A program made the position numbers and the translations under genes. A stretch of 64,000 nt of DNA from an uncultured delta proteobacterium. GTDB taxonomy: Bacteria; Desulfobacterota; Binatia; JACPRU01. Within the stretch, counting starts at the first letter, position 1; each line of letters begins with the position of its first letter. Positions 1 to 64,000 of this stretch are shown here, piece by piece. Location: contig CAVUWD010000012.1 of the NCBI GenBank assembly GCA_963745025.1, positions 32,001 to 96,000 of the forward strand. The letters run 5' to 3'. Below the pieces are notes generated by a model. The model searched no databases and was not told the DNA's origin. It worked only from the letters and a program-made list of their open reading frames with translations.

Positions 1-635
1 TCGTACGACACGCGGCGCTGCAGCAGCGGTTCGCTCACCTCCTCGAAGATGTTGCGCAGCATGGTCTCGACGAGATCCGCCGGGTCCTCGCAGAGCATCG
101 CGAGCTTCTCCGCACGGCCGAGCTTCGGCACGTAGGCGTCGCTCTTCAGCACGACCCAGACGTCGCCGCGAAGCTCCGCGGCTCCCGTGCGCAGCAGCTC
201 GTCGAGAATCGCCCGCGCCGGCAGATCCACTGTGACTTGCTCGGCAAGCTTGACGAAGCTCGGCCCGCGAGCCGCCTTGTACGGGATCGGCTTCGGTCGC
301 CCCCTTCGATCGGTGGCGCTCGGATCACCGCGCCAACGACTGATCAGGCTGGCCGCCTGATTCCGGCCGAACGAGGGCAGGCGCTCCGCCTCCGGGCTCC
401 GCGAGCGGATTCGCCGCACCTCCTTGCGGTTGATGCCGGTGATCAGCGAGATGCGACTGTCGGTCTGACGCCGGCCGGCGAGTGCGAAGTCCTCATCCGC
501 GACCTCGATTACGAGTTCGCGTAGCCGCGACTCGAGCAAGCCGAATGGAACGCCCGCGGCGAGTAAGCGGCGAACGATCGGGCGCAAGGTTTCCGCCGCT
601 CCTTGCAGCAATCCCTCTCCCGTCTCTTGCGACAT
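1..635 (-). CDS. DUF6502 family protein (putative DNA-binding regulator), 3' end outside window
   Basis: Not in ORF track. Manual translation from ATG at 635: MSQETGEGLLQGAAETLRPIVRRLLAAGVPFG...EVADEDFALAGRRQTDSRISLITGINRKEVRR...LISRW...GPSFVKL...DLPARAILDELLRTG...YVP...LLQRRVSY, the typical DUF6502 pattern; frame open to window edge. Confidence 0.8.
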   Translation of the reverse strand, partial: MSQETGEGLLQGAAETLRPIVRRLLAAGVPFGLLESRLRELVIEVADEDFALAGRRQTDSRISLITGINRKEVRRIRSRSPEAERLPSFGRNQAASLISRWRGDPSATDRRGRPKPIPYKAARGPSFVKLAEQVTVDLPARAILDELLRTGAAELRGDVWVVLKSDAYVPKLGRAEKLAMLCEDPADLVETMLRNIFEEVSEPLLQRRVSY

Positions 636-677
636 GTTGGCATGCTAGCGGAACGACTAGAGAGGCGCTATATATCC

Positions 678-716
678 AATGGGATTTTTCTTAATATAAT
701 GGGATTTTTGCCCATT
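678..716. promoter_or_regulatory. Operator-like direct repeat and palindrome upstream of DUF6502 gene
   Basis: AATGGGATTTTT at 678-689 and 698-709 (20-bp period); AATGGG-N7-CCCATT inverted repeat at 698-716; AT-rich island in GC-rich DNA. Confidence 0.55.
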
Positions 717-1090
717 TCGAGCTTGACCGCCACCTGGACGAGAATCAGGACGACGGTGGCATCCCGAGGACCAAGGCGGCTCTATGCGACCGATGGTTCG
801 TCAGAGAGCAGCTCTGCGAGCGGCAGCGGTTCCTCCGAGGATGGCCGCTCGGACGGGTAGTTTCGAGCCTGCCGGATCTCCCCGGCAGACGAACGCGGAG
901 ATCTGCCTCTCGAACCGATTACGCGACCCGTGATTCCGTCGCGGTTTCCAGTCATTCAATAAGTGATATCCGTACCAAACGGCGATCATATGTGTGCAAG
1001 AATGTCGTGCTTACGACGATCCTTTGCTGCGTCGATCGTATAATCGGGAAAAAACCTCCGTAAATCCGCTCCCTGTATCGGCAAGCTAAG

Positions 1091-1106
1091 AGGTACGAAG
1101 CTTGCT
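1091..1106 (+). promoter_or_regulatory. Putative sigma54 (-24/-12) promoter of the PilB/GspE ATPase
   Basis: AGGTACGAAGCTTGCT: GG-N10-GC spacing, close to the TGGCAC-N5-TTGCW consensus, about 80 bp before the likely start. Confidence 0.6.
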
Positions 1107-1183
1107 GTAGCTCTCAGCGATCCGCGAGTGGCGTGAATCGCGGACACTTATCGTCAGTGCGCAACATCCACGGAGGAACGATC

Positions 1184-3715
1184 GTGCCCGAGTCCGCAAC
1201 GACGACACCACGGCCACCCGGTTTGGCCTCGACGCCCCAACGGACCAACGGCGCGAAAGTAGCTCAACTCGATTCGCACGCGGGGAAGTCGCCGGTAAGC
1301 GAAAGCCTCGTCGCTGACCAGCGCTTGCTTGGATTCCTCATGAAGATCGGCAAGCTCGACCGTCGCGAAGCGGAGGCGGCAAGGAATGCCTGCCAGGCCA
1401 AGGGGGCCTCGGCGATCGAGCTCCTCGCTTCGGGCGACCCGCAGCACGAGGAAGACCTCGCCGCGGCGATCGCCCACGGGCTCGGACTGCCGCTCCTGAA
1501 GCTCGCTACCGTAAACATTGACGAATGGGCCGCCGATCTCGTGGACGAGGCGACAGCGACCCGCTTCGCGTTGATCGCCGTCGGCGCCGACGACGAGACG
1601 GTCACGCTGGTGATGGCCAATCCCTTCGATCAGGAAGCGATCAAGTATGTCGAGTTCGCCACCGAACGTCGTGTTCGCCGTGCGGTCGGCGCTCGCGGCG
1701 ACATCCTGCAGGCGGTGTCCGAAGTCTACAGCCACGCAGAGACCCTGGCCACGGTGCTCGCCGGCGTGCCCGAGGATGCGTCGGTCGAGGTGATCCCGGG
1801 AACGACACCGTCTTCGGAGGCTCACGACATCGACCCGAGGAAGCTCGCGCAGGAGGCCGAGCAGGCGCCGATCATCAAGATGGTGAATCTAATTCTCGTC
1901 GACGCCATCGCCTCGAAGGCCAGCGACATTCATATCGAGCCGAGCCCGAACGTCGTGCTGGTCCGCTACCGGCTCGACGGTATGCTCGTCGAGGGGCATC
2001 AGCTGCCGAAGTGGGTACAGAATCCGCTCACCGCGCGCATCAAGATCATGGCGAAGGCCGACATCACCGAGCGGCGAACTCCCCAGGACGGCCACTTCAC
2101 GATCCGCCACGACGAGAGGCTCGTCGACGTGCGCGTCTCGGTGCTGCCGACCACGGACGGCGAGAAGTTCGTACTGCGGCTGCTCGACCCGAACGCCACC
2201 TCCCGCAAGCTCGACGCGCTCGGCATGAGCCCGCAGGACCTGGCGAAGATTCGTCAGCTCATCCGCAAGCCCGAGGGCATGATTCTCGTTACGGGTCCGA
2301 CCGGTAGCGGCAAGAGCAGCACGCTCTGCGCGATGATCGAGGAGATCTTCTCGCCGCACCGAAACATCGTCACGATCGAGAATCCGGTCGAGTTCAATAT
2401 CAAGGGCGTCACCCAGGTCGAGGTCAACGAGAAGCAAGGCCTTACCTTCGCGAGCGTGCTGCGCTCCGTGCTGAGGCAGGACCCGGACGTCATCATGGTG
2501 GGAGAGATCCGCGACCGCGAGACGGCCGAGATCGCCTTCCGCGCCGCCCAGACGGGGCACCTCGTGCTGTCCACCCTGCACACGAACGATACGGTCTCGA
2601 CGATCACTCGCCTCCTCGACCTCGGCATCGAGCCGTATCTCATCGCGCCGTCGCTGATCGCCATCATCGCGCAGCGTCTGGTGCGCAAGGTGTGCGAGCA
2701 CTGCGCCGAGCCGGCAGTGGGCGAGGGCCCGACGCTCCATCGCGAGCGAAGGCTACGCGAGGGTAAAGGCTGTGCGGTGTGCCACGGCACGGGCTACGTC
2801 GGTCGCACGGGCTGCTACGAAGTACTCGAGATCAGCAAGGGGATGCAGCGCCTGATCGAGGCCAAGGCGCCGGAGAGCCAGATCCGCATACTGGGCGAGG
2901 ATGAAGGCATGATCTCGCTGCGCGAGAACACGCTCGTCAAGGTCGAAGGCGGATTGACCACGACCGAGGAAGCGGCGCGCGTGATTCAGTTCGAGTCTCG
3001 CGGGCCGAAGTGTCCACAGTGCCTGAACCCGGTGGAAGAGCAGTTCGTCACCTGTCCGTACTGCCGTCATTCCCTGCGCTCGGCGTGTCGCGCGTGCGGC
3101 ATGACGCTCAAGAAGAACTGGACGAGCTGCCCCTACTGCGAGGCGTCGTCGGCCGACACACCGCCGGCGACGAAGCCCGCGCCGGCCGCGCCGAGCCCGG
3201 TCGAGCAAGGCGAGACACGGCCGGAGGCCTCAGCGGGGGAGGTCGTCGGCCAAACGAGCGAGAAGGCGAAGATCCTCGTCGTCGACGATTACGCCGACGT
3301 GCGCATGTTCATCCGCACCGCGCTGCAGTCGGACGGAAACGACGTGATCGTGGAGGAAGCGGAGAGCGGGGCCGACGCGCTCGCCCGAATCGAGACGGAC
3401 AAGCCGCATCTCATCATCCTCGACCTGATGATGCCGGGGATGGACGGCTACGAGGTCTGCCGGCGCCTGCGCGCGAATCTGAAGACCGCGTTCATTCCCA
3501 TTCTGATGCTCACCGCGCTCGCCGACACCAAGAGCAAGAGCCTCGGCTTCCTGGCGGGAACGGACGACTATCTGGTCAAGCCCTTCGAGAACGCAGAGCT
3601 GCGGTCTCGCGTCGGCTGGCTGCTGCAGCGCTCGTATCGCCTGGCTGCGAAGAAGGGGGACTTCAAAATCGGCGAGACTCCCAGCCGCACGCCCGCGCAA
3701 GGAACGTCGCAATGA
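1184..3715 (+). CDS. PilB/GspE-family secretion ATPase with C-terminal double zinc ribbon and receiver (REC) domain
   Basis: GGAGG then GTG at 1184; ASDIHIEP, Walker A GPTGSGKS, LRQDPDVIMVGEIRD, GHLVLSTLH, tetra-Cys motif; CPQC/CPYC/CRAC/CPYC; REC motifs ILVVDD, DLMMPGMDG, MLTA, KPF. Confidence 0.92.
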   Translation: MPESATTTPRPPGLASTPQRTNGAKVAQLDSHAGKSPVSESLVADQRLLGFLMKIGKLDRREAEAARNACQAKGASAIELLASGDPQHEEDLAAAIAHGLGLPLLKLATVNIDEWAADLVDEATATRFALIAVGADDETVTLVMANPFDQEAIKYVEFATERRVRRAVGARGDILQAVSEVYSHAETLATVLAGVPEDASVEVIPGTTPSSEAHDIDPRKLAQEAEQAPIIKMVNLILVDAIASKASDIHIEPSPNVVLVRYRLDGMLVEGHQLPKWVQNPLTARIKIMAKADITERRTPQDGHFTIRHDERLVDVRVSVLPTTDGEKFVLRLLDPNATSRKLDALGMSPQDLAKIRQLIRKPEGMILVTGPTGSGKSSTLCAMIEEIFSPHRNIVTIENPVEFNIKGVTQVEVNEKQGLTFASVLRSVLRQDPDVIMVGEIRDRETAEIAFRAAQTGHLVLSTLHTNDTVSTITRLLDLGIEPYLIAPSLIAIIAQRLVRKVCEHCAEPAVGEGPTLHRERRLREGKGCAVCHGTGYVGRTGCYEVLEISKGMQRLIEAKAPESQIRILGEDEGMISLRENTLVKVEGGLTTTEEAARVIQFESRGPKCPQCLNPVEEQFVTCPYCRHSLRSACRACGMTLKKNWTSCPYCEASSADTPPATKPAPAAPSPVEQGETRPEASAGEVVGQTSEKAKILVVDDYADVRMFIRTALQSDGNDVIVEEAESGADALARIETDKPHLIILDLMMPGMDGYEVCRRLRANLKTAFIPILMLTALADTKSKSLGFLAGTDDYLVKPFENAELRSRVGWLLQRSYRLAAKKGDFKIGETPSRTPAQGTSQ

Positions 3716-3797
3716 GGCTCTGACGGGGACGTCCCTTATCAACAATGCCGGCTGATGATTCCGGCTCGATACGGGAGATCAGGATGCAGCGTCCCCA

Positions 3798-5333
3798 TCA
3801 TGCGCCCGCAGCGAAGGCGACCTCGAAGACCGCGCCCCCTTCGGGCGGAAACTCGGCGGCGACGGTTCCTCCCTGAGCGGCGACGAGCGCCTGGACGATG
3901 AATAGGCCGAGGCCCGACGAATCGGCTCGCTGCGATCCCATCTCGTTGAAGCGCTGGAAGAGCTTCGGGCGCTGGTCTTCGGGAATACCCGGGCCCTGGT
4001 CCCGGACACGGACCACGACCGAGCCGTTCCGAACGGCGGTCTCCACCCGTACGCTGCTCTTCGTCGGGGAGAACTTGATCGCGTTGTTCACGAGGTTGGC
4101 GACAACGCGGTCGATGAGCCGCGGATCGAGGAGAGCCATGGGGCCCGAACGATCCAAAAGGACCTCGAGCCGGATCTGCTTCACGCGCGCTCGACTCTCC
4201 TGGTGGCGGAGCACGCGCTGGATCGTCTCGTTGAGAAAGACCGGCTCGAGCCTGGGAGCGAGCGAGCCGCTTTGGATCTGCGAGGCGTCGACGAAGTTCA
4301 TGGCCAGGCTGAGTGCGGAGTGTGCGTTGGCCTCGATGCGGGCGAGAAATTCGTCGCGCTGGGGCTCGTCGGGCGGTAGATCGCGGAGGATCTCGGCAAA
4401 ACCGAGCACCGCGCTCAAGAGATTCTTGAGATTGTGCGAGAGTATCGCCACGAGATCCTGGCGCACGCCGTCGACGCGCTTTCGCTCCGAAATGTCCCGC
4501 GACGCCGTAAGCACTTCGCTCGGCGCCTGCGTCACCGAATCGTGCAGCACACGCAGCGCCGTCTCCAGCCAGACGTAGCTGTCGTCGTTCCGCCGCACGC
4601 GGTAGCTCACGGTCGCGATACCGGGCTCCGCGGCCGCCGCCGCGCGGATTTTCGCGCGCACGGGTTCCACGTCGTCCGGATAGAAGAACTCGAAATAGGA
4701 CTTTCCGACCATCTCCTTGGGCTCGTACCCGAGGAGCGATCGGCACGCGGGGGACGCGTAGGTCATGACCCCGTCCATCCGGTGACGAGCGATGAAGTCC
4801 GACGACTGGTCCGCCAGCATGCGGTAGCGCTCCTCGCTTGCCCGAAGCGCCTCCTCGGTGCGCCGAGACTCGGTCACGTCCTCCGTCGTGCCCACGTAAC
4901 CTGCCACACGGCCTTGCGGGGAACGAACGACGTTCGCCCGCGCTCGGACCCAGCGCTCCTCACCCGTGGGCGTCAGAAACCGGAACTCGACCGACAACGC
5001 CTTGCCTTCCGCGGCGGCCGTCCTCTGCGCTTCCGCAACGCGCGGACGATCCTCGGGATGGATCGCGCGCAGGTAACCATCCTCCAAGCTTTCCTCGAGC
5101 GTGAGCCCGGCCATCTCCTGAAACCGGGGGTTCGTGTAGAGGCATTTGCCGCGCGCGTCGGTTTCGTAGATGCCGATCGGCGCGGCCGCGCTCAACGTGC
5201 GGAAGCGCTCTGCGCTCCGGCGAAGCTCGTCGGCGGTGTGCGCGCTCTCGGCCGCTTCGCGGGCGAAATTCGCCGCGCGCTCTTGGACGACTGGATCCGT
5301 CATCCGCACCGACTCATCCGTTGGCACCCCCAC
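3798..5333 (-). CDS. PAS-PAS sensor histidine kinase
   Basis: Two PAS/PAC domains (IHPEDR, DVTE; YPDD, DISERK); H-box SHNLKN; N-box NLVNNAIKF; DQGPGI; GLGL. Confidence 0.92.
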   Translation of the reverse strand: MGVPTDESVRMTDPVVQERAANFAREAAESAHTADELRRSAERFRTLSAAAPIGIYETDARGKCLYTNPRFQEMAGLTLEESLEDGYLRAIHPEDRPRVAEAQRTAAAEGKALSVEFRFLTPTGEERWVRARANVVRSPQGRVAGYVGTTEDVTESRRTEEALRASEERYRMLADQSSDFIARHRMDGVMTYASPACRSLLGYEPKEMVGKSYFEFFYPDDVEPVRAKIRAAAAAEPGIATVSYRVRRNDDSYVWLETALRVLHDSVTQAPSEVLTASRDISERKRVDGVRQDLVAILSHNLKNLLSAVLGFAEILRDLPPDEPQRDEFLARIEANAHSALSLAMNFVDASQIQSGSLAPRLEPVFLNETIQRVLRHQESRARVKQIRLEVLLDRSGPMALLDPRLIDRVVANLVNNAIKFSPTKSSVRVETAVRNGSVVVRVRDQGPGIPEDQRPKLFQRFNEMGSQRADSSGLGLFIVQALVAAQGGTVAAEFPPEGGAVFEVAFAAGA

Positions 5334-5398
5334 TTCGCGTTATTGTAACCGGAAGGGGCGGATTCTTGAAATCGTGGCGACCGCTGCGCGGAAACGGA

Positions 5399-7093
5399 TC
5401 ATTCGGAGTGGGGGGGAGGCGCCTCGGTGCGCTCGAGACGGGCCCGCAACTCCCGTTTCAACACTTTTCCGGTCGGATTTCGTGGCAGCTCGTCGACACG
5501 CTCGAAGCGGCGCGGGACCTTGTATCCCGCGAGGCTCGTCTTGCAGAACGCGATCAGCTCCTCCGTCGCGGGGATCTCCGCGGGCTTGCGAGCAACGACA
5601 AACGCGACGAGGGCCTCGCCCCACTTTTCGTCGGGGACGCCGATGACCGCCGCCTCGCGAATCGCCGAATGGGTGGTCAGCACGGATTCGATCTCCGCCG
5701 GATAGACGTTCATGCCGCCGCTGATCACCATGTCCGTCTTGCGGCCGACGAGCTGCAGATAGCCGCGCGAATCACGCAGGGCGAGGTCACCGACGCTGAA
5801 GTAATCGCCGAAGCGTGACGCGCGCGTGGCCGCGTCGTTGCCGTGGTAGCCCTCGACGGTGAGGGAGCTGCGGGCGAAGAGCTCGCCGACTTCGCCGTCC
5901 GCAACCGGGCGACGATGATCGTCGAGGAGCAAGACGTCGACGCCGGGGAATGGGCGCCCGACTGTGCCGGGGCAGGCGCGCTTGTCCTCGGGGCTAGCCA
6001 CCGTGACGTAGCCCATCTCGGTCGAGCCGTAGACGTCGTAGAGCACGTCGCCGAAGGACTCGCGAGCGGCAATTTCCAAACTCTCCGGCAGCGTCGAGCC
6101 AGTGGTGACGATCATCCGTAAGCTCGAGGTGTCGAACTTCGCGCGTTCTTCGGCGGGCTCGTCGAGAATGGCACGCAACATGGTCGGCACCAGCGCGCTC
6201 GTGGTGATCTTCTCTCGGTCCACGGTCGCGAGAAAGTCGATGGGGTCGAATTTCTCGAGAATGTACAGCGTGGCTCCGAGCGAGAGATGTACCGCGGCGA
6301 ATCCCGACCCCGTGGCGTGGTACAGAGGCGCCGCGATCAGGTGGCGGTCGGAGCGGCGAAACGGCACGCGCCGAAGCAAGCCCAGGACCTCCGTGAGCCT
6401 GGCCTTGGCCAGGTCACGCACCGCGCCTTTCGGCTTGCCCGTCGTTCCCGACGTGTAGAGGATCGTCCGGCTTCCCCCGCGCCGCCACTCGGCGGGCGGC
6501 TCGTCCTCCGAGCCAAGCGCGAGGAAGATCTCGTACGGGACGAAGCCGCTACCCTGCTCCGGTCCGACGGCGACCAGCCGATCCTGCTCGAAGCCGAGCT
6601 CCGCGGTCGCTTCGTGAACGACGGACGCGTACTTCACGTCGAAGAGAAACACGGTCGCACCGGAGTTCTCGAGGAGATAGCGCACTTCCGGCGCGGTATA
6701 GCGGTACGAGACGAAGACCGCGGAGGCGCCGACCTTCTGGCAGCCGGCCATCGCCTCGAACCACTCGATCGAATTCCCGAGCATGATCGCGACGCGATCA
6801 CCGGACTCGACGTCGATCGAATGGAGCGCATTGGCGAGACGATTGATCCGCGCATTCGCCTGCCGCCAGGTGAAACAGCGCTCGCCCTGAACGAGCGCCG
6901 GTTTGTCGGGCGTGTCTGCCGCATAGATTGGCCAGACGACCGCGGGGTGAAAGTCTCCCGCAGCGATGCGCCGGGTTACCTCGACTAGCCCATCGAGAGA
7001 CTCGAGGCCGAAGCCGGCTGCATCGTAGAGGGCACGCAGCGAATCGAGGAGATCGCAGGCGGATTCTGCCGCGCTGGTGAGGAGCTGGGTCAT
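5399..7093 (-). CDS. Acyl-CoA synthetase / long-chain fatty acid-CoA ligase
   Basis: YTSGTTGKPKG, YGSTE, GRKTDMVISGGMNVYPAEIE, PRNPTGKVLK. Confidence 0.93.
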   Translation of the reverse strand: MTQLLTSAAESACDLLDSLRALYDAAGFGLESLDGLVEVTRRIAAGDFHPAVVWPIYAADTPDKPALVQGERCFTWRQANARINRLANALHSIDVESGDRVAIMLGNSIEWFEAMAGCQKVGASAVFVSYRYTAPEVRYLLENSGATVFLFDVKYASVVHEATAELGFEQDRLVAVGPEQGSGFVPYEIFLALGSEDEPPAEWRRGGSRTILYTSGTTGKPKGAVRDLAKARLTEVLGLLRRVPFRRSDRHLIAAPLYHATGSGFAAVHLSLGATLYILEKFDPIDFLATVDREKITTSALVPTMLRAILDEPAEERAKFDTSSLRMIVTTGSTLPESLEIAARESFGDVLYDVYGSTEMGYVTVASPEDKRACPGTVGRPFPGVDVLLLDDHRRPVADGEVGELFARSSLTVEGYHGNDAATRASRFGDYFSVGDLALRDSRGYLQLVGRKTDMVISGGMNVYPAEIESVLTTHSAIREAAVIGVPDEKWGEALVAFVVARKPAEIPATEELIAFCKTSLAGYKVPRRFERVDELPRNPTGKVLKRELRARLERTEAPPPHSE

Positions 7094-7409
7094 TGCTCGT
7101 CCCCCCGAACCGCGAGCCGCACCCGGCCGAGCAACTCATTCGCACCTGTCACTAAACAAGTCATGCGTTCCCGTCCCCGCTGAAAGGAAAACCCTTGTAA
7201 CAAATCTCGTACGGCTTCTCCCGACTCACGTCATGAGATCATGGTACAAACTCGCTACAGGACTAAAGATAAATTGGACAATTTCGCACACAAACGATTG
7301 AGTTTCCCTACTATTTTACCGGAGTTCTTTAATCGTATTTGTATGCTGATCCTAGCTAAAGTCGTCATTTGTCGAGCTTCTTCCGCAGCCGATTTCGGCT
7401 GCCTTCATG

Positions 7410-7425
7410 AGGCACGTTTTTCGCT
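7410..7425 (+). promoter_or_regulatory. Putative sigma54 (-24/-12) promoter
   Basis: AGGCACGTTTTTCGCT (GG-N10-GC) at the end of an AT-rich intergenic stretch, just before ORF 7439. Confidence 0.55.
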
Positions 7426-7438
7426 TTGACATGTTTGC

Positions 7439-7729
7439 ATGATTCGTCACCTTTCCTTCGATGAAACGGTGACGTGTCCGGTGCTCAATTCGGCCTGGCC
7501 GCTAGACGCCGGAGAACAGCAGCACAACGAGACGGCGGTAAGAAGTCTGGAAGAGCGGCTCGCCATGGCGTCCGCCGAAATCCGCAACGCGCTCGTGCCG
7601 CTGCAAACCGTCGCCGCGCTACTGCAGCGGAGCCCCGACGTCGAGACACAAGACTGGTGCTCCTGGATGCTGCGCCGAGAAGTCAGACACATCGTAGACA
7701 TCCTCGAAAGGCTGGCCGACCAGGCATAG
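7439..7729 (+). CDS. Small protein resembling an isolated HisKA/DHp domain lacking the phosphoacceptor His
   Basis: LAMASAEIRNALVPLQTVAALLQ...WMLRREVRHIVDILERLAD parallels the HisKA pattern LAMLxHELRNPLxPI...IERQVRHLxRLVDDLLD; no CA domain. Confidence 0.6.
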   Translation: MIRHLSFDETVTCPVLNSAWPLDAGEQQHNETAVRSLEERLAMASAEIRNALVPLQTVAALLQRSPDVETQDWCSWMLRREVRHIVDILERLADQA

Positions 7730-8033
7730 CCTTCGAACGCTCGCAATCGCCCCGTGCGGCAGCGTGCCATGCGGGGCGACGGTTCGTGCCGCCGGCGATC
7801 AGGCCTCTGGTCGAGCGCCGGTAGCGCATCCTCTCCCGCGGGACGGCCCTGGAAGAAGCTGCGCGTCGCTCGAGGTCTAGCCTCGATCCGAAATTTCTTC
7901 GGTGACCTGAACACGGCGGGCTCGCGCCTGGCTTGTCCGCCACGACCTTAAGGGACAAACGGCTCTGGACCGGATCCCGGCCGAGCCTCAGCCGAGCGGA
8001 TATTTGGTCGGCGACGGGACGCGAGACTCGCTG

Positions 8034-8546
8034 CTACTTGAAATCGCGGTCCATCAGAGTCTTGCGCCCCTCGGTGGCGGCGTGGCGGATGCCCTCGTCG
8101 CAGAGCATGCGCAGACGGTCCGAGAGCACCTCCATGACCGCGTCCGACGTATTCATACCCGAGCGGGCGCGCACGTATGCCTTGAGCTTGGAGACGACGA
8201 TCAGGATGTCACGCGGGAGGTCGGTCTCGTGGAGACTGGCGATCGTCGGCTCGGCCCGGGATGGGACCGCGGCAGCCGGGCCGAGAGGAGTGGCCGACCG
8301 ACTCACCGCTTCCGCCGGCCGGTGCTCACGCTCCCACTGCGATTGCGTGGGCGAACGCTTCTCCTCCGCCCACGCCTCGCGGTGTCGCATCACCGGCACG
8401 TGCGCGTCCCAGCACTCGACCGAGCAGAAACGAAGCTCGGTCCCCTTGCGGTTACAGGTCGAGACGCTGCAGACGTAATATGTCTGATCGAAATCGACGT
8501 CGCCCTTGCAACTGTTGCAGCGAGCCCAGCCGGGTGAGGCTTCCAT
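8034..8546 (-). CDS. Bacterial histone-fold protein with N-terminal Cys-rich zinc finger (ZZ-type histone)
   Basis: GGAGG then ATG at 8546; CNSC...CSVSTC...FCSVECWDAH; C-terminal ILIVVSKLKAYVRARSGMNTSDAVMEVLSDRLRMLCDEGIRHAATEGRKTLMDRDF with the histone RKT...RD signature. Confidence 0.88.
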   Translation of the reverse strand: MEASPGWARCNSCKGDVDFDQTYYVCSVSTCNRKGTELRFCSVECWDAHVPVMRHREAWAEEKRSPTQSQWEREHRPAEAVSRSATPLGPAAAVPSRAEPTIASLHETDLPRDILIVVSKLKAYVRARSGMNTSDAVMEVLSDRLRMLCDEGIRHAATEGRKTLMDRDFK

Positions 8547-8657
8547 CGGACATACCTCCGCTCCCCTTTTGACAGATTCGGGCGAGCGCCGCACTCGAAA
8601 CCTATTTGTAGGCGTATTGCCTCAGTTTTGGCCACACGCGCTGGAAATTCCCGAAGC

Positions 8658-8769
8658 GCTGGATCTTCCGGTCGGCCCGTGCTCGGGTCGACCGGAAGAT
8701 CCAGCCACTGCGCGCAAGCGCGGAGAGCAATAAACCATCTCGTGGGTTATTGGCTTCCGCGCTCCGCGC
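8658..8769. repeat. Copy of dispersed 48-bp hairpin repeat (8658-8705) followed by a second imperfect hairpin
   Basis: GCTGGATCTTCCGGTCGGCCCG-TGCT-CGGGTCGACCGGAAGATCCAGC; 37/48 identical to 48585-48632. Confidence 0.8.
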
Positions 8770-9068
8770 TCTTCGTCGTTCCGAAGCGTTCGAGGCGAAG
8801 ACTAAGGCGTTACTCATAGGCAACCGTATCTCGAGGGCCTTTGGCCCGCTTCGCAGATTGGCTTCCCGCATCGATCTATCGATCGCCATCGATCGCAGAC
8901 CTGATCGCGAACAAAGGCATCCGGGATCGTCGCGCGCAAAGATCTTCCGAACCGCCAAATTTTTGCCGCGCAAATCTGTCCGGAGCGGAAATTCTCTTGA
9001 TTTTCCTGCCTAAATGCGCGGGTCCGCGGCTTGCACGAACAGTTGCCTTCATGAATCGCAGGCGGCGT

Positions 9069-11579
9069 ATGGCTTCGGCACCCCTGTCGTTCCCACGCTA
9101 CTGCGCCGAGGATATCGCCCTCCTCGCGGAGACCGCCGAGAAGCTGCTGCCTCACACCGCCGCGATTGCTGAAGCCTGGACCGAGGAGCTGATCCGCGAG
9201 CTCGAGCCGCCGCTTCGGACGTCCTTCGAAAATCTCGCAGCCGTGAACCGTCGCCTACTCGAGCGGTATTTCACGAACCTGCGCGAGCGGCGGCTCGATC
9301 GGGTACTCGAGGAGAGTCGCGGGGCAACGGTGGCCCTTCTCGAGTCCGAGCGCGAGCTCGCGCCGGGCGAGCGATCTACACTCGCTCAGCTTCACTTGTC
9401 GCTTGAAATCGGCAGCGCCCAGGTCTTCGAGCGGCTACGCGATCTCTTCGGCGCGGATCCTCGCCTGGCGGCCTTTCTCGCGCTTCACAACCGGCTCTCG
9501 CTGCAACTGGCGAAGGTTATCGGCATCGGTTTCCACGAGTTCCGCTCGGAAGCCGCGCAGAGCGCGCTACGCGCGGTTTCCTCGCTGCTCGAGAGCTCCC
9601 GCAAGCTCAACCAGAGTTCCGCCTCCGTGAACGCGGTGCTTTCCGACTTGACCGTAATCGTGCGGCGGCTAGTGCCATGCGACAAGAGCTTCGCGTTTCT
9701 CTGGCGGGCGATCGAGCGCGCATACGTCACCGAAGCCAGCCTCGGAGTTTCCGATCGCGATCTGGCCACGATCCGGCGAGCGCGGCTCCGCCGCGGCGAC
9801 TTCCCGGGGATGGACCAGATCCTCGACGGCAAGGTGGCGAGCGGCACTCGCCACGACGGGCCTCTCGAGATGATGGAGCGCCTCGGCGCGATGACCTACG
9901 CGGTGGCGCCGATCTTGTCCTCGCAAGGCAAGCCACTCGGTGCGCTCGTTGCGTACCGCTGCGAGGAAGCGTCGTTCAGCGGCACCGACCTCGAGATCCT
10001 CAAGGGCGTGGCGCAGAACGCCTCGCTGGCGATCGAGAACGCGATGCTCGTCGAGCATCTCCAGGCTTCGGCTCGCTTCAAGAGCGATCTCATCAATTCG
10101 GCGCCCGACGCCATGGTCATCTCGGACAGCTCGGGACGGATCGTCCTCGTCAACGACCAGACCGTGGAGCTCTTCGGCCATCCGCGCGAGGAGCTGCTCG
10201 GCGCGTCGGTCGAGGTCCTGGTACCGCTCGGGCTTCTCGAGACCGGACACGGCGGTTTCGGAGAGCTGAGCACGGCGTCGACCCGTCTCGGACGGGACCT
10301 CAGCGGACGGCGCAAGGACGGCAGCGAGTTCCCGATCGAAGTCAGCCTCAGCCCGATGCGCACCGACGACGGAGCGCTCGTCACCATGGCCATCCGTGAC
10401 GTCACCGAGCGCAAGTGCTTCGAAGCGGAGCTTGCCCGGGCGCGTGATGCCGCACTCGAAGCGGTTCGGCTCAAGTCTTCCTTCCTCGCCAACATGAGCC
10501 ACGAGATCCGCACTCCGCTCAACGTCATCGGCGGGTACAATCAATTGATCGCCGACCGCCTCGCGGAGCTCGGCGACGACAGCCACCAAGAGGCCCTGGC
10601 CGGCATTCAGCGGGCGAGCAATCGCATCATCCGTACGGTGCAGTCGATCCTCGACATGTCGAAGATCGAGACCTCGACCTTCGAAATCCGCCCGGCGCTG
10701 ATCCAGCTATCTGTGCTCCTCGAGCAGGTCGTCCACGAGTTCCAGGAGCTGGCGAGAGCCAAGGGGCTTTCGGTCTCGTGCGAGATCAAAGAACCGGGCG
10801 CCGCGGTGCTCTTCGACGAGTACTGCCTCGCGCAGGCGCTGATCAACCTGCTCGACAACGCCGTCAAGTTCACCGCACAAGGGACGATCACGGTCCGGCT
10901 TGAGCGCGACAGCGACGGCGACCTCTGCCTCGAAGTCCGCGACACCGGCGTCGGCATCGACGAGAGCTACCGTTCCCGGCTCTTCGAGCGGTTCTCGCAG
11001 GAGGATTCGGGATACACCCGTCGCTTCGAAGGGTCGGGGCTCGGTCTCGCGCTGGTCAAGAACTACGTGGAACTGAATGGCGCGAAGGTGGCCGTGGAAA
11101 GCGAGAAGAACAAGGGCTCGGTCTTCACGATTCGGTTCGGCAAGCCCGCACAGGAGACCGGCGGGCGCGAGCCGCGCCGGCAAGCGACTCGGCCCTGTGT
11201 CCTCGTCGTCGAAGACGACGCCGAGACCCAGAATTTCATGAAGGCGCTATTCGGCCGGAGCTACGACATTCTCTTCGCGGCCTCCGGAGACGAGATGTGG
11301 CAGCGGCTCGAGGCCCGGGCCGGGCGCATCCATCTGGTGTTGATGGACCTCTCGCTCAAAGGGACCGAGAACGGACTCGAGCTGACCCGATCTCTTCGCA
11401 AGCACGCGACCTGGAAGACCCTGCCGATCATCGCCGTGACCGCGCACGCGCTTCCGGAGGATCGAACCAACGCGATTAGCGCCGGGTGCGACGCCTACCT
11501 GGAGAAGCCGATCAACAACGAACGGCTGCTCGACCTGGTCAAGCGTTTTCTCGCGCGTGCGTCGACGCCCGCCGCTTGA
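9069..11579 (+). CDS. Hybrid histidine kinase (helical globin-like N-terminus, GAF, PAS, HisKA, HATPase, REC)
   Basis: FLANMSHEIRTPL, NLLDNAVKF, DTGVGI, GSGLGL; REC VLVVEDD, DLSL, VTAH, KP; start uncertain (9051 or 9069). Confidence 0.92.
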   Translation: MASAPLSFPRYCAEDIALLAETAEKLLPHTAAIAEAWTEELIRELEPPLRTSFENLAAVNRRLLERYFTNLRERRLDRVLEESRGATVALLESERELAPGERSTLAQLHLSLEIGSAQVFERLRDLFGADPRLAAFLALHNRLSLQLAKVIGIGFHEFRSEAAQSALRAVSSLLESSRKLNQSSASVNAVLSDLTVIVRRLVPCDKSFAFLWRAIERAYVTEASLGVSDRDLATIRRARLRRGDFPGMDQILDGKVASGTRHDGPLEMMERLGAMTYAVAPILSSQGKPLGALVAYRCEEASFSGTDLEILKGVAQNASLAIENAMLVEHLQASARFKSDLINSAPDAMVISDSSGRIVLVNDQTVELFGHPREELLGASVEVLVPLGLLETGHGGFGELSTASTRLGRDLSGRRKDGSEFPIEVSLSPMRTDDGALVTMAIRDVTERKCFEAELARARDAALEAVRLKSSFLANMSHEIRTPLNVIGGYNQLIADRLAELGDDSHQEALAGIQRASNRIIRTVQSILDMSKIETSTFEIRPALIQLSVLLEQVVHEFQELARAKGLSVSCEIKEPGAAVLFDEYCLAQALINLLDNAVKFTAQGTITVRLERDSDGDLCLEVRDTGVGIDESYRSRLFERFSQEDSGYTRRFEGSGLGLALVKNYVELNGAKVAVESEKNKGSVFTIRFGKPAQETGGREPRRQATRPCVLVVEDDAETQNFMKALFGRSYDILFAASGDEMWQRLEARAGRIHLVLMDLSLKGTENGLELTRSLRKHATWKTLPIIAVTAHALPEDRTNAISAGCDAYLEKPINNERLLDLVKRFLARASTPAA

Positions 11580-11659
11580 CGCGATTATCGCGCCCGTGAT
11601 CTCCCCCTTCGAGAGATCACGGCCGACGCGAAACGGTGGGCGAGGGCAAGGCGCCGAGG

Positions 11660-12556
11660 CTACGCCGTGTGCCTCTTCACGAACGCGCCAATCTTCTGGA
11701 TCGCGTGCTCCCCTTCGTCGAGCCGACTCGCGAAGATCTGCCAGACGTGAATCTGTCCGTTCCAGACGTCGAGCTCGACCTCTACGCCCGCCTGCTTTGC
11801 CTTGTCCGCGATCCGCACGGCGTCGTCGAGCAGCGTCTCGCGCGAGCCGACCTGGATGAGGAGCGGCGGCAACCCGCGGAGATCGCCATAGAGGGGCGCG
11901 GCGAGCGGGTTCCGCAGGTCGCCGGTCTGCACGTAGGTTTTTGCCATCTGCTCGATCATCTCCTTGTGGACCATCGGATCTTCGCCGGCCTTGCTGGTCA
12001 TCGAGTCGCCGATCCCTTCGAGGTCGACCCACGGCGACAGCGGAGCGGCGCAAGCTGGCATCGGGTCGCCGTGCTGCTTGAGCGCGAGCAGCGCGGCGAA
12101 GGTGAGCCCACCGCCGGCGGAGTCGCCGGCGAGCGCGATCCGCTTCGGCTGGAGCCCCTGCTTCAGCAACCAGCGGTACGCGGCTCTCGCGTCGTCGACC
12201 GCGGCCGGGAACGGATGCTCGGGCGCGAGGCGATAGTCGAGCGCGAGCACGCGCGCCTGTGCGGCCCGAGAGAGGCGCTCGCACATGTCGCGGTGGGAGT
12301 GAATCGAGCCGAGGACGTAGCCGCCGCCGTGGAAATAGAGGATCGCGCGGTCCGGAGCTGCGCCGGGTGCGCTGATCCACTCGCCTTTGACACCGCCGGC
12401 GTCGACCTTCTCGGTCGTGGCTCCGACGGTGAGCTTCGCATCGGCGAAGAGGTCGTCCCAACCCTTGCGCATCTCGGGGAGAGTCGTTTGCGGCCCCCAG
12501 GCGCCGAACGTGGCGACGACATCGGCGATCACCTTGTCGAGTTGAGCGCTGGACAT
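11660..12556 (-). CDS. Alpha/beta hydrolase, HSL-family esterase
   Basis: HGGGY, DYRLAPEHPFPA, GDSAGG; GGAG RBS. Confidence 0.93.
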   Translation of the reverse strand: MSSAQLDKVIADVVATFGAWGPQTTLPEMRKGWDDLFADAKLTVGATTEKVDAGGVKGEWISAPGAAPDRAILYFHGGGYVLGSIHSHRDMCERLSRAAQARVLALDYRLAPEHPFPAAVDDARAAYRWLLKQGLQPKRIALAGDSAGGGLTFAALLALKQHGDPMPACAAPLSPWVDLEGIGDSMTSKAGEDPMVHKEMIEQMAKTYVQTGDLRNPLAAPLYGDLRGLPPLLIQVGSRETLLDDAVRIADKAKQAGVEVELDVWNGQIHVWQIFASRLDEGEHAIQKIGAFVKRHTA

Positions 12557-12720
12557 TGGCGACTCCTTTCCACGCTTGTAAACCCACCTCCCGTCTAGTC
12601 AAAGACGGCCTCGCTGCATAGGGTTGTCCTGCGAAGGAAGTTCGGCAGCCACAAGTTGACAGCCGAAGAAGTTGGGGATCAGAGTCGCTGCGCCGGACAT
12701 CGGCGAGACGAGGTCACATC

Positions 12721-13497
12721 ATGAAGCTCGATGGAAAAGTGGGTGTCATCACGGGGGGCGGAAGCGGCATCGGCGCCGCTTGCGCGCGAGCCTTCGTTAC
12801 CGAGGGCGCGCGTGTCGTCGTGGCCGACCGCGACGCCCAGGCCGCGCGAGCGGTCGCCGAGGAGATCTCGGGACTCGCCGTCGGCTGCGACGTCCGGCGG
12901 CAGGAAGAGATCGAGGCGTTGGTCCGTGCAGCCGAGAAGGCGTACGGCCCGATCGACGTGTTCTTCAGCAACGCGGGAATCGCCAGCGGCGTCGACCCCC
13001 TCGAGACGCCGCTCGAGGTCTGGCAGCAGCAGTGGGAGATCCACGTGATGTCTCACGTGCACGCGGTTCGCGCCGTGCTTCCGTCGATGCTCGAGCGAGG
13101 ATCGGGGTACCTGATCCAGACGGCGTCCATGGCCGGCATCCTGATCTCGCAGGGAAACTGCCCGTACACCGCAACCAAGCATGCAGCCGTCGGCCTCGCC
13201 GAATGGCTCTCCGTCACCTATCACGACCGCGGCATCCGCACGTCGCTGCTCGCTCCGCTCGGAGTCCGCACGCCGATGCTCGACACCGCTTCCCCGTTCG
13301 CGCGCTTGGCCGCCGGCCCGATCAAGGAGCCCGCGGACGTCGCCCGCATGGTCGTCGACGCCGTCCGCGAGGAGCGATTCTTGATTCTCACCGACCCCGT
13401 CGCGCAGGAGTGGATCGAGCAGAAGGCGCTCGATCCCGAACGCTGGCTCCGGGGTATGCGGCGGCTACAGGCGCGCCTCGACCAGGAATCGAGGTAA
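12721..13497 (+). CDS. SDR family oxidoreductase
   Basis: TGGGSGIG, SNAG, YTATK. Confidence 0.92.
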   Translation: MKLDGKVGVITGGGSGIGAACARAFVTEGARVVVADRDAQAARAVAEEISGLAVGCDVRRQEEIEALVRAAEKAYGPIDVFFSNAGIASGVDPLETPLEVWQQQWEIHVMSHVHAVRAVLPSMLERGSGYLIQTASMAGILISQGNCPYTATKHAAVGLAEWLSVTYHDRGIRTSLLAPLGVRTPMLDTASPFARLAAGPIKEPADVARMVVDAVREERFLILTDPVAQEWIEQKALDPERWLRGMRRLQARLDQESR

Positions 13498-16400
13498 CGG
13501 CGGAACCGGTTCCGCCGTGGTCTTCGGCGCGTCGCAAGACCTCATCGATCTCGGCGGCCAATCGAGTCACAAGCGGCGGATACAGGAGGTCGTAGTGACT
13601 GCCCTCGATCGACCGCTCCTCGAATAAACTCCCGACGCACCGCCTCCACGGGCCGATCCGATCCGACTCACCGTTGCTCGCCTGGCCGCGATGCCAGAGA
13701 ACGATCGGCGCCTGCACCGCCGGAGGATGGAACCCCTCGACCAGCGCCACGTGGGCGTCGAACAGCGAGAAGTAGCGCTCGAGCAGCGCCGGCGAGACGC
13801 TGGCTTCGAGGAGCCCGCGCTCGGTCAGCCAGCGAACGATGGTGGCGCCGCGCGCGCTCGCCGGCGCCGCAAGCACGCGTGAGGCGAGGTCGGTGGCATG
13901 CTCCTCGAGCTTCGCGGGCTCGAGGCGCCGCAGCGGCGCGAATTCACGCGCGAAGGTGCGGTACATGTCGACGATGTGCCGCGTCACATACCCGCCGGTG
14001 CGGCGGCCCGGCAGGGTGAGCGAGAGATCCGAGTCGACGACGCCGAGCAGCTCGACGCGCTCGCCGCGCCCTTCGAGCACTGTGGTGACGGCGAGCGCCA
14101 GGATTCCACCGAGCGAAAATCCGAGCAGCCGGTAGGGGCCGCTCGGCTGACGCTCGACGATCTCGGTCGCATAGTCCGCGGCGAGCCTGGCGAGGGAGAT
14201 CTGCTCGGCGACGCCCTGGGCGATCGCGCGAGACTGCAGGCCGTGGACCGGAAGGTCCGCGGGAAGGCTCTCGGCGAGGTGCTGATAGACGTTGGCGAGC
14301 CCGCCCGCAGGATGGACGCAGAAGAGCGGCAAGCGGCTTCCCTCGGCGCGAAAGGCGAGGATGAGATCCGCCCTTGGGTGCGGCGTTTGCGACACCGTAG
14401 CAGTCAGCTGAGCGGACGGGCCTGGAGAGCTCGCCGGCGCCGCCATCAACACCTCGAACAACACCGCCGCCAGCCGCTCGATGGTGGTGCCGGCCGTGAG
14501 CTTGCTGGTCGGCAGCGCGAGGGCGAACTGGGTCTCGATGCGATTCACGAGCTCGAAGGCCATCAGCGAATCCACGCCGAGTTCCGAGAGCGGCCGACCG
14601 ACGTCGAGCTTCGTCGCGGACGTGCGCAGCACCCGTCCGACCTGCTCGCGAACGTAGGCGGTGACTAAGCCGAGCCGCTGCTCTGCGGGCGCCTCGAGAA
14701 AGGTGTCGCGAACGCCCCGGCCCGCCTTGCCGCCGTCGGCGGCGGCCGATACGCCGATCAGGGCGGCGTAACGGGGCGCCGAAGCGACTGCCGGCAGGAA
14801 GCTCGCCCATCGGTGCCAGTCGACCCTGACGACGCCGATTTGCCCCGCCCGGCTGCGCAGCAGCCGACCGAGCAGCCCGAGCGCTTCGGCAGGGGAGATA
14901 CCGAGGATGCCCTGTCGCGTGAGGTGCTCCTTTACCTTCTCGTGCCGTGCCACGTAACCCACTTCGGAGAGCTGACCCCAGTTGACGGCCAGCGCGGGCA
15001 GGCCGAGCCTGCGGCGGTAGTGGGCGAGCGCGTCGAGAAAGCCGTTGGCCGCGACGTAGTTACCCTGCGCCGGAGCGCCGACGATCGAGCTTACCGAGGA
15101 GAACAGCACGAAGAAGTCGAGGGCGAGATCGCGCGACTGCAGGTGGAGGTTCCACGCGCCGTGGACCTTCGGAGCCATGACGCGGTGCAGCCGCTCGGCG
15201 TCGAGCTGCGTGAGAATTCCGTCGTCGAGCACCATCGCCGCGTGGACGACGCCGCGTAGCGGCGGCAGCGACGTCGCGATCCTGCGAAACAGACGGGCCA
15301 CCTGCTCGGCATTTGCCGCGTCGCTCTTGGCGACGACCACGCGCACTCCGCGGCGCCGGAGCGCGGAGAGGGCGCGACGGGCTCGGGGAGTCGACGCCCC
15401 GCTGCGGCCGGCGAGCACCAGGCAACGGGCGCCGTTCTCGACCATCCATTGCGCGAGGGCGAGGCCGAAGCCGCCGAGCCCGCCCGTGATCAGATAGCTG
15501 GCGTCTTTCCGGAAGCGGGCCACCGCCGCTCCTCCCGCCGCACGCGGCCGGACTTGATCGTCGTCCATCGACACCACGACCTTGCCGACATGCTGCGCCT
15601 TGGCCATGAAGCGAAACGCGCCGGCCAAGTCCGACACGGCAAACGCGCGATGCGGCAGCGGATGGAGCTTGCGGGCGGCAAAGCGCCCGAGAATCTCGGC
15701 GATCAACGCGCGCGTGAGCACCGGATGGTCACGCATCACCTGCGGCAGGTCGACCGCGAACATCGACAGGCTTCTGCGAAACGACCGAAGCCCGATCCGC
15801 GTGTCCTGGTAGATGTCGCGCTTGCCGATCTCGAGGAAGCGGCCGTGCGGCGCAAGCACCGACAAGCCCTTGGCGATCGCCTCGCCGGCGAGCGAGTTGA
15901 GCACCAGGTCGACGCCCCGCCCGCCGGTCGCCGCGAGCACTTGATCCGCGAAGGCGAGCGAACGCGAGTCCATCACGTGCCCGTGCGCGACGCCGAGCGC
16001 GCGCAGGAAGTCGCGCTTTTCGGGGCTGCCCGCGGTGGCGAAGATCTCGGCGCCGGCAAGCCGCGCGATCTCGAGCGCCGCCAGGCCGACTCCGCCGGTC
16101 GCCGCCTGCACCAGCACCTTCTCCCCTCGGCCGATCTGCCCCAAATGGTGGAGGGCGTACCATGCCGTGAGGAACACCACCGGAATCGTCGCCGCCTCCT
16201 CGAACGAGAGTCCCCGCGGTATGCGCGCCACGCGGCCCGCCTCGAGGGTCAAGTGCGAGGCGAAGCAGCCGCTCCCCATCGCCAACACCGCGTCTTCCTC
16301 GCGGAGCCCGTCGACGCCGGGTCCGAGCGCGACGATGCGGCCGGCGCACTCGTCGCCGATCCGTAGATCGTCGTCGTTCTCGATGGGATAGATCCCGAGC

Positions 16401-19400
16401 GCCTTCATCACGTCGCGGAAGTTGAGCGCCGCGGCGCGCACCTCGATCTCGACCTCGCCCCGTGCGGGGCGGCGCCTCGGTTGGGCGCTCGGCCGCAGGC
16501 TGTCGAGCGCTCCCGGCGAGGGGATCTCCCATCGATAGCTCCGCGCCGCGGAGCCGTACGCGCCCAGCCGATCGAGCGAGGTCCTCGCCAGGCGGTTCAC
16601 GTGGCGCACCTCGCCGCGCAGCGCGATCTCTTCCTCGACGTCCTCAAAGCGGAGCTCCGCGACCAGGCGCTCGAGTTCGCCAGCGCCGGCGCGCGGGTCG
16701 AGGTCGATCATCCGGCAGCGCAGGCGCCGCTGCTCGTTCTGGATGACGCGGCCGAGCGCCCAGAGCGGCGCCTGCGCCGGCGACACTTCCTCGTCGCCGA
16801 TCTTTTGCGAGCCGCGCGTCACGAGCCAGAGCCGCGGCGTCTTCGCCGATTCGTCTGCGCACAGCGCCTGAACCAAATGCAACGCCGCAAGACAGCCGCA
16901 CCGCTCGGCGTCGATCAAGGTGTCGAGCGTCGTTTCGGAAGGCGGCGGAAGATCGAGGCTCCAGAGGTGCACGATCGCATCCGCCGGCGTTTGCAGGTCG
17001 GCGAACAGGTGGCGGAGCTGCTCGGCCGATCGCGGGTCGACCTCGAAACGGCCGTCTCCCCGCTCGCGGTAGCTGCTCCCCGCAAACACCAGCGCCACGG
17101 AGTCTCCGCACACAGCCAGCAGAGCGGCGAGGGCCTCCGCCGTGCCGCCGCGATCGGCGAGCAAGACCCAGCTCCGCGCCTCGCCGCACGGCGACGGTGC
17201 TGCGGGCTGCGGGGCACGCGCAGCCGGCTTGGACCGCGGCGCGCGCGCCACCAGGATCGTCTGCCCGGAGCGGTGCCCGGAGCGGACGTCTGGCACGGCA
17301 TTCACCTCGGTGAAGCCGGCCTCGACGAGCAGCCGGCGCCAGCTCGACCGCCCGAGGAGCGGGTGCCGCGGTCGGAGATCATGGTCGCGGAAGCGCCACC
17401 AGCCCGGGGTCAGGCCAAACACGAGATCGACCCACCGCGTCGGCCGGTCGATCTCGAGGGCGACGAACACGCCTTGCGGGGCGACGAGCTCGCGCACGTG
17501 AGCGAGCGACTCGGAGAGGCGGGCCGTCGCGTGCAGCGCGTCGCAGGCGATCACGACGTCGAAGGAGTGCGCCTCCAATCCCTGCTCGGCGGGCGGCTGC
17601 TCGATGTCGAGGAGCTGGCAACGAAGACGAGGGAATTCGAAGAATTTCTGCTCCGCCCGCGCGAAAAACATGGGAGAGACGTCCGAGAAGACGTACTCGG
17701 CGTCCGCCGGGAGGCGCCGCAGCACGTGCGCGGTGGTGCCGCCCGTGCCTGCGCCGATCTCGAGGACGCGCAGCGTCCTGCCGTCGGGGATTTCGCCGAC
17801 GGCCTCAGCCACCGCGGCCGCGACGGCGTGGTTGTAATCGGCGAACGATGGCGCGTCCTGATAGAGCTGCTCGAGCGCGAGGAGCGACCCGCCGGGAGCG
17901 ATCACAGCAAGCGGATCGCTCTCGCCGCGGAGAACTGCCGCGAGCGCGCTTCCGGTGCGGCGCAGCAGCACGAGCTCGGGATGAAACGCGGGAAAGCGCT
18001 CGAGCAGCGTTCGCCAGAGCAACTCGCACTCGGTCGTCTCGGGGAGGCGGCGTACGCGCCAGCGATCACGCGAGCGGGAGAGAATCCCGTCGTCGGCGAG
18101 AAACCCGAGGAAGCGATCGAGCAGCGGCCGATGTGCGGAAGCAATGCCGAGGCTCCGGGCGAGCGATTCGGCGCGGAGCGAGCGCCCGGCGCGGGGCTTC
18201 CAGCCGAGCTCGCGCAATGCGGCTACGACGTAGCCCCGACAGAGGCGGTCGAGCTCGCGCTCGATCGCCAGAAAGCGTGCGCGCGCCCCGCCCCTTCCTT
18301 GCCGCTGCGCGAGCACCTCGTACGCGCGGCCGGCAGCGCGAGACGCCGGACGGAGGAAGTCAGCCGGGAGCACGGGAGCCGTGGTGCCGGGAAGCGGCTT
18401 GGCCTCCCACCTCGACTCGTAGAGCCAGCTCTCGGGGTCCTCCGAGATCGCCGCGCGCAGAGCCTGGCAGCGAAAGCCCTCGATCTCGACCAGTAGCGCT
18501 CCCGAATCGTCGACGATGCGGATGTCGCCGACGATCGCGTTGCCGCCGCGGCGGACGAGCCGGGCGTGGCTCCACACCGCGGGGCCCGGACGGGAGAAGA
18601 AGCGCAGCCGCTCGATGTGCACCGGGAGGTAGAGCCGCGCGCCGCCGGCTGGCTCCTCGGGCAGCGCCGCAGACAGCACCTGGAAGCAGGCATCGAGCAG
18701 CGCCGGGTGCACGCGGTATCGGCCGACTGCTTCGGTGATGGGCTCGGGCGCGCGGACCCGACCGAGGGCCTCGCCGTCGCCGCGCCAGAGCGTCTCGATG
18801 CCCCGAAACGCCGGGCCGAACTCGAGCCCCGCATCGCGGAAGCGCCGATAGCATTCCTGCGGCGAAACCCGTTGCCCGCAACGGGCGCGCACGCGCGCGA
18901 GCGTCGACCGCTCGGCGGGCTCCGCGTCCGAGTCGGGACGGAGCCGCCCCACGCAGTGAGCCGTCCAGCGGCCAACCTCGGCGCCGAGAGAGCTCGAGAT
19001 AGTGAAACGCGAATCCTGCGGTTCGAGCGAGATTTGCAGCCGAGGAACGTCCTCGCCCTCGGGAACGACCAGGGCGCGCACGAAATCGACGTCCTCGAGC
19101 CGCCACGGAGCGGCGCCGAGCTGTTTGTCCGCGGCCTCCGCCGCCACCTCGACGTAGCCCGCCGCCGGAAACACCACGTGGCCCTGCACGCGGTGATCCT
19201 TCAGGTACGGCATCGCCTCCTTGTCGATCCAACCTTCCCAGGTAGACTCCGCCGCGCCGACGTCCCGTGCCAAGAACGGATGGAGCGCGGGATCGAGGCG
19301 CCGCTGCCGGCTGCCCTCGGACTCGTGCCAGAAGCGCTCGCGCTGCCACGCATAGCCGGGCAGCGTCGCGAGGCGCTCTGCCTGCGGGTAGACTCCGCGC

Positions 19401-21979
19401 CAGTCCATCTCCACGCCGTTCACGTAGAGCCGAGCGAGCGAGCCGAGCATCGTCGCGCGCTCGGCTTCCGTCCGGCGCAGCGAGGGGAGGACGGCGCCCT
19501 TGCAGGAGTGATGTCGCAGGCACTCTGCGATCGAAGCGCCCACCGCGGGGTGCGCGCTCAGCTCGAGAAAGATCCGCCAGCCACGATGGACGAGCGCGCC
19601 GACCGCCGGCGCGAAGCGCACCGTCTCGCGCACGTTCCGCCACCAGTACTCGGCCGAGAGCTCGTCGCCGACGAGCTCTCCCGCCGTCACGGTCGAGATC
19701 ATCGGCAGGTGTGCCGGAGCACGCGCGAAGCTGCCGAGCGACGTCAAGAGCTCTTCGCGGACGGGATCCATCTGCGGGCTGTGAAACGCGTAGTTCACCC
19801 GCAGGAAGCGGCACAAAACCTCCCGAGACTCGAGCGCGGCCGCGATCTCCTCGAGGGCGGCGCCGTCTCCCGAGAGCGTGACCGACGCCGGCGCGTTCAC
19901 GGCGCCGATCGCCACGCGATCCTCGTAGGGCGCGATCACCTCGGCCGCCTCCTCGGCGGAGAGCTCCGCGGCGAGCATTCGTCCGCGCTCCGGTGCGAGA
20001 TCCATGCAGCGGCCGCGCTGGAAGATGACGTGCGCGGCGTCGCCGAGCGTCAGCACGCCTGCGACATGGGCCGCCGCGACCTCACCCACACTGTGCCCGA
20101 CCACGGCCGCCGGCCGAATCCCCCATGACTCCCAGAGTGCGGCCAACGCCACCTGCAGCGCGAAGATCGCCGGCTGGGCGATGGCCGTCTCGGCGAGTCG
20201 CGAGGAGCGCTCATCGCGAGACAGCTCCTCGAGAAGCCGCCAGCTCGCGTGCCGGCCGAGCTCACCGTCACACTCCTCGAGCTTGTCGCGAAAGACGGGC
20301 TCCTCGCGGAAGAGCTCGCGCCCCATGCCCCACCACTGCGGCCCCTGCCCGGAGAACACGAAGGCCACGTCTCGGCGGCCCTCCGCGAGCGGCTGACCGC
20401 AGACCACACCCGGCAGAGACTCGCCGGCAGCGAACGTACCGACCTGCACGCCGATCTCCCGCCGATCGCGGCCGACGATCGCGAGGCGCTCGCGGTGGTG
20501 CGTGCGGCGAGCGCCGGCGGTCCAGCAGATCTCGTCGAGCGAGGCATCGCCCGCCGATGACGACAAAAGCTCGCGGTAGCGGCCGGCGATGGCAGCGAGC
20601 GCGTCGCTGCTCTGGGCCGACATCACCAGCAGCCTTGCGCGCTCGGCCTCCGGTGCGGCCGCAGCGTGCCGGGCTGGCTTCGGCACCGCCTGCAAGATCG
20701 CGTGTGCGTTGCTGCCGCCGAATCCGAAGGAATTGATGCCGGCGAGCGGCGCGTCTCCGCCGCTTCGGGGCATCTCCTCGACCACCACCGGCACGCGCAG
20801 CTTGAGCCGCTCGAAGTCGATCGCGGGATTCGGGTTCTGGAAGTGGAGGTTCGGCGGGATCCGGCCGTGATACAGCGCGAGCGCGAGCTTGATCAGCCCG
20901 GCGATGCCGGCTCCCGCCTCGAGGTGTCCGACGTTCGTCTTCACCGAGCCGACGATGCAGGCGCGGTCGTCGGGCCGGCCCGCGCCGAGCGCCTCGCCGA
21001 GAGCGCGCGCTTCGATCGGATCGCCGACCGGCGTTCCGGTGCCGTGCGCCTCGACGTAACCGATCGCCGACGGCCGCACCTCAGCCTGGCGGCACGCGGC
21101 CCGCACCAGCGCGGCTTGAGCGGCGGCACTCGGTACGGTGATGCCGTTCGTGTGCCCGTCCTGGTTGGCGGCCGTGCCGCGGATCGCGGCATAGATGCGA
21201 TCGCCGTCGGCGAGCGCGGCAGCGAGCGGCTTCAGCACCACGACCCCGGCGCCCTCCGCACGCACGAACCCGTCGGCGCTCGCGTCGAACGCCTTGCACC
21301 GGCCCGTCGGCGACAGCATCGACATCCGGCTGAAGGCGACGAACGGCATCGGCGCGAGCAGCGCGTTCACACCCCCGACCAAGGCGAGCGTGCAGTCGCC
21401 GCTCCGCAGGCTCTCGCAGGCGAGGTGGGCGGCGATCAGCGAAGACGAGCACGCCGTATCGATCGCCACGCTCGGCCCGCGAAGGTCGAAGCAGTAGGAG
21501 ATGCGATTCGCGGCGATGCTCAGCACGCCGCCCGTGGTGCTGTAGATGTCGATTTCGCTGCGCTCGTCCGGGCTCGACTGCAAGAGCTCGTAGTCGTGCG
21601 TTGAAATGCCGATGAACACACCTGTCGGCGAGCCGCGCAGGCGGCTCGCCACCTGCCCCGAGTCTTCGAGCGCCTCCCAGGCCGTCTCGAGAAGCATGCG
21701 TTGCTGCGGGTCCATGAACGCCGCCTCGCGCGGGGAGATACCGAAGAAGGCAGGGTCGAACCGGTCGATTCCGTCCACGAAGCCGGCGAAGCGCGTGATC
21801 GACTTTCCCGTGCGCCCAGGCACGGGATCGTAGTACGCGTCGATGCTCCAACGATCGGCGGGAATCTCGCGCACGGCGTCGACCCCGTCGCAGAGGAGCT
21901 TCCAGAACGTTTGCGGGTGGTCGGCGCCTCCCGGAAACCGGCAGCCGATACCGACGATGGCGATGGGCTCTCGACTCAA
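13388..21979 (-). CDS. Single-module type I polyketide synthase KS-AT-DH-cMT-ER-KR-ACP-TE
   Basis: KS DTACSSS, HGTGT, KTNVGHLE; AT GHSVG, YAFHS; DH HRVQGHVVFP, LLDACFQ; MT LEIGAGTGG; ER AATGGVG; KR TGGLGGFG, VLDD, YVAAN; ACP GVDSL; TE GFSLGG, HY. Likely TTG start at 21979. Confidence 0.95.
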   Translation of the reverse strand: MSREPIAIVGIGCRFPGGADHPQTFWKLLCDGVDAVREIPADRWSIDAYYDPVPGRTGKSITRFAGFVDGIDRFDPAFFGISPREAAFMDPQQRMLLETAWEALEDSGQVASRLRGSPTGVFIGISTHDYELLQSSPDERSEIDIYSTTGGVLSIAANRISYCFDLRGPSVAIDTACSSSLIAAHLACESLRSGDCTLALVGGVNALLAPMPFVAFSRMSMLSPTGRCKAFDASADGFVRAEGAGVVVLKPLAAALADGDRIYAAIRGTAANQDGHTNGITVPSAAAQAALVRAACRQAEVRPSAIGYVEAHGTGTPVGDPIEARALGEALGAGRPDDRACIVGSVKTNVGHLEAGAGIAGLIKLALALYHGRIPPNLHFQNPNPAIDFERLKLRVPVVVEEMPRSGGDAPLAGINSFGFGGSNAHAILQAVPKPARHAAAAPEAERARLLVMSAQSSDALAAIAGRYRELLSSSAGDASLDEICWTAGARRTHHRERLAIVGRDRREIGVQVGTFAAGESLPGVVCGQPLAEGRRDVAFVFSGQGPQWWGMGRELFREEPVFRDKLEECDGELGRHASWRLLEELSRDERSSRLAETAIAQPAIFALQVALAALWESWGIRPAAVVGHSVGEVAAAHVAGVLTLGDAAHVIFQRGRCMDLAPERGRMLAAELSAEEAAEVIAPYEDRVAIGAVNAPASVTLSGDGAALEEIAAALESREVLCRFLRVNYAFHSPQMDPVREELLTSLGSFARAPAHLPMISTVTAGELVGDELSAEYWWRNVRETVRFAPAVGALVHRGWRIFLELSAHPAVGASIAECLRHHSCKGAVLPSLRRTEAERATMLGSLARLYVNGVEMDWRGVYPQAERLATLPGYAWQRERFWHESEGSRQRRLDPALHPFLARDVGAAESTWEGWIDKEAMPYLKDHRVQGHVVFPAAGYVEVAAEAADKQLGAAPWRLEDVDFVRALVVPEGEDVPRLQISLEPQDSRFTISSSLGAEVGRWTAHCVGRLRPDSDAEPAERSTLARVRARCGQRVSPQECYRRFRDAGLEFGPAFRGIETLWRGDGEALGRVRAPEPITEAVGRYRVHPALLDACFQVLSAALPEEPAGGARLYLPVHIERLRFFSRPGPAVWSHARLVRRGGNAIVGDIRIVDDSGALLVEIEGFRCQALRAAISEDPESWLYESRWEAKPLPGTTAPVLPADFLRPASRAAGRAYEVLAQRQGRGGARARFLAIERELDRLCRGYVVAALRELGWKPRAGRSLRAESLARSLGIASAHRPLLDRFLGFLADDGILSRSRDRWRVRRLPETTECELLWRTLLERFPAFHPELVLLRRTGSALAAVLRGESDPLAVIAPGGSLLALEQLYQDAPSFADYNHAVAAAVAEAVGEIPDGRTLRVLEIGAGTGGTTAHVLRRLPADAEYVFSDVSPMFFARAEQKFFEFPRLRCQLLDIEQPPAEQGLEAHSFDVVIACDALHATARLSESLAHVRELVAPQGVFVALEIDRPTRWVDLVFGLTPGWWRFRDHDLRPRHPLLGRSSWRRLLVEAGFTEVNAVPDVRSGHRSGQTILVARAPRSKPAARAPQPAAPSPCGEARSWVLLADRGGTAEALAALLAVCGDSVALVFAGSSYRERGDGRFEVDPRSAEQLRHLFADLQTPADAIVHLWSLDLPPPSETTLDTLIDAERCGCLAALHLVQALCADESAKTPRLWLVTRGSQKIGDEEVSPAQAPLWALGRVIQNEQRRLRCRMIDLDPRAGAGELERLVAELRFEDVEEEIALRGEVRHVNRLARTSLDRLGAYGSAARSYRWEIPSPGALDSLRPSAQPRRRPARGEVEIEVRAAALNFRDVMKALGIYPIENDDDLRIGDECAGRIVALGPGVDGLREEDAVLAMGSGCFASHLTLEAGRVARIPRGLSFEEAATIPVVFLTAWYALHHLGQIGRGEKVLVQAATGGVGLAALEIARLAGAEIFATAGSPEKRDFLRALGVAHGHVMDSRSLAFADQVLAATGGRGVDLVLNSLAGEAIAKGLSVLAPHGRFLEIGKRDIYQDTRIGLRSFRRSLSMFAVDLPQVMRDHPVLTRALIAEILGRFAARKLHPLPHRAFAVSDLAGAFRFMAKAQHVGKVVVSMDDDQVRPRAAGGAAVARFRKDASYLITGGLGGFGLALAQWMVENGARCLVLAGRSGASTPRARRALSALRRRGVRVVVAKSDAANAEQVARLFRRIATSLPPLRGVVHAAMVLDDGILTQLDAERLHRVMAPKVHGAWNLHLQSRDLALDFFVLFSSVSSIVGAPAQGNYVAANGFLDALAHYRRRLGLPALAVNWGQLSEVGYVARHEKVKEHLTRQGILGISPAEALGLLGRLLRSRAGQIGVVRVDWHRWASFLPAVASAPRYAALIGVSAAADGGKAGRGVRDTFLEAPAEQRLGLVTAYVREQVGRVLRTSATKLDVGRPLSELGVDSLMAFELVNRIETQFALALPTSKLTAGTTIERLAAVLFEVLMAAPASSPGPSAQLTATVSQTPHPRADLILAFRAEGSRLPLFCVHPAGGLANVYQHLAESLPADLPVHGLQSRAIAQGVAEQISLARLAADYATEIVERQPSGPYRLLGFSLGGILALAVTTVLEGRGERVELLGVVDSDLSLTLPGRRTGGYVTRHIVDMYRTFAREFAPLRRLEPAKLEEHATDLASRVLAAPASARGATIVRWLTERGLLEASVSPALLERYFSLFDAHVALVEGFHPPAVQAPIVLWHRGQASNGESDRIGPWRRCVGSLFEERSIEGSHYDLLYPPLVTRLAAEIDEVLRRAEDHGGTGSAVTSIPGRGAPVAAAYPGASVRDRAPSARSTPARRGR

Positions 21980-22073
21980 GGCTCGCCTTTGGCCCCCTTC
22001 TTCGAGCCGCCCGGAATCGGGGGCTCCCGGCGCCCGCAGGTGACGCATCTAGATAGTCGACCTGCCGGAGGTT

Positions 22074-22101
22074 TCCAATATGGGTACCGTTCCAAATTGG
22101 A
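22074..22101. promoter_or_regulatory. Tandem palindromic operator-like boxes upstream of the PKS
   Basis: TCCAATATGGG (22074-22084) and perfect palindrome TCCAAATTGGA (22091-22101). Confidence 0.35.
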
Positions 22102-22262
22102 CGACGGTGGCTTTTCCGATCGATCCGGTCTGTCTCGGATCGACCGGAGAAGCCACCCAACCGCGCGAAGCGCGGATCCGCTTCAAGCACCCCGGGGCGG
22201 AAGTTTTCGCTGACCCCTCAAACGGCGGCCACGCTCGATCGTCACCGCATTCGAGCTCGGTC

Positions 22263-24386
22263 TCAGATGCGCACGAGCGGCGTCTCGCGGATCCCGTCCG
22301 GCCAGCTCCCGAAGTGCTTCAGCGCGTCCGCATCGGGCCGTAGCTTCGACCACTCTTTCTCGAAGTCGGCCCAAGCTTTCGCGCGCGCGAGACGGCGCCG
22401 GCGCTCGGCGTCGCGCGCGAGTTTCGTCGCCGCCTCTTCGACGAGGAAAGACTGCGGATCGAAGCGGACGCAGTAGACGTTCTCCGCGGCCCAGCGGCTG
22501 ACGATCCCGGCGCGAACGTCCGCGACGACGGCGGCGGGATCGCGCTGCAGCACGTCGCCGTAGCCGGCGCCGCCGGCGGCGAACTGCACGATGACGTCCC
22601 CGTTCATGCCGATGCGCGTCGGTCGATTGATGTTCTCGAACACGTACTCGCCGCGGATCGTCCGCTCGGTCGCCAGCTCGACGGCGTTCTTCGGCAGGTC
22701 CACGTCTCCGCGGCCCATCTTTTCGATGAGGTCGGTGTTCCGCACCCAGATCCCCGGGCACGCGCTCGACGGATAGCCGCCGAATAGCCCGACAGCGCAG
22801 CTGATCGCCGAGCTCTTGCCGAGGCCCTGCCAGAAGAAGTAGGGCACGTGGTACGGTACGAGTGCGGTCTCCGTCGCGCTTCCGCCCTGGAACTTGCCGA
22901 ACCCGCCGCCGTCCTCGCGGAGGTTCAGGAACAGGCGCAGGAACTGGTACTCGGTCTCCGAGTCCTCGGCGTCTGGAGAGCGCCCGGCGTGCGCCCACGG
23001 GAATCCGTACGCGTGGACGCCATCCTTGTCGACACGGGCACCCTGCCCCTCGGTGTTGAGCGTCGTCGCCTCGAGCTCCGCAACCGGAATCCCATATTGA
23101 TTGACGCCGGCGAAGATCACGGCGCTGCCGTTGTTCGAGTTGGGTGCGCCGACCTGCAGGCGGTCCGGAGAGTCGTACATCATCCGCGCAAAGACCTGCG
23201 GCGTGAGGCTCATCACCAGGCTGTTCACCGTGGGGCTGTTGCTGATCGCCGCGTCGGCTCCGGCGTTGAACACCGAGCCCGGCGGCACCTTCCACTCGAA
23301 GGCGGCGAGCGTCCCGTTCGACACCGGCAGGTCGTGGAACGGGTAGGCGTAGATGTAGATCGCGGCGTGGGCGGCGGCGATGTGCGGGTAGCAGTTGTAC
23401 GAGGAATCGTTCTCCGGGGAGCTGCCGGTGAAATCCATGACGATCGAGTCGCCGCGCTTCTCCGCAGTGAGCACGCCGCGCACCAGCGCCGGCTCGCGCC
23501 CGATCGTGTCGATGAAGATCGTCGAGCGGTAGACGCCGTCGTTCCAGCGAGCGATCCGCTGGCGCACCGCCTTCTCCGCGACCACCACGAGCCGCCGCAA
23601 GAGCCCGCGAACGAAGTCGTTGCCCTTCTCGCGCGCGAGATCGACGATCCGGACGCGGAGCCGATCCGCGCCGGTCACCCGCGCGCGGGTGTCGACCGCC
23701 TGCATGCGCGGCGCGCGGCCGATGAAGTTCTCGAACATGCGCAGCACGTCGGCGCGGATCTGGAAGTTCTCGCCGATCTTGAGCGGCGTGATCTTCATGC
23801 CCTCGTCGTTACGGCTCCGCGCCGAAAGCGGCATCCCGCCCGGCTCGATCGCACCCGTTTCCGGCTGGTGTGCCAGCGCGCACGTCCAGGCGATCAGCTC
23901 GCCGTCGTTGAAGACCGGCATCATTGCCATCTGGTCGCAATTGTGGATGCCGCCGTAGCGGGCCTCGTTCGCGTAGAAGATGTCGCCGTCGCGGACGCCG
24001 ACCGTCGGGTCGGCGTAGAACTCCTGCATGATGTACTTGACCGGCAGCGTGGCGGTGACGCAGTGAAGGTAGGTGCCGGCCGAGGCGTTGGCCAGGTCGC
24101 CGTTTGCGGTGTAGACGCCGACGATCAGGTCCCCCGAGCGCAGCATGCTCGTCACGCCGCTGCGGATGAAGATCTCGCGGGCTTCGTCGAGGAAGTTCGC
24201 GAGCTTCTCGTCGTAGATCTCGTAGTCGCCGGGCTGAAGGAGCTCCATGCACCGCTCTTCGAGCGCCGACGGCTTCTCGGGCTTGATCCACTCGACGACG
24301 CTCGACGGCGTGATCGCGAGCGGCGTCACGCGCAGGTGTTCGGGGACGTCGGCGTTCCGGTTGCGCTTGCTTGCAACGAGGCTCAT
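22263..24386 (-). CDS. apcD: Hydantoinase B/oxoprolinase family; acetophenone carboxylase delta-like catalytic subunit
   Basis: ATG at 24386 overlaps upstream stop (ATGA); RSGD, GGIHNCD, AHQPETG, GGAGYGD; about 707 aa. Confidence 0.8.
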   Translation of the reverse strand: MSLVASKRNRNADVPEHLRVTPLAITPSSVVEWIKPEKPSALEERCMELLQPGDYEIYDEKLANFLDEAREIFIRSGVTSMLRSGDLIVGVYTANGDLANASAGTYLHCVTATLPVKYIMQEFYADPTVGVRDGDIFYANEARYGGIHNCDQMAMMPVFNDGELIAWTCALAHQPETGAIEPGGMPLSARSRNDEGMKITPLKIGENFQIRADVLRMFENFIGRAPRMQAVDTRARVTGADRLRVRIVDLAREKGNDFVRGLLRRLVVVAEKAVRQRIARWNDGVYRSTIFIDTIGREPALVRGVLTAEKRGDSIVMDFTGSSPENDSSYNCYPHIAAAHAAIYIYAYPFHDLPVSNGTLAAFEWKVPPGSVFNAGADAAISNSPTVNSLVMSLTPQVFARMMYDSPDRLQVGAPNSNNGSAVIFAGVNQYGIPVAELEATTLNTEGQGARVDKDGVHAYGFPWAHAGRSPDAEDSETEYQFLRLFLNLREDGGGFGKFQGGSATETALVPYHVPYFFWQGLGKSSAISCAVGLFGGYPSSACPGIWVRNTDLIEKMGRGDVDLPKNAVELATERTIRGEYVFENINRPTRIGMNGDVIVQFAAGGAGYGDVLQRDPAAVVADVRAGIVSRWAAENVYCVRFDPQSFLVEEAATKLARDAERRRRLARAKAWADFEKEWSKLRPDADALKHFGSWPDGIRETPLVRI

Positions 24387-26536
24387 CGCATCACCTTGGT
24401 GATCAACAGATTTGCCATCGGATCGACCTCGACCGCGTATCCCGGAGCCACGACGGCGGTGGAATAGGCCGCCTCGACGATCGCCGGCCCCTCGAACCGG
24501 TTGCCGGGCCGGAGCTTGTCCTCGTCGTAGATCGGCGTGTCGATTCGCTCGCAGCGCTCGTCCCAGATCGCCGGCCGCGTGCCGGTCCGCGCGGCCGAAG
24601 CGTCGGGCCCAGCGAGCGAGCCGGACGGGATCTCCCACTGCGGCTCGGCGACCTCGGCGCGCAGCACGAAGCTGTGGATCTCGACGCCGCCCTCCGGAAA
24701 GACGTTCACCGGGCTGAAGGCGGAGGCGTAGTCCTTCTCGAAGCTCTCGTAGAGCTCCATCACGTCCTCGACCGAGGAGAGCCGAGTCTTCGGCGCGGCC
24801 GCGCGGTGAATGTGGATCTGCCCGCCGTACTTGGCGTCGAGCTCGAGGCTGAAGCGGGCGCGGCTCGCATCGTAGCCTTCGCCGGCGAGGTCCTTCCGCG
24901 CTCTCTGCTCGAGCCGCTCGACGACCTCGTTGAATTCGTCGAAACGCGTCATCGGCGACTGGGTGTTCGGGGCCAGCAGCTCGAGCCGCTTCGAGGCTTC
25001 GTAGATATGGACGAGCGGCATGGTCGACGCGCCCCACGCGCAGAAGACCGGCGAGAACGGGAAGATCACCATCGTCTTCATGCCGAGCGCGCCGCCGTAG
25101 CCGACACAGTGGGTCGGGCCGGCGCCGCCGAAGGCGAACAGCGCGAAGTCCTTGGGATCGAAGCCGCGCAGGAACGTCTCGCGCGCGATCACGTCGGCCA
25201 TGTTGGCGTCGACGATTCGCTTGACGCGCAGCGCCGCCTGCTCGATCGTGATGCCGAGCGGCTTGGCGATCTTCGTCTCGATCGCCTTGACGGCGAGCTC
25301 GGGCTTCAAGCGCATCTTGCCGCCGAAGTAACGGTTCGGGTTCATGTAGCCGAGCACGAGGTCGGCATCGGTCACGGTCGGCTCCTGCCCGCCAAGGCCG
25401 TAACAGGCCGGGCCGGGCATCGAGCCGGCGCCGCGCGGCCCGACCTCGAGGCGGTTGCCGAGCGCCTGGTTCAGCCAGGCGATCGAGCCGCCGCCCGCTC
25501 CGATCGAGCGTGTCTCGAGGATCGACATGTCGACCCAGTAGCGGTCGATGATCGGCCGGAACTTGTAGAAGCGGGTCGAGCCCTTGACGACGAGCCCGAT
25601 GTCGAAGCTCGTGCCGCCCATGTCGGTCACCAGCACGTTGTCGTAACCGAGGCGCTTGCCGATCGCCGACCCGCCGATCAAACCGGCGACGGGCCCGCCG
25701 TTGTAGGTCTGTACCGCGGAGGTGCGGTACACTTCGGCCATGCCTCCGGTGTTGTGGACCATCATGATGCCGCGCGAGTAGCCGGCGTCGCGCAGCTCGT
25801 CCCCCATTCCCGAGAGCTCCTCCCACATCGACTGATGGAGGTAGGCGTTGAGCACCGTCGTGTTCGTCCGCGTGTACTCGAGGCGCTTCGGCACCACGTC
25901 GGAGGAGAGCATGATCGGCATCGCGCCGAGGTACGCTTCGGGAAACTCCGCTTCGATGAGTTCGCGTATTCGCCGCTCGTGGACCGGGTTCAGGTACGAG
26001 AAGAGGAGCGAGACCACGAAGCCACGCGCGCCGCGGTCGACGAGGGCCCGGAGCCCGTCGAGGAAGTGCTCCTCGTCGAGCGGACGCACGACCTTGCCGA
26101 AGCAGTCGACTCGCTCACGGACGGCGAGGGTCATCTCGGACTCGACGAGCGGCTCGGCCTTGGTGATGCGCGCGACGTTGCGGATCTCGCGCAGCACGGC
26201 CGCGTCCATCCAGGAAGCGCCCCTGGAGATGCGCAGGACGTCCTGGAAACCCTCGGTCGCGAGCAGCGCCAAGCGGGGACCGGTCCGCTGAATGAGCGTG
26301 TTCATCGCCACCGTCGTCGAGTAACGGATCGTCTCGGTCGCGGAGAGGAGGTCCTCGGTCGAGATCCCGAGCTCGGTCGCCGCGGACTTGAGGGCACGCA
26401 TGAAACCGACGGCGAGGCGGAAGCCGGTCGTCGGCGTCTTGCACGCGGCCATCCGCCCATCCGGCAGGCGGACGAAGCAATCCGTGAACGTCCCCCCGAT
26501 GTCGACGTCGATCGTGGCTCCGGTCGGGCCGCTCAC
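24383..26536 (-). CDS. apcC: Hydantoinase A/oxoprolinase family; acetophenone carboxylase gamma-like subunit
   Basis: GTGA overlap at 26533-26536; DIGGTFTD, DMGGTSFD, GAGGGS, GGAGPTH. Confidence 0.82.
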   Translation of the reverse strand: MSGPTGATIDVDIGGTFTDCFVRLPDGRMAACKTPTTGFRLAVGFMRALKSAATELGISTEDLLSATETIRYSTTVAMNTLIQRTGPRLALLATEGFQDVLRISRGASWMDAAVLREIRNVARITKAEPLVESEMTLAVRERVDCFGKVVRPLDEEHFLDGLRALVDRGARGFVVSLLFSYLNPVHERRIRELIEAEFPEAYLGAMPIMLSSDVVPKRLEYTRTNTTVLNAYLHQSMWEELSGMGDELRDAGYSRGIMMVHNTGGMAEVYRTSAVQTYNGGPVAGLIGGSAIGKRLGYDNVLVTDMGGTSFDIGLVVKGSTRFYKFRPIIDRYWVDMSILETRSIGAGGGSIAWLNQALGNRLEVGPRGAGSMPGPACYGLGGQEPTVTDADLVLGYMNPNRYFGGKMRLKPELAVKAIETKIAKPLGITIEQAALRVKRIVDANMADVIARETFLRGFDPKDFALFAFGGAGPTHCVGYGGALGMKTMVIFPFSPVFCAWGASTMPLVHIYEASKRLELLAPNTQSPMTRFDEFNEVVERLEQRARKDLAGEGYDASRARFSLELDAKYGGQIHIHRAAAPKTRLSSVEDVMELYESFEKDYASAFSPVNVFPEGGVEIHSFVLRAEVAEPQWEIPSGSLAGPDASAARTGTRPAIWDERCERIDTPIYDEDKLRPGNRFEGPAIVEAAYSTAVVAPGYAVEVDPMANLLITKVMR

Positions 26537-26901
26537 GGTTTCGACTCCTTCTCCTCCGCGGCCGCCCCGTCTTCCTCTTCCTGGGCACGATTGCGCAGCG
26601 CCTCGAGGTCGAGCTCGATGTCGCGGGTGATCGGGTGGCCCGGCGGAAGCATCTCCACTTCGATCATCGCCGCGCATCCCGGGCAGTAGAATTCGACGAG
26701 GCGCGTCCAGCCGGGGTCGTACGAGAACGAATGCTTCTCGTCGACGAGCGGGCGCCAGATCTCGTGCGGGCTACGCTCGGCCACCATGCACCCGTGCTTG
26801 TAGTTCTCGCGAGCCGAGCCGAGCGAGTGGCCGCACCAGTGGCAGAGCCACTCGAGGCGGTCGAGGTCGACTTCGAGGTTCTCCGTGATCCGTCGCTTCA
26901 T
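26533..26901 (-). CDS. apcB: Small zinc-binding subunit (acetone carboxylase gamma family; ApcB-like)
   Basis: ATG at 26901 (ATGA overlap): MKRRITENLEVDL...CHWCGHSLG..RENYKHG...EFYCPGC...EVEMLPPGHP; 122 aa. Confidence 0.82.
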   Translation of the reverse strand: MKRRITENLEVDLDRLEWLCHWCGHSLGSARENYKHGCMVAERSPHEIWRPLVDEKHSFSYDPGWTRLVEFYCPGCAAMIEVEMLPPGHPITRDIELDLEALRNRAQEEEDGAAAEEKESKP

Positions 26902-28880
26902 CCCATCCTCGTGACGCGGATCTCGCCGAGCGTGCCGACCCGGACGGTCGTGCTCGGCGGTACGGGAACCGTGGTGTCGCCGCTCTCGACGATCGCGGGT
27001 CCCGCGATCGTCGCGCCGGCGCGAAGCGCATCCCAATCGTAGACGGGAGTCTTCGCCGCGGTCCCCTGCCACACGACCGCACGAGAGCCGCACGGCTCGA
27101 TCGTCCCCGGCTCTCGCCGGGGGAGCGATGCGCGCCGTCCCGGCACGCTCGCCTTGAGCCTGAAGAGCCGCAGCACCTCGCGGTGCTTCGCCGCGCGTTC
27201 GAGCGCGGCTCCGAGGTCGGCCGCGTCGCCGAGGTCGACCGCTTCGACGCTCCCGTCGCCATTTCCGATCTCCCCCTCGAGCACGAAGGACACGGCGTGG
27301 AGATCCACTCCTTCGCCGCGCATGTCGCGCAGCGCACGCCTCGAGAGCACCTCGAGCGTCTTGCGAACCTCGCCGTCGACTCGCGCCTCGTAGACGTGGA
27401 GGAGGTCGAGCCGGGAGAGGCCGAAGGCGCTGAAGACCGGAGACAAGGGAAAGGCGAAGAAGCCGGCGAGGCTCGCCTCCGCCGCGATCGCCGCGGCGAG
27501 AAGGCCGCCGGCACCACCGGTGGCGAAGAGCCAGGTCTTCGCGGCGACGAGACCCCGCTCGGCGAGCAGACGGCGAACGTCGGTCGCGACCACGTGCGCC
27601 GCCTGGCGGAGAATGCGGTGGGCGGCGGTCTCGACGCGGGCGCCGAGCGGCTTCGCGATCTTCTCTTCGATGATCCGCTTGGCGGCGGCGACGTCGAGCG
27701 TCTTGCGCCCGCCGAGGAAGTTCGCGGGGTCGAAGAAGCCGAGGACGCAGGCGGCATCGGTCACCGTCGCGTCGGAGCCACCGAGCCCGAAGGCGGCGGG
27801 CCCGGGTTGCGCGCCGGCGCTTCGCGGACCGACCACCAGCGCGCCACCCGAAACGGCCGCGATCGAGCCGCCGCCGATGCCGATCGACTCGAGCTCGAGG
27901 ACGGGCAGCGAAATCGTGACACCGTCGATCGTCGGCTGCACCGCGTAGCGCCAGCTCCCGTCGACGACGATCGAGACGTCGCTGCTCGTCCCGCCGACGT
28001 CGATCGCGACGACCGTCTCGAGGGCGAGCTCGCGGGCGAGCGCCGCCGCCCCGGCGACGCCGCCCGCCGGGCCCGATCCCCACGTCCGGATCGCCGTCGT
28101 CTTCGCGACCCGCGAGGAGCCGCCGTTCGACTGCGCGACGAGCAGCGGCCGAGTCGAGCCGCTCCGTCTGAGCTCGTCCTCGACCCGGTAGAGGAAGCGG
28201 CTCATGACCGGATGGAGGTAGGCATCGAGGACAGCCGTCGCGACGCGGAGGAAGGGATCGGGCGAGAGTGTCACCTCGTGAGACGCCACGATCGGAACCG
28301 CGCCGAGATAGTGCCGCGGATACTCGGCCGCGATGAACGTGCGCACGGCGAGCTCGCGCTCGGCGAGATCCGGCCCGTCCGCGAGGGCGATGACGACGAT
28401 GCGCGCGCCCCGCTCGAGCAGACCGCGGAGCGCGGCAACCGTCACCGCTGCGGCCTCGGCTGCCTTCGGTGACGGCAGCTTCTCGACCAGGTTTCTCGCG
28501 AGGGGGAGCGTCTCCGGAAGCCGCGAGACGATCGATTCGTAGAGATCACTGCCGACGAGGAGACCGACCTTCGCGCCGCTGCGGTTGATCAAGGCGTTCG
28601 TCGCGACCGTCGTCGAGAGCCGGACGACGTCGGTCTGCCGCAGCAGTCCAGACCGATCGATTCCGAGAAGAGAGGCCGCTTGATCGATGCAACGCAGGAT
28701 TCCTTCAGTGAGATCGTGCGGCGTCGTGTCGACCTTCGACCGCACCGCCTCGACGCCTCCGCTCACGTAACCGTCGGTGAAGGTGCCGCCGGTGTCGAGC
28801 TCGATCGTGTATCGCGTTCTCGGCACCGGCTTCGAGGATCGCGGCGATCGGCCGTCAGCGCTCGGCTTTCGGCGAAGCAC
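26898..28880 (-). CDS. apcA: Hydantoinase A/oxoprolinase family; acetophenone carboxylase alpha-like subunit
   Basis: DTGGTFTD, DVGGTSSD, YPRHYLGAVP; about 650 aa; start may be GTG 28826. Confidence 0.8.
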   Translation of the reverse strand: MLRRKPSADGRSPRSSKPVPRTRYTIELDTGGTFTDGYVSGGVEAVRSKVDTTPHDLTEGILRCIDQAASLLGIDRSGLLRQTDVVRLSTTVATNALINRSGAKVGLLVGSDLYESIVSRLPETLPLARNLVEKLPSPKAAEAAAVTVAALRGLLERGARIVVIALADGPDLAERELAVRTFIAAEYPRHYLGAVPIVASHEVTLSPDPFLRVATAVLDAYLHPVMSRFLYRVEDELRRSGSTRPLLVAQSNGGSSRVAKTTAIRTWGSGPAGGVAGAAALARELALETVVAIDVGGTSSDVSIVVDGSWRYAVQPTIDGVTISLPVLELESIGIGGGSIAAVSGGALVVGPRSAGAQPGPAAFGLGGSDATVTDAACVLGFFDPANFLGGRKTLDVAAAKRIIEEKIAKPLGARVETAAHRILRQAAHVVATDVRRLLAERGLVAAKTWLFATGGAGGLLAAAIAAEASLAGFFAFPLSPVFSAFGLSRLDLLHVYEARVDGEVRKTLEVLSRRALRDMRGEGVDLHAVSFVLEGEIGNGDGSVEAVDLGDAADLGAALERAAKHREVLRLFRLKASVPGRRASLPRREPGTIEPCGSRAVVWQGTAAKTPVYDWDALRAGATIAGPAIVESGDTTVPVPPSTTVRVGTLGEIRVTRMG

Positions 28881-28928
28881 CGCGGGATGCCCTTCCCGAA
28901 AGCCGATGGCCGACGACCCCCTCGATCG

Positions 28929-29345
28929 TCAGCTGAGCTTGCAGCTCTTGGTGTGCGCGATCGCGTCGTAGACGCATTCGATCATGAGCCCTTCCCCCTC
29001 GCCGCTTCCCTTGGCGGCAACCCGCAGCGTGGGATCGGCTTCGAGATCGGGGGGATAGATCGCGAAGTGGAACGTGGGCGATACGGCTAGGTCCACACCG
29101 AGGGCCTGTTTCGTGGCCTCGGGCGAGAGCGTGCCGCTCTTGTCGCGCCAGAACTTGCCCTCGCGCTCCTTGTAGGCTCGCTCGGCCTCGATCAGCGCGT
29201 CGAGCACCGGTTGCACGCGCGCGGCGAAGGCTTCGCTCCTGCGCCTTTCGGAGCGACCGCGCAAGTAGGGCGGTGCGATGATCGCGGCGATGAGCGCGAG
29301 GGTGGCGGCGGCGATGAGAATCGACGTGAGCGCGGTTTTCGACAT
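28929..29345 (-). CDS. Small membrane-anchored pilin-like protein
   Basis: N-terminal hydrophobic helix ending AIIAPPY, then RRSEA...LIEAERAY, C-terminal Cys pair; lacks G|FxxxE. Confidence 0.5.
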   Translation of the reverse strand: MSKTALTSILIAAATLALIAAIIAPPYLRGRSERRRSEAFAARVQPVLDALIEAERAYKEREGKFWRDKSGTLSPEATKQALGVDLAVSPTFHFAIYPPDLEADPTLRVAAKGSGEGEGLMIECVYDAIAHTKSCKLS

Positions 29346-29681
29346 TCAAGGTTTCCTTTCGCGGACCTCATCCAGAGCGTAGTGAATCACGAGAAATCCT
29401 TCCCTTCTCCCCAAACGGAGAGCGGGCGAAAGCTGGCCGATCCGTGCGTGTGACGGGCATGTCGGTGGGCGTGCGCCTTACCTTCCCTTCGGCCATGGAA
29501 TTCTTCTCTTCCGATCCGGCGCGGCGTCATCGCCTCACGAAGTCGCTCGACCCCTATGGCCGCGCGGCGCGGCGATCCTACCGCTCCGCGCCGCGCTGTG
29601 CGAGAGGTCGTGCGGCTTTTGTCCCCCCGCTTTCGAGCGAATCGCTCGCGACGAGCTCCCGGCATGTGTAATGGAACGATC

Positions 29682-30686
29682 ATGAGAATCTGCTTGTGCC
29701 GACGAGGAGCCACTCGGATCCTCGAGTCGCTCCGTGCGGAGCTTCCGGAAGACGAGGTTCTGGAATGCTCGCCGGAAGAAGTGCAAGACGTCGCGCGCCG
29801 GGTGGAGGTGGTCGTGCCGATCGTCGCCCGGGTTGGCGAAGACGCTCTCGCCTCCCCCTGCCTGCGCCTCGTCCAACAGTTCGGCGCGGGGCTCGACGTC
29901 GTGGACATCGATTCGGCGTCCCGCCACGGCGTCTACGTCGCCAACGTCCCGAGCGGTGAAACGGCGAACGCCGATTCGGTCGCGGAGCTCGCCGTCCTTC
30001 TGATGATCGCGCTCGCTCGGAGGTGGTCTCGCGCTCAGGAGAGCTTGCGGGCGCGCCGCATCGGCGTGCCGATCGGAACGACGCTCAAGGGGAAGACCGT
30101 GGCGATCGTGGGCTTCGGTGGAATCGGACGTGCTCTCGCGCGGCGCCTCCGTGCGTTCAGCGTCCGCGTCGTCGCCATTTCCCGACACGGGCCTCGGGAG
30201 GCCGCGGCGGAAGCCGATCTCCACCTGCCGGCGTCCGGACTGCATGCGGCTCTCGAGCAGGCGGACTTCGTTGTCGTCGCCACGCCGCTTCAGGCAGAGA
30301 CTCGCGGCCTCATTGGCCGGGACGCGTTCGCTCACATGAAGCGAGGGGCCTTCCTGGTGAACATTGCGCGCGGCGCCGTGGTCGACCGCGAGGCGCTGCT
30401 CGAAGCGCTCCGCTCGGGGAAGCTCGGCGGAGCAGGGCTCGACGTTTTCTGGGAAGAGCCCCCCGATCCGGCGGATCCGCTGTTTTCCTACGAGGTCGTA
30501 GCGACGCCGCACGTGGGCGGCGCCACCGACACGTCCCTTCAGGACATCGCCCGGGAAGTGGCCGCAAACGTGAATCGACTCCGGCGTGGGGAAGCTCCTC
30601 GGAACTGCGCCAACGCAGCGTCGATCGACCCGGCATCGCTGCGCGCGAAGCAAGACGGCACCCGTCAAAAGGCGGTAATGCCGTAG
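29682..30686 (+). CDS. D-isomer-specific 2-hydroxyacid dehydrogenase
   Basis: GFGGIG, NIARG, GLDVFWEEP, TPHVGG. Confidence 0.92.
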   Translation: MRICLCRRGATRILESLRAELPEDEVLECSPEEVQDVARRVEVVVPIVARVGEDALASPCLRLVQQFGAGLDVVDIDSASRHGVYVANVPSGETANADSVAELAVLLMIALARRWSRAQESLRARRIGVPIGTTLKGKTVAIVGFGGIGRALARRLRAFSVRVVAISRHGPREAAAEADLHLPASGLHAALEQADFVVVATPLQAETRGLIGRDAFAHMKRGAFLVNIARGAVVDREALLEALRSGKLGGAGLDVFWEEPPDPADPLFSYEVVATPHVGGATDTSLQDIAREVAANVNRLRRGEAPRNCANAASIDPASLRAKQDGTRQKAVMP

Positions 30687-30688
30687 CC

Positions 30689-31717
30689 ATGGCCAAGCGA
30701 GTGGACGCGGAGCTCGCACGCATCCTCACGGCGCTGCGAGCGGAGGAGAGCCCGCTTCGGCGGAGCGGGGTCGCGCTCATCGTCGACTTCGCGCTCGTGC
30801 GGCCGCTACGCGACTTCGTCGACGCGGAAGGACTGATCCGGCTCCTCACCGATTCGTTGCAGTCCGCGAACGTCGTCGAGGTGCTTCGCGATCGCATCCC
30901 GCAGGCCTGGAGTCGGCACGTCCGACGGAGCCGCGATCGACGCCTCCCCCTCGGCGCAGCCCTTCCGGAGAAGGTCCGCTCCCGGCTCCGCGACGTGATC
31001 GCTGCGACCCGCCCGCCGCCCGGACGCTGGATGCGTAGCGCCGTTGACCCCGTCCTCGTCCGCAAGCTCGTCGCCCCGGTCATCCAAGACGTCCTCACCG
31101 CCTTCACCCGGCAGTTGCCGGTTTTCGGCTCCGGCATATCATCGTGGCCGGGTATCGGTGCCATGGCTGCTCTCGGCAGCCGCGTGCGGGAAGAGATCGA
31201 GAGGCGCGCCGGTCAAGTCGCGGACGCCGGACGGGCGGTCCTCGGCGGAATCGGCATCGATCTCGAGGGACAGATCGAAGCGGCCACGCGCGAGTTCAGC
31301 CAAACGGCCGAGCGCGGCTTTCGCGAGGCGCTGGCGAAGCGGATCGAGACGCCGGAGGGTCGCGCCCTCCTCGGGGAGATCCAGGGCCAGGTGCTCGACC
31401 GGCTGCTCGCCGCCCGCTTCGACGAGCTCCACGAGGACGTGGAAAGCCTCCCGTGGAGCGAGCTCGTAGAGCTCGCCGCTCCCGCGCTCGATCACCTCCG
31501 GAGGCAGCCCTTCGTCCGGCACGCGCTACGTGAGGAAATCGACGCATGGCTCGCCGTCGACAGCGCCCGGCCGCTGCGGGCCCTGCTCGACGAGCTGGGT
31601 CTCCTCGCTCCCGTCCGCCAGCACGCTCTCGCGCGCGCCGACGAGCTGGCGCGCAAGCTTTTCTCCAGCACCGCCTTCGCGCGCTGGCTCGGCGCGCTGC
31701 TCGGGTCCCGCGACTAG
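30689..31717 (+). CDS. Hypothetical alpha-helical protein
   Basis: ATG 2 bp after the upstream stop; 342 aa with host-like codon usage; no recognisable motif. Confidence 0.7.
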
Positions 31718-34050
31718 ATTCTGACCCTACCGAGCCGCAGCGCGTTTCCGATCACCGATACGGAGCTGAGGCTCATGGCAGCGGCGGCGATCATCGGGCT
31801 CAGCAGGATGCCGAAGAAGGGATAGAGAACGCCGGCGGCGATCGGCACACCGAGCGAGTTGTAGACGAAGGCGAAGAAGAGGTTCTGCGTGATGTTGCGA
31901 AGTGTTGCCCGGCTCAGCCTGCGCGCGCGGACGATGCCGCGCAGGTCTCCCTTGACGAGCGTCACGCCGGCGCTCTCGATCGCAACGTCCGTCCCGGTTC
32001 CCATCGCGATTCCGACCTGCGACTGAGCCAGTGCGGGCGCGTCGTTGATCCCGTCTCCCGCCATGGCGACGATTCGTCCCGCCTCTTGCATTCGCTTCAC
32101 CGCCTGCGCCTTCTGGTCGGGCAGCACCTCGGCCACGACTTCGTCGATCCCCAGACGGCGGCCGACGGCGTTGGCGGTCGTCGGGTTGTCGCCGGTCAGC
32201 ATCACGATCCGGATCCCCTCCTCGTGGAGCTCGCGGATCGCGTCCGGGGTCGTCTCCTTGATCGGGTCCGCGACACCGACCAGGCCCCCGATCCGCCCGT
32301 CCACCGCGACGAACATGACCGTCTGTCCCTCGGCACCGAGCTCGTCCGCCCGGCGCGCGAGATCACCGGTGTCGACGGCGAGCTCGTCCATCAGCGCCCG
32401 GTTGCCGAGCGCGACCGCCCGGCCGTCGACCGTTCCCTTCACCCCCTTCCCCGTGATCGACTCGAAGGCCGTGGCTTCTACAGGCACGACCTCCCTCGCG
32501 GCCGCTCCTTGAACAATCGCCGCCGCGAGCGGGTGTTCGCTGCCCCGCTCGAGGGTCGCGGCCAGTCTCAGCAGTTGCGCTTCCTCCCATCCCGCGGCTG
32601 GGACGATGCTCACGAGCCTGGGTTTTCCGACGGTCAGCGTGCCGGTCTTGTCGACGACGAGCGTGTCCACCTTCCGCATGATCTCGATCGCTTCCGCATT
32701 CTTGAAGAGGACGCCGATCGAGGCGCCCTTGCCCGTCGCGACCATGATGGACATCGGCGTCGCCAAGCCGAGCGCGCAGGGACAGGCGATGATCAGTACG
32801 GCGACCGCATTGATCAGGGCGTGCGCCAGGCGCGGGCTCGGGCCCGCAACGGCCCACGCAACGAACGTGACGACCGCGACACCGACGACCGTCGGCACGA
32901 AGTAGCCGGCGACCACGTCCGCGAGCTTCTGGATGGGCGCCCGGCTCCGCTGCGCCTCGGCGACCATCTGGACGATCCGAGCGAGCAGCGTCTCCGCCCC
33001 CACCCGCTCTGCCCTCATCACGAGCGACCCGGTGCCGTTGACGGTCGCTCCGATGATCCGGTCTCCGCTCCGCTTCTCGACCGGGATCGGCTCTCCCGTG
33101 ATCATCGACTCGTCGAGCGTGCTCTGGCCCTCGAGGACGACGCCGTCGACGGGGACCTTCTCGCCCGGACGCACGCGGAGCCGATCGCCGGGCTGTACGC
33201 GATCCAACGGTGCGTCCTCTTCCCGGCCGTCGTCGAGCAGTCGCCGCGCGGTCTTCGGGGCGAGGCCGAGGAGAGCTCGGATCGCCGCGCCCGTGCGGCT
33301 TCGCGCCCGGAGCTCCAGAACCTGTCCGAGGAGGACGAGCGTGACGATGGCCGATGCCGCCTCGAAATAGATCGCGACCTCGTCACCCTCGCCTCGGAAC
33401 GACGCCGGGAAGAGATCCGGGACGAGCGCCGCCACGGCGCTGTAAACGTAGGCCACGGACACGCCGAGGCCGATCAGCGTGAACATGTTGAGGCGCTTCG
33501 CCACCACGGACTGCCACCCACGGAAGAGAAAGGGCCACCCCCCCCACAGCACCACGGGCGTTGCGATCACGAGCTCGAGGAGGGAGAGCCGCCGGGCAGA
33601 GATCACGCTCATGAACGAGAGGCCGGAAATGTGATCGCTCATGGCGAGCACGACCAGCGGCAGGGTGAGCGCCGCGCTCAGCCAGAACCGTCGCGTCATG
33701 TCCGCGAGCTCGGGATTCGCCTCCTCTTCCAGGGTCGCCCGAACCAGCTCGAGCGCCATGCCGCAGACCGGGCACGTGCCCGGCCCCTGCTGGCGGATCT
33801 CGGGGTGCATCGGGCAGGTATACAGGCCGCCCTCGTCATTCGCCGCGGGCGCGTCGCCGCCGACGAAGCTCCGCGGCGACTGCCGAAACTTCACGCGACA
33901 GTGCTCGGCGCAGAAGAAGTACGTCTTGCCCGCGTAGTGCTCCCGGATAGGGGCATCCGCGGCCACCTTCATTCCGCACACGGGGTCGATCTCTCGTGGC
34001 TGCCCCGAGATCTGGAGGCCGCGGTCGGCGTCGGCATGAGGGTCGTGCAT
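31714..34050 (-). CDS. copA: Cu(I)-translocating P1B-type ATPase with YHS and heavy-metal-binding domains
   Basis: DPVCGM...FCAEHC (YHS), YTCPMHP..CPVCGM, TGE, CPC, DKTGT, SEHP, GDGIND, YN, MSLSS. Confidence 0.93.
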
Positions 34051-34335
34051 GAGAGTCTCGTCGATCCGCGCGTGCGCGCTCGGGCGACCATGTTGTCCCA
34101 CAAGCTCGTCTCTCACAACATGCGGCGTGGCGACCAGCCGCACGTGGGGATATCCGGCACGACCACGGCTGCTTCTCCTGGCAATCGACCCGCGTTCGTC
34201 CTTGGCGCAGGCGAGCCTCCGCTTCGGCTTCATTTCGACGCAGAGAGTCCGGAGGAGAGTGGCAGAGTCCGCTTGACGAGAGCTGCGGAGCGCGCACTAT
34301 GCGATTGCCAACCGCACGATGTCAGGAGGATCCAC

Positions 34336-34911
34336 ATGCCCGACAGCAAGCTTGAGCAGTACCCGAAACAGATCGGGCTCCCCGACGGTAAACTGGCGGA
34401 GCTGCATGTCATGACAGCCGCCGACAAGGACGCGATCCTGCGGTTTGCGAGGAAGCTGTCGGAAGACGATCTCTTGTTTCTACGCACCGACATCACCGAT
34501 CCGGCGGTGGTGGACGACTGGATCGAGAATCTTCGCAAGGGGACGACGGTCACGATCCTGGCCGAGCTGAACGGCGAACTAGGCGCCTACGCGAGCCTTC
34601 ATCAGGACCAGGCGCGCTGGACGCGACGGGTCGGCGAGATCCGGATCAACGCGGCGCCACGCTACCGCGGCATGGGGCTAGGGCGCGCGCTGGCGTCCGA
34701 AATCTTCGAGGTCGGCAAGGCCCAAGGGATCAAGAAGCTGGTCGCGATGGTGACGCCCGAACAGAGCGGGGCGCGAACTACCCTCGAGCGGCTGGGCTTC
34801 AAGGTCGAGGCGTTGCTCGCCGACTGGGTGGAGGATCGACGGGGGAAGCCGCGCGATCTGCTGGTGATGACGTTCGATCTGGCGGGCTTCACCGACCAGG
34901 CGGCGGCGTAA
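34336..34911 (+). CDS. GNAT family N-acetyltransferase
   Basis: AGGAGG then ATG at 34336; RYRGMGLG motif A, LERLGF. Confidence 0.85.
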   Translation: MPDSKLEQYPKQIGLPDGKLAELHVMTAADKDAILRFARKLSEDDLLFLRTDITDPAVVDDWIENLRKGTTVTILAELNGELGAYASLHQDQARWTRRVGEIRINAAPRYRGMGLGRALASEIFEVGKAQGIKKLVAMVTPEQSGARTTLERLGFKVEALLADWVEDRRGKPRDLLVMTFDLAGFTDQAAA

Positions 34912-34971
34912 GCCTGACCGTGGATCTTTCCATCGCGCGGGGGGCAGCGACGCCAGCCCTGCCAGTGCCGA

Positions 34972-36493
34972 TCAAGACGCAGCGACAGATAGTTCAACGG
35001 CCGGGGCCGGGACTGCGCGCAGCGCGCGGTCGCGTAGCTCGGCGAACGAATCATCGACGAACTGCTTCATCCGATCGACATCGGGCATCAGGCGCGGATC
35101 GGCGGTCAGGTGGAAGAACATCTCCTGGTTGTAGCTCGTGATCGGTACGCCAAAGCCCATGGTGCCGCCCGGCCCCACAAAACCGGTCGAGTAGAGCAGC
35201 TTGTGGCCATCCATGTACATGGGCACCTGTACGCCCGGGACATTCGTGGCGATGAAATTGATTCCCATGGCGGGTAGCGGAAAGACCCCAGGGCGCGGCG
35301 TGAGGCCAAGCATGCGCGTAGGCCGCCGACGCCCAGTCGAGAGCGGTCGTGCCGACGCGCCCCGCGAGAGCGGTGAAGAAAGCCGGGACGACGTCGAGAA
35401 GCGTCCCCATCCGATCCATCGCCTGGGGAAGGCCGGCCTTCTTGATGCGCGTGGTCTCTTCGCTGATGAGCTTGAGGCGCTCGAGTAGGTCGATCGACTC
35501 GGCCGGTATCATCGGGAACATCATCGAAACCCGATTGCCGAGGTCGGACTTTTCCTCGGGCCGACGCACGCTGACCGGACATCCGAGGCGGAACTGCTGA
35601 CCTGCGGCGGGCCATCCATGATGCTTCAGGTAGCGCGCGGCGCCCTCAGTCAGAACCGTCAACACGACGTCGTTCACGGTGCCGCCGAAGGCGTTGCGGA
35701 TCGCGCGATAATCGGCGAAGGGCTGACGACAGAGCGCGAAGGAGCGCCGCTGGCCGACCACGCCCGCCTGCCAGGGCGTCATCACGATCGGCCGCGCCAG
35801 CGATTCCGCCATCGCGCGCATCGCTTCTGCGGTCTCGCGCAGGCGCTCGGCGACACCGAAGGGCTCGCGAATGAACTCGAGCAGGTTGCGCGATACGGTG
35901 TCGACCTGATTGAGCAGCAGGTCGCGAATCGCCGAGACCAGCCGTTCGCCCTGGCCGGGCAGAGGCGCCGGCTGCCACGGCTTGGCGGGCGGCTCGATTT
36001 TATTGGGCGTAGGGCTAAAGTCCGACATGATGACCGACATCTCGACGGTCGATACTCCGTCGACGAGCGCGTGGTGAATCTTCTGCACGATGACCGTGCG
36101 GTCCTTTAAGCCTTCGAGCAGGTGGTTCTCCCAGAGCGGCCGGTTGCGGTCGAGCGGGGGCTCGTAGACGCGCAACGCCTCTTCGATCACCTCGGGCTCC
36201 GTGATTCCCCGCCTCAACCGGTGGCGCTTGACGTGGTTCTCGAGCTTGAAGTCGGGATCGTCCTCGAGCGTCGCATGAGCGAGATTGAAGGGCACCTCCG
36301 CCAGCCGCTGGCGATAGCGGGGCACTAGATGGATTCGCTCCTCCAGGAAGCGGAAGTATTTCTCGAACGACATCGCGCCTTCGAAAACGGACATCCCGCC
36401 GACATGCGTGGGACTGCTGCTCGATTCCAGATAGAGGAACGACGCGTCGAGCGAAGACAGGCGACGTTTCAGACTCAGCTTGTTGTCAGCCAT
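34972..36493 (-). pseudogene. Wax ester synthase/diacylglycerol acyltransferase, frameshifted near 35315
   Basis: LDASFLYLE, HHALVDG, GTVNDVVL, GNRVS in ORF 35051-36493; C-terminal TNVPG...ITSY in a different frame (34972-35313). Confidence 0.8.
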
Positions 36494-36660
36494 GACATCC
36501 GCGGCCCCCTACCGCGGCTTCCGGCGCACGTTGCCAACGGCGCGACGAAGTATCCTCCGCGTGCGGCCCGCCGTCAAATTATTGGACGACTGCCGGCTCC
36601 CCTTCCGCGCTTCGGCTTCGTCGGCACCAGCGGTGGCGACGTCGGCGGGACACACCCGAG

Positions 36661-36688
36661 TTGACCGGCCACGCCGGAAGCCTACAAT
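36661..36688 (+). promoter_or_regulatory. Sigma70-like promoter, probably giving a leaderless mRNA
   Basis: TTGACC-N16-TACAAT with ATG 7 nt downstream (36696). Confidence 0.55.
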
Positions 36689-36695
36689 CCCCACC

Positions 36696-37451
36696 ATGAG
36701 CCCAGCGCTTGCGATGACATCGGGAAACCCCGCCCTCCGCGCCGAGACCTTCCGCGCCGCGCCGGTCCTCGCGCGCGCCGACGCGATGACGATCGAAGGG
36801 ACCGTCAACAAGACGGCGTTCTCGCTTGCGATCCTTTTCATAGCGGCGACGTGGGTCTGGAGCATCGGCCTCGGCGATCCCCGCGTCGGCGGTCTCCTCA
36901 TGCTCGGAGTGATCGGCGGCGCCGTGACGGCGCTGGTGACGGTCTTCAAGCAGCCCTGGGCGCCCTACACGACGCCGGCCTACGCCGCGTTCGAAGGCCT
37001 CGCGCTGGGCGGCATCTCGACCGCGTTCGATGCGAGATATCCGGGAATCGCCAGTCAGGCGATCTTCTTGACGTTCGGCACGCTCGGCGGCCTGCTGCTC
37101 GCCTACCGCTCGGGGCTCATCCGAGCCACCGAGAAGTTCAAGCTCGGCATCTTCGCCGCGACGAGCGGCATCGCGCTTCTCTATCTCATCGGCTTCGTCT
37201 TGAGCTTCTTCGGCACGGGTATCCCGCTGATCCACGGAAGCGGCACGGTGGGGATCCTCTTCAGCCTCTTCGTCTGCGGCGTGGCCGCCCTGAACTTGGT
37301 CATCGATTTCGACATGATCGAGCAGGGTGCCGCGCGCGGGGCCGCGAAATACATGGAATGGTACGGAGCCTTCGCGCTGCTCGTCACGCTCGTCTGGCTG
37401 TACCTGGAGATCTTGCGTCTGCTGTCCAAGCTGCAGGAGGAGCGCCGATGA
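36696..37451 (+). CDS. Bax inhibitor-1/YccA family membrane protein
   Basis: SGNPAL...MTIEGTVNKT...NLVIDFDMIE...EWYGAFALLVTLVWLYLEILRLL; about 7 TM segments. Confidence 0.92.
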   Translation: MSPALAMTSGNPALRAETFRAAPVLARADAMTIEGTVNKTAFSLAILFIAATWVWSIGLGDPRVGGLLMLGVIGGAVTALVTVFKQPWAPYTTPAYAAFEGLALGGISTAFDARYPGIASQAIFLTFGTLGGLLLAYRSGLIRATEKFKLGIFAATSGIALLYLIGFVLSFFGTGIPLIHGSGTVGILFSLFVCGVAALNLVIDFDMIEQGAARGAAKYMEWYGAFALLVTLVWLYLEILRLLSKLQEERR

Positions 37452-37476
37452 CCAACCCGCGGCGCTGCAGCGGCGA

Positions 37477-38844
37477 TCAGGTCGGCGCGAGCGGGCGGGG
37501 GAACAGCGCGGGCGCGGCGGCGGAACCGACGTCGCACTCGACCGCGGCGAGCTTACGATCGAAGCGCGCCTGTTCGCGGGCCAGCGCGAGCGCGAGACGC
37601 AGCGTCCGGCCAAAGCCGGAGAACGATTCGAAGCGCCCGTGGAAGGCTTCCGCGACGAGCCAACCGATCAACCGCGAGACGGGCAGCATCTCCTGAGGCC
37701 GGCATTCGCGGTCGAGCACCGACAGAAGCCGCTCGCGCATCGCTTCGCTTGCCTGGGTGCGGCGGTAGACCATTCGCGTGAAGGCGCTGTTGTAGCTCCC
37801 GGAGCCCATGTCCGCGGCCATGCGATAGAGCCCGATCGAGTCCGCGTCCCTGCCGCGCCAGTATCTCGCGTAGGCGAGCTCGCTTCCGTCCACGACCGCC
37901 TCGGCGAGCGCGATCGCGTCCCGCAGAGCGTCGGTGATGCCGAGGCCGGGTGTCGGGTCGAGGTGCAGCCCCGCATCGCCGACGAGCGCCCATCCCGGGC
38001 CGACGGCCTGCTTGACGAAGAAGCGGAGCCCGGCGAGCCCGATGGCCGGCGTGGCCTGGCGCGATCCCTCGAGAAGCGGCGCCGTCAACGCTCCGGCTCT
38101 CAAGTAGGCGAGGAGCCCGGCGTCCGGATCGCGGCGCCACGGCTCGATCGCGTCGCGGGGCGCGAGGCCCGCCATCAGCAGGAGCCCCGAATCGGTCTGG
38201 AAGACGGCGCGGGCACCGTCTCCCTGCATGTGAATGCACATTCCCCAGTCGTACCGGGGATCGCTCGAGAAGAGCGGCGTCTCCTCGAAGTAGGCCCAGT
38301 AGGCTCCATGCGGGCTCGTGTCCTCGACATAGGCGGGTGCACCGACGAGGCGAGCGATCGTCGAGTTGCGACCGTCGGCGCCGACGACCAGCGCGGCGCG
38401 GAGCTCGTGCTCGCCCGCGGCGTCACGCACCCGCACGCCGGCGACGCGGTCGCCGTCGCGGACGAGACCGATCACGGTCGTGCGCGGGCGAACGTCGATC
38501 CCCGCGTCGACCACGGTCCGCTGCAGCAGCGGATCGAGCTTCAGCCGTCTCGGACAGCGGGCGTCGTGTGCGTCATCGGAGAGATCGATTTGCAGATGAG
38601 CATCCTCGACCTGCATGCGCAGGGCGAGGGCGCGCGGCGCCAGCGCGCGAACGGCGTCACCGAGCCCGAGGCGATCGAGCAGACGCATCCCGTAGGGTTG
38701 GATGGCGTGCGTCGAGAACGGCTGATCCGTGTAGAGCTCGTCCCGCTCGAGCGCGATGACCTTCACCCCGGCTCGATCGAGCGCGAGCGCAAGCGGTGCG
38801 CCCGCGCATCGGAGCCCCACCACGATGCAGTCCGCGTCCGCCAC
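37477..38844 (-). CDS. NAD(P)/FAD-dependent oxidoreductase
   Basis: IVVGLRCAG, VGADG, WALVGDAG..DP..GLG. Confidence 0.88.
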   Translation of the reverse strand: MADADCIVVGLRCAGAPLALALDRAGVKVIALERDELYTDQPFSTHAIQPYGMRLLDRLGLGDAVRALAPRALALRMQVEDAHLQIDLSDDAHDARCPRRLKLDPLLQRTVVDAGIDVRPRTTVIGLVRDGDRVAGVRVRDAAGEHELRAALVVGADGRNSTIARLVGAPAYVEDTSPHGAYWAYFEETPLFSSDPRYDWGMCIHMQGDGARAVFQTDSGLLLMAGLAPRDAIEPWRRDPDAGLLAYLRAGALTAPLLEGSRQATPAIGLAGLRFFVKQAVGPGWALVGDAGLHLDPTPGLGITDALRDAIALAEAVVDGSELAYARYWRGRDADSIGLYRMAADMGSGSYNSAFTRMVYRRTQASEAMRERLLSVLDRECRPQEMLPVSRLIGWLVAEAFHGRFESFSGFGRTLRLALALAREQARFDRKLAAVECDVGSAAAPALFPRPLAPT

Positions 38845-38904
38845 GCTGCCCCGAGACTACCAGGACGAGAGCGGCCGTCGCACGACCATCCGGCGAGGGC
38901 TCGC

Positions 38905-39090
38905 CATGCCCCGCGGCGTGGATCTGGAAGAAGCGATCGAGGATCGCGTGCCGCTCCTCGGGGTCGACCCGCCCCGCCAGCTCCATCCAACTCTTTCACG
39001 TCGGCGAACCGCGCCGTCGCCTGCCTGCGTTCGCCCTCCAGGGCCGAGGTCGATTGCAGGATCTTGTCGGCGAGATGGGGCGGCGTTTCG
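38905..39090 (-). pseudogene. Decayed fragment of a class III adenylate/guanylate cyclase
   Basis: TPPHLADKILQSTSALEGERRQATARFADVK, frameshift, then MELAGRVDPEERHAILDRFFQI; matches the start of a cyclase domain (GERKQVTVLFAD). Confidence 0.65.
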
Positions 39091-39107
39091 TCGCGAAGGA
39101 GCCGCCC

Positions 39108-39155
39108 GCTGCGGACGGCGCTCCGCGCCGCTGCTGAACCGCCAGGCCGTTATAT
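39108..39155 (+). other. Degenerate attC site (central stem, L' and R' only)
   Basis: GCGGACGGCGC-TCC-GCGCCGCTGC stem, L'-like GCTGAAC, 9-nt spacer, GTTATAT; no R'' found. Confidence 0.45.
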
Positions 39156-39524
39156 AGACCAGGGCCAGGAGCATTGGATCTTCCATGGGGTGCATTCGGC
39201 GAGAACTTCACGACGGAGGGTCTCGTCGAGGGCAGTGTTCACATCGGGGACCAACTCAGGATTGGTTCTGCCGAGTTCGTGGCTACACAGCCTCGCATGC
39301 CTTGCTTCAAGCTTGGGATCCGCTTTGGCCGACCGGACATGGTGAAGCACTTCCTGCGAAGCGGTGGCCCGGGAGGGCGAAGTTACCGCTGGCGACGCTG
39401 TCACGTTGATCGCCCGGCACGACCTTGCGATTACCGTCGCTGAGATTGTTGGCTTGTACACGGCGGACGTCGTGAACCAAGAGCTTCTCCGCAAGGCGAG
39501 CGAGCTCTTCTCGGCGACGAGGAG
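39156..39524 (+). pseudogene. MOSC-domain (YiiM-like) gene remnant between attC sites
   Basis: WGAFGENFTTEG...IGDQLRIG...TQPRMPCFKL, then frame change and deletion to VAREGEVTAGD; N-terminus missing. Confidence 0.75.
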
Positions 39525-39617
39525 AATTAACCAACGGTTGGAGCAGACCGGCGCACAACCGGCTCGTCACGACCGGGCGGTTATGGGCGCCGGCCGCTCA
39601 ACCGCCGGTCGTTAGAC
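39525..39617 (+). other. Integron attC site (93 bp)
   Basis: R'' AATTAAC, 5-nt spacer, L'' GTTGGAGC (extra G relative to L'), L' GCTCAAC, 8-nt spacer, R' GTTAGAC; internal CCGGCGC/GCGCCGG stem. Confidence 0.85.
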
Positions 39618-39651
39618 CGCTCTGGGTCCCGGGTGGTAGGGTTCGGGCTCG

Positions 39652-39943
39652 GTGGCTGGGCTCATCTTCGAGTGGGATACTGCGAAGGCGGAGAGCAACT
39701 TTCGAAGGCATGGCGTCTCGTTCGTGGAGGCGGTGACCACCTTCGCCGACCCCTTGGCGGCGATCCACGACGATCCCGATCACTCAGAGCAGGAACCCCG
39801 AGAACTCATCATCGGGGCACTCAAGCGCCGACCGGCTGTTGATCGTGAGCTTTACGGAGCTACCGAACTCGGTCAGAATCATCAGCGCCCGCAAAGCGAC
39901 ACGGCGGGAACGTCGCGACTATGAAGCCAGCCGAAAAGCATAA
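39652..39943 (+). CDS. brnT: BrnT family ribonuclease toxin with +1 frameshift at GGGG 39814-39817
   Basis: FEWDTAKAESNFRRHGVSF...DPDHS...IIG; removing one G restores HSSADRLLIVSFTE...VRIISARKATRRERRDYE. Confidence 0.85.
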
Positions 39944-40169
39944 GGCAACCGACGGTCTTCGTAGGGAATACGTGTTCGACTACGCCCGGGCACGCCCCAA
40001 CCGCTTCGCCCCGCGCATGAAGGGCAGGAGCGTTGCCATCGTTTTGGACCCCGACGTCGCTTCTGTTTTTCAGAGCGCAGAGGCCGTCAACGCCCTCCTA
40101 CGTTCCGTGATCTCGGCCATGCCAAGGGGCGCTAAAGCCACCAGGCTGCCGAGGCGCAGAGCGGTCTAA
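39921..40169 (+). CDS. Cognate antitoxin (BrnA-like)
   Basis: Overlaps toxin; LRREYVFDY..ARPNRFA...VLDPDVASVF..AEAVNALLR; stop TAA lies inside GTCTAAC (R''-like). Confidence 0.8.
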   Translation: MKPAEKHKATDGLRREYVFDYARARPNRFAPRMKGRSVAIVLDPDVASVFQSAEAVNALLRSVISAMPRGAKATRLPRRRAV

Positions 40170-40179
40170 CCCCAACCTC

Positions 40180-41592
40180 CTAAGAAACAACGACAGTAGG
40201 GGTTTGTAATTGCACGAGTTGGAAGCCGAGAGAGGCGGCGCGCTTGGAGAGAGAGCGGACGGTGCGCTCGCGGAATTTGAGTTCGTAGTAATCGATGCCG
40301 AGATCTTTGTAGGGTTGGCGGTGCTTCCACATTCGGTAGAAGATGCGCGAGAGCTTGTGGGCGGTGGCGGTGATGGCCTTGGGGGGCCCGAGTCGGGCGC
40401 GCATGCGGCGATGAAAGGCACCCAGAGCGGTGTGGCTGTTGCCGGCAGACTGAGCGGCTCGGCGTAAGGCAGTGGCCACACGGTTGGAGGCTTTTCGGGT
40501 CTTGGAGCTTTTCACTTCTCCTCCGGTGACACGGTTGTCGGGGCACAGCGCAAGCCAGGAGGCGAAGTGCTTCTCGGAGGGAAACTTCGAGGGATCGAGG
40601 CCGACCTCGGAAAGGATGGTCTGCACGGTGAGGGCATCGAACCCCGTGATGGCGGTGAAGTCGACGCCTGAGATTCGATAGAGGTGGGTGCGCAGGTCGA
40701 AGCCAGCCTCGTTGCGCTGGGGCTTGCGGTGGGTGGCCTTGGGTTGTCCCAGGGGCGTGAGAGCAGGGTCGACTTGGGTGTCGAAGCCGCCCAGGCATTG
40801 CTCGATCCGCAGGTCGCAGTCGGCAATCATGCTGCGGTAGGTGTCATAGAGCGAGAGGCATTGCTCAAGTGCGAAGAGGTGCTCGGGTCGGTAGTCGCCC
40901 TGGAGGGATTGGGCGATGCGCTCGGAGGTGCTCTTGATGCGATGATCGCGCATCGCGGCCAGAAGCTGTGGATCTCGCTCACCGGCGAGGATGGAGCGAA
41001 TGATTCTCATGCCGCTGACGCCGGTGATGTCACTGATGACCTTGTGAAGCTGGATGTTCATCTGGGTCAGGGCCTTCTGCATGCGCTGCACGTGAGCGGC
41101 CGCGTCGCGGATGAGAGTATCGCGCTGGCGGATGTAGCTGCGCAGCACGCAGGTCTGATCGTCGGGACGAAACGATCCCGAGAGTAGACCAAAGGTGTGC
41201 AGCTGCTGGAGCCACTGGCAGTCCTGGATGTCGCTCTTTCTGCCGGGCAGGTTTTTGACGTGGCGGGCGTTGACGAGCTTGACCTCGAAGCCGCGCGTCT
41301 CGAGGATCTGAAAGAGCGGGATCCAGTAGACTCCGGTGGATTCCATGACCACGGTGTCGACTCCGCACTGCTCGAGCCAGTCAGCCAGACGGTGCAAATC
41401 GGCGGTGAAGCACTCGAAGCGGCGCACGGGCTGCGGATCGCGGTCCTCGGGAACCGCCACGTAGTGCTCGGCGGATCCGACATCGATGCCGGCGGCGTTG
41501 AGGTGCACAGCCTTGAGGCTCGCGGGCAACCCCGTTCCTCGCGCGACGCTCTTTCTCTTTCGGCCTGCGCCGGGTTTGATAGACTCCTTCAT
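40180..41592 (-). CDS. IS110 family transposase/recombinase
   Basis: DEDD RuvC motifs AGIDVG, VMESTG, KSDIQD; C-terminal FPSEKHFASW..L.P..RVTGG, ATAHKL; AAGGAGG before ATG 41592 (or GTG 41601). Confidence 0.95.
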   Translation of the reverse strand: MKESIKPGAGRKRKSVARGTGLPASLKAVHLNAAGIDVGSAEHYVAVPEDRDPQPVRRFECFTADLHRLADWLEQCGVDTVVMESTGVYWIPLFQILETRGFEVKLVNARHVKNLPGRKSDIQDCQWLQQLHTFGLLSGSFRPDDQTCVLRSYIRQRDTLIRDAAAHVQRMQKALTQMNIQLHKVISDITGVSGMRIIRSILAGERDPQLLAAMRDHRIKSTSERIAQSLQGDYRPEHLFALEQCLSLYDTYRSMIADCDLRIEQCLGGFDTQVDPALTPLGQPKATHRKPQRNEAGFDLRTHLYRISGVDFTAITGFDALTVQTILSEVGLDPSKFPSEKHFASWLALCPDNRVTGGEVKSSKTRKASNRVATALRRAAQSAGNSHTALGAFHRRMRARLGPPKAITATAHKLSRIFYRMWKHRQPYKDLGIDYYELKFRERTVRSLSKRAASLGFQLVQLQTPTVVVS

Positions 41593-41601
41593 CGAGTACA
41601 C

Positions 41602-41867
41602 CTCCTTGGAGTTGGGATGTGCTCGGGCCGGGTGGGTCGAAGGTGAGAAATCTCCTAAACGGGATAACCCTCCGTGCGAGGGAGGGCTTCACCAATGAAA
41701 CAACCGCAAGCCCCCCGGAACCATGCTAACCCACGGGCGCGAAGGCACCATTGGCGCTACGGTCTTAGCTACCCGAGCACATCCCGGTGTACTCGACGCA
41801 CACCGGCGCAGCAAAGACACTCAGGTTTCTTCCATCAACAACACCGCGCCTCGCGCGGGGTCAAATG
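41602..41867 (-). ncRNA. Candidate bridge/seek RNA in the IS110 non-coding end
   Basis: 14-bp perfect stem 41614-41627/41772-41785 encloses exact matches to both element junctions (41652-41658 and 41723-41731). Confidence 0.65.
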
Positions 41868-41870
41868 CTA

Positions 41871-41963
41871 ACCTAACAAGCGGTTGGAGCGGCCCGGCGC
41901 GCAACCAGCTCGTCACGGCCGGACCTCGGTGGGCGCCGGCCGCTCAACCGCGGGGCGTTAGCC
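41871..41963 (+). other. Integron attC site (93 bp), homologous to 39525-39617
   Basis: R'' ACCTAAC, spacer AAGCG, L'' GTTGGAGC, L' GCTCAAC, 8-nt spacer, R' GTTAG(CC); shared CAACC.GCTCGTCACG.CCGG central region. Confidence 0.88.
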
Positions 41964-42121
41964 GGAAGTTCCCGCGCTCTGCCAGTGTGAAGGTGGTCTG
42001 AAAGTCGCGGTGGTTATTGGTGTTTGTGCCTGTGGGAGTGAGATATTTGGGTCCTTGCTGTAGTCACTAAATCATGCTGGGCTGGCTTGACAACACACGT
42101 GTTATCCACTAATAACACGCC

Positions 42122-43859
42122 GTGGCTCGGCGAAGCGGCGCAGTTCATGTAGTAACCACAAGGCGGACCTACAAAGACAAGGTCTACGAGACCCACCTGC
42201 TGCGCCGCAGCTACCGCCAGGGCGACACGGTCAAGAACGAGACGCTCGGCAACCTCTCTCACCTCCCGGGCCATCTCATCGACCTGATTCGTCGCGCACT
42301 TCAGGGAGAGGCCGTTGCGCCGGTGACGCAGCTCTTCGAGATCACCTCTTCGGCGGCTCACGGGCATGTGGAGGCGGTTCGGGCCGCGATGGCACGACTG
42401 GAGTTCGAGCCGCTGCTCGCCTCACGTGGGTGTCGGGAGCGCGATCTGGTGTGCGCGATGGTGGCCGCTCGCATCATCGCCCCGCACACCAAGCTCGCCA
42501 CCACCCGCTGGTGGCACACCACCACCTTGGCCGAGGACCTCGCGTGTGGCCGATGCCGACGAGGACGATCTCTACGCGGCGATGGACTGGCTGCTCGAGC
42601 GTCAGGGGACGATCGAGAAGAAGCTCGCCACGCGCCATCTCGGCGAGGGGAGCCTGGTGCTGTACGACTTGAGCTCGAGCTACTTCGAGGGGACGACCTG
42701 TCCGCTGGCCAAGCTCGGGCACGATCGCGACGGCAAGAAGGGCAAGCTGCAGGTGAACTATGGGCTGCTCACCGATCGGCGCGGTTGCCCGGTGGCGGTG
42801 TCGGTCTACGACGGCAATACCAGCGACCCCAAGACCCTCATGCCGCAAGTCCACAAGCTCAAGAAGGACTTCGGCATCCAGACCCTGGTCCTGGTCGGCG
42901 ACCGAGGGATGATTTCACAGAAGGCCATCGACGAGCTCAAGGAGCAGGACCAAGTCGCCTGGATCACGGCGCTCAAGACCCGTCAGATTCGAGCGCTGGT
43001 GGAAGGCGGGCAGCTTCAGCTCGGGCTCTTCGACGAGAAGAATCTCTTCGAGCTCTCGCACCCGGACTTTCCCGCCGAGCGCCTGATCGCATGCCGCAAC
43101 CCGCAGCTAGCGAAGCTGCGCAATCACAAGCGGCAGTCTCTGCTCGATGCCACCGAGAAGGAGCTCGAGAAGGTCAGGGGCATGGTCGAGCGGGGGCGCC
43201 TTTCGGGCCGCGACGCTATCGGCGTGCGCGTGGGCAAGGTCGTCAACAAGTACAAGGTCGCCAAGCACTTCGCGCTCGACATCGAGGAGCACCGCTTCGG
43301 CTTCCATCGGCTCGAGGACGACATCGCTTCGGAAGCGGCCCTCGACGGCATCTACATCATCCGCACGAGCCTCGGGAAAAAGCAGATGACGGCCGCCGAC
43401 TGCGTGCGTAACTACAAGTCCCTGGCTCAGGTCGAGCGGGCGTTTCGATCGCTGAAGACCATCGATCTGAAGATCCGCCCCATCCACCATCACCTCGCCG
43501 ACCGCGTCAGAAGCCACATCTTCCTCTGCATGCTCGCCTACTATGTCGAGTGGCACATGCGAGAGGCCTGGCGCCCCTTGCTCTTCGCCGACGAGGATCC
43601 ACTCGCCAAGACTACCCGCGATCCGGTGGCCCCCGCCAAGCGCTCCGCGGCCGCCGAGGCCAAGGCCGCCTCTCATCTCCTCGACGACGGCACCCCCGCC
43701 CACAGCTTCTCCACCCTTCAACAGGAGCTCGCTACCATCGTCCGCAACACCTGCCGCGCCCCCCACGCCGGCGACGATGCCCCAACCTTCAAGATCACCA
43801 CCACTCCCAACCCGAAGCAGCGTCGCGCCCTCGAACTGCTCAACGCCATCCACTTGTAG
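42122..43859 (+). CDS. IS1634 family transposase, frameshifted near 42543
   Basis: THLLRRSYRQGDTVKNETLGNLS N-terminus; after the shift LYDLSSSYFEG, LVGDRGM, YKSLAQVERAFRSLK, RPIHH. Confidence 0.9.
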
Positions 43860-43871
43860 ACAGAAACTCGC

Positions 43872-43957
43872 ACACCTGATTCGGTCTATCTCCCCGAATC
43901 ATGAAAGGATTCCGACACCTGATTCGGTCTATCTCCCCGAATCATGAAAGGATTCCG
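43872..43957 (+). repeat. Perfect 43-bp tandem duplication in the IS1634 right end
   Basis: ACACCTGATTCGGTCTATCTCCCCGAATCATGAAAGGATTCCG x2; each unit contains a TGATTCGG/CCGAATCA hairpin. Confidence 0.95.
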
Positions 43958-44321
43958 CTCGAACCAGCGGGGAACTTCAGGTTAGACCTCTCCGAGAATA
44001 CCTGGCCGAGTACCGGCGCGTGACCCAGCAATCCCTGGAGCTCCAGCACCGCGCCGTCGCTCGACGAGAGCAGGTCAGCCTCATCTACAAGCGGATCGTA
44101 CTTCTGGGAGGCGTTCTGGTTGCCGGGCTTCTGAGTCTGCTCCTGTATCCTCTGGTGCGCTGGTCGCACTACCTATTTCGGTGATGCGGGAGAAGAGGTG
44201 GAGGAGCCGTGCAGGCAGGGTCCACGGGAGTGGGTCGGCGGATCGAGGCGAGGTGCGCCGGACGACCCACCGATCGGCGGGATGACCTTGGTGGCGGAGT
44301 CGGTCAGACGACAGGGCTCGC

Positions 44322-45473
44322 TCAAGTCGCGACGACCATGAGCCGGAACACCGATGGGTCAGCCGCCTTGCCGGCGCCGGCACGCGCGATGAGCTGATCC
44401 TCCGCCGGCACCACACTGCGGAGCTCCGGCACCACCTCGTTCGCGAAGGTCCGCATGCTGTGCTCGGCGATGTCGTACGGCATGCCCCCGTAGCTGAAGA
44501 CGCCGACGAACGCCTCGGCGCCGGTCTTCCCCTGCGTCTCGACGATCTTCTGGTAGCACTGCTCGGGCGTACCGTAGACCTGCAGGCTGAGGAAGAACTC
44601 CACCATGGCGTCGACGCCGCCGGGGGCCGAGGCGCTCTCCTGCATTTGCTTGTACGCCTCGTAGCCCTTCATCTTCGTCAGGTGGTCGCCGATGAGCTCG
44701 TAGTGTCGGACCACCGATCGCCAGTACTCGGCGATGTACTTCCGTCCGAGCTCTTCGGCGCGACCCGCATCCTCGTCGCAGAACGTCCAGCCGGCGACGA
44801 TCGGCGGCGGGGCATCCGTGCCGTTCACCTCGGCGTAGATTCGGCGGTAGTCGCCGAGCTCCTTCAGCACCATGTCCCAGGGCTTCTGTGGGATGATGAG
44901 CAGGCCGATGCCGAGCCTCGCCATGATCTGGGATGATTCCGGCGAGACGGCAGCCGCATAGGTTCTGCCGCGGAAGGACTTGAACGGCCGGGGCCGGAGA
45001 TCTCGCCGCGTCTGCTTGTAGTACTTGCCGGAAAACTCGACGTATCCACGCTCGAGACCCTCGAGGATGATCTGCGACGCCTCGACGAACCGCTCGCGGC
45101 TCTCCTCCTGGTTCACGCCGAAGCCTTCGAACTCGACGCGACCGAGCCCCCGGCCGAGCCCGAGGACGAAGCGTCCGTTCGACATGTGGTCGAGCATGGT
45201 CACCTGCTCCGCCACGCGCACGGGGTCGTGCCACGGCAGCACCACGACCATCGAGCCGAGCTGGATGCGCTGCGTGCGCCCCGCCATGTATGCGAGGTAG
45301 AGGAGCACGTCGGGGCACATGGTGTAGTCGGTGAAGTGGTGCTCGACGCCCCAGAGCGACTCGAAGCCGAGCGGTTCGGCCAGGTCCGCAAAGCGCAGCT
45401 CGTTGCGGTAGACGTTGCGATCCGTTCGCCCCGCCCCTTGACCCTGAAAAATCACCGCCATGCCGATATGCAT
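44322..45473 (-). CDS. LLM class flavin-dependent oxidoreductase
   Basis: GFESLWGVEHHF, PWHDPVRVAE, LDHMSNGRFVLGLGRG; GGAGAGG RBS. Confidence 0.93.
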   Translation of the reverse strand: MHIGMAVIFQGQGAGRTDRNVYRNELRFADLAEPLGFESLWGVEHHFTDYTMCPDVLLYLAYMAGRTQRIQLGSMVVVLPWHDPVRVAEQVTMLDHMSNGRFVLGLGRGLGRVEFEGFGVNQEESRERFVEASQIILEGLERGYVEFSGKYYKQTRRDLRPRPFKSFRGRTYAAAVSPESSQIMARLGIGLLIIPQKPWDMVLKELGDYRRIYAEVNGTDAPPPIVAGWTFCDEDAGRAEELGRKYIAEYWRSVVRHYELIGDHLTKMKGYEAYKQMQESASAPGGVDAMVEFFLSLQVYGTPEQCYQKIVETQGKTGAEAFVGVFSYGGMPYDIAEHSMRTFANEVVPELRSVVPAEDQLIARAGAGKAADPSVFRLMVVAT

Positions 45474-45543
45474 TGCACCTCTCCTTTCCGGCGACCGAGA
45501 CTTCTGCGGCCGCGCTCGTCTGCTCGGTCGGTGCCGGGCGCCA

Positions 45544-46842
45544 TCATGATTGCGCCCTCACCTCGCGCTCGATTTGCTCCGCGTACTTGGCTGCCGCCGC
45601 CTCCCGGAGCTTTGGCAGGTGTTGAGTCGGAAAGAGATCCCGCGTCGCCTGGTACTCGCGGAGAACCTGACGGGCGACCGTGATCTTGTGCACCTCGGTC
45701 GGGCCGTCGGCGAGCCCCATGTGGAAGCTCTGGATCACCTGCTCGACGAACGGCATCTCCTGCGTCGCGCCGAGCGAACCGTGCAGGTGCAGCGCCCGCG
45801 CCGCGACGTCGTGAAAGACCTTCGGCATCAGGGCCTTCACCGCCGCGATGTCCTTGCGCACCTTCCGGTAGTCCTTGTAGCGATCGATCCGCCAGGCCGT
45901 GCGCAGCACGAGCAGGCGAAACTGCTCGATCTCGATCCACGAGTCGGCGATCTTCTCCTGAACCATCTGCTTGTCCGCGAGCAGTGAGCCTTGGGTCGTT
46001 CGCGACAGCACCCGCTCGCACATCATGTCGAAGGCCTCACGCACCTGCCCAATCGTGCGCATCGCATGGTGGATGCGCCCGCCGCCGAGCCGGGTCTGCG
46101 CCACGACGAACGCGCCCCCGCGCGGGCCGAGCATGTGATCGCGGGGCACGTGGACGTCTTCGTAGCGGACGTAGCCGTGACTTCCCTCCCCCTCGCGCAG
46201 GCCGACCGCCATGTTTCGCAGGATGCGGAAGCCGGGCGTGTCGCTCGGCACGATGAACATCGACATGCGCTCGTAGGGCGACGCATCCGGATCGGTGACC
46301 GCCATCACGATCAGGAAGGAGGCGACCTGCGCGTTCGACGAGAACCACTTGTCGCCGTTGATCACCCAGTGGTCTCCGGAGAGCTCGGCCTTGGTCGTGA
46401 ACACCTTCGGGTCGGCGCCGCCCTGCGGCTCGGTCATCGAGAAGCAGGAGACGATCTCGTTCTCGAGCAGCGGCCGCAAAAAACGCTCCTTCTGCTCCGG
46501 CGTACCGTATTTGGCGAGAATCTCGGCGTTACCCGAATCCGGCGCCTGGCATCCGAAGACGATCGGGCCGAAGCGGGAACGGCCGAGAATCTCGTTCATG
46601 AGCGCGAGCTTCACCTGACCGTAGCCCTGCCCGCCGAGCTCGGGCTCGAGGTGGCAGGCCCAGAGCTTGCGCTTCCTCACCTCCGCCTGGAGCGGCCGCA
46701 CCAGCGCGTTGCGCGCGCGATCGCGCACGTCGTAGGGGTTGCCGAGGACGTGATCCAGCGGCTCGACCTTCTCGCGCACGAACCGCTCGATCCAGTCGAG
46801 CTCCTTCTGAAACTCGGGCTCCGTCTCGAAGTCCCAACTCAT
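45544..46842 (-). CDS. Acyl-CoA dehydrogenase
   Basis: QAPDSGNAE, FSMTEP, NGDKWFSS, RLGGGRIHH, DGPTEVH. Confidence 0.93.
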   Translation of the reverse strand: MSWDFETEPEFQKELDWIERFVREKVEPLDHVLGNPYDVRDRARNALVRPLQAEVRKRKLWACHLEPELGGQGYGQVKLALMNEILGRSRFGPIVFGCQAPDSGNAEILAKYGTPEQKERFLRPLLENEIVSCFSMTEPQGGADPKVFTTKAELSGDHWVINGDKWFSSNAQVASFLIVMAVTDPDASPYERMSMFIVPSDTPGFRILRNMAVGLREGEGSHGYVRYEDVHVPRDHMLGPRGGAFVVAQTRLGGGRIHHAMRTIGQVREAFDMMCERVLSRTTQGSLLADKQMVQEKIADSWIEIEQFRLLVLRTAWRIDRYKDYRKVRKDIAAVKALMPKVFHDVAARALHLHGSLGATQEMPFVEQVIQSFHMGLADGPTEVHKITVARQVLREYQATRDLFPTQHLPKLREAAAAKYAEQIEREVRAQS

Positions 46843-46896
46843 CAGTCGCCTCCTCTCACTCTCGACGAATTACGGCCTTTCGCCGACTACCCCGAA

Positions 46897-48366
46897 TCAA
46901 ACTGCGGCCTCGGAGGGCGGCGCACCGGGCTCCGCCGGCTTTCCGACCTTGCTCCCGCCGAGAGTCGCGGCCTTCATCTCGTCGAAGGAGTTCTGCAGAC
47001 ACTGCGCGTAGAAGGCTGGGTCGGGCATCTGCGTGCGACACGAGGTGGCCGCGATCGTGATCTGACCGCAGTAGCTGAAGACGGGGTGGATGAGACCCAG
47101 GCCGTCACCGATCGGTCCCATTCCGTAGGTCGTCACCATCCGCGCGCCACAGAAGTAGAGCGGCTTCTGCGGCCCGGGAACGTTGGTGACCACCGTATTG
47201 AAGAAGGGGTTGACGCGGTTGGCGAGGCTGAAGCGCGTGTACGTTCGAGCCGCCAAGCCGGCCAGCGCGGAGGGAACGAATTGGCCGTAGTCCGTGAGCG
47301 TCCGGGCGCCGATCGCTTGCGTCAACGCCTTCGACTGAACCGCCCCCTCATGCACGGCATTCAGCCGCTCCAGCGGATCGCCGATCTCGGTGTGCAGCGG
47401 GACGACCATCGCGCTCACCTGATTTCCCCCCGTTCCGCGCTGTGCCTCCGTGCGCACCGAGATCGGGGCCATGGCGAGCAGCGACTCACGGGGAAGCTCC
47501 CGCTTGCTCAGCAGGTACTCGCGTAGCGATCCGCCGCAGATCGCCAGCACCACGTCGTTCACGGTCGCGCCTTTCACGGCGCTCTTCATCGCGCGGATCG
47601 CGTCGAGGTCGAAGGAGCGCCCATCGAGCACGCGGTGCGCCGTGACCGTGCCGTTGAAGCGCGTGCGCGGCACGGGCGCGGGAGTCTTGAACTCCCGTGC
47701 CTGGAACTCCTGGCGCAGCCGCGCCATCGCCGGAGCCGACTCCCCCATGACGCGCCCGAGCCGGAACGGATAGATGATGTTGTTGAACATCGTTCTCCCG
47801 AGCAGCTCCGCCGTGCCGGGCACCGCATCGGGCGACCACGCCTCCTTCGCCCGCGCAGGCTCTGCGCCGGGCTCGAGATCGTGGAGCGCAGCGATGATCT
47901 GGACGCCGGCGACGCCGTCGATGGCCGCGTGGTGGATCTTGCCGACGATCGCGAAGCTGCCTTTCGGCAGCCCCGGAACGTTGTCGAGGCCTTCGATCAC
48001 GTAGATCTCCCAGAGCGGGTGATTGTGGTCGAGAGGGCGCGAGTGAAGGCGCGCCACCTGGATGCAGAGCTGGCGCCAGTCGCCCGGCCGCGGCAGCGCG
48101 ATGTGTCGAACGTGGAACTCGAGATCGAAGTCGGGATCCTCGATCCAGTAGGGATGGTCGAGATTGAGCGGCACGTGGACGAGTCGCTGCCGGAAGCAGC
48201 GCGCGAGATGCAGCCGCTTCTCGATGTTCGTAAGGATCCCTCGGAACGTGACCCTGCCGCCAGGTGCGGTCGATTGATCGTAGATCATGATGAAGCCGAC
48301 GTGCATGGGAGCGTTGGCCGTTTCGAAATAGAGAAACGACGCGTCGAGGCCAGTGAGTTGCTGCAT
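46897..48366 (-). CDS. Wax ester synthase/diacylglycerol acyltransferase (intact)
   Basis: AGGAGG then ATG at 48366; LDASFLY, HHAAIDG, TVNDVVL, TNVPGP. Confidence 0.93.
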   Translation of the reverse strand: MQQLTGLDASFLYFETANAPMHVGFIMIYDQSTAPGGRVTFRGILTNIEKRLHLARCFRQRLVHVPLNLDHPYWIEDPDFDLEFHVRHIALPRPGDWRQLCIQVARLHSRPLDHNHPLWEIYVIEGLDNVPGLPKGSFAIVGKIHHAAIDGVAGVQIIAALHDLEPGAEPARAKEAWSPDAVPGTAELLGRTMFNNIIYPFRLGRVMGESAPAMARLRQEFQAREFKTPAPVPRTRFNGTVTAHRVLDGRSFDLDAIRAMKSAVKGATVNDVVLAICGGSLREYLLSKRELPRESLLAMAPISVRTEAQRGTGGNQVSAMVVPLHTEIGDPLERLNAVHEGAVQSKALTQAIGARTLTDYGQFVPSALAGLAARTYTRFSLANRVNPFFNTVVTNVPGPQKPLYFCGARMVTTYGMGPIGDGLGLIHPVFSYCGQITIAATSCRTQMPDPAFYAQCLQNSFDEMKAATLGGSKVGKPAEPGAPPSEAAV

Positions 48367-48469
48367 GGCTTTACCTCCTGCTCCGGGCATCAAAATCCTG
48401 TTGAAGGGGAATTTCAACCGCGACGTGGCCCCCAGTCTTCGCCACGAATGCTTGGGAAAGACGGAGGGC

Positions 48470-48632
48470 GCGGTCGGTTATGATCGGCCCGTACTCGGGT
48501 GGATCACAACCGACCGCAACCGCGCGGAGCGCGGAAGGCAATAGACCAGCGCCGAGAGCTGTTGCGTTGCGCGCTACGCGCGGTGCTGGAGATTCCGATC
48601 GGGACGTACTCGGCCCGATCGGAATCTCCAGC
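48470..48632. repeat. Two 48-bp hairpins (48470-48517, 48585-48632) of the same repeat family as 8658
   Basis: Both centred on CG-TACT-CG in identical register; the second has a perfect 19-bp stem. Confidence 0.8.
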
Positions 48633-48681
48633 GCTCCGCGGAACTCGCGGCGTTCGTGCAAAGACTGAGGCATCACGCCGG

Positions 48682-49704
48682 TCAGGCCGTGCTCGCGAAA
48701 AACTCCTTCGCGGTGCCGACGAAGCGCTCGATGTCGTTTCGATCCACGTCGAGATGCGTCACCAGCCGGATCGTTTCCTGGCCGCTCACCAAGATGCCGC
48801 GCTGCCTCAGATATTCACGCAGCCCCTCCGATCGTCGTGGCTGGACGGTGACGTAGACCATGTTGGTCTGCGCCCCTCCCGACGAAACGTTCACTTCGGC
48901 CAACCGCGCCAGGCCTTCGGCAAGCGCGCGTGCGTTCTCGTGATCTTCTGCCAGGCGCTCGACGTTGTGCTCGAGCGCGTAGATGCCCGCCGCCGCCAGC
49001 ACCCCCGCCTGGCGCATCCCGCCGCCGAGCACCTTGCGCCAGCGGCGCGCCTTGGCGATCAGTCCCCGCGAGCCGCACAGCATCGAGCCCACGGGCGCCC
49101 CGAGACCCTTGGACAGACACACCGATACCGAGCCGAAATACCGGCTGATCTCGGTGACGGCTACGCCGAGATCAACCGCCGCGTTGAAGATGCGCGCGCC
49201 ATCGAGATGGAGGCCGAGCCCTTTGGCCGCGGCAAATTCGCCTGCCCGTCTCAGATAGTCGAGCGACAGCACTTTCCCGGCCTGGGTATTCTCCAGGCAG
49301 AGCAGCCGCGTCTTCGCGAAATGCGAATCATCGGGCTTGATCGCGGCCTCGACCTTGCCGAGATCGAGCGAGCCGTCCGGCTCGTAGTCCAGCGGCTGCG
49401 GTTGGATGCTGCCGAGCACCGCCGCTCCACCGCCTTCGTACTTGTAGGTGTGGCCTTGCTGGCCGACGATGTACTCGTCGCCACGCTCGCAATGGGACAG
49501 CAGCGCGAGCAGATTGCTCTGGGTGCCGCTCGAGACGAAGAGCGCGGCTTCCTTGCCGAGCATCTCGGCGCCCATCGCTTCGAGGCGGTTGACGGTCGGA
49601 TCCTCGCCGTAGACGTCGTCTCCGACCTCCGCCGTGGCCATGGCGGCACGCATCTCCGGCGACGGCCGGGTCACCGTGTCGCTGCGCAGATCGATTCCCT
49701 TCAT
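48682..49704 (-). CDS. ltaE: Low-specificity L-threonine aldolase
   Basis: [50 protein letters not shown]. Confidence 0.95.
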
Positions 49705-49711
49705 GGGTTTG

Positions 49712-50773
49712 TTAGTGGCGGCAGACGAAGATCGTGTTCTGGGGTCCGGGCACCTCCAGCGCGTCGACCCGACTGAAGCCGGCCTCGGTGAAAAAGCGCC
49801 GCGCCGTCTGCTCACCCCAAGCGGTGCCGAGCCCCGCGCCTCCCTGGGCGAGCGAGACGGTCATGCAATGAAGGACGCTCACGCCGTACATCCACGGCGC
49901 AAACGGGTTACGAGCATTCTCCTCCAATTTGCTCGAGGCCCTCGGCTCGACGGCGAGGTAGATGCCATCGGGAGCGAGCGCCTCGGCCACGCTTCGCAGA
50001 ACTCCCGCCGGGTCTCGCTGGTCGTGGATCGCGTCGAAGGAGGTAATGAGATCGAATTTGGGTCCGGGCGGTAGGCGCGTTACGTCGACGATCTCGAACC
50101 GCGCGTTCGAGAGGCCCATCGCTCGTGCTTCTGCACGAGCCCTCTCGATGGCGTCCTCGGCGATGTCGTAGCCGACGAAGTCGGACGATGGGTATTCCCG
50201 CGCCATGAGATTGATCGCATGTCCGGTCCCGCAGCCGAGGTCGGCAACCCGAATGCCTGCGGCGAGCCGCTCGGGAAGCCCTTTGACGGCCGGCAGGAAG
50301 CTCTTGATGAGCAGCCCGTCATAGAGCAGTCGCCATGAGGCATCCATGTACTCCGTGAAGTCCGGCCGGAATTCCGAGTACGGCACGCCCCCGCCTCTCC
50401 TGAAGCAGGCGACGACAGCCGGCAGTCTTTTCGCAAGCATCGCCAAGCCCTGACTGTTCGCCGCGAGGTTTCGGCTGGACGTCCCCGTGAGACAGACCGC
50501 GTGCTCTTCGGGCAGGGCGTACGTCTGTGAGCCTGGATCGTACTCCATGATGCCGCCGGTCACCATGGCGCCGAGCCATTCTCGGACGTAGCGCTCGTTG
50601 AGACCGGCCCGTTCGGCGAGATCCGCGCTCGTCGCCGCTCCCTTCGCTGCCGCTTCGAAGAGGCCGGTCCTGTGGCCGACATCCACCATCAGCGCCAGCA
50701 TGCCGCTGGTATAGTGACCAAAGAGCTTTCGGGCGAAGTCCTGAATCCGTTTCCGATCAAGCGCCTGTTCCAT
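49712..50773 (-). CDS. Class I SAM-dependent methyltransferase with N-terminal winged helix (Rv2258c-like)
   Basis: [41 protein letters not shown]. Confidence 0.9.
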
Positions 50774-51001
50774 GCGGCCTCCCGGGGAAGATGATCTGAG
50801 GTTCGCCTCGCATCCCCAACAACAGAAGATCAAAGGCAAGTGTAACCCTGATCGCGACGGCAAGACACTACCACGACGAGAACCCCGGCGCGGCAGCATA
50901 GCGCCAAGCGCCGCACGCGGCTCCAAGAGGCTTCCTTCGAGACCGCGGCACGAGCGACGCGGCGGAGCTTCGGATCGCGTAGAAGATCCGGAGACCCTAA
51001 G

Positions 51002-51970
51002 TCAGAGGTCGAGCGCGGCGAGCCGTTTGCGGAAATCCTTGCGCTCCAGGCGCCGCAGCACAGATTCCCGCGCCTGATGAACAACCAGCCGGCGTCGACT
51101 CGGGTCCATGGCGTTCGAGCCCATCACGAGCTGGTCGGCCGGGTTGGGTTGGAAGGCCACCACGGCCGTTCCGAGGGCTCTCACTCGCTGGGCTTCTTGC
51201 GCGAGGCGCAACCGCGACAGCAGCCGGCTGGGAAAGTCGGCGGAGAAGCGGAGCGTGCCGCCGACCGTCGACATCGGAGAGCTGACGACAACGAGATCGA
51301 GTCCCAAGCCTTGGAGCAGGTCTAGATTCGTCGGGGAGTGGACTCCGCCGTCGACGTAGCGGACGCCGTCATGCTCCACGGGGGTGAAGAACCCTGGAAT
51401 TGCGCTGGAAGCCGCGACGGCGGTCGCGACGGCGGTCGCGGGCGCTCCGCCCTGCCCGAATACGACGCGCCGCCCGTCGTCGAGCTTCACCGCGCAGATC
51501 CAGAGCGGTCGATCGGGCCAGCCTTCCCCGAGAGCTTGGCGGAGTCCCGCCACCATCTCCTCGGTCGAAACGCGGCCCGCCGGGAGCGCCGCCGCGAGGA
51601 CGGTGCCGAAACGAGATTCCCACGGGCGAAGTGCGGCGCGGAGGAGAAATCTCGGCGAGGACACCGTCGGGAGATCGGCGAAGAGACCCGCGAGCGTGAA
51701 GGGCGGAAGCTTGGCCGGCGGTCCGACGCGAGCGAGAAAGCGCGCGCCGTCCTCCGAAGGCGGATCGCCCGTCGCGAAGGCGGCGAGATCGCCGGCACTG
51801 ACTCCGGCCCGCAGCATCGCACCCACGCGCGATCCTGCCGAGGTGCCGACGATGATCTCGGCGCTCCGGGGATCCCACTTCGTCGCCTCGGCGAGCGCCG
51901 AGAGCACACCTGCGTGAAAGGCGTGGCCTACGACTCCGCCGGCCCCCAGAACGAGACCAATGCGGGTCAC
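51002..51970 (-). CDS. Patatin-like phospholipase
   Basis: LGAGG, GTSAG, ASSAIPG, DGG. Confidence 0.92.
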   Translation of the reverse strand: MTRIGLVLGAGGVVGHAFHAGVLSALAEATKWDPRSAEIIVGTSAGSRVGAMLRAGVSAGDLAAFATGDPPSEDGARFLARVGPPAKLPPFTLAGLFADLPTVSSPRFLLRAALRPWESRFGTVLAAALPAGRVSTEEMVAGLRQALGEGWPDRPLWICAVKLDDGRRVVFGQGGAPATAVATAVAASSAIPGFFTPVEHDGVRYVDGGVHSPTNLDLLQGLGLDLVVVSSPMSTVGGTLRFSADFPSRLLSRLRLAQEAQRVRALGTAVVAFQPNPADQLVMGSNAMDPSRRRLVVHQARESVLRRLERKDFRKRLAALDL

Positions 51971-52216
51971 GGTTATCGCCCGAGCGCGACGTGCGAAAGG
52001 AGGTCTTTGAGCGGAGTTGCCATGAGATGATTACCGATCGCGTTCATCCAGTCCGAACGCCCCCTCGTGGAGGCCAGCCCTTGATCACGGGCGATAATCC
52101 TTCGGGCGCATTCGCGCGAGGAGAAAGGGATTGCGAGAGGAACGTATCGAAGTTCACTGCATCAGGATAGGATGAAACGATTTTTTCCTGCTGGCAACCG
52201 AGCAACGGAGGCGCCG

Positions 52217-53020
52217 ATGGCATACGCCGAGAATGACGGAGCGAGGATCTACTGGGAGGAGCATGGCGGGGGCGAGCCGGTCCTGCTGATCATGGGGCTC
52301 GGCGCCACTTTGGATCTCTGGCACCGCCTCCTCCCGTCGCTTTCCGCGGGCCACCGCGCGATCCTCCTCGACAACCGCGGCGTCGGACGCAGCGCCGTGC
52401 CGGACCCGCCGTACTCGATTCCGCAGATGGCGGACGACGCGGTCGCGGTGCTCGATGCGGCGGCAGTCGATACGGCCCACGTGATTGGCGCATCGATGGG
52501 CGGAGTCATCGCACAGGAGCTCGCGCTCCGTCGCCCGGACCGGGTCCGCTCGTTAGTCCTCGCGTGCACCGCGTGCGGCGGACCCGATGGGGTCGCCGCC
52601 CCGCTCGAGATGCGCGCTGCCCTGGTCGGCCGAGCGGCCATGACCCCGGAGGAAGGGATCCGCGCCCTCGTTCCCTTCACCTATCATCCGGCGACGCCGC
52701 GCGATCGCGTCGAGGAGGACCTCCGGATCCGCCTGCGCCACTATCCCTCGGCGAAGGGATATCTCGCGCAGCTCCAGGCCGTCCTCGGCTACGAGACCTA
52801 TGCTCGGCTCGGCGCGATCCGCGTTCCCACGCTTGTCCTGCACGGCGAAGACGACCAGCTAGTGCCGGCGGCCAACGGCAGAGACCTTGCCAGCAGGATC
52901 CGCGGTGCGCGTCTGGTTCTCGTTCCCTCGGCGAGCCACATTCTGTTCACCGATCAGCCCGAGACGGTGAACCGGGCGATCCTGGAGTTCCTGCACGAGG
53001 CCGCCGCTCCGACTGGGTGA
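52217..53020 (+). CDS. Alpha/beta fold hydrolase
   Basis: GGAGG then ATG at 52217; DNRGVGRS, GASMGG, HGEDD, SH. Confidence 0.92.
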   Translation: MAYAENDGARIYWEEHGGGEPVLLIMGLGATLDLWHRLLPSLSAGHRAILLDNRGVGRSAVPDPPYSIPQMADDAVAVLDAAAVDTAHVIGASMGGVIAQELALRRPDRVRSLVLACTACGGPDGVAAPLEMRAALVGRAAMTPEEGIRALVPFTYHPATPRDRVEEDLRIRLRHYPSAKGYLAQLQAVLGYETYARLGAIRVPTLVLHGEDDQLVPAANGRDLASRIRGARLVLVPSASHILFTDQPETVNRAILEFLHEAAAPTG

Positions 53021-53194
53021 GATCGGGAAGGCCGTGAAGCCGGAGGTTGCGTCGCACGCGACGTTCCTAGGAGGCTGCGCCACAGATCGCTCCCGTTGGT
53101 CGCGAACCGGCTCCGGCCAGGCAGCCTACCAAGCTAGCCCTCGCGCCGACTCCGCCCCACCTTTCGCGAGTGCGTGACCGCTACGGCTACGAAG

Positions 53195-54845
53195 TCAGGC
53201 GAGGTAGCTCTCGTATCGCGGCGCCCACATCTTCGACTTGACGAACTGCAGCACGTCATCGGGCCTCGCGACGCCCGCGAGCCCGTCCTGGAACGCCACC
53301 TCGGCGACCGCGGCGCCGATGGCCGCGGAGACCTCGTGGATGCGCGCCAGCGAGGGGTAGATCCGGCCAATGTCCAGGTCGGCCTCGGACGTCTGCTGCG
53401 CCAGCGCTTTGGCCGCCTGCGCGAACATGCGGTCGGTGACGTGCTTGGCCTCACTGGCGACGACGCCGAGGCCCACGCCCGGGAAGATGTAGGCGTTGTT
53501 GCCCTGGCCCGGGACGATCGTCTTGCCCTCGTAGCGGAACGGCGGGAAGGGGCTGCCGCTAGCGAAGATGGCCTTGCCCCTCGACCAGATGTACGCCTCC
53601 TCCGCCGTGCACTCCGACTTCGAGGTCGGGTTCGAGAGCGCGAAGATGATCGGGCGCTCGTTGAGCCGAGCCATCGTCTCGACGACCGGCTGGTTGAACG
53701 ACTTGGCGATCGTCGAGACGCCGATGATGGCGGTGGGCTCGAGCGCCTGGACGGCACCGAGGAGGTCCGGGACCTGCTGGAAGTCGTGCGCGTAGTGGAG
53801 CTTGTGCTCGGCCAGGTTCTCACGGCCGCGCACCACGAGCCCCTTCGAGTCCACGAACCAGCACCGGCGGCGCGCGTCCTCGAGCCCCATGCCCTCATCG
53901 ACCAGCGCCGAGACGATGAGGTCGCCGATGCCGACCCCGGCCTCACCGGCGCCCAGGAAGAGGATCTTCTGCTCCCGGAGCGACTTCTTGGTGAGGCGCA
54001 GCGCCGAGAAGATACCCGCCAGCGCGACCGCCGCGGTACCCTGGATGTCGTCGTTGAAGGTGCAGACCTTGTCGCGCCAGTGCTTCAGTAGGCGAAAGGC
54101 CGTGGTGTTCGCGAAGTCCTCGAACTGGATGAGGACCTTGGGCCAGAGCTCGCGAGCCGCGGTGATGAACTCGGACACGAAGGCGTCGAAGTCCTGGCCG
54201 CGCACGCGGTGCTGGCGGAGCCCCATGTAGAGCGGGTCCGCCAGCAGCGCCTCGTTCTCGGTGCCCACGTCGAGCATCACCGGCAGGCACGTCGCCGGAG
54301 GAATGCCGGCGCAGGCCGTGTAGAGCGAGAGCTTGCCGATCGGGATGCCCATGCCGCCCGCGCCCTGATCGCCCAGGCCGAGGATGCGCTCGCCGTCGGT
54401 CATGACGATCACGCGCACGTCCTTCCGCGGCCAGTTGCGGAGGCTCGCCGCGACACTGCCGCGGTCCGCGTAGCGAGATGTAGAGACCGCGCGTGCGCCG
54501 GAAGAGGTGACCGAACTGCTGGCACACCTGCCCGACCGTGGGCGTGTAGACGATGGGCATCATTGCTTCGAGGTATTCCGTCAGCACGCGATAGAAGAGC
54601 GTCTCGTTGCGGTCCTGCAGGCTCGCGAGGTGGATGTAACGCTCGAGGTCGCTCTGCTTCCTGCGGTAGTTCTCGAGCACGCGCGCGACCTGCTCGTCGA
54701 TCGTGAAGACGTGCGGCGGCAGCAGGCCCTTCAACCCGAGCGCGCCGCGCTCGGCTTCGGTGAACGCCGTGCCCTTGTTTAGAAGTGGATCGCGGAGCAG
54801 CGCGACGCCCCTCGGGAGGCCGGGTTTGGGCTGCTTTTGCGTCAT
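53195..54845 (-). CDS. maeA: NAD-dependent malic enzyme (MaeA/SfcA type), frameshifted near 54473
   Basis: NKGTAF, IVYTPTVG; after the shift TDGERILGLGD, QFEDF, FNDDIQGT, GAGEAG, LSNPT, GQGNN. Confidence 0.88.
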
Positions 54846-54960
54846 TTCGGTCCTTCAGTTTGCGGCGTTTCGACGGGCGGGGCAAGCCCGAGCGCCACGG
54901 CCGCGCTCGAGAGCTTGCGGAAACGCGAGCAGCTCACCGGACCCGGGCATTGGCGCATGC

Positions 54961-56394
54961 TCAGGATGCGCACGACAGCGCCGTGTTCGGGCTCGAGCGC
55001 GGAGGGGCGGTCTTCGTCAGAAAGTCGAACAGGCGCTGATCATCGCAGAAGGCGACATTGAACCGCATCCAAGGGCACGGCCTCTGGCCGGTTCCGAACA
55101 GATGTCCGGGAGCGAGCAATATCCGGGATTCAACCGCTTCGTTGGAGAGCACGTTGGAATCGTCGTAGCGGGGATGCCTCGCCCAGACGAACATCCCGGC
55201 CTTGGGTTCGGCGAACAGGGTCATGCCCGCGTCCTCGAGCCTGCGGCAGGTCGTCTCCTGGGCTCCGGTCAGCCTCTCGCGCAGGTTCTTGACGTGCTTA
55301 CGATGCTGGCCTTCGGTAAGGATTTCGTGGGCGAGTCGCTCGGTGATCTCGGAAGTGGTCAGTCCTGACATCATCTTGAGCGACGTGAGATCCTCGATGA
55401 AATCGGGATGGGCGGCGACGAAACCCACGCGCAGGCTCGGCGAGATCGTCTTGGAAAAGCTGCTTACATAGATGACGCGATTGAGCTGATCCATGCTTGC
55501 GAGCGGGCGAAAGGGCGATGGGTCGAGCCCAGCGTAGATGTCATCCTCGACGATCAGGAAGTTGTGCCGCTCAGCGAGCTGCAAGACGCGATGGGCAGCT
55601 GCCGGCGAATAGGTAACACCGGTTGGGTTTTGCAGGCGCGGGTTGGTGAAGAAGGCTTTGGGGCGACGCTGCGAGATCAAGGCCTCCAGGACGTGCGCGT
55701 CCGGCCCTTCCGGAGTCCACGGAACGCCGACCAGATTGGCTCCATACGAACGCAAGGTGAACAGAAGAACGCCGTACCCGGGCTCATCCACCAGGACGTC
55801 GTCGCCGGGCCGCACGAGATAGTGCGCGATCAGGGCGAGAGCGTGGCTCGCTCCTGTGGTGAGCAGCGTTTGTTCCGGCGGCGCACAGATCTGATGCTCG
55901 TTGAGCCAATCCGAAATCTTCCAGCGCAGGGACGGGAATCCCTTGGAGTGGCCGTAGCCTACCAAGTGCCTTCCTGACTTGTTGGAAAGGTTGCGCAGGT
56001 TTCTACGCACACCGTCTTCATCGAGCCAGCTTTCGGGAAGCCAGCCGCAACCCGGCTTCAGATCAACCGAACGGTTCTCCCAGATATTCTTCACCAGCCA
56101 CAGCGAGTCGAAACTGACGCCGGGCATTTGCAGCGAACCGGCTGCGATCGGCTCGGGCGATTTGCTGCGGACGTAGAAGCCGGCGTTGTGACGGGCGACA
56201 AGGAATCCTTCCGCTACCAGGCGATCGTAGGCCTCGACCACCGTCGAAACACTCACCTTGTTGGCCACGGCAAACTGGCGGATCGACGGGATCTTCATGC
56301 CGCCGCGCAGCCGTCGCTCGACGATCAATTTCTTAATGCCGTCGACGATCTGTGCGACCAGAGGGATCGACGAGTTTGAATCGAGGATGAGCAT
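54961..56394 (-). CDS. MocR/GabR-type regulator (GntR HTH plus PLP aminotransferase-like domain)
   Basis: PSIRQFA...VSVSTVVEAYDRLVAEG...GFYV; NPTG, EDD, SFSK, LRVG. Confidence 0.93.
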   Translation of the reverse strand: MLILDSNSSIPLVAQIVDGIKKLIVERRLRGGMKIPSIRQFAVANKVSVSTVVEAYDRLVAEGFLVARHNAGFYVRSKSPEPIAAGSLQMPGVSFDSLWLVKNIWENRSVDLKPGCGWLPESWLDEDGVRRNLRNLSNKSGRHLVGYGHSKGFPSLRWKISDWLNEHQICAPPEQTLLTTGASHALALIAHYLVRPGDDVLVDEPGYGVLLFTLRSYGANLVGVPWTPEGPDAHVLEALISQRRPKAFFTNPRLQNPTGVTYSPAAAHRVLQLAERHNFLIVEDDIYAGLDPSPFRPLASMDQLNRVIYVSSFSKTISPSLRVGFVAAHPDFIEDLTSLKMMSGLTTSEITERLAHEILTEGQHRKHVKNLRERLTGAQETTCRRLEDAGMTLFAEPKAGMFVWARHPRYDDSNVLSNEAVESRILLAPGHLFGTGQRPCPWMRFNVAFCDDQRLFDFLTKTAPPRSSPNTALSCAS

Positions 56395-56649
56395 TCCCTC
56401 AAGGACTACGCGGTCCCGTTTGGACCCGCTCATGTTCCTGCAAGGTGGACGAAAACTCAAGGCGGGAGAAGGTGTACTTCTCAGCGAGGCATAACAGTGC
56501 CCGGGGATCTTACGGCCTCTGTGTATGGCAGTCGAGGGCGCGAACGCCTACATTTTTGCGCGTCACGACCGCCCCTATCCCACGCGAGTGGCGAAGGGCG
56601 GCAAGGCTCACCGAACCTACCAGTGCATATGAAGGCAGCGGAGAAGATC

Positions 56650-57936
56650 ATGGTCACAAACCAAGATTTGATGGCACGGCGCAACAACGCGGTGGCGAGG
56701 GGTGTCAGCCAGTCGCACGCGATCTTTCTCGAGCGCGCCCAGAACGCCGAAGTCTGGGACGCCGAAGGACGCCGCTACGTCGATTTCAGCGGCGGCATCT
56801 CGGTTCTGAACACGGGGCACCGCCATCCGCGAGTGATCGACGCGGTTCGGCGCCAACTGGAAAAATACACTCATAGCTGTTTCCAGGTACTCGCGTACGA
56901 ACCCTACGTCGCGCTGGCGGAGCGTCTCAACCGGATCACGCCCGGCGCAGGCAAGAAGAAATCCATCTTCCTGAATAGCGGTGCCGAGGCGGTCGAAAAC
57001 GCCGTCAAAGTCGCGCGCCACTACACCCACCGCTCAGCGATCATCGCCTTCGCGGGCGGTTTTCACGGGCGCACCCTGTTCGCGCTGGGATTGACCGGCA
57101 AGGTGCATCCTTACAAGGCCGGCTTTGGACCGTTTCCACCCGAAGTCTATCACGCGCCCTATCCCAATACGCTGCATGGCGTGACCGTGCAGGACGCCTT
57201 CGATGCGATTGAGCGCTTGTTGCACGACGATGTGGAGCCGTCGCGGGTCGCGGCGGTGATCGTCGAGCCAGTGCAGGGCGAAGGCGGCTTCAACATCGCC
57301 CCCCCAGAGTTCTTGGTAGGACTGCGCGAGCTATGCGACCGGCACGGAATCCTGTTGATCGCGGATGAGGTGCAGACGGGTATCGGGCGCACCGGCAAAA
57401 TGTTCGCCATCGAGCACAGCGGCGTCGTTCCCGATCTCATCACGCTTGCCAAGTCACTCGGCGGCGGATTGCCGATCTCGGCAGTCGTCGGTCGCGCCGA
57501 AGTGATGGACTCGGTCGATCCCGGGGGCCTCGGCGGCACCTTCGCCGGCAATCCCCTGGCATGCGCAGCGGCGCTCGAAGTGCTGGACATCGTGGAAGAT
57601 GAAAAATTGCTGGAGCGCAGCACAGCGATCGGGAGGCGGCTGGTCAAAGGCCTGGAACGCTTGGCCACGCGGTACAAGGCGATCGGCGATGTGCGGGGAT
57701 TAGGCGCGATGGTGGCAATCGAACTGTTCGTCGGCGGCGACCTGGCGCGGCCCGACGCGGAGCTGGCAAAGAGCCTGGTGCGCGTCGCCGGCACCAAGGG
57801 CCTGATCATCCTGAACTGTGGAAACTACGCGAACGTCATCCGCGTGATGGTGCCGCTGACGGCATCGGACGACATCCTCGACGAGGGCCTGCGAATCCTC
57901 GGGGAAAGCTTCGCGGAGCTGTTCGCGGACGAGTGA
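56650..57936 (+). CDS. gabT: Omega-amino acid (4-aminobutyrate-type) aminotransferase
   Basis: GGAG then ATG at 56650; NSGAEAVENA, FHGRT, EPVQGEGG, DEVQTGIGRTG, AKSLGGG, GGTFAGNP. Confidence 0.93.
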   Translation: MVTNQDLMARRNNAVARGVSQSHAIFLERAQNAEVWDAEGRRYVDFSGGISVLNTGHRHPRVIDAVRRQLEKYTHSCFQVLAYEPYVALAERLNRITPGAGKKKSIFLNSGAEAVENAVKVARHYTHRSAIIAFAGGFHGRTLFALGLTGKVHPYKAGFGPFPPEVYHAPYPNTLHGVTVQDAFDAIERLLHDDVEPSRVAAVIVEPVQGEGGFNIAPPEFLVGLRELCDRHGILLIADEVQTGIGRTGKMFAIEHSGVVPDLITLAKSLGGGLPISAVVGRAEVMDSVDPGGLGGTFAGNPLACAAALEVLDIVEDEKLLERSTAIGRRLVKGLERLATRYKAIGDVRGLGAMVAIELFVGGDLARPDAELAKSLVRVAGTKGLIILNCGNYANVIRVMVPLTASDDILDEGLRILGESFAELFADE

Positions 57937-58148
57937 GCTTGGAACCGTGATCCACCCAAATCCTCACTGTCCACAGACCGGCGGGCGGGCGATCGGAGAA
58001 CCGAACTGGTGGAGCTCGTCAGGCGGGCGCTGAAGAGCCGCTATGGCGAGGATGCGGGACTGCCGATCCGCGATCAGCTGATGACGCCCTGCCGCAGGAA
58101 GCCGGGCATGTGCGCGGCTAGCGAATCGTTCTTGAGAGAGGAAGCCAA

Positions 58149-59900
58149 ATGACTCACAACGTCGACCCAATCACTTTGGCCGTGGTGCGAGGCGTGCTGG
58201 AGACCACGCAGCGAGAGATGACATTGACGCTGGAAAAGACCGCCCGCTCCAGCGTGTTCAACGTGGCGCATGACTACAGCAACGCGCTCTTCAATCACAG
58301 GCCGGAGATGATCCTCCAGGGGCAGGACATCCCGATCCATCTCGGCGGCCTGATCCCCGCCATGAAAGCGGTCGCTCGCTTTTTCGGCGACGAAATAGCC
58401 GAAGGCGACGTCATCTATCACAACGATCCGGCATACATGGGAAGCCACATTCTGGACTGCTGCATGTACAAGCCGGTCTTCTACAAGGGCGAGCTGGTTT
58501 TCTGGGCTGTATGTAAAGGACACGTGACCGACATCGGCGGCCCGGTGCCTGCCGGTTACAACCCTGAGGCCAAGGAGATCTACGCTGAGGGCTTGCGCAT
58601 CCCGCCGGTCAAGCTTTGGGAGAAGGGCAAGCCGCGCAACGATGTGATCAACTTCATGTTGACCAATATGCGCTCGCGGCGCGACCAGGAAGGAGACCTG
58701 CGCGCGCAACTGGGTGCGGTCTCGGTCGGCGAACGAAACCTGATCGCTCTGCTCGATAAGTATGGAGCGGACACCGTTCGCGAATGCATCGATGAGCTGA
58801 TGGATATGGCCGACCGCCACATGCGGCAAATCATGCACTCGCTCAAGGACGGCATCTACGAGGGAACCGCGGTGCTCGAGGACGCCGGCCACGGCTACGG
58901 CGAGTTGACGATAAAAGCTCAGGTCACGATCGCCGGCGACAGATGCGAGATCAAGGTCACGAGCCCGCCGCAGATTCCCTACTTCATCAATTCTTACGAA
59001 GGCAACTCGGTCTCGGGTATCTATCTCGGCCTGATGATGTTTGCGCAGGTCGACCCTCCGTACAACGAGGGCCTGTATCGCTGCGTATCTGTGGATCTCG
59101 GACCCAAGGGTACGCTCTGCAACGCGATCGAGCCGGCCCCGCATGTGAACTGCACCACGACGCCGATGGAGACGCTGGCCGATGCGGTGCGGCTTGCGCT
59201 TGAGCAGGCCGCTCCGGAAAGGGCGGTGGCCTCGTGGGGCCATTCAAGCGGCGTCAACATCGCCGGCTACGACGCGCGCAACAACGAAAACTACATGACG
59301 ATGGTGCTCGCTTCCCTCATCTCGGGTGCAGGAGCGACACCATACATGGACGGATGGCATAGCTGCGGGCCGCAGTGCTGCTTCGGCGCGCTCAGCTCGG
59401 GCGACATCGAGATCCTCGAGTATTCCTATCCCATCGTGATCCATCGTTACGGTTTGGTACGCGATAGCGGCGGTGCCGGCAAGCATCGCGGCGGCTGTGC
59501 CACAGTTTGGGAGGTGGAACCTATCGGCCACGAGATGACCGTCGTGAGTTTCGGCGAGGGAAGATTCTATCCAGCTCTCGGCGCCAACGGCGCGGTGAGT
59601 GCCAGGCCCGATCTCAAGCTGGGGCGTATCGAGCTGAAGCGTGGCCAACAGGTGCTCGACACGCTCAAGAAGAACACCATCCTGAGAATCCAGGACGGCC
59701 AGCGCGTCGCGGCGATCAACCCGGGTGGAGGCGGCTGGGGTAAGCCCTTCGAGCGCGACCCCGAGTTGGTCGCGGCCGACGTGCGCAACGGCATTGTCTC
59801 GGTCGATGCAGCTCGCGACGAGTATGGCGTGGTGGTGGACGCCTCCACGTTTCGGATCGATGCCGGCGAAACGAGGCGCATCCGCGCGACCCCCCGTTAA
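58149..59900 (+). CDS. capB: ATP-dependent lactamase beta subunit (caprolactamase CapB/OplB-like; hydantoinase B family)
   Basis: VDPITLAVVRG..ET.QREMTLTLEKT.RSSVFN.AHDYSNALF...GSHILDCCMYKPVFYKGELVFW..CKGH, closely resembling caprolactamase beta as recalled. Confidence 0.8.
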   Translation: MTHNVDPITLAVVRGVLETTQREMTLTLEKTARSSVFNVAHDYSNALFNHRPEMILQGQDIPIHLGGLIPAMKAVARFFGDEIAEGDVIYHNDPAYMGSHILDCCMYKPVFYKGELVFWAVCKGHVTDIGGPVPAGYNPEAKEIYAEGLRIPPVKLWEKGKPRNDVINFMLTNMRSRRDQEGDLRAQLGAVSVGERNLIALLDKYGADTVRECIDELMDMADRHMRQIMHSLKDGIYEGTAVLEDAGHGYGELTIKAQVTIAGDRCEIKVTSPPQIPYFINSYEGNSVSGIYLGLMMFAQVDPPYNEGLYRCVSVDLGPKGTLCNAIEPAPHVNCTTTPMETLADAVRLALEQAAPERAVASWGHSSGVNIAGYDARNNENYMTMVLASLISGAGATPYMDGWHSCGPQCCFGALSSGDIEILEYSYPIVIHRYGLVRDSGGAGKHRGGCATVWEVEPIGHEMTVVSFGEGRFYPALGANGAVSARPDLKLGRIELKRGQQVLDTLKKNTILRIQDGQRVAAINPGGGGWGKPFERDPELVAADVRNGIVSVDAARDEYGVVVDASTFRIDAGETRRIRATPR

Positions 59901-59939
59901 GAGCGCGCCAAGCAGCAGACCCGTCAGAGGAACATCGAC

Positions 59940-62027
59940 ATGCCAACCAAATACCGACTTGGAATCGATGCCGGTGGGACGTTCACCGACTTCGTGCTGG
60001 CAGACACTCGAGGTAACGTCCGGCTATTCAAGGCAACTTCCACACCCGAGGACGGCACGGTTGCAATCTCCGACGGCTTGCAGCAGATGGCTGAAGCGCT
60101 CCACATTTCGGTCGGCAACATCACGAGGAACGCGGATCTATGCGTGAACGGGACCACGGTCGCGCTCAATGCCCTGATTCAGCACAAGGGCGTGAAGACC
60201 GGCCTCGTCTGCACGGCAGGCCACGAGGATTCCATCGAAATCCGCCTTGGTCACAAGGAAGAGGGTTATCGCTACGATGCGAAATTTCCTCCTGCGAAGA
60301 TGCTCGCCGAGCGCTACCTGCGCCGGGGCGTGCGCGAGCGCGTCCTCTCCGACGGCACCGTACACACGCCGCTTAACGAGGACGACGTGCGGGCCGCCTG
60401 CGAGTTCTTCAGACGCGAAGGCGTGGAGGCAGTGGCCGTTTCGTTCGTGTGGTCCGTGGCCAATGATGCCCATGAGCGTCGGGCGGCCGAGATCGTGCGT
60501 GAGATGATGCCCGATGCATACGTCTCGGTCGGAGTGGAGGTGTTTCCGCAGATGCGTGAATACACCCGCACGTCGACGGCGGTCGTGAACGCCTACCTCG
60601 GACCGGTGCTTGAAAAATACGTGGGGCGAATCGACCAGTTCTTCGTCGACAAGGGTGTCACCGCACCGGTGCGATACTTCCAGTCGAACGGCGGGATGGC
60701 GTCGCGGGCCAACATGATCTCGCGCGCCGTCAGCGCCATTAACTCCGGCCCCGCCTCGGCGCCGCGCGCCGGGATGTTCTTCGCAAGGCCCCTGGGCTTC
60801 GACAACGTCATCACGGTCGATATGGGAGGCACGTCGTTCGACATCACTCTCACCAGGAACGGCAAGACCAACGTCAGCAAGAACATCGACTTCCTGCGCT
60901 ATCGTGTCGGTACGCCGATGATCCAGGTGGAGACCCTCGGTGCCGGCGGCGGCTCGATTGCCTGGATTGATTCGATGGGGCTTCTCAAGGTCGGGCCCCA
61001 AAGCGCAGGCGCTCATCCCGGGCCGGTCTGTTACAAGCGTGGTGGCACCGAACCGACGGTGACCGACGCCAACGTCGCGCTGGGGTACCTGAATCCCGAC
61101 TACCTCCTTGGCGGCCGGCTCCCGATCGACGGCGCAGCGGCGCGGCGCGCGATCGCCGACAAGGTGGCGCGGCCGCTCGGCCTGTCGCTCGACAAGGCGG
61201 CCTACGGGGTCTTCAACATCGTCAACAACAACATGGTCCACGGCATCCGCCGGGTTTCGATCGAGCGCGGCTACGACCCACGCGACTTCGTGCTGGTTGC
61301 CGCCGGCGGTGCTACCGGCCTGCATATAACCGCGCTTGCCCGCGAGATTGGCGTCCGGACGGTCCTGGTGCCGAAGCTGGCCTCGGGCCTGTGCGCGTTC
61401 GGCCAGATTATCTCCGACGTCAAATACGACTACATGGCGGCCTGCCCGATGCGTATCGACGAGTACACCAGCTTCGACCGCATCGAGGGCTTGTTCCGCG
61501 AACTCGAAGCATCCGCGATGGCCGAACTCGGCAAAGAAGGCTTCACGCGCGACCGGATCAAAATCCATCGCAGCCTGGACATGCGCTACGTCGGCCAGGT
61601 GCACGAATGCTCGGTGGATATCGGCGGCTTGTCCGTCACCAGGGAAAGCATCGGGCAAATCCGCGCTGCGTTCGATGAGCGCCACAAGCAGCTCTACACC
61701 TATGACGAGCCGGAGAGTTTGGTTGAGCTGGTCAACCTCGAGAGTACGGTATACGGCGAGGTGAGCGCGGTCGCGCCGATGCGCATCGCCGAAGCCAAGG
61801 GCGATCCGGACGCGGCGGTAAGGACCTGCCGCAAGATGATCTTTGCCAACGGCAGCGGCATCGAGGCAGTCGAATCGCCGGTCTGGGACGGAGACAAGCT
61901 CGGCACCGGCGATATTTTGACCGGCCCCGGAGTTATCGAGGAAGTCACCACATCGATAGTCATCGAGCCCAACTGGGAAGCCAAACTGCAGGAGACCGGC
62001 GTCTATATCCTGCGGTATTTGGTGTAG
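59940..62027 (+). CDS. capA: ATP-dependent lactamase alpha subunit (caprolactamase CapA/OplA-like; hydantoinase A family)
   Basis: YRLGIDAGGTFTDF.LAD..GNV.LFKA.STP.DGT, GHEDS.EIRLGHKE, INSGPASA, DMGGTSFD. Confidence 0.8.
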   Translation: MPTKYRLGIDAGGTFTDFVLADTRGNVRLFKATSTPEDGTVAISDGLQQMAEALHISVGNITRNADLCVNGTTVALNALIQHKGVKTGLVCTAGHEDSIEIRLGHKEEGYRYDAKFPPAKMLAERYLRRGVRERVLSDGTVHTPLNEDDVRAACEFFRREGVEAVAVSFVWSVANDAHERRAAEIVREMMPDAYVSVGVEVFPQMREYTRTSTAVVNAYLGPVLEKYVGRIDQFFVDKGVTAPVRYFQSNGGMASRANMISRAVSAINSGPASAPRAGMFFARPLGFDNVITVDMGGTSFDITLTRNGKTNVSKNIDFLRYRVGTPMIQVETLGAGGGSIAWIDSMGLLKVGPQSAGAHPGPVCYKRGGTEPTVTDANVALGYLNPDYLLGGRLPIDGAAARRAIADKVARPLGLSLDKAAYGVFNIVNNNMVHGIRRVSIERGYDPRDFVLVAAGGATGLHITALAREIGVRTVLVPKLASGLCAFGQIISDVKYDYMAACPMRIDEYTSFDRIEGLFRELEASAMAELGKEGFTRDRIKIHRSLDMRYVGQVHECSVDIGGLSVTRESIGQIRAAFDERHKQLYTYDEPESLVELVNLESTVYGEVSAVAPMRIAEAKGDPDAAVRTCRKMIFANGSGIEAVESPVWDGDKLGTGDILTGPGVIEEVTTSIVIEPNWEAKLQETGVYILRYLV

Positions 62028-62079
62028 TTGTTTGCGGACGTTGCGATCTCGCTTCCGTAGCTGCTCGTACAGCGTCCCG

Positions 62080-62220
62080 CGGGAGGCCAAGGCACGGGTC
62101 ACATCGGTCGTGGCTGCCAAGTACAACCGGCCGCCGACGTTCATCTACGGCGGGCTGACGCAGCACATGGGAATCACGGGCAACTTCTACAGAGCCGAGA
62201 AGTACCACCAGCGTTACTGT
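62080..62220 (+). pseudogene. Possible remnant of peptide-methionine sulfoxide reductase (MsrA C-terminus)
   Basis: FYRAEKYHQRY at 62185-62217 resembles the MsrA FYxAEEYHQxY motif; no GCFWG motif. Confidence 0.35.
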
Positions 62221-62344
62221 GGGCCACTCCGCGTGGCCGAGTTCCGCCTCGGGGCGTTTCTCACCGTGCGCAGTCGCTGTGAAGCTCAGCGGCTGGTCGC
62301 CTCCGCGCGGTGAGGTTAAGGAAACGGCCAACGAGCAGCCATTG

Positions 62345-63586
62345 ATGCGTAACATCGATCTCGATTTCGTCCGTGCCCAGTTCCCTGCCTTCGCCGAACC
62401 CTCGCTCGAGCGCCAAGCGTTCTTCGAGAACGCCGGCGGCTCGTACGCATGCCGGCCCGTGATCGAACGCCTGAACGAGTACTACCGTCGCCTGAAGGTC
62501 CAGCCATACTACGGCTATCCCGCCTCGCTCGAAGCGGGTGAATGGATGGATGCGGCGCGCGTGCGTCTCGCCGAGTACCTGAACGTGACGCCCGAAGAAG
62601 TGCACTTCGGTCCTTCCACCTCGCAGAACACCTACGTGCTCGCCCAGGCCTTTCGCAAACTGCTGCGGCCGGGCGACGAGATCATCGTCAGCAACCAGGA
62701 CCACGAGGCCCACAGCGGCGTGTGGCGGCGCCTGGCCGCGGATGGTGTTGCGGTCAAGGAGTGGCGCGTCGATCGCGAGAGCGGCGCGCTCGATCCCGTG
62801 GACCTCGATGCTTTACTCAGCGAGCGCACGCGGCTGCTGGCTCTTTCGCACTGCTCCAATGTCGTCGCCCACCTCAACCCAGTGACAGAGATCACCCGCA
62901 AGGCACGCGCCGCCGGCGCCGTCACGGTGGTGGATGGCGTTTCGTACGCGCCCCACGGGCTACCCGACGTCGACGCGCTCGGCGCCGACCTCTACCTGTT
63001 TTCGCTATACAAGACCTTCGGGCCGCATCAGGGCCTGATGGTGGTGCGCAAACCAGTGCTCGAAACGCTCGGCAACGAAGGGCACTACTTCAACGCGGCC
63101 TACGGCCACAAGCGCCTCGTTCCTGCCGGCCCCGATCATGCGCAGGTGGCGGCCGCGCGCGGCGTGGCCGAATACTTCGACGCGCTCGATGCTCACCATG
63201 AGGCTTCCGCGACGGCCGCGGGCCGGCCGCAACGCATCCGACGATTGCTGCGCGATGCGGAGCGGCCCCTGCTCGCGCGGCTGCTCGATTACCTCGCGGC
63301 GCACAAGGGCGTGCGCCTGTTGGGATCGGCCGACCCGGAGCAGCGCGCCGCCACCGTCGCTCTCGTGCCGCTGCGGCGCGCGCCGGCCGAGCTCGTTCCG
63401 GCGCTGGCCGAGCGCGGCATCATGGCCGGCGCAGGTCACTTCTACGCAGTGCGGCTGCTGGAGGCGATGCGTGTCGATCCGAATCGCGGCGTGCTGCGCC
63501 TATCCTTCGTGCACTACACCTCGTCCGAAGACATCACTCGCTTGATCGAAGCGCTGGATGCCGCACTCGCATGCCCGGGACCATGA
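62345..63586 (+). CDS. Class V PLP-dependent enzyme (cysteine desulfurase-like)
   Basis: FVRAQFPAF, FFENAGGS, DHEA, DGVSYAPH, SLYKTFGPH, RLSFVHY. Confidence 0.9.
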   Translation: MRNIDLDFVRAQFPAFAEPSLERQAFFENAGGSYACRPVIERLNEYYRRLKVQPYYGYPASLEAGEWMDAARVRLAEYLNVTPEEVHFGPSTSQNTYVLAQAFRKLLRPGDEIIVSNQDHEAHSGVWRRLAADGVAVKEWRVDRESGALDPVDLDALLSERTRLLALSHCSNVVAHLNPVTEITRKARAAGAVTVVDGVSYAPHGLPDVDALGADLYLFSLYKTFGPHQGLMVVRKPVLETLGNEGHYFNAAYGHKRLVPAGPDHAQVAAARGVAEYFDALDAHHEASATAAGRPQRIRRLLRDAERPLLARLLDYLAAHKGVRLLGSADPEQRAATVALVPLRRAPAELVPALAERGIMAGAGHFYAVRLLEAMRVDPNRGVLRLSFVHYTSSEDITRLIEALDAALACPGP

Positions 63587-64000
63587 ACCTGACGCTACCG
63601 TGCAGGAAGAGAGCCGAGCGCGAAGCGGAACGAACGATGCAGCCAGGCCCAGCGCCGAAGTCATTCTCGGGGAGACGGCGACATCGGCGAGATGCTAAAG
63701 GTGAAGCTAGGCAGGAGTCCGGCGATGCCACAGCTGAGAAGCCTATCGCCCCCCAGGAGGTACGTACTTGGATTCGTCCTTCTTTCGCTCCTAGACGCGC
63801 GGAGTCGGCCAGTCAGTTCCGGTGTTGCGGTGACCAATGACTACTCACAGTTCGAGCGATTTGAGTTCCGCCAGAAGAGTGGGTTCGGATTTTGTCCCCT
63901 TGAAGGGGCACCGTACAAGGCGACGATCGTTCGACGCCCAGCGGGCAGCTATTCATTCGGCGAGTCCGTTCTCGAAGAGAAAGTAATGAAGTCTGCAGAC

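Follow-up and report, generated by a model that had tools for sequence, protein, structure and literature searches.

Within a window of 64,000 nucleotides of DNA from an uncultured delta proteobacterium, an insertion sequence lies between the GTCTAAC of a cassette and the body of an attC-like site. An earlier note on this window had proposed that it is an IS110 element with a bridge RNA programmed to the integron attC core (CTAAC/GTTAG). The locus raises two questions: is a guide RNA encoded here, and does it account for the position at attC? Our analysis points to a real bridge-RNA element, which differs from the described kinds in its guide layout and for which 'programmed to attC' is supported only in part. 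That this is an IS110-family insertion sequence, active or recently active, with a two-module bridge (seek) RNA from its upstream non-coding end, we regard as likely. All sequence statements of the earlier note, including GTCTAAC at 40164-40170 and an attC body that begins after 41873, proved correct.

Table 1. Features of the insertion sequence and its surroundings, in window positions
Feature	Position	Strand	Evidence
Whole occupied span, including both CT core copies	40177-41869	-	five copies, empty sites of relatives, metagenome contig breaks
Transposase/recombinase gene	40180-41592	-	ORF list and translation, Pfam, NCBIfam
Predicted bridge-RNA-like non-coding RNA (closing helix, target module, donor module)	41610-41789	-	covariance model, covariation
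Closing helix P1, 5′ strand	41772-41785	-	perfect 14-bp complement to 41614-41627
Closing helix P1, 3′ strand	41614-41627	-	perfect 14-bp complement to 41772-41785
Predicted long target guide, RNA GGGUUAG	41726-41732	-	covaries with copy-defined target
Probable short target guide, RNA GCGCC	41753-41757	-	flank complementarity in homologues
Predicted long donor guide, RNA UUAGGAG	41652-41658	-	covaries with element end
Sub-terminal inverted repeat AAGAAAC (+), stop-codon side	40182-40188		pairs with 41825-41831
Sub-terminal inverted repeat GTTTCTT (+), non-coding-end side, 38 nt from core	41825-41831		pairs with 40182-40188
GC-rich terminal hairpin, then U-rich run; terminator-like	41844-41858	-	consensus scan; equivalent hairpin in homologues
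GTCTAAC with stop codon of upstream cassette ORF	40164-40170	+	sequence
attC-like site adjoining the element (R'' CTAAC 41873-41877, L''/L' arms, R' GTTAGCC 41957-41963)	41873-41963	+	
Intact upstream attC	39528-39617	+	repeat D1; bulged hairpin, z -4.47

Ends, copies and empty sites

The ends of the element (40177-41872/3) are exactly common to the five copies in the genome whose junctions can be read, which are 98-100% identical. Each copy has CT-AAC at its insertion point, and no copy was found at a site without CTAAC, which the earlier note had named as evidence against its proposal. CT stands at both junctions in 5/5 copies, as had been noted for this one, where the core copies lie at 40177-8 and 41868-9; with one core copy the element measures 1691 bp. 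Alignment of filled with empty sites, suggested in the earlier note, gave the ends as mapped: two relatives without the element (G006 and G001) have TCAA-CT-AACC with a single CT. Metagenome contigs break at 40177/8 and 41873. The hallmarks of IS110 elements are kept: terminal inverted repeats and target duplication are both absent, and a short core that the empty site holds singly stands at either junction of the filled one. Neither a circle junction nor an empty-site joint occurred in the metagenome contigs of four runs, contigs being a form of the data that drops rare forms. Between the GTCTAAC of the cassette and the attC body there are six additional bases (CCCAAC) and another CTAAC (41873-41877), so the copy at 40177-41869 is not a clean insertion into a single R'' box.

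Both junction sequences recur inside the non-coding end. The 9-mer ATGCTAACC is found at 41723-41731 and 41865-41873 and nowhere else in the window; these two occurrences compare with 0.05 expected, and 0/100 shuffles reach two. CTCCTAA occurs at 40177-40183 and 41652-41658 only. For this 7-mer 1.7 matches are expected in the window and 45/100 shuffles reach two, and the repeat alone is therefore no evidence.

CTAAC motifs are duplicated around this copy, and tandem target motifs are seen around homologues.

The transposase belongs to the IS110 family

The transposase gene starts with ATG at 41592-41590, with AGGAGG at 41606-41601, and encodes 470 aa (473 aa from an upstream GTG at 41601). Pfam matches to PF01548 (DEDD_Tnp_IS110; residues 37-182, 5.9e-22) and PF02371 (Transposase_20; residues 316-388, 5.6e-11) and an NCBIfam match to NF033542, 'IS110 family RNA-guided transposase' (276 bits, cut-off 140), place the protein in the IS110 family, in agreement with the earlier note. 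In this protein of about 470 aa, which differs in length from that of IS621, an insert of about 130 aa separates the two Pfam domains. An actinomycete plasmid match shows 31.7% identity over 91%, against 23-26% to IS4321, an indirect hint on the placement of the protein. The clade, with proteins of about 450-490 aa, is widespread; members occur in Wolbachia and in Dehalococcoidia, and one is carried by a Citrobacter IncF plasmid.

The stop codon TAG (40182-40180) lies within the terminal donor sequence and thus within the last 8 nt of the element, so a downstream non-coding region is absent, whereas 275 nt separate the core from the ATG. The long non-coding end upstream of the gene had been recognized before, and it is there that the RNA model described below matches. 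This is the IS110-group layout, with a long upstream non-coding end, a short downstream end and the RNA upstream; it is not the IS1111-group layout of a downstream non-coding region with a seekRNA.

The upstream end encodes a predicted bridge RNA

The predicted RNA is about 175 nt long (minus strand, 41789-41610). Its covariance model, R1, matches 41610-41789 at 145 bits, and no Rfam family matches this region. The model comprises 42 pairs in seven helices, and across 49 distinct homologues 85.7% of cells pair, compared with 68.8% in shuffles and 35-47% when the pairing is slid. Compensatory changes were found at 34 of the 42 pairs, and none of 500 shuffles reached any of five measures. Folding of the region, a check that had been recommended, gave an MFE z-score of -3.79. 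The predicted structure is thus established by covariation. Since the pairs are rich in G-U, the transcribed strand is that of the transposase. We infer that the RNA is made and bound by the recombinase; a promoter scan of the linear form of the element gave no sigma-70-like promoter.

Of the two stems described in the earlier note, the 14-bp one (41614-41627/41772-41785) is a real closing helix, and in helix 1 both-sided changes occur at 10/10 pairs among the 49 distinct homologues. The inner CCAATG/CATTGG stem was not supported as a helix by comparison: the two words are complementary in this copy, but the pair is not conserved across homologues. Each is a copy of CA(A/U/C)UGGUG, a direct motif with which both modules begin.

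Target and donor guides covary with target and element end

The candidate long target guide GGGUUAG is identical to flank plus core on the non-coding-end side and is followed by a near-invariant CAUGG; the target therefore reads CT-AACCC on the + strand of the window. For the guide comparisons, element ends were defined independently, by comparison of copies. The guide position covaries with the copy-defined target in 5/5 element types tested, the words being GGGTTAG in our element and, among distant homologues, TTGTTAG in Binatia, (CG)TTTAG in Wolbachia, CTTTCAG in Acidobacteriota and TACAAAG in Dehalococcoidia. The target-like match of the earlier note accordingly behaves as a guide in all these groups. 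Of 54 instances, 37 carry the exact target 6-mer at the terminus where it is expected; the instances are not independent because many are copies of one element.

UUAGGAG, previously described as a donor-like match, corresponds to the last seven bases of the element (TTAGG plus core AG in the transposase sense; 40177-40183 on the + strand) and changes in step with the element end, as expected of a long donor guide. Most elements have TTAGGAG as guide and end, and in Dehalococcoidia the guide UUGAAAG goes with the end GTTGAAAG. The donor 7-mer is exact at the end of the gene in 40 of the same 54 instances, with 11 distinct words. Covariation of the two predicted long guides with target and element end is clear across the homologues, and the order in which the two matches had been read, target before donor, is that of the modules in the conserved covarying RNA.

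As short target guide we name GCGCC (41757-41753), a probable assignment. The word belongs to the 5′ strand of the target loop and is complementary to the core G and the first flank bases on the transposase-stop side. Across homologues, the block just 5′ of CA(A/U/C)UGG can pair with flank positions 1, 2 and 3 in 24, 20 and 17 of 40 site/guide pairs, respectively; the summed score of 61, against a permuted mean of 32.7, was matched by none of 5000 permutations (25 guide types). Our five sites fit this guide at 0-2 of 4 positions. GUGCCU (41748-41743), put forward in the earlier note as a second guide, was rejected, as it is part of a near-invariant UGGUGC/GCCCG stem. The expected covariation of 41723-41748 with targets was thus seen for GGGUUAG (41732-41726) and not for GUGCCU. 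Of the four guides in IS621-type RNAs, the long target and long donor guides are thus clear here and the short target guide has statistical support; the RNA comparison yielded no fourth guide, which would read the terminus of the non-coding end.

The element also carries a sub-terminal inverted repeat, present as a reverse-complement match in our element and in those of Binatia, Wolbachia, Acidobacteriota and Dehalococcoidia. It is 7-9 bp long and covaries (GTTTC/GAAAC, GTTCC/GGAAC, AGTTAGT/ACTAACT). The existence of such a covarying repeat is compatible with a different view of the internal junction-sequence copies, namely that they are protein-binding or inverted-repeat parts of the transposon ends and not RNA guides; moreover, the guide role rests on sequence covariation and the RNA itself is predicted. 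However, both matches are placed in single-stranded loops of a covarying helix scaffold with strand-specific G-U pairs, they are direct and not inverted copies of flank and end, and among elements with unchanged ends they vary as the target varies. The protein family is also RNA-guided according to the literature, as far as it describes the family, and to the name of NF033542. We consider an origin as transposon-end parts highly improbable and retain the guide interpretation.

The neighbouring repeats are attC sites

The attC-like site next to the element is 83% identical to the intact upstream attC (over 39528-39615) and is among the nhmmer matches of the repeat family; its bottom strand folds as a bulged hairpin (z -2.56). 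GTCTAAC at 40164-40170 is probably the original R'' box of the cassette, now apart from its attC body; the same GCGGTCTAAC also opens an intact attC at C6:422528. The attC at 39528-39617 and the next one bracket a BrnT/BrnA-like toxin-antitoxin cassette (39652-40169; BrnT Pfam match 5.1e-13).

No integron integrase reaches the cut-off in our genome (92.65% complete), its attC-like repeats are scattered with at most two together, and the one beside copy L002 is degenerate and folds poorly (z +0.42). These observations would suit REP/MITE-type palindromes unrelated to integrons, with the element as an ordinary REP-targeting IS110. We regard this as very unlikely: the repeats have RYYYAAC/GTTRRRY-type boxes, form bulged imperfect hairpins and enclose the toxin-antitoxin cassette. 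Furthermore, the repeat family has an integron integrase (470 bits, over the cut-off) at a distance of about 750 bp in the relative G007:C248 and forms arrays in G031:C598 and G001:C2/C27, and it is for this reason a true attC family.

The attC preference is partly explained by the guides

Three of the five copies (L001, L002 and L005) adjoin attC-like sites at their R'' end, all in one orientation, which is antisense to the cassette. Another attC, on a metagenome contig of the X3 run, has the junction CTAAC precisely where R'' belongs. Copy L003 lies in a non-attC site, and the flank of L004 is cut by a contig end. CTAAC/GTTAG occurs 819 times in the genome and about 7-10 of these are attC R'' boxes, so that the probability of three or more of five copies falling there is about 1e-5. 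The value is approximate because attCs were counted with an nhmmer family whose seeds were the element-adjacent attCs, and it becomes 0.003-0.06 if only about 100 CTAAC sites are neutral. The copies are enriched at attC-like sites; what causes the preference is a matter of interpretation, and the earlier claim that the element is aimed at the attC R box stands in part.

In its favour, all copies lie at CT-AAC, mostly at R'', and the deduced preferred site, GCGC-CT-AACCC, contains GCCTAAC. On the other hand, the five real sites match this 11-nt optimum at only 6, 6, 7, 8 and 8 positions, whereas one perfect and 15 ten-of-eleven sites, mostly not attC, are unoccupied; a near-perfect attC at C4:8081 is among them. 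In the nearest homologues with xGTTAG guides (three from Binatia, and L011), the insertion sites were not attC-like hairpins. The guide match thus only partly accounts for the attC location of most copies.

An explanation to which we give serious, if lesser, credence accepts the bridge RNA and leaves the attC association unprogrammed. The guides would specify roughly CT-AAC(C), and the observed location would reflect survivorship at harmless sites or the accessibility of folded or single-stranded attC DNA. The incomplete matches, the 16 better sites left empty, the copy and the close homologues outside attCs and the weaker enrichment with a pool of about 100 neutral sites speak for it, and attC bottom strands do fold into stable hairpins. 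The constant orientation and exact R'' position (L002, X3 contig), however, suggest more than tolerance, as does the GCCTAAC of the deduced optimum, and IS1111-attC elements arrive at this place by a guide RNA that is demonstrated in the cited accounts (PMC11187229, PMC3001079).

Proposed mechanism and significance

For an element guided in part to attC, we propose the following scheme. In the target module, two guides on opposite strands of the internal loop, the short GCGCC (5′ strand) and the long GGGUUAG (3′ strand), would together read both strands of the insertion site around the CT core, with GCGC-CT-AACCC as the preferred target on the + strand of the window. In the donor module, UUAGGAG would read the last bases of the element itself; if the element forms a circle or a joined molecule, these bases would meet its other end at that core. 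Insertion would then proceed by recombination at the core, without duplication. Because the invariant CT-AAC of the target is the core of the R'' box, the element would land at the 5′ end of attC, antisense.

In its architecture the clade may be a hybrid of the IS110 and IS1111 groups or stand between them: the upstream RNA is IS110-like, and the guide order, the long sub-terminal repeats and the core in the opposite sense are IS1111-like. The element of our genome may also work largely by 'half-site' recognition, that is, a guide of 5-7 nt plus a folded attC. If so, it may have arrived independently at the antisense safe harbour, the 5′ end of attC, that IS1111-attC elements and group IIC-attC introns also use, and duplicated or tandem motifs would be footprints of recombination between target-like sites that carries flanking DNA along. 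The combination of hybrid architecture, half-site recognition of attC, independent convergence and recombination footprints is a tentative reading, and we doubt that it holds as a whole.

Tools for genome writing are under development from RNA-guided IS110 recombinases, and natural variety in guide layout is their raw material. The clade supplies a compact, well-aligned family, described by a covariance model and some 50 natural pairs of guide and target, and a 7-nt long guide together with a guide order and core orientation unlike IS621 bears on how much pairing is needed and on off-target ('half-match') recombination. For integron biology, the element brings to three the number of independent lineages that occupy the attC 5′ end in antisense to cassettes. 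This suggests that, where a genome retains attC sites but no integrase, the attC 5′ end offers a general safe harbour or a target exposed by its structure. Should survivorship alone account for the location at attC, the finding shrinks to a well-documented new IS110 subfamily member.

Comparison with known systems

Published accounts of IS621 (Durrant et al., 2024; Hiraizumi et al., 2024) describe an element like ours in several respects: a DEDD recombinase with a Tnp_20 domain, an RNA from the long upstream end with two pseudo-symmetric internal-loop modules (target 5′ of donor), a long guide equal to left flank plus core, a short guide complementary to core plus right flank, and a 2-nt core at both junctions without duplication. 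Compared with these accounts, our core reads AG in the RNA-sense strand (CT on the other), unlike IS621, the short guide occupies the 5′ and the long guide the 3′ strand of the loop, which is the reverse of IS621 (LTG nt 50-58, RTG nt 77-80), and the long guide has 7 nt versus 9 nt. A long closing helix encloses both modules, unlike in IS621, the sub-terminal repeats measure 7-9 bp versus 2-3 bp, and the fourth guide of IS621-type RNAs has no counterpart found in our RNA.

Two rules given in descriptions of the IS110 group do not fit our element. The guide that pairs with the bottom strand, equal to the left flank, should lie 5′ of the top-strand complement; here the top-strand complement (41757-41753) is 5′ of the flank-identical word (41732-41726). 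The sub-terminal inverted repeat should be only 2-3 bp long, which our covarying repeat exceeds. In ISEc21, as described by Siddiquee et al. (2024), an IS110-type seekRNA likewise comes from an upstream non-coding region, is bound by the transposase and matches both target strands; there the bottom-strand match comes first, whereas our order is IS1111-like.

[quoted passage not shown] According to PMC3001079, these elements enter attC sites close to the 5′ end and are oriented antisense to cassettes, and they share with ours this landing place and orientation, an element-encoded guide RNA and sub-terminal inverted repeats (PMC11187229, PMC3001079). Given this likeness, the 7-9-bp repeats and the IS1111-like guide order, our element might be taken for a diverged member of the group. 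The earlier note had set the two apart by the position of the non-coding region, correctly by the wording of PMC11187229: region and seekRNA lie downstream of the gene in the IS1111-attC group and upstream in our element. The protein of about 470 aa with its interdomain insert and the weak relation to the IS1111 type, judged against IS4321 alone (23-26% identity in two segments, E 3e-6; ISKpn4, ISPst6 and ISPa21 compared by description), also speak against membership, which appears very improbable. A further difference is that our element also sits at non-attC CTAAC sites. Group IIC-attC introns are retroelements whose mechanism and protein are unrelated to those of our element; as PMC3001079 describes them, they are likewise mobile, use RNA-DNA pairing and land close to the attC 5′ end in antisense orientation to the cassettes.

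Element ends, copies and insertion sites

The element belongs to the IS110 family, is predicted to be RNA-guided, and its ends were confirmed. The transposase gene, whose ATG is preceded by AGGAGG, encodes 470 aa (473 aa counted from an upstream GTG) with DEDD_Tnp_IS110 (residues 37-182) and Transposase_20 (residues 316-388) domains in Pfam, and the protein scores 276 bits against NCBIfam NF033542 "IS110 family RNA-guided transposase" (cut-off 140). The element's terminal eight bases include the stop codon, and hence nearly all non-coding sequence, 275 nt, is located upstream of the gene. A scan of 40100-42000 in the linear form yielded no promoter-like sites. Right at the beginning of the non-coding end is a GC-rich hairpin with a U-run, with equivalents in homologues, which could stop transcription that reads into the element from the flank.

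Coordinates of features in and around the element, and insertion sites of its five copies (L001-L005)
Feature	Position	Strand	Remarks
Intact attC	39528-39617		Followed by BrnT/BrnA-like cassette, element and second attC in that order
Cassette between the two attCs	39652-40169		BrnT-like toxin gene (Pfam 5.1e-13); overlapping 82-aa ORF without family match
IS110-family element	40177-41869	-	
Transposase ORF	40180-41592	-	470 aa
Sub-terminal inverted repeat	40182-40188 / 41825-41831		7-9 bp, covarying
Upstream RNA (match to R1)	41610-41789		145 bits
Probable short target guide	41757-41753		GCGCC
Terminator-like hairpin	41844-41858	-	GC-rich, U-run
DDE_Tnp_1 (IS4-type) transposase gene	42366-43859		Just past attC; Pfam 5.1e-15
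43-nt unit, perfect tandem duplication	43872-43957		After DDE_Tnp_1 gene
L001 (window copy) site		+	caac-CT-[IS]-CT-aacct
L002 site		+	cggc-CT-[IS]-CT-aacac
L003 site		+	tcaa-CT-[IS]-CT-aaccc
L004 site		+	aacg-CT-[IS]-CT-aacct
L005 site		+	ccat-CT-[IS]-CT-aacaa

In the genome assembly (5.65 Mb, 65.9% G+C; the window is G000:C12:32001-96000), the element is present four times at full length, once with an internal deletion and once as a fragment with which a contig begins; these are 98-100% identical. The stop-codon-side junction was readable in five copies, and in all five the common identity begins at 40177 (CT) and ends at 41872/3. The CT at both ends, which the earlier note had read from the window copy, is thus shared together with the AAC flank by all five. 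The sequence strings cited in that note are all present where it placed them. The junction 9-mer ATGCTAACC occurs in 64 kb only at its two places (0.05 expected); the 7-mer CTCCTAA likewise occurs only twice in the window, but this count alone is not above chance.

Two relatives without the element provide the empty site of L003, ...TTGTCAA-CT-AACCGG... and ...TCAA-CT-AACCAG.... Both read TCAA-CT-AACC, and therefore a single CT was present before insertion and no duplication took place. A CTAA core with the target CTC-CTAA-CC is excluded, since these empty sites lack CTCCTAA. That CTAAC forms part of the right end of the element was also ruled out, as in L002 it is the only R'' box of the attC and is correctly spaced by 4 nt. 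In four public metagenome runs (X1-X4), contigs end at 40177/8 and 41873, as at repeat edges, and none of them contains a joint across the element or a circle junction. A metagenome scan with the terminal 21-mer returned two contigs that have only the terminus in common and carry no match to the upstream RNA. The element is absent from all 30 relatives searched; no empty site for the window copy was found among them, its cassette having no close orthologue (best match 72% over 119 nt).

Several copies show further peculiarities. The flanks of the window copy (40164-40176 and 41868-41877) consist of repeated target-like motifs, GTCTAAC-CCCAAC-CT[IS]CT-AAC-CTAAC, a layout equal to that of an element carrying 9 + 3 flanking bases that entered a normal GCGGTCTAAC-AAGC-GGTTGG attC at its CT. 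Similar arrays occur at homologues: Binatia copies are surrounded by GTTGTTA repeats, and five TCAGGAG motifs precede position 447 of the homologous locus L063. L004 has several indels in its gene. L005/L007 (G000:C8:103159-104485) has lost the equivalent of window 41287-41650, and the deletion ends directly beside the donor-guide DNA; what its junction shows is a 2-nt GA microhomology and no core-to-core exchange. Two contigs begin or end inside element copies (G000:C20:1-256 and G000:C12:115256-116960), so the element is one cause of assembly breaks.

Structure of the predicted upstream RNA

Homologues were collected at 79 loci with 44-77% protein identity, which belong to Binatia, Wolbachia, Acidobacteriota, Dehalococcoidia and Verrucomicrobiota, among others, and their upstream regions are alignable. 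R1, a covariance model built from 31 of these regions, found a single match upstream of the gene at each of 53 places. Among 49 distinct RNA sequences, whose alignment was itself fitted to R1, 85.7% of 1985 cells hold a standard pair, compared with 68.8% in shuffles and 35-47% with slid partners; compensatory changes were found in 34 of 42 pairs, and none of five pairing measures was reached by shuffles (0/500). Independently of the model, RNAalifold on a plain MAFFT alignment recovered four inner helices with compensatory changes in 14 of 24 pairs. An Rfam search of 39000-43000 returned nothing at E up to 1.

The perfect 14-bp stem described previously is the outer closing helix, with compensatory changes in 10 of 10 pairs. 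Within it lie two similar modules, each starting with CA(A/U/C)UGGUG, followed by a hairpin (UGG.GC with GCCCG-type pairs), after which CCCG-x-[variable 5-7 nt]-AG occupies the 3' side of an internal loop in each module. The inner CCAATG/CATTGG stem did not hold as a conserved helix: its two arms are instances of a direct motif, and in Dehalococcoidia the first instance reads CATTGG.

Guide sequences

The ends of five element types were fixed independently by comparison of copies. In all five, flank plus core at the non-coding-end side read the same as the variable word in the first module: GGGTTAG in our element, TTGTTAG in Binatia, (TCG)TTTAG in Wolbachia, CTTTCAG in Acidobacteriota and TACAAAG in Dehalococcoidia. 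The second module's word is identical to the element's own terminal bases, TTAGGAG for most and TTGAAAG where the element end is GTTGAAAG. With ends defined by copies, the target word varies with the site and the donor word with the element end. Of 54 instances, 40 have the donor 7-mer again between -40 and +150 nt from the stop codon (11 distinct words; truncated genes account for 8 of the 14 misses) and 37 have the target 6-mer at the terminus where it is expected, although these counts are not independent because many instances are copies of one element.

Since the module words equal flank and end across the family, GGUUAG and UUAGGAG, proposed earlier as target-like and donor-like matches in this order, are the long target and donor guides, target first. 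The third guide proposed, GUGCCU, falls in a near-invariant hairpin stem and was abandoned. Instead, a few bases immediately 5' of the first CA.UGG motif complement positions 1-3 of the other-side flank in 24, 20 and 17 out of 40 site/guide pairs, respectively; none of 5000 permutations (mean 32.7) reached their summed score of 61. By this rule the short target guide of our element is probably GCGCC, with GCGC-CT-AACCC as optimum.

Exact-match and mutual-information searches found no fourth guide for the non-coding-end terminus. The mutual-information table was set aside as evidence, being noisy from relatedness and partly circular because guide words had served to locate flanks. A CAU after the long target guide matches the first bases of this terminus but is near-invariant. 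The block immediately 5' of the other CAUUGG motif, the second, was rejected as donor guide, as it fits the Binatia element only.

Guide words differ further among homologues. A 51%-identical member (L117:510-665) from NZ_CP056547.1, a conjugative enterobacterial IncF plasmid of Citrobacter sp., with the RNA present (49.8 bits), has guide words finishing in AA, not AG, which means that the family has no fixed core; Anaerolineales members also show other endings. Some elements of the family target each other (L063:2228-2534 and L063:439-743; L070:3657-3818; L021:2008-2294). At L063, one element has the target guide AGAGAAG, which is also the donor end of a co-resident relative, and it is inserted precisely there; at L070 the target guide UUAGGAG equals the common donor end; and at L021 the Wolbachia element interrupts the donor-guide DNA of a diverged relative.

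Association with attC sites

About ten attC-like repeats were found in the genome by nhmmer. A copy of the repeat lies ~750 bp from an integron integrase in the relative G007 (470 bits, over the curated cut-off), and arrays of it occur in the relatives G031 and G001, which identifies a true attC family; no integron integrase over the cut-off was detected in the genome itself. The junction CTAAC lies exactly at the R'' position of an attC-like site in L002 and of another attC in a contig of run X3. L005 adjoins a truncated attC, and the window copy is located 5 nt outside the R'' box amid repeated CTAAC-like motifs. The genome contains 819 occurrences of CTAAC/GTTAG, of which 7-10 lie at attC R'' boxes, and at least three of five insertions at such boxes would have P ~1e-5, or 0.003-0.06 if only ~100 CTAAC sites were neutral.

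The proposal that the element is aimed at the attC R box finds partial support in CT-AAC at all five sites and in this excess at attC. On the other hand, real sites match the 11-nt optimum at only 6-8 positions, one perfect and 15 ten-of-eleven sites, mostly not attC, are unoccupied, and the L003 site is not an attC. Near Binatia and L011 homologues with xGTTAG guides, no attC-like hairpins were seen. In our reading, the guide makes CT-AAC obligatory and favours GC-CT-AACC, a preference that we consider compatible with attC R'' boxes but insufficient to select them. The attC excess needs survivorship or a structural preference. The association is real, but explained by the guides only in part. 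One of the unoccupied ten-of-eleven sites, at C4:8081, belongs to an attC (G000:C4:8076-8173) with an R'' region, CCGC-CT-AACCC, matching 10 of 11 positions of the optimum.

Relation to known systems

Literature searches found no upstream-RNA IS110 element targeting attC, although Supplementary Table 5 or the Extended Data of Durrant et al. may already cover the clade. According to the published accounts, IS621 has a 9-nt flank-identical guide first in the loop, a 4-nt top-strand complement second and a CT core on the RNA-sense strand (Durrant et al., 2024; Hiraizumi et al., 2024); ISEc21 has the same guide order and IS1111-type seekRNAs the reverse (Siddiquee et al., 2024). Compared with these descriptions, our element has the top-strand complement first, unlike IS621 and ISEc21 and as in IS1111-type seekRNAs, and its core, unlike that of IS621, is AG on the RNA-sense strand. 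Its covarying sub-terminal inverted repeat also resembles IS1111, of which repeats of this kind are described as the hallmark, whereas the RNA is encoded upstream of the gene, the hallmark of the IS110 group. By sequence comparison, the protein has a remote resemblance to IS4321, the sole IS1111-type reference compared (23-26% identity in two segments, E 3e-6). The copies adjoining attC and the X3 contig have one orientation throughout, antisense to the cassette, as is reported for IS1111-attC elements and group IIC-attC introns (PMC3001079). The element is a known kind of system in a variant form.
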